A stretch of DNA of 64,000 nucleotides from Oikopleura dioica (GCA_907165135.1 OU015568.1:3720001-3784000), one strand, 5' to 3'. Positions 1-64,000 are shown, numbered from the stretch's first letter. A program made the numbers and translations. Notes: generated by a model from the letters alone, not told the origin.

Positions 1-779
1 TTACTTTTGGTACTCTCTATCCGGAATCTGTTGTTCTTGTTTCCTTTCTGTAGCCTTTCGACTAAAAATCGAAATAAAAATTGATAATAAAAAATCTTCA
101 TTAGAAAAGAATCCTTGAAACATTCGAAATCAAGCATGCCTAGAATCTGACGGTAACAGCAACGCCTGACTTTTTCAACGTGAGACAAGTGTAAATTTTT
201 ACGTACAATTTCGCAGGCAAAAGCATTTCTCCGTCACGTGTATTTGCGAAACGCGTGAGCAAGGACCGGCGCGATAAGGAAAAACTTTCCAACCGCTGTT
301 TGTTTAGAAAGAAAGTGAATTTTTTTCAACAGTTCTGAAAACTTTTCAACGATAATATTTGCCCCAAAAAAGCTGGATTCATCCTTCTTTCCGAAAAAAA
401 ACAGAAAATGTCGAAAACGATTGACAAGAATCTTTTTTTTTTTACTGAGTCGAATTTCTTTGAAAGAAAAAATCTTATGATGATTGAAATTTAATTCTGA
501 GTCCGGGTCATCACCTGATCATCAAGGAAGTTGGGTCAGTTGCGCACGTTCAAATCTGTAGAATTCTGTTCTTACGAGTTCGTAAAACTGCATCTTTGCG
601 TTACGAAGAGCGATAATAATTACGTGGTTGATAGAGCTTATCAGTGTGTTAAAACGTTGAAATCTCATGGCTATCGACCACGAAATTCAACGAACGAAAT
701 GCGATATGCATTCATTTCAAATAAGTTTTGTAAATCAAATTTTTGAAAAACAAGAGAGGATACCCTTAAATATTGTATT

Positions 780-3524
780 TTAAAAAGATGAACTTGGTGG
801 ATCAGTTTCAATACTTTCGACATCAGAACTTTCTCTTTTTTCATATTTTTTCTTTCTAAAGAATTCAGAAACTTTCTTATGAATCCTTGCTGACAGTATT
901 AAGCGTAATTTCACAGCGCAGAAGGCAAGAAGTCGTAAAGCCGCGTAAAACACCAGTAAGACCATCCAATCTCTTGTAAGGTCGTTGCTCGTGATCTCGC
1001 GATTTTCAAGGACTAGGAGCGGAGAGTTACAGTCGGGAACTGAGCAGGTTGGCCAATCGCAAGGAGGATTGATGGAGGGAGCAGGGTTACTGGAGTTTGA
1101 CGGTTCTTCAGAGGATTCTTAGTCGAGAGTTCGGAAATAAGCCTTTTATCAAACCTCAGTTTCAACCGCATTTTATCATTTTTTTCACTTCTAACTGAAA
1201 TTAAGTCCTCCTTATTACTCCTTCCTGGGCAAAAAAGCGGAGCTCTCGGTGGAACTTGGTAAAATGTCCCGTAAATTGAAATCACCAGCGCGTCGAATGA
1301 GTAAAACCCGTATGAGGTGTACGAAATCCAACGTAAGTATTTAACGATGTTCTTGACGGGCACGAAAAATCCAGCGAAAAGAAGCACTGGTATACAAGCC
1401 AAAGGGCCGATGAAAGATGAGGACTAAAATCACAAAGTTCAACTGCTGTCGGAGCTACTGTACCTCGACTGAAGGAGCCACGGCGCCGATGAGAAGCCCC
1501 ATTGACGCGGAAACAAGAGAGTTGATGATACAAATCGTCGAAAACATGAAAAAACGAGCAGGAGATTGAACTTGCGATGTCATGAAATAAGAAATAACAA
1601 GGTAGATGTAGTCGAAGATAATTTGAAAAGGAAGCTCAGCCAGTGTTATAGCCAGGAAATACGGGCCCACGTTGTACCAGCGATTGCGTACTTCCCGCAT
1701 CATTACGGATATTTCTAAAAACACTGTGTTTTCAAATTGGTCAACTTGATAAGGTATCAATGGTTATCCCTCATTAATTGATAACAGCTTAAGTCTGGGC
1801 TCGGCAACCTGTGTACAAAACCTGAGTCAGGGTCTGAAAGCGGCTTTTTATTGAAGATCTTTCAGAACCTGACTCAGGTTTTCTACTCAGGTTTCCGAGC
1901 CTAGGACCCATAAAATAGGGGTTTATGCAGCACTATAGTTTCTGTTTATCTACTCACGGATGGGGAAAACAAGCAAGGATGGCATGATTGCAGAAAATTG
2001 AAGAAACAACAAGGAAATAAAAATAAAAGCAAAGTTGTCCAAAGTTTTGTCCGCATCGTTTCCAATTTTGTAATAAAGACCTCCGAAGAGAAGGCCAACA
2101 AGTGCGTGAGAAACGAATCGCAAATGGAAGACAAAGGCATTTCTGTAGATGATTTTGAACTGGCGGCGGAGGAGAATTGCAAATTGTTTGTAGAGTGGGC
2201 ATTGGTAGCAGTTTTGGGCGGAGAGCTCTTTTTCGACAGTGGATTTCATTCGGGAGAGTTGTGGAGGGTCTGGAGTTTGAAGAGGTCTAGGGTTGGGTAT
2301 GGAGATTCCATCAGATGCTAGCTCAATGACATAATCAGCTGGATTGAAGTAGGTCGGGATTTGGATTTTTGCAGCTTCCATGGCAGGAACTAATGAGCTA
2401 ACAGGACCTTTTTGGTTTAGATAAAGAATATTTTTGATAAGGGGGGCGTTTCATCGGAAACTTGACCCGTAAATTTTACTCATAGACAAAGTGAACTCGA
2501 GTCGTAAATTTCCGTTACGTAACAGAACAAAAATTAGGTCATGATTTTAAAATCATGTTTTTTCTTCCTTGATTTCATTTGAACTTATCAAAACCATCCT
2601 GAAAACACGGATTTTTTCCTCCCAATTACATAAAGATCATCAAATATATTAAACAGTCTAAATGGCGCCTGAAGATTTATTCTAGCGCTTTCTAAATCAC
2701 AAAAGTTCACTCGATCGTGACCGCGAACAATATTTAATTTCCTGGCGCGTTTCCTGCTACTCGGCTGGTGAATAGAACAGACGATTGTTCGACCGGCAAG
2801 GGCGAGATTCTTGAGCAAAGAAATGACCTGTAGACTGGAGACGGCGTCTATTATTATTGGTCGGAAAGTTATTGAACGAAAAAAGCGTTGTAGGAAGAGA
2901 CCAGTTCCTAGGCCACTTGTTGGCTCGTCGAAAAACATGACAGGCGGATTGTTAACAAGTTCGAGCCCAATCGCCAGTCGCTTTTTCTGCCCACCTGTGG
3001 AGATCATTTTCACCTGATTCGTAATTTGTAATCTTTGTAATCTTACCTGATAAGTTCTTCGTAAGAGTCTCTCTCTCATCCATCAATCCTAACTGCTCAA
3101 TTATCTCCCTCACTCTCTCACAATTTTTCGGAGAGGGATGACATTTCAGATCGCTTGCGACCCGCATGGACTCTTCTACTGTCAGATATTCTTGCAATTT
3201 GTCTTCTTGCATGATATAAGCCGAAATTTTCTTGAAAATCTTTGAGTTTTTCGTCGCCCCATTTATTAGAATTTCTCCAGTAATACCAGTATTGATTCGG
3301 TCGCCTAAAATGTCCAAAAGTGTAGTTTTCTCGGCTCCGGAGGGTCCCATAATAGCGCATAGCCTTTTTGGTCGCAAAGATCCTTGAAATCAAAAAAAAA
3401 AATTATCCCAAATTAGAAAATTACCATTTATTTTGTCCAAAATCTTCTTTTTCCTTCCGCTTGAATTGATTGAATAGCTCAAGTCTCTGAATTGTACCAA
3501 GATCTCTTTTCTTGATTCGAACAT
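780..3524 (-). CDS. ABCG (white/ABCG1-like) half ABC transporter, multi-exon
   Basis: ATG 3524 ([19 protein letters not shown]). Spliced motifs: Walker A GPSGAEKT, signature [12 protein letters not shown], Walker B/D-loop [13 protein letters not shown]-loop SIHQPS, then ABC2 membrane domain ([28 protein letters not shown]). Stop at 780. Confidence 0.9.
1795..1904. mobile_element. 110-bp palindromic MITE, CTGGGCTCGG family, copy 1 (inside an ABCG intron)
   Basis: CTGGGCTCGGCAACCTGTGTACAAAACCTGAGTCAGGG...CCTGACTCAGGTTTTCTACTCAGGTTTCCGAGCCTAG; near-complete inverted repeat, homologous to 25074-25181 and 61820-61917. No clear TSD at this copy. Confidence 0.85.
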
Positions 3525-3801
3525 TTTCACAATAAAATAAATAAATATTTCTTCGGGTCTTCCTAGAGAGTGACTAATTCACGACCGTAATATTCATAAA
3601 ATGGTATGGCCGCGGTAAATTTAAATCAGAAAAGCTCTGCTTCCCTCGTTTTGTTCTTAGTCAGCAAGAAAAGTGAGTTGAAAGAATGCGGGACAATAAG
3701 CCGAACTGAATATTGTTTTATGCTTGATTGCTCCGTATTATTCGATGTGCTAGAGCACGTGAGAAAACATACGAGGCTTTGAGTTCTTAAAATATTTCAA
3801 T

Positions 3802-6800
3802 TTATTCGGAATCAGAAGAAGGAATATACAGAACAGCATCGCTATCCTCGCTGGATTTCGTCGAGTTAAAATCGTCACTTTTCAAAAGCTGATTTGACTC
3901 ATCCTTTTTGTAGTCAATAACGGTCTCGATTTCGGTCTCATTTTCAGAATCTCGCGGAACACAAGTATATTCGGAATCCGACCTTTTTTGAGCTTCATTT
4001 GGTTTCTAAATTTCAATGGAAAAAATTTCTTGAAAGCCATTCCTAGCAGTATAAACTGACGTCTCATCAATGCTCGAAGTTGAGTTAGAAATATTAATCG
4101 AAACTGGTCTCATTGCTCCATATTTCACCATCGCGCACGCCTCCGCCGATCCATGAATATTATCCGCCGTCAAAATATACTTCCCAAGAACATCGACCAT
4201 TCTCGTGTTCGAGTCCAAAATCATTTTTGACTTGTACCAGCGAATCTGTGGCTTGGGTATTCCAGCTACAACGGCGCGGAGTTGAAAAGGTTTGCCTTCA
4301 AAGAAATCGACATTTGTTGGTGGAATGATGATTCGAGGAGCGAGTTGTGGGTCCATGTGGTTGGCTAGTTCCTCGATGTTGGTTGTGCTGACGCTGTGTT
4401 TGTCGATTGTTAGGGTTGACTAAAAACAATAACGATTTTATTCATATCTTATGATTTTTACCTGAACGACAAAATGCTGTTTACTGAGCTGCATAAATCC
4501 TCCAATTACTTCATCAAGCTCCGCAAACAAATCCGCATTGATCTCTTCTTCCTCCAATATCCCAAATCTTTCCAAACTCGCCGTCAAATCTTCAATACTC
4601 CTTGCTTTTTCGAGCGACATTTGTTCCTTGCGATTTATCAAATCGTCGCACATTTCGCAAATACTGTCGAGGGACTGGATGATTTTGAGTTTTCCCAGGC
4701 TTCTTGGCCGGGCGGGCTTTTTGGAGTTCTTAGGGAGAGCGTCAGGGGAGTCGGAATGGATGGTTTTTGTGGTGTCGATTGATGATTCGGAGCTTTTGTG
4801 AGATCTATTTAGCTGTAAATAATAAACGTTTCGAATGCTTTTATTTTAACGTTCAAAGATTAGGTATTATAAAAAAAAAACTAAATTCCTGATACTTATT
4901 CGGCTTCTATGGTTTTCAAAAAAAAAAATAAATCCCTTTCACAAATACTTTGATAACTTTCTTTTCTCTTCAAACTCTCGGCTGTATCTCGCAGGACTTC
5001 AATAATTGCCCTCTCTTTCGAAAACAATGAATATTAATATTAAATGCATCCTGCAGAATCGATACTTCAATTGTTATTTATCAATTCAAAGCCCAATCAA
5101 AGCAATTTAAAAAGTCAAAAACCACAGAATTTTTGAGCAAGAAGGATTTTCTCCAAGACGCCGCCAACAACAAAGACTCTTTCTCTTCCATATTTTGTAT
5201 TTTTTTTTCTATTTACAGTGAGTTTATTTACAGAAGATCTTCATTTACAGCTAGTGCTTCGTATACAGAATTGCTGGAACAGGATTTGTAGCTGAAATTG
5301 TGTCTAGAGACAATTTCTAGAGCCTTTGAAAGAATCTAGAGAGTGATTTTTGGTGGGAAATTGTGATTGTAGTGATGACTGTGTTTGATGGAGGCGTGAT
5401 GGAGGTGTTAGAGAGAAACAACAGACACACGTGATCAGGAAGGCACTCTACTTGCCGATGACTGTAACTGTACATTGGGACATTACTTCACCCGAAGCGG
5501 ATTTCGCGATGACCCTGGAAAGATGGTTTCTATGATATTTTAACTCATTCTCGAACCTGTAAGTTCCCTGATCGGCCTTTTTCGCAGCCCTGACGAAAAG
5601 TGAATAGACCCCACTTTTCGAGGCAAGGATCAAGTCATCTGAGCTCTGAATGTTCTTCCTGTCTTTCATCCAGATCACGTGAGGAGTAGGCTGGCCGGAG
5701 ATGGTGCATTTGAGCTCGAATGGCTCACCGATGCGGACCATGGCCGTTTCGAGCTCTTTTGTGATTTGTGGAGCTCCGGTAGAGCGTGCTGGTGTGAGAA
5801 AATGAGTGATGAAGAATGGAGGGATGAAGATATGAGGTTTTTACCTGGTCTTGTGAACTGAGAAAGCATGGCTCTCCTCAACTCCGCCTCAATGTCCTTG
5901 CACCAAATGTCGCACTGGCCGATGGAGGAGCATTCGAAAGCCATCCTGAAAACCTCAATTTGAGGGTAAGGGTTTGAGAAAACCTTTCGAGTTTTGCATG
6001 ATCATGAGTGACGATTTCAAAAGCAGCAGGGTTCCCACCAAATCCTCGAGAAATTTGCGTATTCTGGAAATGGACTGCTTTGACGAATTGATATCCAGAT
6101 TTGTCAGGGTCTCGGCGACAAATTGCTTTTTCATGTTTTCACAAAAATGAAAAACCATAATTTTTTTCAAAACTTTTTTTTAATTTGAAATTAAAATGAT
6201 CAAGTTCTTTCGAAAAAACTAAAAAATTTTTTGCTAATCTATCGATGTTATCGCCGATCGGTAAGATTTCTTGTTTTAACAATTCCTAGTCTTCCAGGAA
6301 ACAAGAACAAATATCTTGCATTGTCCGATGAGTTGTCCGATGAATAGATATCCGCAGCGATTCTAGAGGCGCTCAGCTTCGTCAATTTTCCTTGTCGCTC
6401 AGGACAGCCCCAAACGTTCGCATCCATCGGGGAGTTCTCGATATGTCCCCACATGAGCAGCAAATCTGCTCGATGTAACATCAGCGCAGTAGCATCGAGA
6501 GCATCGATAAGAATGGAAGCTTCGGCGGCAGAGGCTCGTCGAAGGAGTGCTTTTAGGTGGACAAGCCAGCCCATGAGATGGCCCTTGATCTTTCGAAGCT
6601 CAAATAATTCTGATTTCGAGAGCATGGATTGCTTGAGCTCGATTTGAGCGATGAGATGTGAATGAGCGGCGAATTCCAGTGGCTCCATAGCTATTGAGAG
6701 TCATTATTTGAAAGCTAAAGAAAATGTCCTAATAAAATTCCCCAGAATCCACATAAGATTATATGATTGAAATCGGTACTTTATCATAGGAAAAGTTTAT

Positions 6801-9800
6801 AAGAAGCTATCGAAAAACTTACTTATGGTTTTCAGAATAAATTATTCTGAATAATTTATGTGTCTGAAATTTTCAGACTCTTTCCTGAAAGAAGCAAATC
6901 CGCATCGACAATCGAGTCCTGCAGCGCTCCATAAAGTGCTGTTCTTGAATTCATCACTTGATCTAACAAGACTTTCAGCTCCGGATCATTGAGAGTCAGT
7001 CGATTCATTGATTTCTTGAGCTCTGATTCTTGCCACGCGAGCTGACGATAGATCGTGGTTGGGTTGTCATCGCGACTAGTCGGTTGGAATTCAGAAAGAC
7101 GCCATGGCTTGATTCCGCCAGTGTGTTTCGAACCGTCGCGAGTTTCGACTTGGACTTCCCACCAATCGCCAGAATGCTTTTCTTTGACGGTGACGATCTA
7201 AAAACCATAAAACTCAGATTTTTTTGAAAAAATAAAACTTTTCTACTCGTATTTCAGATGATTTGATTAACTTTACCTAACGAATCACAGTATTGTAGAT
7301 GATTGCCATGATTCATTTAATGATAGTTATCATGTTCATGATTATCCGGTAATGATTCAAGAAAAAGACTTGATTGAATTAAAGTAAATTAATATTACCT
7401 GACCCTTCTTCCACTGGATATTTTCCTCAGCATGATCAACTACAATTTCAAACAGTTCTGGCTGATCATTTCGCTTCGTCTCAATCTTTGTAGTCTTCCT
7501 CAATTTCTGCGCTTTTTCAGATTTTCGTCTGAAGCTTCCTTCTTCGTAAACCTCTTCGTACGAAGCTTTGGAGCCATCAACCTTGAGGCCTTCTTTTATG
7601 ATGACATCGGACTCGCTGAAGCTTGTCTCCTCGCGAACCAAGACAACGGTCTTCTTGGAGATCTTAGTTCCTCCGGCGGACGCGGTACAGACGTAAGTTC
7701 CAGAAGTGGCATCAGTGACTGAATCGATGAAGAGTTGAGCAGTGGTAACTCCGTTTTTGTATGTCATTTCGCCCTCGAAATACTCAGCTGAGCCTTCGAG
7801 ATCCCATTCAACATACTCAGCACGCCCTTGAATTTCGTGCTCAATTGTTAAGGATTCTCCATATTCTGCTTCGAGAGTTTTTCTTGCTTTTTCAGAAGTT
7901 TCAGCTTCGTCCTTGAATTGGAGGTGATAAGCATGTTCAGCTTGAGCCAAGACAGCTTGAGCATCGAGATATTCTTCTTTATTCGGCTCTAGTTCCATGA
8001 CAACCTTAAATTTAATCAAATCTCTGAAAAGAGAAAAAACCAACCTTGAAAGCGGCTGCTTGGGCACCATAATCATTTTCAAGAACGAGGCCATAAGTTC
8101 CTGCATGCTCAGCCTTCGCATTATCAATGATAAGACTGGTTGATTCTTCAGTAGTCTTCACTACCGCCTCGACAGGCAATCCTCCTTCTCGAACCCAGGT
8201 CGCTTTTGGAGCAGGTTTGCCAGTGAACTCGACGGAAATGTTGATACCTTCATCAACATTGACAACGACTTCTTCATAATTGCCCTGCTCAACTTCGGTT
8301 TTGACGAGTTCGAAATGAGAGGTGAAGGATTTGGTTGTGTGGACATCGATTTCGACAGTTTCGATGACGTTTTCAGCCTCAGCGACGTCGATTTTGACTT
8401 CTGATTTGAGTTTTTCGTCGCCAACATTGACACTCGCCCAAACTCCTAAAAATAAAGTATTTCCTTAATTTAGGCTTGACAGGTAAACAAAGCGCTGCTC
8501 GTGATAATTGCTGTTGTTCGGGGTGACGATTTTGATAAAAAGACTCTAGCTCATAGTTAGACAAAAATGTTATGGTTTTTCAGAAATCTTTCTAGAGATA
8601 CCTTCATTTCTGTTCTCAGTCTCTTCATCTGAAGAAGCGTCAGAGAGCACAGATTCCTCATCCGACTCTGTCTCATCTCCATCTGACAAAATATCATCAT
8701 CCGAATCCGGCACATCAAGGTGCACCCTTGCAGGAAGAGGACTCAAAGTTGGCAAGGGACTTCTAGCAATCGACTCAATTTCTTTGACGATATCTTCTGG
8801 TTTTCGTTTTCGGACAAGGTCTAATGAGGGTGAATCTGTCTTGCCATCTCCAGCCTCAGTGATGATTCTAGCAAGTCCTGGAGTAGGAGCACCACGCATT
8901 GAAGTCGCACGAGATGGAGTCGGGGACGCAATTTGGTCACGAATATGAGTTGGGAGGTCTGGAAGAGGCTTGAAACCTAGCGATGTGAATTCGCCAATGT
9001 CGACCTCCGATTCTTCGTCGGAAAGAATGCTTCCATCTATATCGCTATCAGTAGCATCTGATAAGAGATCTTCTGATTCCGTGTGAGTATGAGAAGCGGG
9101 AACTCGTTCTTCAATTTCAATAATTTCGACAATCTCTTGATAAGTATGAAATTCTGGTTTCTTCGCTGGAACAACTTCGATAGACGCCAATTCCATCGAA
9201 GCCCGGTGATGTCTTCCGGCAGAGTATTCATCCTCGGCGCTGTCTTCGTCAGAGTCAGCAAGGACGTTCGCGATATATGCGTCTGCATCGAAGCTTGGGA
9301 GATGTTTGACATCATCGACTTGCAAGAAAGCGGTGGTGATGACGTCTGATCCTTCGATTTGACATTGATAAGAACCTTCATCGAACTTGTCGATATCATA
9401 GATCTCCATGTGGTACCATCGTTTATCAGTCCTGATTTTATATTTCTCGCCATTTTCGAGGACTTTGCCGTCCTTCGACCAAGTCACGTGGACGTTTTCT
9501 TCTTCAAGCATGACGGAGAAAGTATGATGTCCTCCTGGTTTCGCCAATGTCTTTTCATCGAGCTCGAGAGAGATTTCTGGAACTTCAATGTCCAAATTGG
9601 CGGAGCAAATATTCTCAGTGTTCATTATCAACGCACTGTACTCGCCCTTGTCATCTTGCACTGCATTGTCAATTTCTAGAGTGTGGACACAATCGTCCCA
9701 GGAGATCTTGTATCGGTCGGAATCAGGAAGTTCGACACCGTTTTTCATCCAAATGACATTGACATCTGGCTTTTCGACATTGCAAGTGAATTTGATATTT

Positions 9801-12800
9801 TCACCGAGTTTTCCTTTTTGACTTTCGAATTTCACAGAGAAGTCAGCAGGGCGTTTGGTGACTTCGAGAATGCACTCGGTCGTAAAGTCGCCAACTTTGC
9901 ACATGTACAAGCCGGATTGATCTAGCCTGGCCGAGATGATTTCAAGTTTTCGGCGAACACCGTCGGATAGATTCAAATATTCCTTGTTCGACGGGCCAAA
10001 TTCTATCAAATCAGATTCGTGGTACCATTCACATTGTTCTTGCTCTTCAGTGAGGGTGAATTTGCATTCCAGTTTTGGTCGATCGCCTTCATAGCAGGAA
10101 ATAGCGCTGGGAAGATGCTTGGAGACCTTGAGTGGCACCCATGGAATCAGAGGATCGGTAGTGATCGAAGCTGCTGCGGAGCCATGAGCAGTGACTGCTT
10201 TGACGCGGAATCGATGCTCGACTCCTCCTTCCAAATCCTCGATTTTCGTCGAATTTGTAGTGATGAGATCGGGGCCGATTGGCGCCCATTTTTCCTCCTC
10301 GACTCGGCATTCAAGCTCGTATCCAATAATTGGAAGCGTTCCAGGATTTTCGGGAGCATCCCACTGCAAAATTGCCCAATCGTGCTTGTTCTTGACGACT
10401 CGTAAATGTTTTGGTGGCGCTGGTGGTACATAAACGAGAAGTTTGGCTTCTGTGGCGGCATCTCTCGCTTTGAATTTGACAACAGAATGAAGCATTTCTT
10501 CCTCAACTCGAAGAACAGTGAATGAGTGGATGTAGTCGTCCTCGATGTTGAATGCAAATCGATCATCATCTGAAGAAACTGGCTCATCGTTCCAGAACCA
10601 GGTGACTTCTTCGGGCTTGATATTGTCGAGGGAAACAGCAGTCTTGAACTCTGCCTTGGAATTAAGTTCTGCAGTGAGTGATTGCAGTGGTTCGACAATC
10701 TCCGTCTTCCATGGAATCACCCGAAGCATAGCGTGGCTGGCGCAATCCTCACACTCGACGCAGTAAAGACCTGAATCTTCCTCGGTCGGGTTCTTGACTG
10801 TAAGATGCCAGGTGAGATCATCCACGCGAGTCGCAACAAATCGGTTTCCTCGGAGAATTCTGTTGTCTCTCGACCAGGTGGCCTTGACATCAGCTCTGGA
10901 GAACTTGACTTCGAAGTCGACTGAATCAACGCTGTCAAGAACCTTGAGAGCTTCAAGAGGAGTAGTGACGACTGCAGGTTCTCGTTTGACATGAACCTTA
11001 GCAGTGCAAGTGGCCCTGCCATTATGAGCGTCGAAGGAATACATTCCCTGGTCGGAGTTCTTAGCCTGCTCGACCTGGAGAACATATCGAACTCCCTCAG
11101 GTGGTCCCCCAGGTTCGCCAGCCGCGACTCTGATGAATTGAAAGTGTTCGCCGCCGAGGATTGGATATCCGTCTTTTCTCCATTGAATATGTGCTTTTGG
11201 ATTGGAAACAACGACTGAGAGGCAGAATTGTTTTCCTTCCTTGATTTGCAAATCCGTCGGTCCAGAAAGAATATCCACCTCGAGTTCCTTCATGCTGACC
11301 GCAGAAAAGGTGAACTTCTTGCCACATCTGAAGCCATATTTTCCAGCAGTATCATATTGAGCCTTGGCGACAATAAGTCGGTGAACGCCACCTTCGATTT
11401 CATATTTGAACATTTCGCCAAGTCTGATTGGCTCATCTTCGAAGGTCCATTCTCCCTCCAACTTATCCATTGTAAGTTCGCACTCGAGCGTGAATGGATC
11501 GTCTTCAATTGCTTCCAGATCATCCAATCGTCGCTTGAATTTGATCGGTCGTTCTTTGGCCGTTACCTTACAGATCGAGCTACAGTTCTTGGAAACAACA
11601 AATCCAAGAACACCAGTTTCTTTTATATTCGCAACCGTTATTCTGTGCTCCTCATGCTCTCTGAACAGCTCCACTTCTCCGGGCACAGCTTCAAGATGCT
11701 GATGGTCCCATTCCCAGATACCCCCAGCGTCGGCGACGGACAAACGGATTTTGGCACTGATGCTGTCTCCAACAAAGCATTCAATGTCTTCCAGTTGCTC
11801 GATGAATTTTACTTCCGGTTTCTGGACGTAGACTTCGCAGGTCGTTCTGCGCATATCAGGAGTGACGCATGTGTAGTAGCCTTCATGTTGCATCGCAGCA
11901 GAATGAATGACCAGCTGTCGGATGGTATCGGTGGCCAGGGCATGAATATCTGGACCTTCTGATAGCGGATGGTCGTTGAACAACCACTGGACAGGAGCGT
12001 CCTCACTAATCTCGCAAGTCAAAGTCAGCTTATTCTTCATCTCAACGACAGCGTCTCTGAGAGGCGAAGTGAAGTGAATTGGCGGACGAACAACATCAAG
12101 AACTGCTTCGCTTATGAACTCGCCGTATGTAACAGCTTTGGCTTTGATGCAACCAGAGTCGGCCTCGGTGGTGTTGAAGATGAAAATTCGATGGATGGTA
12201 GAATCAGCTTCGGACTCAATTTCAATTTCTCCTGGAGAGTGGAAGAGCTCCTCGTCGTCGAGGAAAAACGCAATTTTTAGTGGCCGGGAAACTTCAATGA
12301 CGAACTCCGCAACATCGCCCTCCTCGATTTCTAGATCTTGAAGCGGATGAAGCACTTCTATTGGCGGTTTTGTCACGCCAACTTTCGCTGTTCTTTTTTC
12401 TTTGTGATTCTCGGCCCAGGCGACAGTGTACTCAGCAGTGTCATCTTCTTTTGAATTTGCAATTCGTAGTTTTCGGATGCAACCATCGACGAAAATTGTA
12501 AAATGCTTCGACTTTTCGGATATTTCTTCGCCGTTCTTGAGCCAGATAACCTTGTGCTCCGCGTGACTGATTTCACAGAACAAAACGATGCACTCCCCGA
12601 TGTAGCAGTCAACGGAGGACGGGTCTTTGATGAATCTGATAGAGATTTTGACTCAGACTCTGATACTCAGAAACCATAAATGAACTTGTAACGAGAAAGA
12701 TTCGGTTTAATCTTAACATGTTTGTTTGATAAAACCCCTCCCGGCCCTAGGAAATTTGTCGCATAATTGACAATTATTAATTACAATTATTAATCAAAGT

Positions 12801-15800
12801 AGACTCACGATCGATAAAATCTCCCCTGAAAGGTGGCAAAGTAACCTCCAACTTTGCCGTCGCACTAATTTTACCACCAGCAAAAGTAATAGTCGATCCA
12901 TTCATAGTTCTCTGGCACCGTCTGAGAGTAACTGCATAGTGCCCGTTTGCCAAGGCGGAGATTTGGACCGTTTCTCGGTTATCGATGAGTGGCTTGGCGT
13001 TGATCATCCATGTGATGGGCACTTTTGACCTGTAGTTTGGCTTTTTATTTAGTTTTTAAGGAGACCATAAGTGTACGTCCAAACGATATATACTTCAATT
13101 TTAAATAAATGCTTACAATGAAAGTTATAACCGATATTTTGCAGTATGTTCACTTCTATAAACCATTATTATAATTAATGAAATAGGTAACAATAAAAAG
13201 CCGATTCCTAAATGAATGAGAAAGCAAGAGCTCGAACGAAACAGTTCCTCCCTCAACACAAGTCTGATTCTCCATTTTCTCCAATACTGTAATCACTGGT
13301 TCATTCACAACGACCCTCGTTTGGGTCTTATCATGAAGTGTCTCGCAAGAATACTGAGCCGCATCAAGTTGATCTGCGTCCTTTATCTTCAGCCGTCTGA
13401 ACAAACCGACTGATTCTGTGGAAAGTTTTGCTGCCTTGGAAATCATGACCCCGTCCTTCATCCATTGAACCATTGCATCTTCTGCGGAGACCTCGCATTC
13501 CATGACAAGTACGTCTCCCTCGACGCATTCGTAATTGGCTTGCAGGGGTGTGAGGAAGGTTTCGAAGGCTTTTTGAACTTCAAGATCGATGGTAACCTCA
13601 TCTTGTCGACGATCATCGACGACTTCGCATTTGTAGACCCCGCTATCGCCTAAATTATGGCTCTAGAAATGCTTTGATTTCTTTATTTTGTTGCTTTTTA
13701 GAGAGCCTGTCCTGGGTGTCGAACTTGAGTTATTTTTAAAATTCTGTCACATCCATTTTCAGAAGTTGAAATTCGAGGATCATTGAGCTCTTCACCGTCT
13801 CTTGTCCATTTGACAACTGCATCTGATCTGCTGACAGTGACTTTCAAATCCACACTTTGGCCACATTGAGTTGACATCTTTTGAATATTCGAGCAGGTGA
13901 ACTTGGCTGGACCCTGATTGACGGTGAAGTCGGAGGATGTGATTTCTGCATCGAGGCGGGCTTCGACTTTTCCAGCGTCGGCCATGGAACAACCAATGAG
14001 GGTGAGGACGGCTTCGCCCGTAGATTCGATTGCTTCGATTTTGTACTTTTTGCTGTTTTGGACGAGTTTGTCGTTGTGGTACCATTTAACAAGATGCATC
14101 TCAATCGAATATTTTAAATGAGATATTAATTAATAGTGGATGGAGAAATTCTCCAAAAAGATTATTTTTGTTTCTGCTATTGTGGCTATTAATTTTGCTT
14201 CAGTCGCACCAGTGAAGAAAATTTATAATCTGATAAGCCAAAATATACACTTATGGTTCCTATTGATACTTTTATTTACCTTTGATGGGTCGCAATAGAA
14301 ATAAAACTTAGCGTCTTCATCCTCATCGACCACCGTTTTGCTCGCCAAGGGCTGATCAATAGCTGGTTTTGGCTTCTCAACCTCAAGTGTCGCTTTTGAA
14401 AAGATCGAATTTCCTTCTTCCAGAGGCAGCTCAAACTCAATTTCGCCATTCTCCGCTCTTGTGCATTTCTTGATTGTGAGAATATACAACTCATCTCGCT
14501 GCTCTGGAATTATTCTTGTATTCGACTCTGGAATGGGGAGAGAATTGATGGACCATTCGGGCTTGAGAGTTCCTTGTTTAGAAAGTCGAACAGAAAAGAC
14601 GACATCAGTTCCGGGAAGGACTTGTTGCGATTGGAGGCCGCGGACGAGTCGAGGGGGCTTTCCAGTGACATTCAACATGCATTCAGTTTCTAGATCTCCG
14701 CATTTCCAGGCAACATGGGCAAGACCAGGTTCCTTCAAATCCCGAAGAACGAGTTGATGAGTTTCTCCCTCAATAGATACGAAGTCGTTGGAAACCTTCG
14801 CGCCATTCAAATACCAGCTTGCGCCTCTGACTGTCCCACCGCACTCAATTGACAGTCGACAAGTTTCTCCTTCCATAACGGAAGTGTCAACAAGACCTCG
14901 AGTGAGAACAGCGCCAGCTTCGAGGAGAACTGGCTCAGGGAGAATCGCCCACGGTCCTTTCTCTGGTCGGTCGGGAACAGGAGCTGGAGTTATGGCTCTT
15001 ACACGGAAAGTGTAGTATCCAGGAGATAGATCTTTGAACATATTTCGATTTCCATCAGTTTTTACGAGGCGATTTGAGTCCCAGTCAACCTTGATGCTTG
15101 ATTTTCCTGTTGTGGAGCCGAGCTGAACCTCATAGAATCCAAGGCTTCTGCTTTCAGGGAGAAGGTTCCAGCGCGCTTCCAGCTCCTTCTCTTTTTCTTT
15201 CCTAAGTCTTAGGCCAACAGGAGCCTCGACTACAGTCACGTGGGTCTCAGAGCTACCAGATCCTGCTTGAAGCTTCAGCACTCCTCCGTCTTCTCCTTTC
15301 ATGTCTTTGATCGTCAATCTCAGGCCATTCTCCGAAGTTGGGGCAACATCCACTCGTGGATCGGCAGACAGCGGTTTGTCATTCAAAAACCAGGAAATCT
15401 TGTCTGCAGAGGGCGCGAGCTCAGCATCAAGAACAAGATCATCCCCAGCGCAGACCCATTTTGACGTGACAGGAGCAACAAGGATTTGATTTATTGCATT
15501 GACGCGAAGCTCAACGATGACTTCACGGCCAGCTGCGCGCACTCGCCAGTGGCCCTTTTTTCAGCTCTAGAATTTTTCTCTTTGCTAATTTTTTCTGTCC
15601 GCAATAGATTGAGAGCTGTTCCTGGTCAGATTTTTGCGCCTTGACAATTTTCAGTATCCTTTTGTTTCCAGCACACATCAATTTGAATTTGTCATCCTGT
15701 TCAATATCTTCCCCATCCTTTGACCAAACAACTTGAAATTTTGCATCGACGACGTCAACTGCCAAGAACGCATCTTTTCCTTCATCGACTACGACCAATC

Positions 15801-17505
15801 TCGATGATTTCACGGGCCGGAAGACTTCTTGTTCTTTTACGGTTAGATCCACAACAGCTCGACCAATTCCAGCTTTGTTGATCGCGCAACATTCATAAAT
15901 GCCTTCATCTTCCTTGCAAATCCTCAAAATCTTCAGCGAGAAATTATTGCCCTGCTCGATGATTGCAAATCGCTTCCCTTGGTAGATCTTCTTTCCGTCT
16001 TTGTACCAAGTTACTTCAGGTAGAGGAGAGCCATTTACTTCTAGGGTCAGTCGGGCGGTCTTGCCAGCAGTGACGCAAACAGATTTTTTTGCTATTTTTT
16101 GCGGCTCGTTCGGATTTCCGAATGAAACGACTGGTTTGAAATTTTCTTTAAATGATGATTATACTGCTAATTTATGCATGACGATGCACTCACATTCAAT
16201 CTAACTTGCGCTTCTCGTTAGTGTTCATCAAAAGAATGTGCGAGTTCTTACTGGGGCGCTAAGTTTGGTCCTAGAATTATGGTTTTTACATTTTTCAGAG
16301 AAATTTTTCTATTATTCATTTAAAAATCTAATTCGCTAAAAATAAACTCATATAATATGAGTCATATTCATCTTTCCTGAAAGAGGTTCCAAATTATAAA
16401 CCTCGACGGTACAGGAACAACTTGCTTCTCCCGCCGCAGATTCTGCGATAACCGAGTACGCTCCTGCATCCTGTCTATCGACATCAAGAATCTTCAGCGT
16501 ATGAATTCCGTGCCCCTTCGAATCCGCGAGATATTTTCCACTGTGTCCTTCTATGCTCGCTCCATTCTTATACCACGTGACTCGTGGCTGCGGAACTCCG
16601 CGGACGGCACATCGGAGGAGGCAGTCAGTTGTGCTGGCGACTCGGCAGGATTTTGGCTTTGAGGTAAACATTGGGGCGGATTGGTATTGTTGAGGCACTT
16701 CGGTTCCTTCTGGAGAGACTTGGACGTTGACAGCGCACCAGGCGGTTCCTTTGGAGTTTTCGGCGATGCAAGAGTATTTTCCCGAATCTTCAGGCCTGAC
16801 GTTTTTCACTGTTATCCAGTGGGTTGGTCCCTTTGCCGGACTCAACTCAAATCTCCCGTCAGAGTTTATTTGCTGTCCATCTTTGAGCCATCTCATCGAG
16901 GGCATCGGCATTCCATCAGCTGTGCAGCTCAAAACGATTGTATCTCCTTCAGGAACATTGTGCGGCTCAGGGCGAGAAAGAAAGGTCGGGGCGCCCATCG
17001 AAGTTTCCATTTGAGCCGACGCCTTGACGTTGACTTCTGTTCGGCAGATTTCTTTTCCATTGACTTTTAAAAGATTTTGAGAAAAAAGCATGTCAAGATT
17101 GTTTGAAGACTAGTAAAAATTGATCATATAGATGAATATGAAAATGAAGAAATTCCGATAGACAATGTCTCGACCAAATTTATTATAGAAAAAAACGAAA
17201 ACAAAAATTATGATTTCGAAAAGCTCTTTTATGTTTCTCAAAACCTTTCCTAAACACTTATAAACTCCCGAATCATACCACCTCACAGAGTTGATCTGCA
17301 GACTGTAATCAGGCCCTTTTCTTCCATAACTGTATTTGTCATTAATTTCCAACTGAGACTGATGCTTGACCCATGTAACAGAGTCTGGCTCCAAGCCAGA
17401 AATGTGCGTTTTCAAAATTACATCCTCGTCAATTTGAACTTCTACCCTCTTTTCTGGAGTCTTCAAGATTTGGATTCCATCGCCAAGCTTGAAATAAAGA
17501 TTCAT
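3802..17505 (-). CDS. OBSCN: Obscurin/UNC-89-like giant muscle protein: roughly 25-30 Ig domains by eye, 2 FN3, SH3-DH-PH, no kinase domain in view
   Basis: Tandem I-set Ig ORFs (8570-12583, 14223-15542, 16348-17091); FN3 (PPAPPKHLRVV; APVGLRLRKE); SH3 start (FEIVVDHAEENIQWKKGQ); the 6248-6688 exon resembles the obscurin DH-PH junction (WGHIENSP...GCPERQGKL...RYLFLFPGRLGIVKTR); terminal Ig exons; last stop at 3802. 5' end and 3' isoform structure uncertain. Confidence 0.85.
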
Positions 17506-18313
17506 TTTCGACTAGATTGATAAGACATTTGAGTCAAAATGATTTGACTATTAAAAAATGGAGATCTTGACTCGAGATCGTTCGAAAAAGTTTCATTTTC
17601 AATAATTTCGAGGTATTTTTTTAATAAAAAATAAAGAAGAGGCTTAATTTGGGTGTTGCCTATTATTTCAATTTATAAAGTACCCTTGTGTTATGATTCG
17701 GATATTCGACAATCGCAACCATTTCGAGCTTCTTCTAGAATCTAGAACTCTGAAGAATCTTCTTCCCTCTTCTCTTTCAGTCTCTCCCAATTCTCTCTGA
17801 AATCAAGGAAGAGAGAAACCCTTAGCTCTCTTCAAGGCACGAGAATCTGGGTTCGATCTTGTCTTTTTTGGGAAATGGCTCTAAATCTATCCAAGCAGGT
17901 TGTCCCAGGCGCGCTCGGCCAATCTGCGCTAGTCCAGCTCAAAGTGACAAAAAAGTGACAACTGCTTTTTGCAGTTTAACCCTGACTGTAACTCTGACTG
18001 TCTCCAAAGCCAATAGCGTCATTTAGACAAAGAGATGAATGATTAAAACCGCAAGAGTAAGAGGTAAATGATGAGAGAAAAATACCAAGATCAAGTTTTT
18101 TCACCGAGAACTTCATTAATTTCAAAACTTGGCTGTCCCAAGTTCACCTTTTCTAGGCAACCTTTTCTAGCGTGGATCGTGGTCACATGGCATTCTAGTG
18201 GTAAATCGACTTGGCGGCAATTTTTAGACCCATGCGGTGGTATTTTGGCTCTTGAACTCGGATCAATTAAGCGCAGATTAGCATTTTTCGCGATTTTATT
18301 TCAAGATGGTTTC

Positions 18314-19447
18314 TCAAAAAATCAAAGAAAAGAGGATGAGAAGCAAATCGGTTGAGATGAAAATGAAAGCGTCGGAATTGTCAGGGTCGTTTTGGTCTAA
18401 AAGAAAAAAAGGTCATTGAAGAACAAGTGAAATTTTTAATAACCTTCATTGTCACCATCAGGAGGGCTAAGGACGGGTAGGCCACCAATGATGGGCGGTT
18501 GGGATGAATCATCGATACGGTCAGCACCGTCCAGAACCATAGACGAGTTGTCTGGCGTTGTTGTTGTTGTCGTTGTTGTTGAAGTTGTTGTGGTAGTTGT
18601 ATTCGGAGTTGTTGTCGCTAGTTTGAAATTAAAGATATGCAGTAAGAGTTTTATTACCTGAAAATGTTGGGACCGGCGTTTTTGTACTTGTCTCAAGCTT
18701 TGTTGATGTTGGAGAAGAAGTGCTAGATCGATTCGAAGTATCCTGAACAGAAATGGTGAAAAGGAATATTCTGGGGGAGGTTTACATTTTGAGCTCGAGT
18801 TGAATTGGTTATTGTCAGAACTCGGGTTGTATCTTGTGTTGTAGTAGATGAGAGCATTGTCGTTGTTGCTTGATAAGTCGATGTTGTTGATTTCGAAGAA
18901 GCTGATGTTGTTGCAGTTACTGTCGCGTTTCTTTCCAAAGTCGTAGAAGTCTCAGTTGAGTTCGCCAAGGATTCTGTTGTGTTTTGCGGATCCATCGTCG
19001 CTGGCGTCTCGTTTGGCTCGGAACTGCTCTCGATTACGTTAACATTCTCTTGGGTAGTTTCCGATAATGTTCGATCTAATTGACGAGGGCTCATATTTTT
19101 TGCGGGCGAAGTTGGCTCTGTTGGTTCATGATCGTCTTCGAATTGTGAGGCAGTCGGGGCTGTTGTAGATGTGTGTGAATCGAGCTGACTTTCGACGGGA
19201 TCTCGTGCGGCTTAAATGAACGAAATTCAACTTGAAAGATCGACAATTAAAAAAATTTACCTTTTGTTGTTCCTTGTCTCTCGGTGTTTTGAGGAGTAAG
19301 CTCCGGGTTTTCAGTTGTTGATTCCACAGTAGAAGAATATGAAGCCGAAGTTGGAGTTGTTTGTTCGATAGTTGTAGTAGAAGAAGTGCTCTCTTCTTTT
19401 GCCAAAGCATTTTCCAGAAAAAGGAAAAATATCGGAAAAAAGCGCAT
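18314..19447 (-). CDS. Ser/Thr-rich mucin-like cell-surface protein, probable GPI anchor
   Basis: Signal peptide MRFFPIFFLFLENALA, Thr/Ser-rich exons, final exon DQNDPDNSDAFIFISTDLLLILFSLIF* with a hydrophobic tail. Confidence 0.7.
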
Positions 19448-19895
19448 ACTTTTTAATGGAAGAAAGGAATTGTGGGTAGTATATGGAAGATCGCTGTCAA
19501 TTTTATGGCTCAATGATTTCAGATATTCCATAAATTGAAGATCAATATATAGCCGTACTTATTGAACCTTTCAAGCTTGTGCTTCAAGGGAAACACCCAT
19601 GTGTCCCGGTTTTTGCGTGTCTGTTATCTTCAAGAAAAAAGCATTATAAGAAACCGGAAGCATAGAAAGCGCCATGAAAAAATGGATAAAACTGTTGACC
19701 TCTAAAAGAGCCACATGGCAGCAAATTAGTTACGCCACACGCTGTCGCTTCTCTCCCACCTTTCTGATTTACGCTTTGATATTTTGGACGGTTCCGCCAA
19801 ATCCGCAGCACTTTAAAATGCCAACCGCAGGGACACTCAATCCATAAGAGCTTGCGAAACAGCGAGAGTAAAAGAATCTTTTTGAGAGAGAAACA

Positions 19896-20911
19896 ATGAA
19901 GCTATTAACAGGTGAATAAATAGGCAAAAACAATAAATATCTTCTTTAGCAACTTTTCTCGCGGCCACATCGGCAAAAACCGTTCGAGTTAATGATTTCC
20001 GACGAAACTTTGGTGGTGATTTTTTCCAAAATCTTGTTGGAGCTCAAGAACGAGGATACAACTACGGAAATGAAGATGCGCTCATGGGACTGTCCGCCAT
20101 GGCAGTTTTTCTCGATGAAAGCCGAATTATGTCGAGAAGTGATCAGTTCGAAATGGAAATTCAAGGTAAGAGAGAACCCTCTCAAGAAAGATCCTCATTC
20201 ATTCTTGTAAGACTTCCTGGACAATTTCACAAACTACGGATGCTACTGCTGGATCGTCGGGCCAATGAGAGGAGTCATCGGTGGCGGCCAAACCGTCGAC
20301 GAAATCGACAACCTTTGTGGACAACTGTACAAGTGCTACAAGTGTCTCAATCTCGACCACGGCTCCAGCCCCAACCTCTTCGAATACTCGGTCAACTTCA
20401 ACGTCGATACCGAAACTGGCGAGAGATCACTCGACTGCCAAGCTGGACCAAACGTCGACGCCTGTAAATGTGACGTCATGTTCGCCGAAAAACTCGCAAA
20501 AGTCAACGCTCAGGTAAATTCAAATTTGACAATCAAATAGTAATTTGATTTTCAAGTGCGAAGCCGACCAGCTTGCTGGAGTCGCCGATTCGGAATTTTG
20601 CGTCAACGAAACGTATCGAACCCTGAACGGCGGCGGATCTTTTGATCCTACCGATAATAGCGAAGCTGGCTGTTTGAAAGTTAACATGGAGGGACACAAT
20701 GCTAAGGACCAGTGTTGTGGAACATATCCAGGTAAGATCAACATGAGAATATTCTCTGTTCTAAGAAATATTTCTAGATCGACTTCCATTCGATTCAATG
20801 AGCCGCGAATGCTGCGAATTCACCGAATCCGATGGAGACGAAGTTTTCTTTTCCAAGAAAATCGTGCCCTTTGGAACATGCGATGCTAGAGGTGGCACTG
20901 TTGTGAACTAG
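19896..20911 (+). CDS. Secreted phospholipase A2-like protein lacking the catalytic His-Asp dyad
   Basis: NYGCYCW...GGGQTVDEIDNLCGQLYKCYKC aligns to YGCYCGxGGxGxPxDxxDxCCxxHDxCY; also CKCDVMFAEKL and QCCGTYP; GT-AG introns; stop 20909-20911. Confidence 0.8.
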
Positions 20912-21791
20912 TCATAAAAAATGTCCTTGGTTTTGGAGTTAAAGCTTTTCAAATGCTGTTTAATTCGAGAATCAAAGTTAAAATCACTTTTTTTTGTAAA
21001 AATTGTCGCATAAATAAATAAATAAAAAATCATCAAAAGTCCATGTCTCATCCTTCAAAAAAGCTTTTAAAATCTGGCAGTGCATTAAGATCATCAAATA
21101 AAGATCGACTGGTATAATCCTTTTTACAGGCAAGTTCGAAATAGCTCGTTGGAGGGACCATAAAAGTGAATGAGCCCAGCCTCCCAAATGAAATAAGCAT
21201 TCAACTCGATTAGTCCCGGGATTTACCTCCGTTGCTCCGTCAGATGCAATTTTGAAACAAACTCGAAACAAGGAGAGAGACAAATACTGTTAAAGAAGAC
21301 TTTAAAAAGACTTTAAAAGACTTAAAATCCCTTTTATATTGGGTATATTCAAGATTTACAAAAGCACACTATTTATCAGAAAATAACTGATAAAGTAAAG
21401 ATATCTGATTATTATAATGAATTTATTATCGAAAAATTAAGCCACTATGACCACTGATGCGGTTAACTGTAGCTCATCCGAGCTCAAAACGAAAACAAGA
21501 ATCGACTGAATAATCCATCGATGATGTGACTGTTTGAATGTGTATTTTGATTCATCTGTTTAGCTCTTTATGTGGCTTGAATAATTCAACCTTTCTTCAG
21601 AGTAAACTTCGCTAATATTCCGCGACGGGGCTGCATAATCATTCAAAAGAAGAATCACTGACATAAAGCGCCGGAGCGAAAAGAGAAGAAGACACATTTG
21701 GTTTTGCTGGAGACGACGCTGAATTTTGATGATGCAAGTCAACTTTGCAAAAAGGGGTAATTGAAGGAGGAAAGACGAAGAAAGAGAGAAA

Positions 21792-22065
21792 ATGCTTGCT
21801 GATTGTTCACAGCTTTTAAAAATTCAATGTAAGTGCAAATTGAAGGTGAAAATCGGGGAATAAGGAAGCTGAATTTTAGGCTATCAATATGAAGTGACCC
21901 TAGTTGGCGGTTGCGTCGCAGTCATTTTCGGCGCAATTGTCTACTGGATGGCAAAAGAACAAAATATTTCTTCACTTTCAAGTAAGCAGCTACTAACCGC
22001 TTATAAATTATTTACTTTCATTTTCTGAAGATTCGAGTTCACGAGTTCAAACATCAATTGCATAG
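21792..22065 (+). CDS. 57-aa single-pass membrane microprotein (3 exons), not in ORF track
   Basis: Exons 21792-21828, 21880-21981, 22031-22065 joined by GT-AG introns of 51 and 49 nt with matching phase: MLADCSQLLKIQCYQYEVTLVGGCVAVIFGAIVYWMAKEQNISSLSNSSSRVQTSIA*. Confidence 0.6.
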
Positions 22066-22153
22066 AAAACTTGTCAATAAAACGCCTGTTTCTTTCTTTT
22101 TTTTTTCTTTGGAATGTTTATTCTTATATTTACAGGAGTTTGTATACAGGTAT

Positions 22154-24100
22154 TTAGTTACTGATAAGTCTGTTGATGATCTTATGAAGCTCGGCGGAAA
22201 AGGGCGTGATGAGATTTATTATTTCTTCGTCTGTTGCTATTTGAATTCGGCCGAGTCCATCTTCTCTAGAAAAAGAAACGGTACTCTTCCTTGATTCCGA
22301 TCAATAGCTGCTTACCTAACTGGAAGAAGAAAGCATTTTCTTATATGCTTGGTCATAATTTTATGATATTCTTCTCCGCTCAAACTTCTGATGTGAAAAG
22401 TCCTGTGGTTCATTTCGAGACTGATGTGTCCCGAAGCTTCTTTTTGCTTTCCGATGATCGAGAATCCTCGGATATCGTATCGACGAGAAAAAGAGGCGGA
22501 CCAGGTGTTCAGGGCGAATCGCACGACCTGAATTTTGGAGAAGGAAATCGGTTTGGAAAGTACCTTTTCAACAATCACATCGCTCGTCAAATCTATCGGG
22601 TTCAACTTTTTCACTTCCGAGATCGTCTTTTGAACCATTTTGATCCACTCTTTCTTCGTACTTTTCTGAGCATTCCTAAAAACCGATCCTGGCATCACTT
22701 GATCACAATGCTGCGTGATTCGCTTCTCATTATGATCGAGAACGCGGCCGTTTTCGTTGATGAACTGGTAGGCGGCGAGAAGAGCGAGATCTTGGGACTT
22801 TTTAATAAAGAAGAAAATTTGATGAGAGCTTACTGAGTTTGTTCGGTTTTCGCCGGTGCGGACGGAGGAACAGACTTGGGCGAAAATAAGACGAGCTGCT
22901 GGTCGATCAAGTTCGGGATGCCAGTGGAGTGGGAACAGATCTCGACGGAGAAAAACTCTAGAAATGAATTTTATCTAGGGCTTCATACCGTAAAATTTGA
23001 AAACCATATCATGCAAAAATGCAAGTTATCACCGATAAATATAAACTCTACCCTACTGAGTTATTTGTCTCGATATATCACAAATATAATATGTTTTATC
23101 CGTTGATTTCATATTAGAAAGAATCGCTTACTGTGGAGGATCGAGCCCTTGTTCTGCCGAAAATCGTTCCGCCTGCCAAATCGCATCCATCAAATAAACC
23201 CCTCCTTCTCCAACTGGCGCCAATCGTTGCCCAGCTCTTATGAATAGCGAAAAGCCAAAGGGGTCCTTGATCTCCAGCCTTGCACAAACTTTTTCGACAA
23301 TTTCCGCGGCCGTCGAGGAAGAATCCGCTGCGACGCTTCTTTTTGCTTCATCAGGGCAAACAACTGCAACGACGCTCTGCGACTTTCGAATCGCCGCCCA
23401 GAATTCGTAACTAGACGGTGGTGCTCTTCGTTGTTGCCGGAGCTCGTGGAAAATGTCGACGCCGTCGATCTTTTCCGCCTTTTTCTGCACCATTGCTTCG
23501 TTGGATCGTTTCAATTTTTCGCCGCAATAAAGCGCTTCTGAAATATTCTCACTCGACTTCTCCGAGATAAAATTGTCCAACAACGATTTGAGCCTCTGAC
23601 TCGGCAAAAAGCAGCCCACCAAAAGGGCTAAATAAACCCAGGCGATCTTCTGTTGCCTTGCGCTTTGGGCAAGATGAAGTGATAGAAGAGCTTGACAGTA
23701 AAGCTCTTCCCGGAGGTTTTGGCGGCGGAGGCCGACTTCGACGATGTTTTGGATTTTCATGAGGATTTGGTTGTTTATGTTAGCTTCAGAATTCGAAGGC
23801 GAGAATTCTAGAGGCGTGTCCGAGTCTTGAATGAGGGATGAAAGGATTGAATGGCAGCCTCTTTTATTTGGTCAAAAAATGTCCACAATAGAAGAATTCC
23901 TCAAAGAAAATAAAAGACCATTCCTTGCATAATGTAAACTTTCACTATTCTTCTCATTATTCAAAATCGTCAGCGCTTCACTCGACCCCTGCGGCTCATT
24001 CAGCGGCTTTCTCTTGTTCACAAACAGTTTATCGGCGATTCTCAGCATCGCTGGGACGATGATGCAGTCGCCAGAATCGTCGTGTTCTGATGTTTCCAAA
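22154..24100 (-). CDS. MyTH4-FERM protein resembling the first myosin VII tail module, no motor domain; 5' end approximate
   Basis: MyTH4: LREELYCQ...IAWVYLALLVGCFLPS. FERM: SVAADSSSTAAEIVEKVCARLEIKDPFGFSLF; VRFALNTWSASFSRRYD resembles myosin VIIa VSYARFKWPLLFSRFYE. Stop at 22154. Confidence 0.75.
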
Positions 24101-24835
24101 ATGGCTTCTTCTGATTCCGAGTTTTATTATTTTCTTTCTCGAAAGAGTACTTTTGCAACGTTTCTTTATTTTTTACGCTTGAACAGGGGCGGACAAAAAG
24201 AATCGGCAACTCATGAAAAGAGAGTCGTAAAATTGATTTCCAGAGATCTTACGGCTTAGTTACTCCACAAAATATGAATCGAGTCAAATATTTTCTTGAT
24301 AAAACGATATTCTAGAGGACCAAGTGCTCCCCCATGGGCCCAGTATTGAGAGAGAAAAACACAGTGAAAACCTGAAACTCCTTTTCTTTATTAATTATTA
24401 GAAAAAAATATTTATTTCATTTATCCTGAAAACTCTTCCTGATCCATCATCTTCCTCTATAATCCCTTCCAACCTTGGTAGGGCCATGAAACTCGCTCTG
24501 TGCATCATATCTTCTGCTTATTTTCTCGACAAAACTTGCGTAGAATGAAATACAGTCAATAAAAAATAGCAAAAACGTGAAAATGAAAAAATTTTCTTTG
24601 GGCAAAACTCGTCCACTTGCAGGTTCATTCACAACACTTGGACAATCCGGAGTGTAGGTCCTTAGCCGTAGGGCGGGGAGCATAAACACCTGCTGAGGAA
24701 AGAACGCAAAACACAACCGCGACCGGAACCCACTTCTGCGGAACGCCGCCTGAGAGGATTATCCGGCGCGCTACTCGAGCTGCATTATTCAGGGGCGCAT
24801 GTACGTCCGTAAATTCAAAAGTTTATTGACTGTAA

Positions 24836-25570
24836 TTATTCCAGAAAATTCATCTTGTTTTGAATAGAAAGTTGTTGCATTCGCTCTTCAAGCTCTTTGG
24901 AGATTCTGATGAATTGGATTTCCTTTACGCTCATTGTTTCTCCGACCCGGCTGGAGAATTCATTAGTTTATTATAAAATAGGGGAAATTCGTAATACCTA
25001 AGATGTGTTTTGAGGCTTTCACCGCGACGAGAAAAATGTTCGGTGGCTTTTTCAGGGCTCATTTCTATCATTTCTGGGCTCGGCAACCTTTGTAAAAACC
25101 TGAGTCAGGGTACTGAAAAGGGCGCTACGCGGCTATCTTTTCTAAGTCCCTGGTTCCGTTTACACAGGTTGCCGAGCCCAGTATCATTGTTTCTGCACCA
25201 AGATCGACCATGACGTCTGCTTCGGGAATCAGCTTTCCTCTGACGAAGAGAAAATCTTAATTTTCATTCAGACTTAAATAAAAAATGGTTGTTTACTTGT
25301 CATTGGGACCATGACATCAAGATCTTTTTCAAGAATCGTGTCCTTGACTTGATCGCATGAAAGTTGAGCCATCATCAAGGATTCATTTGCTTGGCTCATT
25401 TCTTGAATCGCCCCTTGAATGCTCTGAAGCTCAGCTTGTAGCCCTCCCTAAAATCTTTCTTGTCCCTTTACTTCTTATTGAACTAAACTTGCCTTGAATT
25501 GCTCAAGCTGGGGAATATCCAATTCCGCTGGATCAATCACTTGTTGTTGTTGATTTCGTCGCCGGCTCAT
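24836..25570 (-). CDS. PFDN5: Prefoldin alpha-type subunit (PFDN5-like), with a MITE inside a coding exon
   Basis: Hand-spliced with the MITE and one TSD removed: MSRRRNQQQQVIDPAELDIPQLEQFK-GGLQAELQSIQG...VMVPMTNFLFVRGKLIPEADVMVDLGAETMIEMSPEKATEHFSRRGESLKTHL...NFLE*; resembles PFDN5 ILVPLTSSMYVPGKL...VLIDVGTGYYVEK. Intron 1 is GC-AG (25448-25492). Confidence 0.7.
25074..25181. mobile_element. 108-bp MITE, CTGGGCTCGG family, copy 2, with 8-bp TSD
   Basis: Perfect 16-bp terminal inverted repeat CTGGGCTCGGCAACCT; flanks TATCATTT (25066-25073) and TATCATTG (25182-25189). Confidence 0.9.
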
Positions 25571-25674
25571 TATTTTCACTTTTTCTTTTAATAAGGAAAA
25601 TTTGAAAAAATTCCAAGTGGTCGAATTTCGGGCCAGATGGGACGATTCCCAGTATTGTCGAGGGAGAAAAAATC

Positions 25675-25679
25675 AAAAA
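25675..25679 (-). terminator. Pol III oligo-T terminator of tRNA-Glu
   Basis: TTTTT three nt after the tRNA 3' end on the minus strand, with a second T-run just beyond. Confidence 0.6.
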
Positions 25680-25682
25680 GTC

Positions 25683-25754
25683 CTCCCACACCGGGAATCG
25701 AACCCGGGCCGTCGGAGTGAAAATCCGAAATCCTAACCCCTAGACCATGTGGGA
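25683..25754 (-). tRNA. tRNA-Glu (anticodon TTC)
   Basis: Reverse strand TCCCACATGGTCTAGGGGTTAGGATTTCGGATTTTCACTCCGACGGCCCGGGTTCGATTCCCGGTGTGGGAG: 7-bp acceptor stem, anticodon arm TCGGA-TT(TTC)AC-TCCGA, GTTCGA T-loop. Confidence 0.95.
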
Positions 25755-26220
25755 CTGAGAAATGGTCGAGAAATTGTCAATATGAAAAATGCTCTATTCA
25801 AAGAAATGGATAAGAATGGTTCTTTATTTTTGAGTAAATTTTAAAATCACAATAATTTTCTTCGTTTATATAAGATTTTTATAGCATTTGGAGGAAAATG
25901 GCCTTTTGAAATTGGTCATTTGTAAAATCGATTTTCTGAGAAAAGCTCATGAACTTACCACATGCGTAATTGAAAGGTTAACTTATGAAATAATTAAGAT
26001 AATAGTCCGTGGCTCTGCTCGGGAAGTGTTGTAAGTACAAACAACCGCACGTTCTATTCTTGGTATGTCCTGACTTGTTGCTGCTACAAATTAAGCTGCA
26101 TATATGCTCCTGCTTTTTGCGCAAGAATTCATTCTTCTGAGCTGCGTCGTGAGAGTAAGAGAGTTCATTTTTTTCGCAATTTTTTGAGAGTAAATTTTTA
26201 AGGGTTGATTCAGAGAAGAG

Positions 26221-29213
26221 ATGAAGCTTTTGAGCTCGCTGCTTGCCAGCACGCTGGGTCACAAGTTTGACATCACCAAGGAAACTGCGAAGGTCTTCGA
26301 AGCCGCCGGAGTTGATACCTCTTCTTACCACATCATCAGCAGTGATCAACAAGTTGATCTCGATGGCAATCCCGTTGGAGATTCTCTCTTGACCAGAGGC
26401 GTAGCAGCTTACGCCAGGCGATGGACACCAGTTGCGCAAGGCGGCCCGATCACTGTCCCATTCGCTATTCATTCTTCCGTTTCCAGTTTCGAGGACAACA
26501 TCACTTCTTCCATGGCTGCTCTTGCTGACGATCTCGCTTGTTTCGACATGCCATACGTTTCGGATCCAGCCAACACCGAATATGCCAACGGAATCGTCTT
26601 CATCACAAACCCAGGTTCCTGCTTTTCAGCGCTCGGCCAAACCTCTGGATACTACAACAACGATATTGGCGCCACAAGTGTGACTGAGTTCGGAGTACCA
26701 GCTGGCTGGCAAGTTATCAACTTGTCCGACGGCTGCGCTGGTTCGATCGAGGTCGTTCAGCACGAAGTTCTCCACGCTCTCGGATTCCTTCATGAGCAGT
26801 CGAGGCCGGATAGAGATAACTACATCACTGTCAACATGGATGCAACAACTGAGCCGAGTAAGAGGGTTTTTTAAAGAGATAGGAATGTTTTTTAATATTT
26901 TGAAGCTTTGGTCTTTGTTAACCAAATTTTTCTCGAATTTCAGGATTGTTTTTTGACAGAAAAATAATGAATAATTTTCAAGGTCAATGGGAAGCTATGG
27001 GATCGAACGACTGGTATGACATGGGCAGCGTATATGAGCCTCGCTCAGTCATGTCCTACCCCTCCTTTGGTTTTGCCAAAGATGACACTATCCCCGTCGC
27101 AACCCTCAAGAATGGAGACTACATTCAAGATGGTCCGAGAATTTCTACAACTGACGCGCTTCAAGCGCAGAGATTCTACTGCCAAGACATGGTCGATGGC
27201 GGCAACAATCCATTGTTCCCGAATTTTCAACCCAAAGATGGAACAACATGCTCGACTCCTGACGAAGTTGGAGCGATACGAAACGTTTTCACTGATCGAC
27301 TTTGCGATGGCTGGCAAGATTGCCCGAACAACGAAGATGAAGACGGAACACTTGTACCGTGTCAGCCAAAGTATCCACCAACTCCCGACGGCTGCTGTGG
27401 CGGAATAGCTCGTTTTAGCGCTGAATGTGTCTACACAACAGACAATCTTTTCTTCGGGAAAGGAACGTACGCCTGCACGGACGGGAGTGCCCTTGCGTGG
27501 ACATCGTACAACGGAGGTCATTGGATTGTGCTGCGACCATCAAACTATCCTTATACAGGGAAGGTTATTAGTAATCATTTTAATAATAAAGCCATTAATT
27601 TTGATAAATAACCTTTCAAAGGCGGTAGTTATGGCTGGTGGGACCTCATACAGTCGAATGATGTCTGCCCACCGATGAACACTCAATGGAACTATAGCAC
27701 CAACTTGAAATGCATAAACGACGGCCCTGCACTGACAGATCATTGTGCTGGCGATCCATGCGACCCAAATGCTACGTGCACGAGCGGATTCAGCAGTCAC
27801 ATTTGTGAGTGCAACGAAGGATACAAAGGCGACGGCGAGACTTGTGAATTCATCCCTGAAGTTGACGAGTGTAGCGATGGAACTGATCAATGTGGTGCGA
27901 ATGCTGACTGTACCGATACTCGTGAAGCGTACACCTGTGCTTGCAAAAGTGGATACACAACCCTTGCTCAAGCAATCAATACTTACGAAGACGATCCAAA
28001 CGGCGAAAACTGTATTTACAACTATCCCTGTTGCCAGACAGTCAGATATGTTCACCCGTCAGGGATCGAATTTATTTGTACTCGTGATTCTGGTTCTGGA
28101 ACCTACCCTTGCACTGGATATGATGACCTAGCTGTTCTCAGATATCAGAATGGCGGATGGAAACTTTATGTTTCAGCGACATCAAATTATTACTATAACC
28201 AAGTACTTGGCGACGCTCCTGATTTCTGCTGGAATGTTGAAGGCAACATTAATGGCAGTGAGTGTATTGATGACCGGACGGAACCGCCGACTGAACCGCC
28301 AACTGAACCACCAACAGAACCACCAACTGAACCACCAACGGAGCCACCAACTGAGCCACCAACTGAACCACCAACTGAACCACCAACTGAACCACCAACT
28401 GAACCACCAACTGAACCACCAACTGAACCGCCAACTGAACCACCAACTGAGCCACCAACTGAACCACCAACTGAACCACCAACTGAACCACCAACTGAAC
28501 CACCAACTGAACCACCAACTGAGCCACCAACTGAACCACCAACTGAACCGCCAACTGAACCACCAACTGAGCCACCAACTGAACCACCAACTGAACCACC
28601 AACTGAACCACCAACTGAACCACCAACTGAACCACCAACTGAACCACCAACTGAACCACCAACTGAACCACCAACTGAACCACCAACTGAACCACCAACT
28701 GAACCACCAACTGAACCACCAACGGAGCCTCCAACTGAGCCACCAACCACACCTGTTCCTGTTTGCGTTCTCTCATCAATTCCAGAGGCTCTGAATCCTG
28801 CAAACGGTGAATTTAAGTGGCAATGCACCAAAATCGTCAACAGCAAGCGAAAATGCAAGGTCAGATGCAAAAACCAGGCGGTCAACAAGAGCTACACCAT
28901 TGTGTGCGTGAACAAGAACAACCAAAACACCTGGAAAGTTTTCAGGGGCTCTGCTCCTTCTTGCTCCGGTTCTGGCTCAGGTTCAGGCTCAGGGGCTCAA
29001 AAATGCTTAGCTGCGACAATCCCTGCTTATGCTCTTCCTGCTGGTGCTCACACATGGAAATGTAAGAGAAACAAGGTCGGTAACAACTGCAAAGTCAAGT
29101 GCGATAATGGATCCAATACTGGCAATTACGGAGTCCGATGTAAAAATAGAAGAAATACCTGGGCCATAATGAAGGGAACAACGGTTTGTTCATCAATTAT
29201 GTATCATATATAA
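26221..29213 (+). CDS. Astacin (M12A) metalloprotease mosaic: astacin-LDLa-EGF-EGF-(TEPP)39-two Cys/Lys-rich modules
   Basis: [19 protein letters not shown] zinc motif, Met-turn SVMSY, LDLa-like [18 protein letters not shown] repeats ([12 protein letters not shown]; [11 protein letters not shown]). Confidence 0.88.
28278..28745 (+). repeat. Coding minisatellite, 39 x 12 bp (ACTGAACCACCA; Thr-Glu-Pro-Pro)
   Basis: 468 nt from ACG at 28278 to CCA at 28745; the variants seen are synonymous. Confidence 0.95.
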
Positions 29214-29774
29214 TATTATTAATATAATATTACCTATATGAGAAAGGCTCTATCCAAAGATCTACGTATTCGTCGACATAAAAACATAAGTCGAATAATA
29301 TTATAAATACCTTATGATTTTTATTTCTATCTTTCTTATTGTATATATTTTTCTTGTATATTAACCGTGAATCTCATCATTTAAGAATTTATATGCTTAC
29401 ATGTAGCCTTTTGTATATAAACATTTTATTTTTTTATTCTATATACAAATTATTTTTGTAAAAATCAAATTTCTATCTCATTTTTTCTAGAAACCATCGT
29501 GTTAAAAAATCAGCGAAGATGATGTTCTATTCTTACAAAATTTGATTTCTTCCCAAAAATTTTCAAATCAATAATCATTTGTCGTTTATTCTCTCGCTCA
29601 ATAATATACACTTCCTTACTTATTCTATCTTTCTGTCATCAGTTATAATTATAATTGATTGTTACTAACACTGTCCAAGGTTCTTTAATAAATTTAGAGA
29701 TTAGCAAAATTAGTTTCAAATGAATCCGTAAGAAATTAATTGCAAGAGAAAAAAAATCATTTATTGACCAACCA

Positions 29775-32700
29775 TTACAGACCTCCGAAAAGGTCATCTA
29801 AATTTCCATTTTCAAAGAAATGAAGCATAAAGTCTTCGATATTTTTGCCAAGCATGTATTCTAGCTTCGACTTTCCATCCTCTGGCATTTCAGAAGCAAT
29901 CATATGCTTAAACGCTTTCTGGTATAGGGAGATAATTCAGGACCTACCTTGAGCATTGAATCCAAAGAGACATTCACATCGACTTGAGAATTCTGCGCAA
30001 CTTTTAAATTCGCAACAATGTTATTCTCAACCGGCTCGTAGTCGATGAAAAATTGAATTTTGCAAACTAAAAGCATTCATTTTCGAGATAAAAGAGTAAA
30101 CTCACGATATTCGACAAAAGCCAAAAACTCTTTAATTTCTCTCTCTCCATCATCGCATTGCTTGACGCACTTTGGCGCAGCTCCAATGTATCCTTCGGCG
30201 CAAGAGCACTCGTAGTAGGGCGCGTATTTTTGAACGGAGCAGACTGAGTTTTCACCGCATCTGGAGCCATAGCGATCGCAAGCGGTCAGGGTTGGGTCGA
30301 ACATGCATCCTTCTGGTCGTCGAGAAACGATGTAGCCCTATAAATATAATTATTGTAAGCAAATATGAAACGAGTGTAAAAATGCCGAGATCAACCCCTT
30401 ACCTCATCACATAAGCACTGAGAATCAACACATTTTGATCCAAAAGGACATTTCGTGATCTCAGGAATCAGTTCAAAGTTCTGAAAATCGAGATCAAAAT
30501 AATTAACTTGAGAAAATTACCTTGTCATTGATGAAAATTGAAAGAATCGTTGCTTCAACTTCAACATTGTAAAGGGCAATATAGATATTTTCGTAGTATC
30601 TGTCGGTCGTGAACTGTTTTGTCGTTCCCGCTTCGATTTCGAAGCTGAAATCGTACATGGCAGAGCTTGGATTGGAGTTCTCAAAGAAAACATACGCCAT
30701 GGCTTTCTTCTCACTAGAACACGAATAATATAAAAATATGACTGGATAGTAAATCTTACGAAGTGATCTCAAACGATTTCTTTCCATTCATTTTTAGGGC
30801 CAAAAGCTTGCTCTCTATCTTTTCCGTCTTTCCAGCAATTTCGATCTTTGCCGACTGATGGATGTTGATTCCAGTGGTGCAGACTTTATTAAGCACAGTG
30901 CTGAGGATCTTCTCAAAGGCCTGGAAGTTCTCGAGCATCTCGACGTGTTCTTTAGTCGAGGCGATATTTTCCAATTCAAACATTTGTGCTCCAGCAACTC
31001 CGATGGCGAATGATTGGATGTTTCTAGGATCGGCTTTGAGTTTCTCAGCAGCGGCTTTTGTGGCAATCGGGTTTTGAGAGATACCGTCGGTGATTGTAAT
31101 GACAATTTTGACGGAGTTTCGATCGTCTTCAAAATCATTCATTGCGCCGAGAAGAGCGAGGGAAGTATTGGTCCATCCAGTTTGATAAGGAAGAGCTCTG
31201 ATCAGATCGATCTTGTTCTCCTTCTCTTTGAGACCGAAATAAAGATAGGTTTCAGTTGAAAATGGTCGAACTGCGATCCGGGTCTTTTCCGGATTGACGA
31301 CAGAAGCAAACTGCTCAAGGAAGGATTTCATCAGGTTGAAATTATCTGCACCGACCGAGCCAGATTCATCGACCAGAAAGACGATGTCGTTCATTTGTGA
31401 TCCGCAGTCTTCAGCTTGGATGATTTCCAAGTCAGCGATTTTGTCAACCCATTCGGTAAGCTTGTTGTGAGTGATTTGCTTGAAGATCTCACCCTGGACG
31501 GCCAGGTCATTCGTAATTTGGACCTTGTAAGGATTTTGAGAGACCATAACTCTGATATTTCTTTAGCTCATATATATTATTTCTTTGTATTGATAATCGA
31601 AGCAATTGATTTATAGCAAGTAAAAAATTCAGCGGCTTAATGATGAAAGCAATCAGTCATCCTTTCCTTGACAATTCCGACCGTATACGTAACAAAAGCA
31701 ACCAGAGAGAAGTATGGGACATTCAGTTGATCATAAACCAGAGTTTCATAATTGAACCAATCAATATCATTTGTCAAGAAAGCCGCAAGAGGAGAGTTCA
31801 AAGTTTGGTTGAATTGGTATTCATCCAGTTCCCAAATTTGATGAACATACTTTTTCGAAGCTATTCAATGATTTTGAAAGAAACAATGACTTTGAATGAG
31901 AGCTCCTTCCTGAGTATTCTTCTCGCCGAATTTTGACAACGCAAAGGCTGCGCGAAGCAAAAATCCAGACTCTTTTAATCCGAAGTCTCCGCTTGGATTT
32001 CCGCTGAGTTTTTTCAATAATTTGATGACCGCAGCTCTTGCGACTTCTTCGCCAACAGCGCCCGGTTTGAGCGTTTCGTCGAGACCGCATGTTGTTGGCT
32101 TTGTTGTTGTGGTAGTTTTCATGGTTGTGGATTGCATTGTTGAAGTTTTGATCGTTGTCGTCGTCGTCATCATTCCAGAAGTAGTTGTTTTGGTTGTCTC
32201 TGTAGTTGGAGTAGTAACGGATGTATGTGTTATTGTTGTTGAAGATGGGAGGACTTTTGTGGTTGTTGTCGTCGGAGGAGAGCTTGATGTGAAGGTAGGG
32301 AGAGTTATATTTGTCTGAGTGGTCGAGGTTGCGGAAGTTGAGGAAGAAAAATTGGGGGTGGAGCCGGTATTAGTGTATTGAGTTGAAGTCGAGCCGGTTG
32401 GGAGGGTAGTATTTGGCTGAGTTGTCTTCGTGGTTGATCCTGACGTGGTGGTAGAAGAGAAATTGGGTGTTGAACCTGTATTTGTGTACGGCTTTGAAGT
32501 AGAAATGGTCGTGTTGAATGGTGTTGTTGTAGGATAACTGCTCGACAAGGAGAAATTCGGAGTCGATCCGGTGTTGGTGTAGTCGGTTGAAGTGGAGCCT
32601 GTCGGAAGTGTTGTGTTTGGGAGAGTCGTTGTTGAACCAGACGTTGACGTTGACGAGCTGAATGTCGGAGTAGTTGATGATGGTCGAGGAGTGGTGGAAG

Positions 32701-33310
32701 CAGTAGGGTTATTTGTTGACGACTGAGTTGGCATCATCGTCGTCGTTGATGAAGCTGATGTTGATGTCATATCAAAATCAGGGCTATCCCAGCAGGAGTA
32801 CTGAATTTCCATTCGATTGGAGACTTAAATTATTATTAAAGTGAAAATAAAACTCATATCTAGCTTACTCATATCTTGACAAGTCCAACCAGGAATTGAG
32901 GTCATTTCATCAGCGACCTTCCATGTCGACAAGCTACTGAGCATTTGCTGGCCATTAACCGAAGCTGCGAGTTTGTCAGTAAAATTGAGCTCGTCGCAAG
33001 TTTGCGTTGGGCAAGCTGTCTTTCCTGCACAGCAAATTCCAGAATTATCAGGCCTTATGATTGCAGAATCAACGCGAATGAACTGTCGGACCGGACAAAA
33101 AAGAAGAATACCGAAATTGCCCTCACATTTCTCGACCAAGTAATTTGCCCCGCTTTCTAGGTTCATCGGACCAGACCGGACTGCTCCGGCACTCCATGTT
33201 GTGTAGTCATATCCTGGCACAACATAAGCTGCGTCATACCAGGGTCCCTAGAATCCATATTGACTATTATAAAAAAAGAAAAATATCTTACGAAGCTCTG
33301 CATGTTATCT
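29775..33310 (-). CDS. Extracellular mosaic protein: Cys-rich N-region, Thr/Ser mucin tract, lysozyme-like domain, VWA, EGF; 5' end approximate
   Basis: ORF 31865-32812 is T/S-rich; VWA with MIDAS DIVFLVDESGSVG and VIITITDG (30756-31547); EGF (CGENSVC...YECSCAEGYIG); last exon NLDDLFGGL* at 29775. Confidence 0.7.
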
Positions 33311-33705
33311 CTTCAGACCTCTTCTGAGGAGTTAAATCTATTAATCTTGGCATCGCAATAAATTATCCGGAACAAATATTCTTTATTTCAAAGTTTCTTA
33401 GTTCATTCAAAAATGAACATGCGACGAAGTCTATTGTTAATCTCAGGTGAAGGAAAGACGACGGAAGTTACTGTAAAAATTCGTAAAGAGCGTTACCGCA
33501 ATCCTATCTCAGCAGCTGAGACTCAGCTTATTTTAAGGGCGATAGAATTGATGATTTCTCGAAAGTTGGAGAAGCTGATGTCATCTGTGACATTCTAACA
33601 ATCAAAGCAAAACTGTATCGGGGAATCTGTAGCATGTGAACGATCCATATGTGAATATTTTGGCAGGCATTTGGACAAAAAATGAGCATTCTTTTTTCAG
33701 AGAGA

Positions 33706-35768
33706 ATGTTGCGGCATCTTTTGGTCTTTTTAGGAATGGTTTGCAATTTCAGTACGCTAAATTTTCACAAAAAAAATTCTCAAACCCAAAAAAGCCGGTA
33801 CGGCAACTGCTGTTTTTAACGAGTCATGCAATGCGCTTGACTTGGCTGTTGTCTGTGAAAATGATTGCAATGTCATTTTGAACGAGTGTATTGGTAATTC
33901 CGGCGGAAACTACGACCAAATGCATCAATGTCTTCGAGAGCATGAAGCTTGTTTTTCCTACTGCCCCTGCCATCTTGAATGCCCTCATGGCTGTCCATGG
34001 TAAAGATTCTTTACTAAAGAAAATTTTTTGCCAGAAAATATTTTTGCTCTTAGCGTTATAGATGACAATAATAACATCGTGGACCATCCATACACTGAGA
34101 AAAAATACGAATGCGAGCTCAACTGCACGGAAACATACTACAAAGAGGCGGAAATTTGCATGGATGATTGTCACACGCGAGCTTGCGCTGTAAGTCAATT
34201 CGTTTCGGTTTGAAAATTATTTCTTTGCAGTGCATGTTTAACTGCGAGGTCTTTGGCTACCATTGTACTGAAGAATGTGGAATGGAAGCAAAAGCATGTC
34301 ACGATGCTTGTCCATGTGGTCCTCTCTGTCCAAACGGCTGCCCTTGCGATAACTTCTGCAATGAAGCTTACAATCAGACCACTCTTGTCATGTCCAACTC
34401 TCCTGATGTCCAACCTGCCCGGCTTCTCAAGTGGGTCGTCACTGAGCAAGACATGGAAATTGAAGACTTCGACCGACGGTTTGTTATTTTTTAAAACGAT
34501 GAATATTCTTGATTCTAGAGGACCTGCCATGGACGGACTTTCTGGATGTCAAGCTGTCTACAACGGAAATCTCTTTGTACTTGGAGGAGATGGCTCCAAC
34601 ACCGTCTGGCGAGTTTCCGACTGTGGTCTTGTCGAAGCGCAGTGGTCTCTTCCTACTGAGTGGGAGAATCCTGGTGATAAGGAAGACGTGGCTGAACTTG
34701 AATGGAACGGTGGACATGTCTGTCAAAACGCCAATCATCTGAAAGAGGAAGATAAGGATGGACTGATGATTTGCGGTCCTTCTAGTCGAACAAAGGTCTG
34801 CTTGTTCTTCACACAGGATGAAGACGGAAATTTTGATTGGCGAAACTACCCAGAAACACCAGAAGGGCACAATCGAGGAGCTCTGGCTGACAACAGATAC
34901 CAAGGTAGGAAATAAAGGGCAATAGAAAAAGGAATAAATAATTAAGTTCGAACCTACATGATCGGTGGAGTCAACGATGATGGCAACTCTCATGGTGTCA
35001 TGCACACTTTCTTCCCTACTTTTGATGTCAACAACGACTACACAACTGTTGGTGAGGTAAACAACCCTTATCTCACTGGGGTAACTGATCTCACAATGGT
35101 TGCTTACCGAAGATACATGATCGTTATGGGAGGATGGATGAATGGCAAAGCATACGACGGGTAACAACGAGTCATTTTGATACCTTCATATGTAAAATTA
35201 GCGTTCACATCTTCCACGAAATCACAAACGAATGGGATATCGACCCAGCTACTCAACAATCAGTACAATGGAAATTGCTTCAGCCAAGAACCAAGCTCCG
35301 AGCTATCGTCTTTGACGATCGAACTCTCAATGTCTATGGTGGTACATACGGAAGTGGCGAAAAAGTGTAAGTGAATAAGCTAAAAAATTGTCGAAAGAAT
35401 TGTTAAGCACCTTCATCGAGCGATTCGTGAACCAAGCTGATCTCAACGACGAGCTCGGTCAACAAGTTTTCCCAGATTTCAGCCAGCCCGAGCAATCCGA
35501 ATCTGTTTCGCTCGATTCCTACGACAATCCTATTGTTTTCAAAACGCTCAACACTTTCTTCGGCGAATGCAACGGAACTGTCATCGGTAAAAAAAATCAA
35601 ATGAGTAAATAAAATTCTATAAAAAACATAATTATAGAAACGACGGAAACTCCCGGAACCGAAGCTTGGACAACAGAGGAGATCTGGTCGACGGTCGACT
35701 CGACCGAAGAAGTTTGGACGACTGAAGAGGTTTTTACAACTGAAGAACCAGAAGAGCCAGAAATCTAA
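33706..35768 (+). CDS. Secreted Cys-rich protein with kelch-like/beta-propeller region and acidic Thr-rich tail
   Basis: Signal peptide MLRHLLVFLAGTATA (via GA-AG intron 33734-33794); repeated CxCxxxCPxGCPC modules; kelch-like LFVLGG, MIGG, MIVMGG, VYGG; tail of (W/F)TTEE repeats. Confidence 0.7.
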
Positions 35769-37958
35769 ATCTTGAATTTTTGATACAATAAACAAACATA
35801 CAGTACTCTGATAAGACCCTGCATTCGCATATTGTTATCGTTAGCACCTTACGATATTTATATCTCCAACAAGCCTGCTAATCTCTATTTACACTTATCA
35901 CCTCCTCCGGGTGCTACTCCAGCTACTCCCGCTGATCTCGACAATAATCTCAATTCAAATATGGGAAAAATCTCTTGTGCGCGGAGTGTGAAAAAATTCC
36001 TGGCTTTTGCCCAAATTTTAGATGAGCTTATCTGTGTATTTGCCAGCGCAAACTAAGCAAGGGGTATTTTATTTGATAATGTTGCCCTTATCGACTGCGG
36101 TATTTACTCGATTGAGAGGGGTACTTGAGATATCAATGGAGATTAAAAATATTCTCAAATGAGAATTGAGATTTTGTCTCAAGAAGGGATTGAGGAATAT
36201 TGCTTCTCAATCCCTTCTACACTGGAGCCCTAGAATTCTGAAGTGGAACTTAGGCTCCATTCTGAATACAACTTTAGCAGCACCAGAAAATGGGGAGAGT
36301 TGGCCGAGGTGCTAGAATTTTAAAATGACACTCATGGCGCAGACTTTATCTGATAAAAAGGCACAGTAATTATGCGGACGAATCAGTAAATGGGTGCTAG
36401 AGATCAGAAATTATTTTTCAGAAGAAATTATTATTTACAAAATTTTGTACTTTCATCATAATTTTCTTCTAAAGAATTATTTTCGATTTCTAGGGTCAAT
36501 TTACCAATTGCTGACGCATAATTACTACGCCCTTTTTGTCAGCTAAAGCCTGACTCAGGCTGCAGCGTGAGTGCCATTTCAAAATTCTAGCGCCACGGCG
36601 ATTTCTGGCCCTTTCTTCTCGGTGCTGTAGTAAGGTAAAGCGCGTAGTGCGCGCGAAAGCGCGGCGCTGATTGGCCGCGCCGCTCGGTCATCAGCGCCCT
36701 CGAGCCAGGTCGCAATCTGGCCTGCTCCGCGGTGAACCACTCACCGAGAGAATTGAAAACGAAAAAAGCCGAAATCGTATTTTTTTGAAAAAGGCAACTC
36801 ATAAAGCCACCCAGTGGCGATTCTTAATTACGAGTAACTTTTGAATCAACCGAGAAAAGCTACTACGAAGCAAAAATTTTGCTGAACAGAGATTTTTGAA
36901 GAAAAAAATCGAAAAAAGAACGCAGAAAGAAAAAAAGCTTGGATGGGTAAAACCCTGATGAGTAATTTCACGTCCTGATCGAACTAAAAGGAACCCAAGG
37001 AATGGAGTTTGAAGCCTATTTTTTCTAAATATTCTGAAAAAAAAAGTCGTATAAAAGGCCTTTTTATGAGAAAAAAAGTTATAAAAGAGAAGTTTTATTG
37101 TGAGCAGAACTACTTTTAAGAACCATATTTTTCAATCTTCAGCATTTGTAAGCTGATTTACTTTAAAAATATTGCATAATGATTGAGCCTGAAAAAAAGA
37201 GCCTTACTGTAAAATTGTAATCCCTGCGGTTGACCTTGTTCACCCATAAAATTTCTTCCCATCCCCCGTCCCGGAAATCCCTTTTTGCCACAAATCCATC
37301 CTGACGCCCGTGAAAATCTCAATTTCAAAGAGGCCCATCCATCTGCCCTTGGAAAGTGCCCTGGCGTTTCAATTTTACGCATCCGGCCTCTTACTTGAAT
37401 TCGGCCCTACCTACTACGGCAAGGCAAGATGGTGGCAAATGAGCCGACAGATTGGTGCAGGAGGGATGAAGGAAGGGATTGAAATCTATAGAAACATATG
37501 GGCTCGAGTTTCAAGCCGGATTTTCGGGTAATTTGGTTTGGGTTACCGAGGGTGTTTTAGGGCGCTGCGGGAGGGGAAATATCGGCGGGATAATCAAATT
37601 TGCACATTTGGATTCGATTTTGAATTCGCTCAAATTTCAATTATTATCCAATTGCCAAGAATAGGAAAATTTGAAGCTATTTTGAGTCCTCTCCCCCGTG
37701 AACCCACCAATCTCCGATTAAAAATAGCATGAGCTACTCGTCTCAAAATAGAAGATGCGTTTATTTTTTCTATATTCGTGTTCTGCATCCAGGATTGACC
37801 CCGCCCAGATCTTTTTCAAAAGAGCTTTTGATTTATAATTCTCGCTAATCTGACGCTAACGTGTGTGCGGAAGGGGTCTCAATAGTGCATTATAAATTCA
37901 AATCGGACGCGATAAATATTTAATTGCTGCTTTTTGCAGGAAGGGGTAGGGCTCCAGT

Positions 37959-38236
37959 GGGAGACGGACGGTGCCGGTACCAAATTGGTACCCGGTACCA
38001 AAATTGGTACCCGGTACCAAAAATTTGGTACCCGGTACCAAAGTCAAGCATTTTTCTGAATCATCGAAAAACTAATGTCCGCTCCGCGGCTGAAGTGTGA
38101 AGAAACTCCATTTATTGACCGAATTAACCTTTTAATATCAATTTTGGCTCGGTATTCTGACATTTTTTTGGTACCGGGTACCAAAAATTTGGTACCGGGT
38201 ACCAATTTTGGATTGGTACCGGCACCGTCCGACCCC
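37959..38236. mobile_element. 278-bp foldback/MULE-like non-autonomous element with 9-bp TSD
   Basis: Inverted arms GGGAGACGGACGGTGCCGGTACC...GGTACCGGCACCGTCCGACCCC with tandem GGTACC subrepeats; GGCTCCAGT duplicated at 37950-37958 and 38237-38245. Confidence 0.85.
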
Positions 38237-39390
38237 GGCTCCAGTTATGGCTATCCCCTTAATTCTTTCAAGAAAATAAACAGTAAATCCTTAATCGATT
38301 TAAAAAGCAGCATTGTTAACCTTATTAACCGCCGCCATAAGGATATTTATGATCCCATAAGGAGCCTTTAAATCGCAGCCTGTCAATACTGTAACGAACC
38401 ATCATCCATTCGCTCTTGCACATTACTGTTAGGACAATCGATTTGTCTGCGACTTATTGACCTTATTCTAAGTGCTGCGACAGTAACTGTGAACTCCACG
38501 GGAGCTTCTTTGACCTGTCAAATTGTTTTACTGGGCGGTGTTTTGAAGGGTAATCCGATAGAACTCGAGCACTTTTTGTTTTCTCACACTTTTGAGAATT
38601 CGAAAATGTGAAAATTTTGAATTTTATGCTTCGGCGTTTTTTGTTTCCCGGGAAGTGGGGGGATCGCCTCTTGATTTTCAAGGAGTGCCCTTTGAAGGTA
38701 TATTTTGATGAATTATTCTTTTTGTCCCTGAAACTACTGACCTCGGGTAATTTTATTATGATTTGATTTTGGCAAAAAATAATGCTTCAAAGAATATTTG
38801 AAGATGATAAATTTATACTGTAAATAAAGAATGGGATCATCTCTTTTCAAGAAATATAAAAGATGATCACAAGTTTATTTACAGTATAAATTTACTAACC
38901 GATGAGAGTTCTTTGAAGCGGTATTTTTTGCCGAGATCAGGTCATAATGAAATAACTATATGATAGTTACAAAGGTCGAGATTTTACAAAGAAGTTGTAC
39001 AATAGACATTTTATCATTTGTTTTGATAAAAGGTGATCAACCAGCTTTCGCGGTCTACACCCTTATATGCAAAACAATAAACGCCGATTAAAATCCATCA
39101 ACAACCCATTTTCCAATCGTCCTATGATCAAAAATTCATAAGCCCACGTGCGATATTGATCTTTTGCCCCTTACTTCAAAGCCACTTACCGGGCGAAACC
39201 GATTAGATCCGCTGCAATCCTTTTTAAAACCAACAAACCAAAAATTTTTGCAATCGCAAATTGAAATTTCCTCCTTTTTGCGGGTCAGTGATCACGAGCT
39301 GACCGCGATGAAGGGCCTTTTTAAGGGTTTACCTAGGTTTATTCTAATTGGCTTGTTTCAAACTCAAATGAAGCTTTCCTTCGATCTGCT

Positions 39391-42300
39391 ATGCTTGGAC
39401 AAACTGCTTGGATAACCTGGATTTTGGCTGCTTTTGGAAATGGACTCGCCGCTGCTCAACAAATTTCAAGAATCTATACACCTCAGGTACAATAATCAAT
39501 AAGCCTTTTGAACCGCGACCATCATGTCCTATTTAAAAACTGAAAATTATGATAGACATATTTAAACATTTATGCAATTCCTTTGGTCGTCACTGGAACT
39601 CATTTAATGTGGCTTGGCCCGGCGCCACTTTATCGCCCCGTCATTACACTTTCTTGTCAAAAACGTTCAATAAGAAATTCTCCCTGTGAATTTGAAACAT
39701 ACAGTAATTACAAGGAATTCCCAGAGGAAATGGACAGAATTCCTTCTTTTTTACCTGTGTTATCCACAGTTTTGCGGCTTTGCAATCCCTAAATTGCCTC
39801 TTTAGGGATTCAATTAGGGGATGTAGCGCTATATTGGGGGTCCCACGGCTCCAAAGATTAAAGACTGGGCTGCTCCGCCCATAATTAGCGATAAAGCTTG
39901 TCTTTGAACTTGTTTTTTTAGAACATTGGATCCTGCAAATTCGACCGTGTCGACCCCTGGTGCAACTTTCGCCAAGGAACCGAGGATGAGTTCGACTGGG
40001 AAATGGACGAGACCGACCCCGCCTCTGGCTTCGTTTTCGTAGATACCAACGTGCATGAGCAAGGGCAACAAGCTCGCTTATTCACACCCTCTATTGATTA
40101 CAAGGTACATCACGATCACTGCTCCTCGGATTCTTGAAAGATGAATAGTCGGTAGACGCTGTAAAATTTGTCCGATTCATGGCGACCATAAAACAGCATC
40201 GCCGCTTTTTATGCATTTACCGAGCGTAATTTTTATGGACTCGCCCGATCAGACGAGCATTTGTTGTTTTACTACGCTGCTGTTTATTTAAACACCTTCA
40301 AACAAGTGCCATTATGTTCATTTTTTGTTGTAAAGAAAATTGTCCATTGTCGCCTTTTGAGGCTTGCGGTGGGCTATTTTAAACACCGTCGGGATTTAGT
40401 AGTAGCGCCGAGGCATTTTTCAAATTCGAAATTCAAATTAACCCTTTTGTTCGCGTCTCCGAGCTGACGGCACCTGTAAGCCCGGCACTTATTCTTTTTC
40501 TGAAGACTTCAGGATTTTAATCTCAAGCGTACTTGATGATCATTCGATATAGATTAGTGGAGAGCTATCAAATGCCTCCTAAGCCCCGGATTTAATTGAG
40601 CTGGCCGAAAACTCATCGTTTATTTTCAAGGATACGCATTGCGTCTCGTTCGACTTCAAAATCACCGGCCATGGAGAACTGTCCGTCTACGTCATTCGTG
40701 ATTTCTTTGTCTACTCTCAGCCAGTCTGGTCCTCCCAGTCCATCACCACCGATTGGACCACCGTCCAGCTGGCCCTCTCGCCGCAGTCCTACAAAGTAAG
40801 CACCTTTTGCCTAATCCTTCGTGGGAGTGTAATCCTGGACTGTTTGATATGAGTTACTATAAACCGCTTTTGTCGCCCGACAGCGCATCAGATCAGAAAA
40901 TTGAAAAAGCCCGCAGGTTGGCCCAGGGCCAGCGTACCTCGCTACTAGTTTCACAGTTGGGCAGGCTTTGTATTTACGCAGACGCGACTAGCTGAATTGG
41001 ATTCTGAATAAAGTTGAATTGCTGGAAAAGCGCCAAAACATCTTGATAGGTGATTTGAGCGTAAAAAGGGCTGAATTTTCAAATAATAAAACAATGTTTT
41101 ATTAAAACATCCAATTAACCATCCCAAAGCGACCAATTAACCCCCAATTAGTAGCTCACAAGTTGTTGCTGTTTTCAATTAAATTAATTTTCCCCATTAT
41201 AGCTCGTGTTCGAAGGTCGTATCCTCTCGCGTTCGAACGGCATAATTGCCCTGGATAACATCGACGTACAGTATCAATCCTGTCGCTCGGCCCCTCACTT
41301 CCTTCGACTTGGTGATACCGAGGTCAACGAAGGACAAAGTGCAGAGCTTCAATGTATCGCGAATGGCGATGCTTCGTGGGGACAAAACATCAGGCTTCAG
41401 AAGTTTTCATCTGGAATGGAGGAGAAGATTTTCCGAAGTCACAACATGGTCAACTTCCAGAGCGCGAAGTTTATCTGGCCGGCGATTGGGACTGCTGACG
41501 CTGATAAGATCAGGTAACTTCCTAATTCACTCTCATGAAATCCGATTATTTCCACGACGCCAAATTATAACCATCTTTTTAGGTGCGTTGCATCGAATGC
41601 CACCGCTGCTGGAGTCTCGAACTACGCAGAACTCAAGGTTCGCCGCCCTCCAGTGCCCATTGGAGCACCTGAGGTCGACTCTGCTGGTCCTACTCACCTG
41701 ATTGTCCGGCTAAATGTCGATCCGAAGGACCCAGAGACCTACATCGGCGATGGACCCGTCACCAACATCGAATTCCGCTACAAAAAGGTCGAGAGCGCGT
41801 GGGAGGACGGCCACGACGTTCCTTTGGCGACGTACAATGGCACTTACCGAATCTGGCATCTCGAACCGGACACGCTTTACATGCTCTGCGTCGTGCTCGA
41901 GCGTCCTGGCCCGGGCGGAACTGGCAAGCCAGGCCCGTGCCTTGAGATACGGACCAAATGTGCAAAGCCGATGCCGCTGACTCAGATAACCGTAAGTCCA
42001 TACAAGGGGCAGGTTGTTTCTGAAACGGCGCAGGGGAACTATGCGGATAATCTGCTCGTCAGATGGGCCAAGCCTACGCCCAGACATGCTGGCTGTAGAA
42101 CTTGGGGTTACGTGCTCAAGTGGCGGCAAGTTGGAGGCTTTTGGAAGACTCAAGAGCCAGAATCCAATCGAACCATCATCTCGAATCTGCGCGCTGACAC
42201 GCCGTACGAAGTACAAGTCTCGATTCGGAATATGGTTGGCACGACTGACAGCCTAGTCATCCCGACGAAGACTAATGACGGCCTGCCAGAGCCGATTCCA

Positions 42301-45300
42301 TCTTTTAAAATCAAAGTAATCACGACTGAGGAAAGCATCATTGTTCAATGGCCTCATCCAGCCGTTCCAAACGGCGACATTCTTGCCTTCAAGCTTGGAT
42401 ATGCCTTCTTCGATGCGTTTGACGGACCACGTGATTTCCATCCAGGACCACCGTTTCAAGGCGAATTCCAAATCCCAGCGAGTCGTAATGTCTATGAAAT
42501 CGCAAATTTGCCACCTGGAACGACCTACAACTTGACGCTCTCCGCAAAAACTTCCGCTGGATTCGGAAGGCCATCTGAATTTGTTGGAACGACGAAGATC
42601 GGCAGTCCTAAGTGGACAGGCGCGTACGATGCGAGAGAATTCAGCACGAATGAGGACATTGTGGTCACTCTTCGAGGCGCTGATGGTAATGGCGCACCTG
42701 TCAGCCACTACAATGTGGTCGTTGAAAATGCGGAGAATAATACCAGAAGGAGGAGGAAACGATCTTTGTCCAGCAAAAACGGCTGCTTTGATCGCTCAAT
42801 CGACTACGAGACGTATCTCAAGACCGGGGCCGAATACTACTTTGCCGCGGAAATCGACCAACGATACTTTGAGGAACGCCAAATGGAGATTCCCTTCCGC
42901 GTCGGGGATAACAATACCTACAATGGATTCCGGAACGCGCCCCTTCCTCCTGGCAAGAAAGTATCAATCTGGGTCCAAGCGGTTTCTATTCAACCCGGAT
43001 GTAACTATTCACGCGGCCAACACTGTGATCGTAACGTCAAATGTCAGGTGGTGGCCACCCGGGGCGTTAAACCGCCTCCACCACCAGTCGAAGACATGAA
43101 TAATTCAAACTCCGAGAGGATTTACACAGACAAAACCGCAACCAAAGATGGCGAAACCCTCGCGACAACGAGCATCATGCTCTACGGTGGTGTTTCTGTT
43201 GCTCTCTTGCTTCTTCTTTTCATCTTTGTCGGATCCGTTGTGTGCTTCAGGAGACGAGCACTGGCTATGGGACCAGAACGATATCGAGTCCAGAGTCCAG
43301 TCGACTTTGGCAACCGAACGGATGGAATGTACAGTGATCATAGTGATATCAAAAAACCTCCGAGCTCGTATCCGACAGAAAAGACGCCTTTAATGCCTGA
43401 TTTGGTCGATTACCCGTCCAGCTCGCGGAAATCTGAGGCAGAGGACTTTGCCGTCCGAGTCGAAGACTTCCCCATCCATGTTTCCCAAATGCGAAGCTCA
43501 AGAACTTATTCATTTGCGGACGAATTCGAAACGCTCCCAGAAGGAAACACGGCATCTTGGGATGTGGCCCAAAAACCCGAAAATATCCAGAAAAATCGCT
43601 ACACGAACATTCTTCCTTACGATCATTCCCGTGTCGTTCTTCGATCGAATACGCAAATCGCGAATTCTGGTGATTACATCAATGCTTCGTGGATTTCTGG
43701 CTATGGCTTGCGATACATCGCTGCTCAGGGACCGACGGAAACGACCATACCCGACTTTTGGCATTGCATCTGGCAAGAGAACATCCGTCTTCTCATCATG
43801 GTCACGGGATTGGTTGAAGTTGGGAGAAGAAAATGCCATCAGTATTGGCCAAATGAAATCCGGGGCATCGAGAGATATGGCAACTTTTCAGTCGAGCTTA
43901 TTTCCGAACAAGTTCTTGCTCACTACACTCTTCGCGAGTTCAAGATCTGCCTTGGCGGCCTAGAACCACGAATCATTAGACAGATGCAGTTCCAGAGCTG
44001 GCCAGATCACGGCGTTCCAACTCGACCAACCGGCCTGCTTCATTTTGTCCGACGATCTGCCCAACTCAATCCCGATTATCACCCTGTTTTAGTCCACTGC
44101 TCGGCCGGTTCTGGCCGATCCGGGTGCTTTATCGTTCTTGACTGGATGTTGAGAATGGCGGACAGTGAAGGACTACTGGACATTTACAATACCGTAAAGG
44201 AATTGAGAAACAAGCGGGTTAATATGGTTGCGAATCTGGAACAGTACATCTTCCTACACGATTCTTTGCTCGAAGCGGTGCTTTGTGGCGAAACTGGAGT
44301 TCAGGCAATGGACTTGAGTAGTCATTACGACAACTTGATTACTGTTACAGGTATGAATTCAGTTAAAAGAGTTTTTCTCACCGAAACTGAAGGCGGCGGC
44401 GCTCCCATTCAAGAAGAATTCGAAACGCTGGCTGTCCTGACACCACGACTGACAACAGAAGAGTGCCAAACTGCTCGTCTCGCGCGAAACCGAGTTAAAA
44501 ACCGCTTCCAAGATGTTCTCCCAGCGGATCGAGATCTTCCCTATCTCATAACCCCTGATCCAGGTTTGAGCAATTATACGATCGCTGAGCCTATAATTTA
44601 TAATTTTAAGCTGGATCTGATCCATCTCATAATTACATCAACGCCGTTTTCGCCGATAGCTTCCTCGTCAAAAGGGATTTGATTATCACACAAATGCCGC
44701 TGCCTCATACTGGTAAGCAAATTGAATTTGGAAGTCCGGATGTTTATTAATTACTCATTCAGTTGGGGATTTCTGGCGACTTGTGCACGACTACAGCGTG
44801 TCGGTGGTCGTCATGCTGAATGACGCGAGCGAGACAGACGAGACATGCGCAAACTATTGGCCCGCCGAGCAGACGAAGGAGACTTACTCAGCTTTCACTG
44901 TCGAGTCGCTGGACAAGTCGGATGAAATCGAACTTGTCAGTCGAACTCTCAAGTTGACCAATTACTACAGGTAAAAGAAAGCCAGTATGACCTCTCTCCA
45001 ACCCTTCTTTTCAAGGTCAAACGATCCAGCAAAAGAAGTCAAGCTCCTTCAACTATCAAACTGGCCTGCTGGTCAGCCCGTTCCATCATCTCGAAACGCC
45101 GTCCTCCGCTTGGTCTCTCTTATTGATCAACATCGATCAACCCTGGTAAGGTGTCACGTATTAAACAGTTACCTAACATCTTACTTCAGCCTCCCGGAAG
45201 TCGGGTTCTACTTCATTGTGTCGCCGGAGCTGGAAAATCTGGCACTTTTGCGTCATGTTATAATGTTATCCAGCAGCTCAAGTCCCTCCAAACTGCGGAT

Positions 45301-45463
45301 GTTTTCAGGTAAACCTACGTCTCAAACTGTCACTTTTCAACCTATTTTTTCTAGTTCGGTATTGCAACTGCGCGCAGTTCGCCCCCAATTGGTCGAAACC
45401 CTCGAGCAATACCGCTTCATTTACGAAGTGGCGATGGAATACGCCGATTGCGAGGCAATCTGA
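39391..45463 (+). CDS. Receptor protein tyrosine phosphatase, R2B subfamily (PTPRM/K/T/U co-ortholog): MAM-Ig-FN3x4-TM-D1-D2
   Basis: Signal peptide MLGQTAWITWILAAFGNGLAA; MAM end GIIALDNID; Ig PHFLRLGDTEVNEGQSAELQC; furin site RRRRKR; TM; D1 KNRY, WPDHGVP, VHCSAGSGRSG; D2 LHCVAGAGKSG. Confidence 0.92.
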
Positions 45464-46036
45464 AGGCTTCCAAAGCTGTTATAATTATTATAAGAAACTG
45501 CAGAAACTTCTTCAACGTTCCACTTGACTGGACTCAAGAGACTGCTCTTCCGACTATCGTGAAACTCGCAAACTTTCCAGCTTATTGTTCAAAATTTGAG
45601 TTAAAAACGAATCTGAACTGCCCAAAAACAACAATTATTTTACGTACTTCTACCCTTACTTCCCCTCTCCAATTACTTCCAATACAGTATTGTATGCCTA
45701 TCAATTCTAACTGTAACTTTTTTCCGCTCTATAAAACCTTTAAAACTGTAAAACTTAAACTTATCAACTTCTGAATTTAGCTATAATTACTTCTGACTCA
45801 AGTTACTGTACAAATCTTTTTTTTTACAAATATTTTACTGCGCTTCCGCAAAAAAACGCAACTCAACGTTCCGAAAAATTCACCGTTCAGCCTAACTAAT
45901 CTTATTGTCTTTTAAGTCAATAGGCTAGTTCTTTTACCGAATAAATACAAAACAACAAAACCAGTCTTCTTCTTTTTTCAGTTTAAAATCGAGATGAAAA
46001 TTATAGATGCAGCACTAGACATTTGTATTTTGGAGA

Positions 46037-47402
46037 ATGACAATAAAGGAGGATTTCATAACTCGTCGGAGAAAACCGTATCGTTTGAAAACAACTGAGC
46101 CGGGTTTTAAGTCACTTTCCGAGCTGATCTCCTCCCTTCCATCATCATTATCCCGAGGAGCAGCTCATCTTTTTGCATTTCTTCATTGTCTCGATCCAGA
46201 ACACTGTTTCGTTTCAATCCCGCTCCAAGAAATCAAGGAAGAAAAAAAGCCAAGAATGATTTACCTCAACAAAAATAACCTCGGATCATGGGAGTTGCCT
46301 TTGTACCGGTTCGTCCAAAGTGTGAGATTGAAAACACTGGTTGTTCATGAAAACAGTTGGCTTGGAAGACTGATGCCTAATTCGCCAAAAATCGTCCTTT
46401 TCGACTCCTGGAATTCGGAAATACAGCTCCCAAAGGCGAGTTTATTCATTATTCTGGTCTGTTATTAAAAATATAGGACGAAAACACGCGAGTTGAAACG
46501 TCTTTCGCGACCAAAGTTTTTGCTCGTCCACGAAATTCTCTTCATAAGAAACTTCCACTATCGAGGTTGAAAAAGCACGTCTTCCATGTTATTTCTTGCA
46601 GTTCAACGCACGACGCTGATATGATCCGTTTTCTTCAACCCGAATGCCCAGTTTACTTTTTCGATGCTCCTCGTCTTCTCATCGCTGTCAATAATTTTTA
46701 CCGCTATCACCAACTTCCTGCTCATCCTGAATCCTCAAAAGATTTTCTTTCCCTTATTTCTTCCCAGAAAACGATTAATACTCAACCCATTCCCTCCTCA
46801 ATACCTTCCTCAAACCCTTTCATGGAGCTGCTACCACATGCTGGTCTTCTTGGACTCGTTTCTTTGGGAATTTATGAATCTTTGGTGAATGAAAATTCCT
46901 GGATTTCCTCAGCAGATCTAGTTGAACATGTGGTTACCTTGCATAACTGCCTCAATATTGATGATCTGCTTTCGATATCAAATGTTCCAGGTGACTTAAC
47001 AAGTCCAGATCGATTCTAAGTTGGCCTTTAGAAACTTGTCAAGATGTACAAGAGTATTTCTTGCATCAAATTCGCAGCTTGTGGAAAGAAGGATACCTCG
47101 TCTCTGAAAACTCGACCCTGTTCTCTGGCTGGTGGGATCTTGAACAAGACCAGTCTTCCGGCCAAAAGCTCTTTGCTATAAATTCTGAGAAACAGCATAA
47201 ACAGTCTTTATACGCCTTTGGTCTTATCATTCAGCCGTTTTTGGAAAGAATGATGGATTTTTGCGCTAGAAGACTAAAGAAACTTGATGTTGAAGAATTT
47301 GGGAGGGAAAATGAGTGGCTCAAAACTCAGGAATATGAAGATGAGGAGTTGTTTTTGACTGAAACGCTTGATTTACTGATTTATTACGATTTACGGAAAT
47401 AA
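46037..47402 (+). CDS. Divergent, C-terminally shortened CDC45-like protein (tentative)
   Basis: Ordered blocks resembling CDC45: AAHLFAFLHCLDPEHCFVSIP; HVISCSSTHDADMIRFLQPECPVYFFDAPR..VNNFY; LGIYESLVNE...EHVVTLHN; RVFLHQIRSLWKE; LYAFGL. Confidence 0.5.
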
Positions 47403-47562
47403 ATATCAATAGTCAGTACCTGAAATACTTTTTATTGGCGCGATGGATCTATGTAACCGATTTTCTCACTCCTTTGAGAATTTTGGTCATCTTTGATAAC
47501 TGACACTTTTCTTTCTTACGCAGTTTTCAATGATCTTTATTTAGATTCGGTTCGATAGAAAC

Positions 47563-49197
47563 ATGAATACAGACGGCTGTGCAAGCCTATCTGAAAGACA
47601 GATTGGAAGCTCTTCCTTGGAGATCGACTTGGAGCTGCGACCACCCGAAAACTCCGATACTGAATCAGAAGGAACTGATTCCTGGCCCGAGGCAAGTGAC
47701 GTCGAGAGAGATTACGTCTCTGAGCCAGAAGCGAGGACAGACTCTAAATCAGACTCCGACACTCTTTCCGAGTCAGACGAGTCTGATGACGAGTTGGAGG
47801 ATGATCTTCTAGCAGGACGAGGGGAATTTTCTGAAGAAAATATTCGCGAAAGCTTTGCACTCGGCAATGAGATGAGAATTTTGAGCTTGGATGAGTTGAG
47901 AAGGTACGAAGAAGGATTTGGCCCCGAGGATAAGAGGCCTAAATACGCTCATTTGATCGTCGAGGATGATTTACAGAGAGAAGAGCGGACAGAATCTCAC
48001 AGACGGCTAGAAATTGCAAGCACTGTCAAACAAATAACGTACGTTTGTGCCCTTTTTCTTCAAAAATCAAATAAAATTCAGAGAATACGGGGTAATGAAC
48101 CGAAAACTGCTGGATCTCTACAGTCAGTTTCAGGAGAAAGAGAAAGAAGTCTTCGACAAATTTGAAGAAAAAATTGAACGGTCTGAAAGGCGAAGAATGA
48201 AGCAGAAGAAACAAGCTGATAAAGAAATTGCTCGCCTTGAGCTCATGATTCTGAACAGAAAAGCAAAGCTGGAACGAATTTCTAAAGAAAAAGCCGTCGC
48301 GGAAGCAATTGCAGAAGCATCTTTGCCTGAGACAGACGCTGAGAAAGCAGCTCGGCTGGCACAGTTTATCAGTGGCACGAGTGATGACGAGAACGACGCA
48401 GAAGATACAGAAGAAGAGGAGGAAGAGAAGGAGACGGAAGAAGAAGTAGAGGAGGAAGAGAAGGAGACGGAAGAAGAAGTAGAGGAGGAAGACGACAATG
48501 ATGAGGAAGAAAATGAGGACGGCAAGTTAGAGGACACCCTGCCCTTGGAACCCGCCCTCGTTGACGAGCAAATACCATTGGAGCCGAGCAATGAAGAAAA
48601 GGATGAAAGCACTGGTGCGAATTCCGAAGCAGATGCAGTTTGCGGTCCAGAATCCTTGTCAGAAAACGACGGAGAAGCCGCGCTAGAGAAGGACGAGCAA
48701 TATGAAGAAGACAATCCAAGTTCGAACGTTAAAGAAGAGCCTTCTCGAGAATCAGACAAAATTAAAGAAGAGTTTGTGGGCTTCAACCAGCATCAACACG
48801 ATCTTCTTATGTCAAGTAATAAATTGGAATTATAGCTCCATTTCTTTATCATTGTTCTAGTGATCAAGAAGAACGAGGCTCCTGCACCAGGGAATCCTCA
48901 AGAAGCCGTCATCATCATCAGTGACGATGATGAAGATACACCAGCTCCTGCAACGGCTCCAGTTGAGATGATTGAATCGATAATCATCTCGGACAGTGAT
49001 GAAGAGAATGAAGAGCCTCGAGAACGGCCCGAAATGTATTTTCCAGTCCCAGGTTTAAATAAATACGAACTTGGCCTTATGAAAGATGGTGCGTTTTTTG
49101 AATTCTTTTTCTTCTTTTAGCAATATTTTTAGCTGGTAAATTCGCGCCAGATGAACGCAAGAAACGAAAAACACCCCGGAAGAACTACAAAGAATAA
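47563..49197 (+). CDS. Acidic coiled-coil nuclear protein with two SIM-like motifs and a basic NLS
   Basis: E/D-rich exons 47563-48835; VIIISDDDE and IIISDSDEE; C-terminal RKKRKTPRK; stop 49195-49197. Confidence 0.6.
48414..48490 (+). repeat. Coding 33-bp tandem duplication (EEEEKETEEEV x2)
   Basis: gaggaggaagagaaggagacggaagaagaagta repeated in tandem; boundaries approximate. Confidence 0.75.
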
Positions 49198-49395
49198 ATA
49201 GAAAAATAGTCTCCTCTCACTGCTGAAAAAGCTCATTCACTGTCGTTATTTTTGAAGTTCAAAAGTGAAAGTTTTAAAATTTGAAGTCCAATTTTCACAA
49301 TTATACCTTGCACAAACCCTTGGACCTGTCCTGTGCTTATTTTACTGAAAAAATAAAGATGAGAAAACATTCACTTATACTGTCTCAATCCTAGA

Positions 49396-50493
49396 ATGTC
49401 GGCTTCGGATGTTGCGAAAGAAAAAGAAATGCTCAAGCGAGATCTTTACAAAGAACTCGGAGTAGCTCGAAATGCGTCTGATAAAGACATCAAAAAGGTA
49501 CCAATAAACTGCCCTTACCAAAATAACCTCGTAATAAGGCATACAGAAACAAGGCCAGAGATGTGCACCCGGATAAAAATCCGTCTCCCGAAGCTGCCGC
49601 CATTTTCCACAAGCTCAAGGAAGCATTCGACTTTCTCAAAGAGCCTCAAAATCGAGCAAAACTGGACATGCATCTCGACAACTGGCAAAAACAGCAGGAA
49701 AGGAAGTGGTTAAATAATTCACTGAGGTTCTACCAAAGATCGAAAGGTTTAACCATGAAAAAGAGCTGAAAAGATGGACTCAGTTCTTCGCGAAAAACGA
49801 TCAGAAATGGACAGAAGAGAAGCAGCTGCAGAAGAACGCGAGAGACTCCAGAGAAGAAAGACCGTCAATCGAGCTGGTAAGTGTTCTCTCTTTTCTCCCT
49901 CTATTTGTCGTCATTTTCATTCACGTCATCCTCCTAGAGCAGATAAAGCGCCTCCGGGCAGAGGGTCAAAACTTATTGGAAAGAGCTCAAGCTCAATACC
50001 GGCTGAGCAAGAGAAGAGTTGGCAAAACAGACGATATCGCACGATTGAGAGTGAGCTGGAATCATGAACACTATCAATTCTCGGCGGAAGAGATTAAAAA
50101 GCATTTGGGTGCTTGTGGCTGCGTCTTGAGCACGAAGAAAAAAGGTGTCGCCGCCGTAGAGTTTTACACGTACGTCACCTCCATATTCCCTCTTTTTTAA
50201 AGGTAGTTCTAGAATGCAGCAAGCCGTTGCCGCCGAGTTCAAAGCAAAGCGCCTACTTCAATGCCCTCTCGAAGTGAAATGGCTGACTCAGCAGCCGACA
50301 AACTACGCTGAATCGCGCGAAAAAGCACGACAAAAGACCTACTCGAGTAAAGAAATGCGTGCTTTCGAAGCCTACCAAGAAAATGTTCTCAAACGATGCG
50401 AGGGTTTTCAACTCTAGAACCGTTCTTTTACTGCCTAATTATCGATTGTCAAAATAAACAGATACTACTGTTACTGTACCGCTCGATACTTAA
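49396..50493 (+). CDS. DNAJC17: DnaJ homolog subfamily C member 17 (J domain + RRM-like); 3' end uncertain (50417 or 50493)
   Basis: DLYKELGV...HPDKNPSPEAAAIFHKL J domain; RLRVSW...LSTKKKGVAAVEF resembles DNAJC17 KLKLKW...LSSKKPGTAVVEF. Confidence 0.82.
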
Positions 50494-50500
50494 TTCGATG

Positions 50501-50511
50501 CTTATTTTCAG
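50501..50511 (+). promoter_or_regulatory. Putative spliced-leader trans-splice acceptor of ARCN1
   Basis: CTTATTTTCAG 9 nt before the ATG, within about 20-95 nt of the DNAJC17 stop, so there is little room for a promoter or upstream exon. Similar TTTTTTCAG just before ATG 33706. Confidence 0.5.
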
Positions 50512-50520
50512 ATTAACAAA

Positions 50521-52905
50521 ATGGTCCTTCTTGCCGCCGCAGTTTGCACAAAGTCGGGCAAGGCTCTTGTCTCCCGCCAATTCATCGAAATGTCTCGAGC
50601 CCGAATCGAAGGCCTTCTCTCTGCCTTTCCTAAATTGATGAGCTCCGATTCGAAGCATTCTTCCAAGCAACACACTTTCGTCGAAACCGAGAGCGTCAGA
50701 TACGTCTACCAGCCGCTGGAGAAGATGTACGCGCTTTTGATCACTACGAAAAACTCCAATATTCTCGAAGATCTTGAAACGCTCAGACTTTTCTCGAAAG
50801 TCATCCCAGAATATTGCCGGTAAGGAAAAAAGCTAGCTTCCTTCTTGACTTCGCTTCTTGCTTCTTTATTTCTGGTGTTTTAGGAAAAGGTACACTTATG
50901 GAGGGCGTGTAATGTACAAAAGGTGGTGAGAGTCTGTTTTATGACATTTCAGTTACAGATCTCCTTATCGACAGTTATCATTTATCAGTTATCAAACGTG
51001 ATGTTTTCTCGTGAATTTTTTGTCAGTCGTGAATCACGACTCGTGATTGCTTATGCACTTATCAAACATTTAATATTTTGAATGATTTTTTATCCGCCTG
51101 TCCTCTTTTTACAAAAAATTCTAGCACAATTGACGAGACTGAAGTGTCGAACAACGCTTTCGAGCTCCTTTTCGCCTTCGACGAAATCGTCGCCCTCGGC
51201 TACCGAGAATCCGTCAATCTCAACCAAATCCGCGTCTTCACCGAAATGGACTCGCACGAAGAAAAGGTGGCCATCGCCATGCGAAAGTCACAGGAAGAAG
51301 CGGCCAAAAAGCAGCGAAAGGAGCAAATGGCGGAAATCGCGAAACGAAAGCGCGAAGCTGGAAAGGGCGGCCGCTTCGGTGGCATGTCCATGGCCGTAAG
51401 TAGCACCGCATGAAATCGTTTTTTTTATCTTTTTCAGTGGGGAAAGAGTAATTCTTCCCAAGCGAATATAACGGTATAAAAGCTAAAACTTAAAACCTCG
51501 TGTTAGTTGTTCGCTTTTTTATAAAATATAGAATGGTGGTGAAGATTTTTATCGAATCATATTTTAGCTGGTAGCAAAGAACATTATCCCAATCGTCAAG
51601 TTTCTTTTAGTCCATGAGCGGCGGCGGTGGAATCGGCGGAGGTGGCTCTTCCATGGGATCGTCTTCATCTGCCGGGGCTACTGTTGAGCCAACTGCTTCC
51701 AAGCCCACAAGGCCCAAAGCATCCCGAGCCGGTGGAATGTCTCTCAAAGGTTTCTTTCTCCTTTAATAGCAGTTCCTTATTCTTTTTTTAGGTAAAAAGT
51801 CTGGAATCGACAGCTTCGTCGACAAGCTGGCTAATGAAGGTGTTGCTGTGAGCTCAACTGCTGTGAAGAAAGAAACTACAAAAACACAAATCCCTGCTGC
51901 TCTTGTAAGTCAAGCCTTTTCTCCTCGAGCGTCAAATCGCTTTTCAGACCGAGTCGGTTCACATCAGAGTTGAAGAAAAGATCCAACTCCAGGCGAACAG
52001 AGATGGCGGCTTGGATGAAATGATTCTTCAGGGAATGATGCTTCTGAGAATTTCAGGTCGGAAAAAATCGTCCTCTTTCCCTTCCAACCTTTTTTAGACG
52101 AAGAACAAGCAAAGATCAAGGTCAGACTCGACCGAGATGACGACCGAGTCATGTGGCAGACCCATCCTCAGGTCAACAAGAACGTTTTCAACTCCGAGTC
52201 GATTGTTGGACTCAAGAATCCCGACAAACCATTCCCAGTCAGTAAGTTCTCCATCGTCTCGGGAGCAATCTACAATCACTTTTTAGACCAAGATGTTGGC
52301 GTCCTCAAGTGGCGACTCCAGACTCAAGACGAAGACCAGATCCCATTGAACATCACTTGCTGGCCGAATGAAAATGGAGACGGTGGATGTGATGTTTCTG
52401 TCGAATACGAGCTACAGGTTTGACCGACTCCTACGACAATATTCTTCATTTACTTTGATTTAGGATGTTCACCAACACCTTGAACTAGCAGATGTCACTA
52501 TCAGAATTCCAGTTCCATCAGGTGTTGGCGCTCCTATCATCAGCAACATCGACGGGGACTACAAACACGACGCCAGAAAGAACTTCCTCGAATGGACTCT
52601 CCCTGTCATTGGTGAAATAAGCTTGAAAGAAAACCGAATCAAACTTTTATTCATTTAGATTCTTCAAATGCTAATGGCTCGCTAGAATTTTCAATTGCTG
52701 GCAATCCAGACGATTTCTTCCCAGTCTCCGTATGCCCGTTTCAGTCCGATCATCATCACTTAAACTTTTCTAGGTTGAATTCCACTCGACGAAGAAGTCA
52801 TTCATCAATGTCGCTGTCAGTGGAGTCGTCGAAGCCGATTCCGGCTCACCGGTCAAGTTCTCGAACGAAAACGCCCTACTTGTCGAGCGATACGAAGTCG
52901 TTTAA
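50521..52905 (+). CDS. ARCN1: Coatomer subunit delta (archain 1)
   Basis: [40 protein letters not shown]; [17 protein letters not shown]; [30 protein letters not shown]; ends VERYEVV*. Confidence 0.97.
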
Positions 52906-53629
52906 TTAACCCGACAAATATCAGCTGACGAACTCTAGAGCAATTCTTAATATCATGCAACTAACCCTCCTTTCTGTTTTCCATAGGTGCAATATCTCCT
53001 GCTTTCTACTTGTTCAGTCTATTTCCTTTCATCTTATTCTAGTAATCTAATAAATAAATGCATATTGAAACATATTATGAAAGAAAACGAAGATTTTGGA
53101 ATCGGAGTTTGTTTTATTCAAAAGTTGTCATCGAATAAGTTTGGGGAGAGTTTTGGAGGAAGATTTTGAATTGAGCGGCTAAGAAGCGAGCTTCGGTTTC
53201 AGTCAACTCAGGATACATATTTTCTATCAGTCGATTTATCTTCTCCAAGTTTTCGTCAAATTTTGCGAAACCTGAATCCATTTAAGGCTCTTTCTATCTG
53301 CGTTTCTTACCAGTAGCGCAGAGGAAAAAGGAAAGTTTCATATTTTTCGACACGTGTTGAAAATACCGTACCAGATAATGAACCTCTTAGTATCTCTGCT
53401 AATATACATTCTGTACCTCCTTAATAATATATCCATGAAACCAGGGATGCTATTATGCGGGTTCCAAGAGAGAAGATGGATGTCAATATTTGATAGATTT
53501 GGTCGCTAGGTCCATTTTCATGGGAGACAAGATATAGTTTAGCTTTTCAAAAATTCCTGAGCTCATAAATTCTTTTCTATCGAAAAAAACCATCGAGGAA
53601 TCTATCATTTATTTCGCAGGGAATAAGAA

Positions 53630-53824
53630 CTATTCATAAATTCTCATTTTCTGAGAGTCTTCCCATCTCGCTTGAGCTTCTCGAAGGTATGTCCTAAATG
53701 TTTTCAAGATGTAGTCAGGGTACTCTTCATTGACATATGCTTCAAAACTCTCATCATCGCTCACAACCCCGCTAAAGAGTACAAAGAAAAGGGAAGTGGA
53801 TAAAATCATTTGTTTGAATTTTCC
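53630..53824 (-). CDS. First exon of a putative small secreted protein of unknown function; downstream exons unresolved
   Basis: MILSTSLFFVLFSGVVS signal-like start followed by an acidic segment. Confidence 0.3.
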   Translation of the reverse strand, partial: GKFKQMILSTSLFFVLFSGVVSDDESFEAYVNEEYPDYILKTFRTYLREAQARWEDSQKMRIYE

Positions 53825-54007
53825 ACTTGCCCTTTCGATCTTGCTTTTTATATTCAATTTTCCATGTTGATGAAATTTTGAATTTTTAATTTTATAAACA
53901 GGGGTAGAAAAATAAGATATTTATCAAACGTCGTCTTCTTTGTTATTTATTTGAGTATGGTTTGGCAGGTGGTAATATATTTGAATAAATAAAATTTCAT
54001 TTTGTTT

Positions 54008-55970
54008 CTACTTTTCTGGTTTCTCGTAAACATTTATTCCCATAAGATCCAGGACGGAAATAGTGTTGTTCACTCCTCTAGCATTTCTTTCGCTGTAAAT
54101 GTTCGAGGACCAGGTCGATGCAAGAGAGCGGATGAAAAAGGATGATTTGAATACAATTTCTTGCTCTAGAAGTGAGAGCATGTCGTCTTTATGTTCACGG
54201 AAGTATTCACAATCTAAGATGTTTTTCATAAAAAGGAGGGGACAAAGATCTTACCTGGGTATTTTTGAAAGACGAAACTTTGCACGGCATCTTCCATTTT
54301 TACGATGACTTTTTGCTCGGCCAATTTTTCTGAAATCGCGTTTCCAAGTGGAATTTCAATCGGAGGAAGCGCGAGAAACACGTAACGGAAATTATGCTCA
54401 GTGGCGAAGTCGAGGATTTTGCTCGTGAGGGGTGTTACATCGGAGACTTTTTTAAGGTTTTAAAATTGATAATTTACAATTTTTTTCGTAGAAATAGTTC
54501 TTAGATTTTGAGAACCGTTCGTAAAGGGTAGAATTCTATACAAGCTCGTTCGTAGCTAAGAATTCCCGCTCTTCTTTTTCGCTTTTCATCGGTTTTTATA
54601 TATTTTCTGCAGCGATTTTTGCTCAAGAAATCTTTTCGGTCATATCTTACGTCGGGTTTATGAAGCAAGTCATAATCAACATTACGATTTTAGCGTATAA
54701 TTGCTTATTTCAACCCTTTCCCTCCAATGAATCGCCAAAAATCTCGTATTCATTTCTTCTTCGATAAATTCTTCCGCCATTTTTTGAATATACTCCGGCC
54801 TTGGCGTTGCTCTAATGATTTCATTCCAGAGATCTTCATCTTTTTCACTTCTTTCAATGAATTTCGAGCGGTAGGGATGTGCGAATATGGAGCAGCTGTA
54901 CTTTTGAATTCGCGCTGGCCAGTTATTTACATAATCAGCGTCGGATTTAATCATTCTAGAGGGTGCGACGGGTTGGAAGCGCGTCACGTGGGCTTTGTCG
55001 ATTCCGTGAAAATCGTAAAGTTGAGGGAGACGCTGTTCTTTTTGCAATTGGAATTGATTTGCGGAGTCTGAATTAATGCTTTTTGAGGGGCGAAAAAATG
55101 ATCTAAGAGCGAGCTAAATTTTTCCTAAGAAAAAAAGCATCGATCAAATGAAAATCATTCAAATGACGAACCTGGTGTAGCATCAAGCAGTGCAATTTCT
55201 TGATCTTTGCATCTTCTGCCAAATTCCTCCGGAGAAACACTCGACAGCAAACTTCCGTCCAACTTGATTCTATGCTTTGGCTCAATTACTGCCTTCGAAA
55301 TAGTAAAATGCTCATAAAAAAGTGGAAGCGTCGAAGAAATATTAAGCTTTATTGCCCAGAACAAGCCTTGGCGAAAATCGACAATTTGGTTGTTTGGTCC
55401 ATTAGAGACGAAGTGAGACACGATGCGGTTTTCGTCGAGTTTGTATTTTGGGTGAAGGTTTTTCGTAAAATTTGTACCAAAGTCTGGACAGGGTTTTCTA
55501 GAGGGAATTTTTCTTTCATCGCTTTCTGGCAGGTCTTCAGGAATTTCAGATTCATCATCTTCCTTATCTTCATCAACGCTGATAACTTCTAAATCTTCGT
55601 CGTAAATTTGACTATCTTGGTCGATTTGGATCAATTTTCTTGGCTGCAAAAGTCTTTCTTCATGTTTTTCTGCATTTGGCTCTTCTGTTACGGAAGAACT
55701 GGTTGTTGGCTTATCCGTTGTTGATTCTACCTCTTCTGCCTTTTCTATTGAAAAATTGTTAAGAGCATTGATAATTCGATTCGATGTTTCTTCATCATCG
55801 CCTAAGAAATTTTCGGCTTTTTCCGCCTCTTCTTTTTCAATTTTCTCTAGTTCCTTCAAAGGGTTGAATTCTTCATCGTGATCTTCCAGTGCAGTAAAAA
55901 GCTTTACATATCCAAAGTAGAGAATTACAAGCACTATAATTCCGCTGATGAGATTTTTATGCCGAATCAT
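54008..55970 (-). CDS. O-fucosyltransferase-family (O-FucT, GT-B) type II Golgi protein
   Basis: N-terminal signal anchor, acidic stem, SNGPNNQIVDFRQGL..AIKLN, RFLAIHWR, and SLLEQEIVFKSSFFIRSLASTWSSNIYSER, typical of O-FucT-like proteins. Confidence 0.75.
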
Positions 55971-55999
55971 CTTTTTCCTTGCTTTTTCTCTCTTATTTA

Positions 56000-56540
56000 A
56001 TAAGTTTCATTTTTCAACGATTTTTGGGCGAAGTGCATTTTCATTCGGTACCTCCTATATCTGGAAATTGAATTTTTCTTGCGGTCGAAAGTCGCCCGGG
56101 GCAGCACCACAGAGTGATTTTTATGAAAGTAGAAAAGGAGCCATCAAAATGAGCATGAACGTCATCAATGTTTTGGTCATGGATGTTTTAAGGTCAGATC
56201 GGGGTTTATGAGCAACCTGAGTTACCGCAAATTGGCCGAGGAAGACGGGCTCTTTATTGAGTTTTTTCTCCTTGATATGCCAAAAACCCATTACAAGAAG
56301 TAGCTTTACTGAAAAAACAAAGTATCTCAATCAAAAACATCTTAAATCCAAGGATAATTCCAAGGGATTTATCTCCAAATGAAATGTTGGAAAAAATTTA
56401 GAAGCTGTGACCCTATCACTCCAGCAAAATTACGTAATGGAACTCTGGAAAATCTACTAGAAAACCGTGCAGCTAGAAATCGCCCGCGGCCAATTTTCAT
56501 CCTTGCGCCGTATTTTCGCCCTGCACCGCTCATGGCTCGT
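56000..56540 (-). CDS. Possible small membrane protein with an Arg-rich, mitochondrial-presequence-like start; structure unresolved
   Basis: MSGAGRKYGARMKIGRGRFLAARFSSRFSRVPL upstream of hydrophobic ORF 56121-56330 (KTLMTFMLILMAPFLL). No homolog recognised. Confidence 0.25.
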
Positions 56541-56588
56541 CGCCATCATCCCTCTTAACAATTATCTAAAAAAATATTATCAGAGAAA

Positions 56589-59238
56589 ATGTTCGACTTA
56601 AAAATTTTATATTTCCTCTTTGGTTTCTTTTGCATGCACCAATTTAATTATATTTTTGGAACTGGCGATGCAGCTGTGAAATTTTTCGGCAGAGAAAATA
56701 AATTTGAGAAGATAGACGAATACGTAGAGCCCTGTCCGACAGAGTTGCCTGTAGAATTAAGAGAAGAAGAAACGCCAGAAGATGAAAAGGAAAGATTTTA
56801 AATGACATTTCACAAGAATATTTTTTCGGTAAAACGGATGAGAATCACGTGGCGAGCGCATGATCTAATGCATAACATTTTCTGATGTCAAATGCTCTCA
56901 ACAGTTAGGGTTAGGGTTTACACTAGAAAATCTCAAAAAAGGTCGTTGAAACAGCAGTTAACCTCAGCGACAAATTACAAAAATATGTCAAGGAAAAAAC
57001 GTATATTGAAAATCCGAAGAAAAAAAGCACTTATCTTCACATACCAAGGTTAGTCATTGAATTTTCTCATGTGACATGTCTATTCGGGTTAGGGTTAGGG
57101 TTAGATTTGGGCAAGAGCAACTTTGTAAGAAAAAATTTGAAATCTTTGAAAAGAAACCTGATAAAGTCGCCGCCCTCAAAGAAAAACTCGACAAATATGT
57201 CCAAGAAAAAAAAGATAGAGAAAATGCCAAGGCCGCAAAAAAGGCAAAGGCGTCAAGAACTTACGAACACATTCCTAGAAAGCCGGAAATCGGCAAGAAA
57301 ATCAGTCCGACGAATCCACCCGAGCTTCAGAAAAAGATCGATGAAGCTCTGGCGAAGAAACCGAAGACTCTCGATCCTCTGATTGTTTCAGAACACGCGC
57401 TGAAAAGATCGTCAACGGTGAACATTGCTTCAAGCATAATGCAAGCTCTTGATGTGAGAAATACGAAGATATACCCGGAGAGAAGGCTGGTTTCGCATGT
57501 TTCAAGCTGTTCTTGTAAATCGAAGACGATGAAAGTTTGGGACTTCGATGAAATTCTAGAAGGTAATTCGAATTGAAAAAAATTAAGTCCTTGATGAATT
57601 TATTTCTAGGTGAAACGAAAAGAAAACAAATCCGAAACAAGCAGTATCAAAATTATCTTCAAGACAACTACTTTGAAACTCATGCTCCTCCTCTTCTCCG
57701 GGGCCAGCCGAATATCCCTCTAGAATACGTCTCTTTTGGACTTCAAACTGAGCCGTTTTCGTCTTTTATCCTACCGCTGAAAATTCATCTTGATGAAAAT
57801 GAAATGGTCACAATTAATATTGCTTGCTCGGTAAGCCCAAATATAGATTACTCTTTTCAGTAAAGTCTGTATTTTAGCTTGGAACAGTCACAAACAGCGG
57901 TACCAAAGAAAGCGTCGGAAAATTCAACAAAACTCCTCGCACCTACACCCCTCGTGTTTTCGACGCTCGGCGAATGACCGACATCTGCTACTTCAGAGTA
58001 ACGAGACTCGCAACATCTGAGAAATTCGTGGCAAGCTTCCCAGTTGAGATTCGACGGATCAACTTGCCATGGCTCGCGCCGAGGACGGGAAATGAGTTCA
58101 AAGACAAAGTTACAGTTGTTGCGAAGAGCTTCATGAGATATGCATGTCTCGAAAGATTTTTGGATAGTCTTTTGGTGAGTCGAGAATTTAGTTATTACTA
58201 ATAACTTATTAGTAATAACTTATTACTTATCATTACGAATAATTCAAATTGGGTTATCATTAGGGTTAAGTTTTCTGACATCTTTATTTTGAATTCTGAT
58301 TGGCCGAGTGGGAAGATTCGGATATCTGATTGGGCTTAAAATTTGACCATAATTTTGGTCAAAAATCATAATTTTTTTTTCTCAATTCAACTTTCTTTAT
58401 CAAATTTTTCTTCAGAAATACTACCCCGGAGTGGAAGTCATCATTGCTGACGACTCACCCACCGAAGTTTACAAAGAAATCGACACAAAAAAATACCCAA
58501 CTGTTCGTCAATACCAAATGCCTCCCCATAGCGGCTGGTTCGCTGGACGAGGCCTTGCAATTTCGCAAGTCAAGACTGAGTTTTTCCTTTGGATGGATGA
58601 TGATTTTGTTGTCGAGAAAAATACGTCGTTGGATTATCTTCTGGAAGTGATTGAAAGCACGGGCTATGATTTGGTGGCGGGAACGACGACGAATGCTGAT
58701 GAAGGTTGGGGAAAATATAACAACTTTGATATCCAAAGGTAATTGGCAATTACTAATTGCGCTTCCTCGTTTTCTTCCTTGATTTCATCGCGGTTTTTAG
58801 AACAGAAAAGGGTTTCTGCTACGCTCGACGAGAAACTGATCACCTTCCGATTCCCGGCTATCCAGGTTGCATGGCCATGGATCTCGTGAGGAACTTCTTC
58901 ATCGCTAGAACTGCTACAGCTGGAAAAGTTCGAATGGACCCGCATTTTATCACGACTGGACACAAAGAATTCTTCATTGATTCTATTGGAAAATTGAGAA
59001 TCGCCGGGTAAGTCAATAAATCAACGCCAAGAATGACTATTTTTTTTGAAGCTGCTCGGATGTCGTTATAACCCACGATCCACAAGGCTGCGACGGTCGA
59101 ACCGAGGAATATGCCCAGTACCGCTTTCCAGAACGAACTCCCGAGTTAGAAGAAGAATACGAAGAGCGCGTAACGCGACTCTGGCATCATAGAAGTTTCA
59201 TCAAGTGCTACGAAGAACATTACCCAGTTTATCAATAG
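56589..59238 (+). CDS. Beta-1,4-N-acetylgalactosaminyltransferase (B4GALNT1/2-like, GT12)
   Basis: KVTVVAKSFMRYACLERFLDSL; VEVIIADDS; GWFAGRGLAISQVKTEFFLWMDDDFVV; DLVRNFFIART; HKEFFID..GKLRI. Confidence 0.85.
56905..57104 (+). repeat. Two short interstitial (TTAGGG)n tracts in adjacent introns
   Basis: (TTAGGG)2 at 56905-56916 and GGG(TTAGGG)2TTAG at 57086-57104. Confidence 0.75.
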
Positions 59239-59409
59239 CCATCCTTTATTATTTTAATTTCTAATTTATTACGGCCATTTATTTTGATAAATAAATGCCT
59301 TTTTAGTCAATTGTCAATACTAGAAACAAAATTTCCTTTCCGCAAACACAGTTTTTTTGCTATTGAAACAGTTAATCATTTATTTCTCTCGAATAAATCA
59401 AAAATGCAG

Positions 59410-62120
59410 TCAATTGTATGCGTATTCTTCGTCATTTGTTGCATCGATGACATCTCTTTTTGACTCAATGAAGTGATTCGGAATGCCGTAAAAGGTTTGG
59501 CCCATTTTGGACAGGAACATTTCAGCAGCTAAAAACTAATGATGCTTTCAGCGAAGATAAAAATCATGATAAATTAAGGACCCCCCCTCAATAATTTTCG
59601 AAAAATCTATTTTCCGGATTGGAAAATTTTGACCCCGGAAATGGATTCTACGGGTCAAAAAACAATTTTGAGGCTTCATTTTTTGGGTGTCTATCTCGAC
59701 TCTATCCCCTCGAAATCGCGTTTGAAAATTTGACTTTTTGACGAAAAATGACGAAAAAGTCTCAATTTTGCTAAAATTTCAGATTTTAATTAGGGGGCCC
59801 AAAGAAGTATTTATGATGAATTAAACTTCCAGGGACATTCATAAGCCAAAATATGGCTGTTTTGAAATTTTCGATTTTTTGAGGAAAATTGTTGACGGGG
59901 GAGGGTCCTTAAAAGTGACTGCGTTTTTATTAGTTGAGAAAACTTTTTCCTGAAGTTATCGACCAAGGAATAGATTTAATCTTATTAATAATAATCATAA
60001 GGTCATCTGAGGGTTTGTTTAACAATTTCGTTCATGCGCTTCAATTATCATTTTGTCAGATAGCCGATGTGTTTATGTTTTATGTTCGTGTCTAAAATTA
60101 CTTTATAACCCCCTTTTATTAATAATTTCAGGCGCTTTTATCTGAATCATTTTTATAATTACCCAAAACCGCGTTTGCTAACTCTTCCTCCTCCGTTAAC
60201 GCAAAAGCAAAAACAAAAAAAAGCGAAAAAATCTTCATTTCAATTCGTTCAAATCGTCTTTACAGTACAATAAACACGTCTTACTGTCGTCTTTTATCCG
60301 TTGATTATTGATTCTTCTGTTCGCTCAAAATATCTTGAATAAAAGATCAGAGCTTCGTTATTTATTCGCCATAATAAGCAAATCACCACAATTTTGTAAA
60401 AAAGCTTTTTTGACGTCAAAAATAATTATTTTTTCACAAAAAGAAATAATTAAAAATCAATACACTTGTTTATTTTGTTTTATTCTAAACACGTAACAGT
60501 TGTTAACGCTTGAACGCATATTGCGCAGATTTCTGCGCAGAGCCCCTTTAAGGGGGTGGTGGTCGAGAAATTTTTTTTCGGCTTTTTAAAATTTTGATAT
60601 TATTTTTAGATTCCTTGATAAAAAAGGAACATTTTTGGTCTCTAGCTTCTTTTGATTGGACCAACTTTATTGAAGAATATTTTCGATTTTAGGCTATAAA
60701 ATCGCCATTTTCGGGAATTTTGAAACGCTTTTTTCGTACTAAAGCAAATTTAAAATTGATTTTCTTTTGCGATGTTATGTTTTTTGATCATATTTTATCT
60801 ATAAAAATCAAAAAAAATTACGATTATCTTGATGTTTTCGAAAATTTCATTGAAAAATGAGTGAAAATGATGATTTTTCAGAAATTAACATGTTTTCATT
60901 CAATTACTATTTTCTTTGTTAACAAGGTGAACTTTCTAAAACTAAGCCGCCCACACGCTAAAGGGTCTAAAATTTCCTCTCGATAAGTTTTATTTGGAAA
61001 AAAATGATAAGGGGATAGAGTTTTTAAGGTCAAGAGATGGGTCCACTTTGAAGAAATTTTTCACTATTTTTTCGAAAAAATATTTTTTTCAAACATAGCC
61101 GCCCACATAAATTGGACCCTTTTCAACTTATTTTCAATTAGAGAAAAAAAAATTTCTTTGAAAAAAATTGAGTTTTTTAGGTTGAAAAAAGTCTTAGTCT
61201 CGACCACCACCCCCTTAAAGCTCGATATCTCATACTTTACTTGACTAAAATTTTAAATGAACCCCCACTTTAGGAACTCTTTTTCGATGACGAATCCGAA
61301 TCTGGCATCGAAAAAAATTTTTGACTTCAGGATAAAAAGTTGGCTTCAGAACGAAAATTTCCGATTTTTTCGAATAATGTTTTGTAAGCATTTTAACAGT
61401 TCTGCATTGATTTTTCCGTCGATAAAAATATTTTTTCGACGCTTTATCGCATTTCTACATCGAATCAAATAGTAATTTCATCATTAATATCTATTTTGTA
61501 CAATTGTTCTTGAGATCAATGAAATAGAAAAAAATGGAAAAAACTAAGTCATTTTCGGGTTACTTCAAAAATCACTATTTTTAGCGAGGTTCAGGTTTCG
61601 GTTAGGATTTTAAACTATAATAAGCTTGTTCGCAAGCGTCTGAACTTCATTTTGGTAGCTTTGATTTTTTCAAATCTCGACCACAATCGTCGCTAGAGCG
61701 CTCTAAAGGTGCTGCGCAGAAATCTGCGCAATATGCGTTCAGCAGGAAAAAAATTTCGTGCGTTCATGCGTTAATTGTATACTCAAAAGTTCGCATACAG
61801 GTTCTTGTTTTCTTCAGGCCAAGGCTCGACAACCTGTTTTAAAAACCTGAGTCAGGGCTCTGTTTAAGCGTTTTCATAACCCTGACTCAGGTTTCCAACA
61901 CAGGTTGCCGAGCCCAGCTTCAGGCCAACCGTTTCGTTTGACATGGTTTTGACTGCCATAGAAAGTATATCCCATCCTCTCCAAAAACTCCTCAGCTTCT
62001 TAAAATGATTCTTTTATTCGAAATTTCAACAATTTTATTTTTACCTGACACAGCCATTGCTATTTTTTCCTCTTCAGTGAAGGCGGAAACAAATGCAAGA
62101 AACAACGAAAAAAACATCAT
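59410..62120 (-). CDS. 87-aa secreted prepropeptide with two homologous peptide repeats and KR sites (3 exons), not in ORF track
   Basis: Exons 62045-62120, 61930-61998, 59410-59528; both introns GT-AG phase 1. MMFFSLFLAFVSA-FTEEEKIAMAVSEAEEFLERMGYTFYGSQNHV-KR-NAAEMFLSKMGQTFYGIPNHFIES-KR-DVIDATNDEEYAYN*; AATAAA at 59379-59384. Confidence 0.72.
59578..59908. mobile_element. 331-bp TTAA-flanked MITE with GG termini (Kolobok-like)
   Basis: TTAA 59574-59577, GGACCCCCCCTCAATAATTTTC...GAAAATTGTTGACGGGGGAGGGTCC, TTAA 59909-59912. Confidence 0.8.
60507..61770. mobile_element. Outer TTAA-flanked inverted-repeat element hosting a nested insertion
   Basis: TTAA 60503-60506 and 61771-61774; ends CGCTTGAACGC/GCGTTCATGCG; perfect 29-bp inverted repeat at 60512-60540 and 61712-61740. 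Confidence 0.75.
60552..61214. mobile_element. 663-bp nested MITE with TTAA TSD and 17-bp TIR (Kolobok-like)
   Basis: TTAA 60548-60551, GGGGGTGGTGGTCGAGA...TCTCGACCACCACCCCC, TTAA 61215-61218. Confidence 0.88.
61820..61917. mobile_element. 98-bp MITE, CTGGGCTCGG family, copy 3, perfect 8-bp TSD
   Basis: CAAGGCTCGACAACCTG...CAGGTTGCCGAGCCCAG flanked by CTTCAGGC at 61812-61819 and 61918-61925. Confidence 0.9.
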
Positions 62121-62698
62121 AGTAATTGAAATTATTAAAATTATTTGCAGGAGACGAGTTTTTATACAGTTTCTGTATTACAGGGTTAATTTGATTTACG
62201 AGCGTGAATAAACAGATTAATATTGGCAAATTTGTCGATGAAGTGCAAAATCATGGTCTGCTCTTGCACAATTATTTGGAATTAGGCACAATTGAACGCG
62301 ACTCAAGCACTTATTCGGTTGCTGTTTGCCCAACAGCCAAAAACAAAGTCCTTTATTTTGCCTTTCTGTGATGTCTAAATATGATCCAACTAATTGGTAA
62401 CTTGAACTTAATAGAGTTCTCAAGAATTTGAGAAATAACATAAAAAGTATTGACGGTTCCTTGATATGCATAAAAACAGCTGTTTGCTGACACAGCTGAT
62501 TCAGTTATTTAAAAATCATTATAGCCAGTCCTGATCTTCCGAGTAACCGCATAATGAAAATCATAAAATGATGGTACAAAAACGCACCAACTTCCCAAAC
62601 GAAAAAAAAGATCAGACTTAAAAAAAATGATTGATGAATAATGATGAAAAATAAAGAGAAAAGAAAAAATCAAGACTTCAAGAGAAAAAAAACAATTA

Positions 62699-62859
62699 CA
62701 GTGGGTTGCGCAGGTAGTTGACCCTTTGCGATTGCCGCTTTGGTTGCCCCTTCGCCCGCGCTTTTTCTATTGTTTCTTTCTAGACTTGCTCAAAGTGATT
62801 GCAGGATTGGTTGACCCTTCGCCCGCTCTTTAGGGGGCAACTACCTGCGCAACCCACTG
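62699..62859. mobile_element. 161-bp Tc1/mariner-type MITE
   Basis: TA TSD (62697-62698, 62860-62861); perfect 22-bp TIR CAGTGGGTTGCGCAGGTAGTTG. Confidence 0.88.
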
Positions 62860-64000
62860 TATTGAAATGTATTCAAAAGGTTCAAAATTCTGACACCAAA
62901 TATTTGTATGTGTTAGCACAAAATAAATAAAATCAATAAAGATCTTTATTCATAAAATTGCAGTAAATTTTCAGCAAGTCTAAAACGTACAAAAAACGCA
63001 CCAGATCTCCGCGATCATAGACTTAACCGGATCAAAAGCTCCACGATAGGATCAAACGTCAAAAAAAAAGATCGAGAAAATAAAATGTGAGCGCGCGGTC
63101 GGTGGCGCTCCCGAGCGCGCTCATGATTTCTCAGCTCTTCCGACCGTGACTGAAGGACAACATTCGTAAAAAATCGTGTTTTTTTTGGAAGAGAAACTCA
63201 GATTTTGAAACGAAAAAAAAGCATTTCTGTTGATTTTGTTTTTGAAGAAAAAATTTGAAGGTAAAAATTGATTTCCAGGTTTCAAATAAGACAAAAACTT
63301 GAGCCAACTGAGGTTATTCTCATGTTTATATTTCTCATTACTTATCACTTTTGAGAATTGAGGGTTCCTATTTTAATTTCTTCTTTTCGATAAAAATGAG
63401 AAGATGAGACCGGCGAGTCGTCGATTTAACCGATATTATATCGCTCTTCTCTGAAATATACCATCGCTTTATTGTCTCTTGTGCTTCAATCAATTTATCA
63501 AATGATAAAAAAGTCTCACTAAGAATGGTTAAATTTCTCAATTCAAAAATTCTCAATGAAAGATGAGAATTTCAGCGATTGATATTCTTATTGATTTTTC
63601 ATCGCAGAAATATCGCTCGAAAAATCCTTTGCTTTAAAATTTCGACGGATTCACGTCAAATTTCTAAAAATTCGCCCACCATCAGCTGGTTGGCTTTCTG
63701 ATTGTTTTACGAATTTTTACAAAGTTTTCGCGGATTCCGCGTGCGAGCGCTCTTCTTTATGGCAGCTTTGCAAATTTTGTGCGCCGCGACGCAACGTGAT
63801 TTAGATTACGACAAGAGTCGGCCATTTTTTTAATTTAAACCCACGTGATGCACCTGCTTTCCGCCGGAATATATTAAAAAACGACTCCAAGGAGCCCGGG
63901 ATAATAATTTTCGGCGCGCAGGTGTTTTCTTTAGCAGCGAAATCTCAATCAATATTAACGAAAAACTCCCCAGAAAGGTCTTTCTTTTAACGGAAATTCT

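Follow-up and report, generated by a model that had tools for sequence, protein, structure and literature searches.

A probable tandem pair of two-exon genes for small secreted proteins of a larvacean family in Oikopleura dioica

Gene predictors routinely overlook genes for small secreted peptides, and in the larvaceans, which have a radically compacted genome and form the sister group to all other tunicates, the peptide-signalling repertoire is to our knowledge almost unknown. Within a 64,000-nucleotide stretch of Oikopleura dioica DNA (hereafter the window), positions 59410-62120 encode two homologous short peptides, each closed by KR, with an acidic tail after the second. Do these peptides belong to one gene or to two? 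A sequence-only reading had proposed a single hidden three-exon gene for a two-copy secreted precursor, and below we set this proposal beside the genes, relatives and mobile elements found at the locus.

Layout of the locus and the gene model

All sequence features listed in the three-exon proposal are present on direct reading of positions 59410-62120, where all features of the peptide-coding genes lie on the minus strand. A signal-like peptide is encoded at 62120-62045, followed by a 46-nt phase-1 GT-AG intron (62044-61999) and by an exon starting at 61998 that encodes the AEEFLERMGYTFYG... peptide and then KR. At the postulated ends of a second intron there are indeed a GT (61929) and an AG (59529), which are phase-compatible. 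From 59528 onwards the last exon reads through the AEMFLSKMGQTFYG... peptide and KR into an acidic tail that ends at a stop, and the arithmetic of an 87-residue product is correct. An AATAAA follows at 59384-59379, 25 nt past the stop. Left unspliced at 61929, the exon from 61998 continues in frame to a stop, and a second ATG exon, missed in the earlier proposal, sits at 60238-60163 within the supposed 2.4-kb (2401-nt) intron. This exon is paralogous to that at 62120-62045: the two are 56% identical at the protein level and share the hydrophobic block, the T-EEE..A.AV stretch and the phase-1 GT donor.

In our reading, to which we assign a probability of roughly 0.8, two paralogous two-exon genes, A (62120-61874) and B (60238-59410), stand in tandem on the minus strand, and the two peptide copies belong to one gene each. 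A signal exon, a promoter-like box, a stop and a poly(A) signal can be assigned to each gene separately, and we therefore take an old duplication to have covered the whole gene, in contrast to the exon duplication originally suggested. When the DNA of the two loci was compared, alignment was confined to the exons. We regard this gene model itself as very likely. Each gene would thereby encode a signal peptide, one conserved domain (AE.FL..MG.TFYG), KR and a 14-residue tail, the last counted in gene A with an inserted miniature inverted-repeat transposable element (MITE) discounted.

Gene A has a TATA-like box, TATAAAA, at 62160-62166, 46 nt upstream of the ATG. Exon 1 (62045-62120) encodes a predicted signal peptide with a 15-residue uncharged block and a cleavage candidate between VSA and F, then TEEEK.A.AV, and ends in phase 1. 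The 46-nt intron (61999-62044, GTAAAA...TTTTAAG) is also phase 1 and agrees in position and phase with the introns of gene B and of four further family members described below (C, L045, L056 and L072); because its length is not a multiple of 3 and read-through meets a stop, splicing is required. In its present state, exon 2 (61874-61998) encodes the core AE.FL..MG.TFYG, SQNHV, KR and a tail that runs into the MITE, with the TGA at 61876-61874.

Gene B is organized similarly. A TATA-like box, GATAAAAG, at 60292-60298 precedes exon 1 (60163-60238), which encodes a predicted signal peptide with the cleavage candidate between AFA and L, then TEEEELANAVL, and ends in phase 1 at a GTAATT donor. The intron (59529-60162, 634 nt) includes a 339-nt high-copy MITE, and exon 2 (59410-59528) encodes the core, IPNHFIES, KR and a 14-residue tail ending in EYAYN, with the TGA at 59412-59410 and the AATAAA at 59379-59384. 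Converging on gene B, 174 nt from its stop, is a plus-strand family-2 glycosyltransferase gene (57256-59235), whose six exon blocks, in different frames, are separated by five short introns.

The single three-exon gene (62120-62045, 61998-61930 and 59528-59410, with a 2401-nt intron and an 87-residue two-copy precursor), taken either as the main product or as a minor read-through isoform, is highly improbable. Its GT at 61929 and AG at 59529 flank an open joined frame with phase 1 at both junctions, and a read-through transcript of tandem duplicates with identical intron phase could in principle be cross-spliced. However, the donor at 61929, G/GTTGGC, is weak compared with the exon-1 donors of the family (GTAA, GTGA or GTAT), and the intron would be ∼49-fold longer than the published median of 49 bp. 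It would, in addition, hold a conserved coding exon under purifying selection with a TATA-like box of its own, the stop of gene A with the 14-residue tail before it, three transposons and a pair of AATAAA signals. Further, a single motif directly after the signal exon is found in all seven other genes or transcripts of the family. The long splice from 61929 to 59529 would be at most a rare read-through isoform, and even that seems far from probable.

Neither A nor B returned a protein record in two word-index protein searches (length windows of 27-86 and 52-164 aa), and both genes therefore appear to be unannotated. The published O. dioica assembly comprises 64.3 Mbp in 19 scaffolds, with one gene per 3.7 kb, and its gene models were produced by AUGUSTUS with RNA-seq hints; the median intron used above is from the same source (PMC8008620).

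A third paralogue and relatives in other collections

The two-gene reading gains from other members of the family. A degenerate DNA pattern for MGxTFYG matched three times in the 64-Mb genome and its reversed control not at all, which argues that the motif is not a chance one. The MGxTFYG and AExFLxxMG patterns and a profile search together recovered exactly three genomic sites, A, B and a third that we call C (the reversed controls gave 0 and 1). Degenerate DNA patterns were required here: protein searches of the genome with single exon-2 peptides did not recover the paralogy of A and B. Two further genomic matches to TFYG..NH (L027 and L028) were rejected as chance, having neither the AE.FL context nor an upstream signal exon.

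Gene C is located 2.4 Mb upstream of A and B; a phase-1 intron of 42 nt at the family position separates its one signal exon from one exon starting AERFLTNMGRTFYG. Its product is identical to an annotated protein (P0002; Oikopleura dioica OKI2018_I69 PAR.g8775.t1, record name Oidioi.mRNA.OKI2018_I69.PAR.g8775.t1), an unnamed hypothetical protein with no Pfam domain, and the published annotation splices C at exactly the family junction. P0002 shares the signal exon, the phase-1 intron position and the invariant core with A and B and is ∼40-46% identical to them in exon 2; it is 125 aa long, has no KR after the core and continues into a long helical tail and a further exon.

Searches across lineages were run exon by exon. 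An 832-bp metagenome contig in ENA (L045) contains a complete orthologue of gene B: a TATAAAAG box, the counterpart of that upstream of gene B, in an upstream region that aligns at 74.6%, then exon 1 with the donor GTGAGT, an intron of 352 nt, exon 2, which closes with EYAYN and a stop, and the AATAAA. Exon 1 differs from that of gene B by seven base changes, six synonymous and one non-synonymous, and the 15-codon core by four, all synonymous. Taken together, exon 1 and the core thus show 10 synonymous changes and 1 non-synonymous change, whereas identity is 75-77% in those flanks that can be aligned, and the gene B intron for the most part has no alignment to the contig. Because the changes are mostly synonymous against diverged flanks and intron, exon 1 of B is, on this codon-level comparison, a selected coding exon and not part of an intron. 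An allele of gene C (L044, 94-95% identical) gave a similar picture on codon-by-codon reading: exon 2 has seven synonymous changes and one non-synonymous change, and the intron is 3-fold more diverged and carries a 3-nt indel.

Support of transcript type came from an exhaustive profile search, which found a protein (P0004) on a contig of JGI sample 3300018997 (L046). It reads as a signal, TEDDELAQAVR, D, AEMFLANMGRTFYG, INRRNLPFPES and a stop, uninterrupted at the intron position, and joins the signal exon to a single core exon and not to another peptide exon. The opposite strand of the contig encodes an uninterrupted 551-residue family-2 glycosyltransferase (PF00535), whose best match in the O. 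dioica genome is the gene at 57256-59235, with the same convergent placement as in the window. By this shared synteny we identify P0004 as the positional orthologue of gene B. Since six of six introns (five of the glycosyltransferase and the one of P0004) are missing from the contig, its likeliest origin is spliced RNA, assembled from a more distantly related species of the Oikopleura type. In L056, a genomic copy of the P0004 type, a 68-nt GT-AG intron stands at the P0004 junction point. Similarly, a genomic copy of the C type (L072; ∼100 aa) has a 73-nt intron at the family position, and its segment IAKRIRTSIDN resembles the exon-3 segment IAQNIRKTIDQ of P0002. From homology with these relatives we infer that A and B are themselves spliced. 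Elsewhere in the JGI data, a first scan with the pattern AE[RME]FL[TSE][NKR]MG returned 69 raw matches and no confirmed member, and in a second scan 23 of 25 matches were rejected as bacterial membrane proteins (FFSFMGLTFYG) or noise.

We define the family as A, B, C, L045, L044, L046/P0004, L056 and L072. The signature A-E-x-F-L-x-x-M-G-x-T-F-Y-G at the start of exon 2 is invariant in all eight sequences, so that the repeat motif first seen in the window is indeed kept in related sequences. The consensus originally drawn, AExFLx[RK]MGxTFYGxxNH, is too long, NH and KR not being invariant; neither of these, nor an amidation signal, is found family-wide. In seven of seven genomic copies (A, B, L045, C, L044, L056 and L072), a signal-type exon ending in ...A.(A/V)V.x is followed, one codon before AE, by a phase-1 GT-AG intron of 42-634 nt, and a [TG]ATAAA[AG] box stands 46-98 nt upstream of the ATG in every family copy. 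Overall, the sequences indicate a real, conserved family of small secreted proteins, so far confined to Oikopleura-type larvaceans.

Mobile elements and the state of gene A

The length of the interval is inflated by three transposon insertions, one of them in the coding tail of gene A. This one is a palindromic MITE of 95 nt with 40-nt arms (61917-61823 on the minus strand; 61812-61928 with its direct repeats), flanked by the direct repeat TTGGCCTGAAG at 61928-61918 and 61822-61812. Of 655 first-look candidates for this element in the genome, 40 were scored; beyond the query itself, this gave 90 matches of 72-91% identity, and at least one other copy (L037) has a clean 8-bp target duplication. 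Past the MITE, at 61783-61821, this same frame gives WPEENKNLYANF followed by a stop, which we take as the end of gene A before the insertion. With the MITE discounted, the tail after KR has 14 residues, as in gene B and in the same register. The tails of A, B and the L045 orthologue are all 14 residues long, and N7, Y11 and A12 are common to all three.

A second insertion, an element of 1231 bp with perfect 30-nt terminal inverted repeats (60511-61741), starts 41 nt past this ancestral stop and itself contains a nested element with perfect 23-nt inverted repeats (60546-61220). For the nested element there were 111 first-look candidates, 40 of them scored, and 38 of 39 other matches, 85-98% identical, start at the inner repeat. 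On direct reading, two AATAAA of overlapping range lie at 60469-60484 on the minus strand, ∼67 nt past the ancestral stop of A when the 1231-bp element is discounted, and are likely to be the original poly(A) signals of gene A, their use being deduced from this position. The third insertion is the 339-nt MITE in the gene B intron (59574-59912), for which there were 320 first-look candidates; apart from the query, 39 copies were scored, with 84-87% identity and nearly all at full length.

We considered whether the duplicate A is decaying and amounts functionally to a pseudogene, leaving B alone active. The MITE exchanges the final nine residues of the A tail for repeat-derived sequence, the 1231-bp nested element separates the stop of A from its likely poly(A) signals, and a search of public proteins yielded no candidate for an A orthologue, for which reason gene A could be either lineage-specific or decaying. 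Against decay, gene A retains its ATG, signal peptide, splice sites, core motif and KR unbroken, together with the TATAAAA box; the insertion lies downstream of KR, so that the putative mature peptide is unaltered; and the GT at 61929 and the AG at 61812 could excise the MITE in frame. The MITE and the nested element thus leave the signal, core and KR of gene A intact, and we consider its being a pseudogene unlikely. In the tandem-pair reading, two later insertions would simply have entered gene A, the MITE in the tail and the 1.2-kb nested element in the 3' region.

Predicted product and its possible processing

Exon 1 would supply a short signal peptide and the acidic T.EEE..A.AV stretch, and exon 2 the invariant core, a short variable stretch, KR and the 14-residue tail. 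The signal peptide is predicted to be cleavable by rule-based inspection, which found a 15-residue uncharged N-terminal block with small residues at -3 and -1 and the cleavage candidates VSA/F, AFA/L and SSA/G. In the proposed pathway, signal peptidase would cut after VSA in A or AFA in B and a proprotein convertase at KR, releasing an acidic, largely helical peptide of ∼32-35 residues that ends a few residues past TFYG, together with an acidic, Tyr-containing tail peptide of 14 residues; the proposed extracellular ligand would then be the N-terminal domain. An AlphaFold2 model of P0002 built with the family alignment, used only as a hint of helicity, shows one helix across the exon junction that ends at TFYG, at low confidence (pLDDT 56.7).

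Such processing into a signalling peptide, with a prohormone-like role, is plausible, if less likely than not. While the surrounding residues change, A, B and the diverged orthologue of B (L045) all retain KR, P0004 ends in ...FPES and a stop at about the point where a KR cut would end the B peptide (...FIES), and matches to P-domain convertases are present in the genome; these observations would fit, without proving, processing at KR. The alternative, in which the gene model is the same and the products are small secreted proteins that act outside the cell in some other way (in defence, for example, or as a component of the house, the mucus or the gut lumen), KR being incidental and the N-terminal helical domain the acting part, is a serious possibility, if still short of probable. 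The C-type members P0002 and L072 share the N-terminal domain, which they keep with long helical tails in proteins of 100-125 aa, and have no dibasic site near the core. Further, the basic pair is displaced in P0004, where RR comes right after YGIN, there is neither an amidation Gly nor a basic cleavage site N-terminal of the core, and the EYAYN end of the B tail is conserved, which argues that the tail is not a mere spacer. All but the displaced pair also count against a classical neuropeptide. The constancy of KR amid changing neighbours and the matching ends of P0004 and the B peptide speak, on the other hand, for a processed product, as do the helical propensity and a mature size predicted at 31-37 residues, both of which fit peptide ligands.

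A multi-copy prohormone would carry several copies per precursor and basic sites on both sides of the peptide. Here, each gene has one motif copy, KR lies only C-terminal of the core in A, B and L045, and no basic site stands between the signal peptide and the core in the family members examined. The most specific form of the signalling idea, that the family is a previously unrecognised larvacean hormone or neuropeptide acting as a non-amidated helical ligand of ∼31-37 residues, with occasional read-through also giving a two-copy precursor, we judge somewhat unlikely. If true, that read-through precursor would represent an early step towards a multi-copy prohormone.

Comparison with known families places the product outside all of them. 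The resemblance to tachykinin and galanin that had been pointed out finds no support. With tachykinin (PF02202) only the aromatic-Gly dipeptide of FYG is shared, and the C-terminal FxGLM with its amidation Gly and basic site is absent from all translations. With galanin (PF01296) there is only a loose G-Y...G...N-H spacing, and the N-terminal GWTLNSAGYLLGP directly after the cleavage site is absent; NH, moreover, is not conserved within the family. Pfam gave no match for the six exon translations (E<=10), P0002 or P0004. A PDB profile search gave a best E of 0.34 (AcrIIC4), which was rejected, and so no PDB relative. The ESM Atlas offered no feature neighbour, and its structural neighbours (RecF, HD-GYP and others) were discarded as generic helices, the Atlas model having a pLDDT of 0.48. 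Among 1.84 billion representatives in an exhaustive HMM search, the credible matches were larvacean-type sequences only. This search also matched a 4094-aa protein, and P0006 (a Salmonella SET-domain protein) and P0007 were set aside on length and on the cluster names of P0006. Two bacterial matches of the BspA-LRR/DUF285 type (P0005 and P0008) were rejected as short-motif convergence. The repeat unit of these proteins, VT.M..MFYGCS, gives a score against the LTNMGRTFYG core, with E = 2e-9 when the repeats are summed, but the likeness is a 12-residue convergence in a repeated beta-strand unit of 600-750-aa bacterial proteins that have no signal-plus-acidic-helix context, and is not homology. 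Across Pfam, PDB, the Atlas and the exhaustive search, there was accordingly no confident match to a non-peptide protein family.

Closer in architecture are prohormones and the lineage-specific peptide precursors of tunicates, such as the Ciona-specific neuropeptides (PMC6475428), which likewise have a signal peptide, small size, a short conserved core, a dibasic site and a tail; the Ciona-specific neuropeptides and the present family are both orphan sequences confined to one tunicate lineage. The present family differs from these precursors in having one copy per precursor, no amidation Gly, no basic site N-terminal of the core and no sequence similarity to them. A literature search found no paper on Oikopleura peptide precursors or on the AE.FL..MG.TFYG motif.

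The earlier expectation that a small secreted product with a conserved motif and KR, outside known families, is encoded by a hidden gene with spliced exons is thus supported, with two genes in place of one. With three transposon insertions in 2.7 kb, one of which lies in a coding exon, a pair of compact genes can pass for a single long-intron gene, and the locus is a caution against chaining exons by eye. Two conserved genes seem to be absent from the published O. dioica annotation. Because the family is conserved, selected and lineage-restricted and the larvacean peptide repertoire is little known, this family with its fixed 14-residue signature offers a concrete candidate for work on peptide signalling in larvaceans.

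Possible isoforms and intron of gene C

In the annotated model of gene C, the third paralogue of the small secreted-protein family, the in-frame stop is bypassed through a donor at AA|GTAGTT, followed by an intron of ∼1.1 kb and then a further exon (L022:1621-2766, G000:C1). An AATAAA lies 17 nt downstream of the bypassed stop, and the ∼1.1-kb intron region in L022 carries an insertion of ∼750 bp that is absent from the L044 allele. Because the peptide of exon 3 is similar to the continuous tail of L072, a C-type genomic copy, short and long isoforms may both exist. The intron between the signal and core exons (L022:1436-1477, also in L044) measures 42 nt, or 45 nt in the allele. As it is in frame and free of stops, the protein P0001 can be attributed to prokaryote-style gene callers reading through it; retention of this intron would add 14-15 residues and not truncate the product.

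The BspA-type LRR/DUF285 repeats of the bacterial proteins P0005 and P0008 contain VT.M..MFYGCS. Their E-values against the short eukaryotic peptide profile (2e-9, summed over repeats) are misleadingly good, and the two matches were rejected.

Mobile elements in and around genes A and B

A candidate splice on the minus strand (61812-61929) would remove the MITE from the coding tail of gene A. Its donor GT (61929) overlaps the beginning of the first target-site copy of the MITE, its acceptor AG (61813-61812) is the end of the second, and both are weak. Splicing between them would take out 118 nt, comprising the MITE and both duplications, with the reading frame kept; the predicted product lacks GWPE alone and regains the ...ENKNLYANF end. 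In the larvacean Fritillaria borealis, introns derived from MITEs are on record (review PMC11282704).

The intron of gene B contains a 339-nt MITE (59574-59912) with termini TTAAGGACCCCCCC and GGGAGGGTCCTTAA. A first look gave 320 candidates, and the 84-87% identity of the scored copies suggests one single old burst. Further, a 1231-bp element (60511-61741) with perfect 30-nt terminal inverted repeats encloses a high-copy element of 675 bp, whose own 23-nt repeats (CTTTAAGGGGGTGGTGGTCGAGA) are likewise perfect; among the copies scored, just one other also spans the outer terminus of the larger element.

Conserved glycosyltransferase neighbor

Convergent with gene B lies a gene for a family-2 glycosyltransferase, interrupted by five short introns (57256-59235, plus strand); its counterpart in a more distant Oikopleura-type relative occupies L046:304-1956 on the minus strand. 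The tail-to-tail arrangement is kept in this relative, with a stop-to-stop spacing of 145 nt compared with 174 nt in the window, although protein identity is only 60-87%. Such conservation is notable against the genome scrambling between O. dioica lineages reported in PMC11067885.
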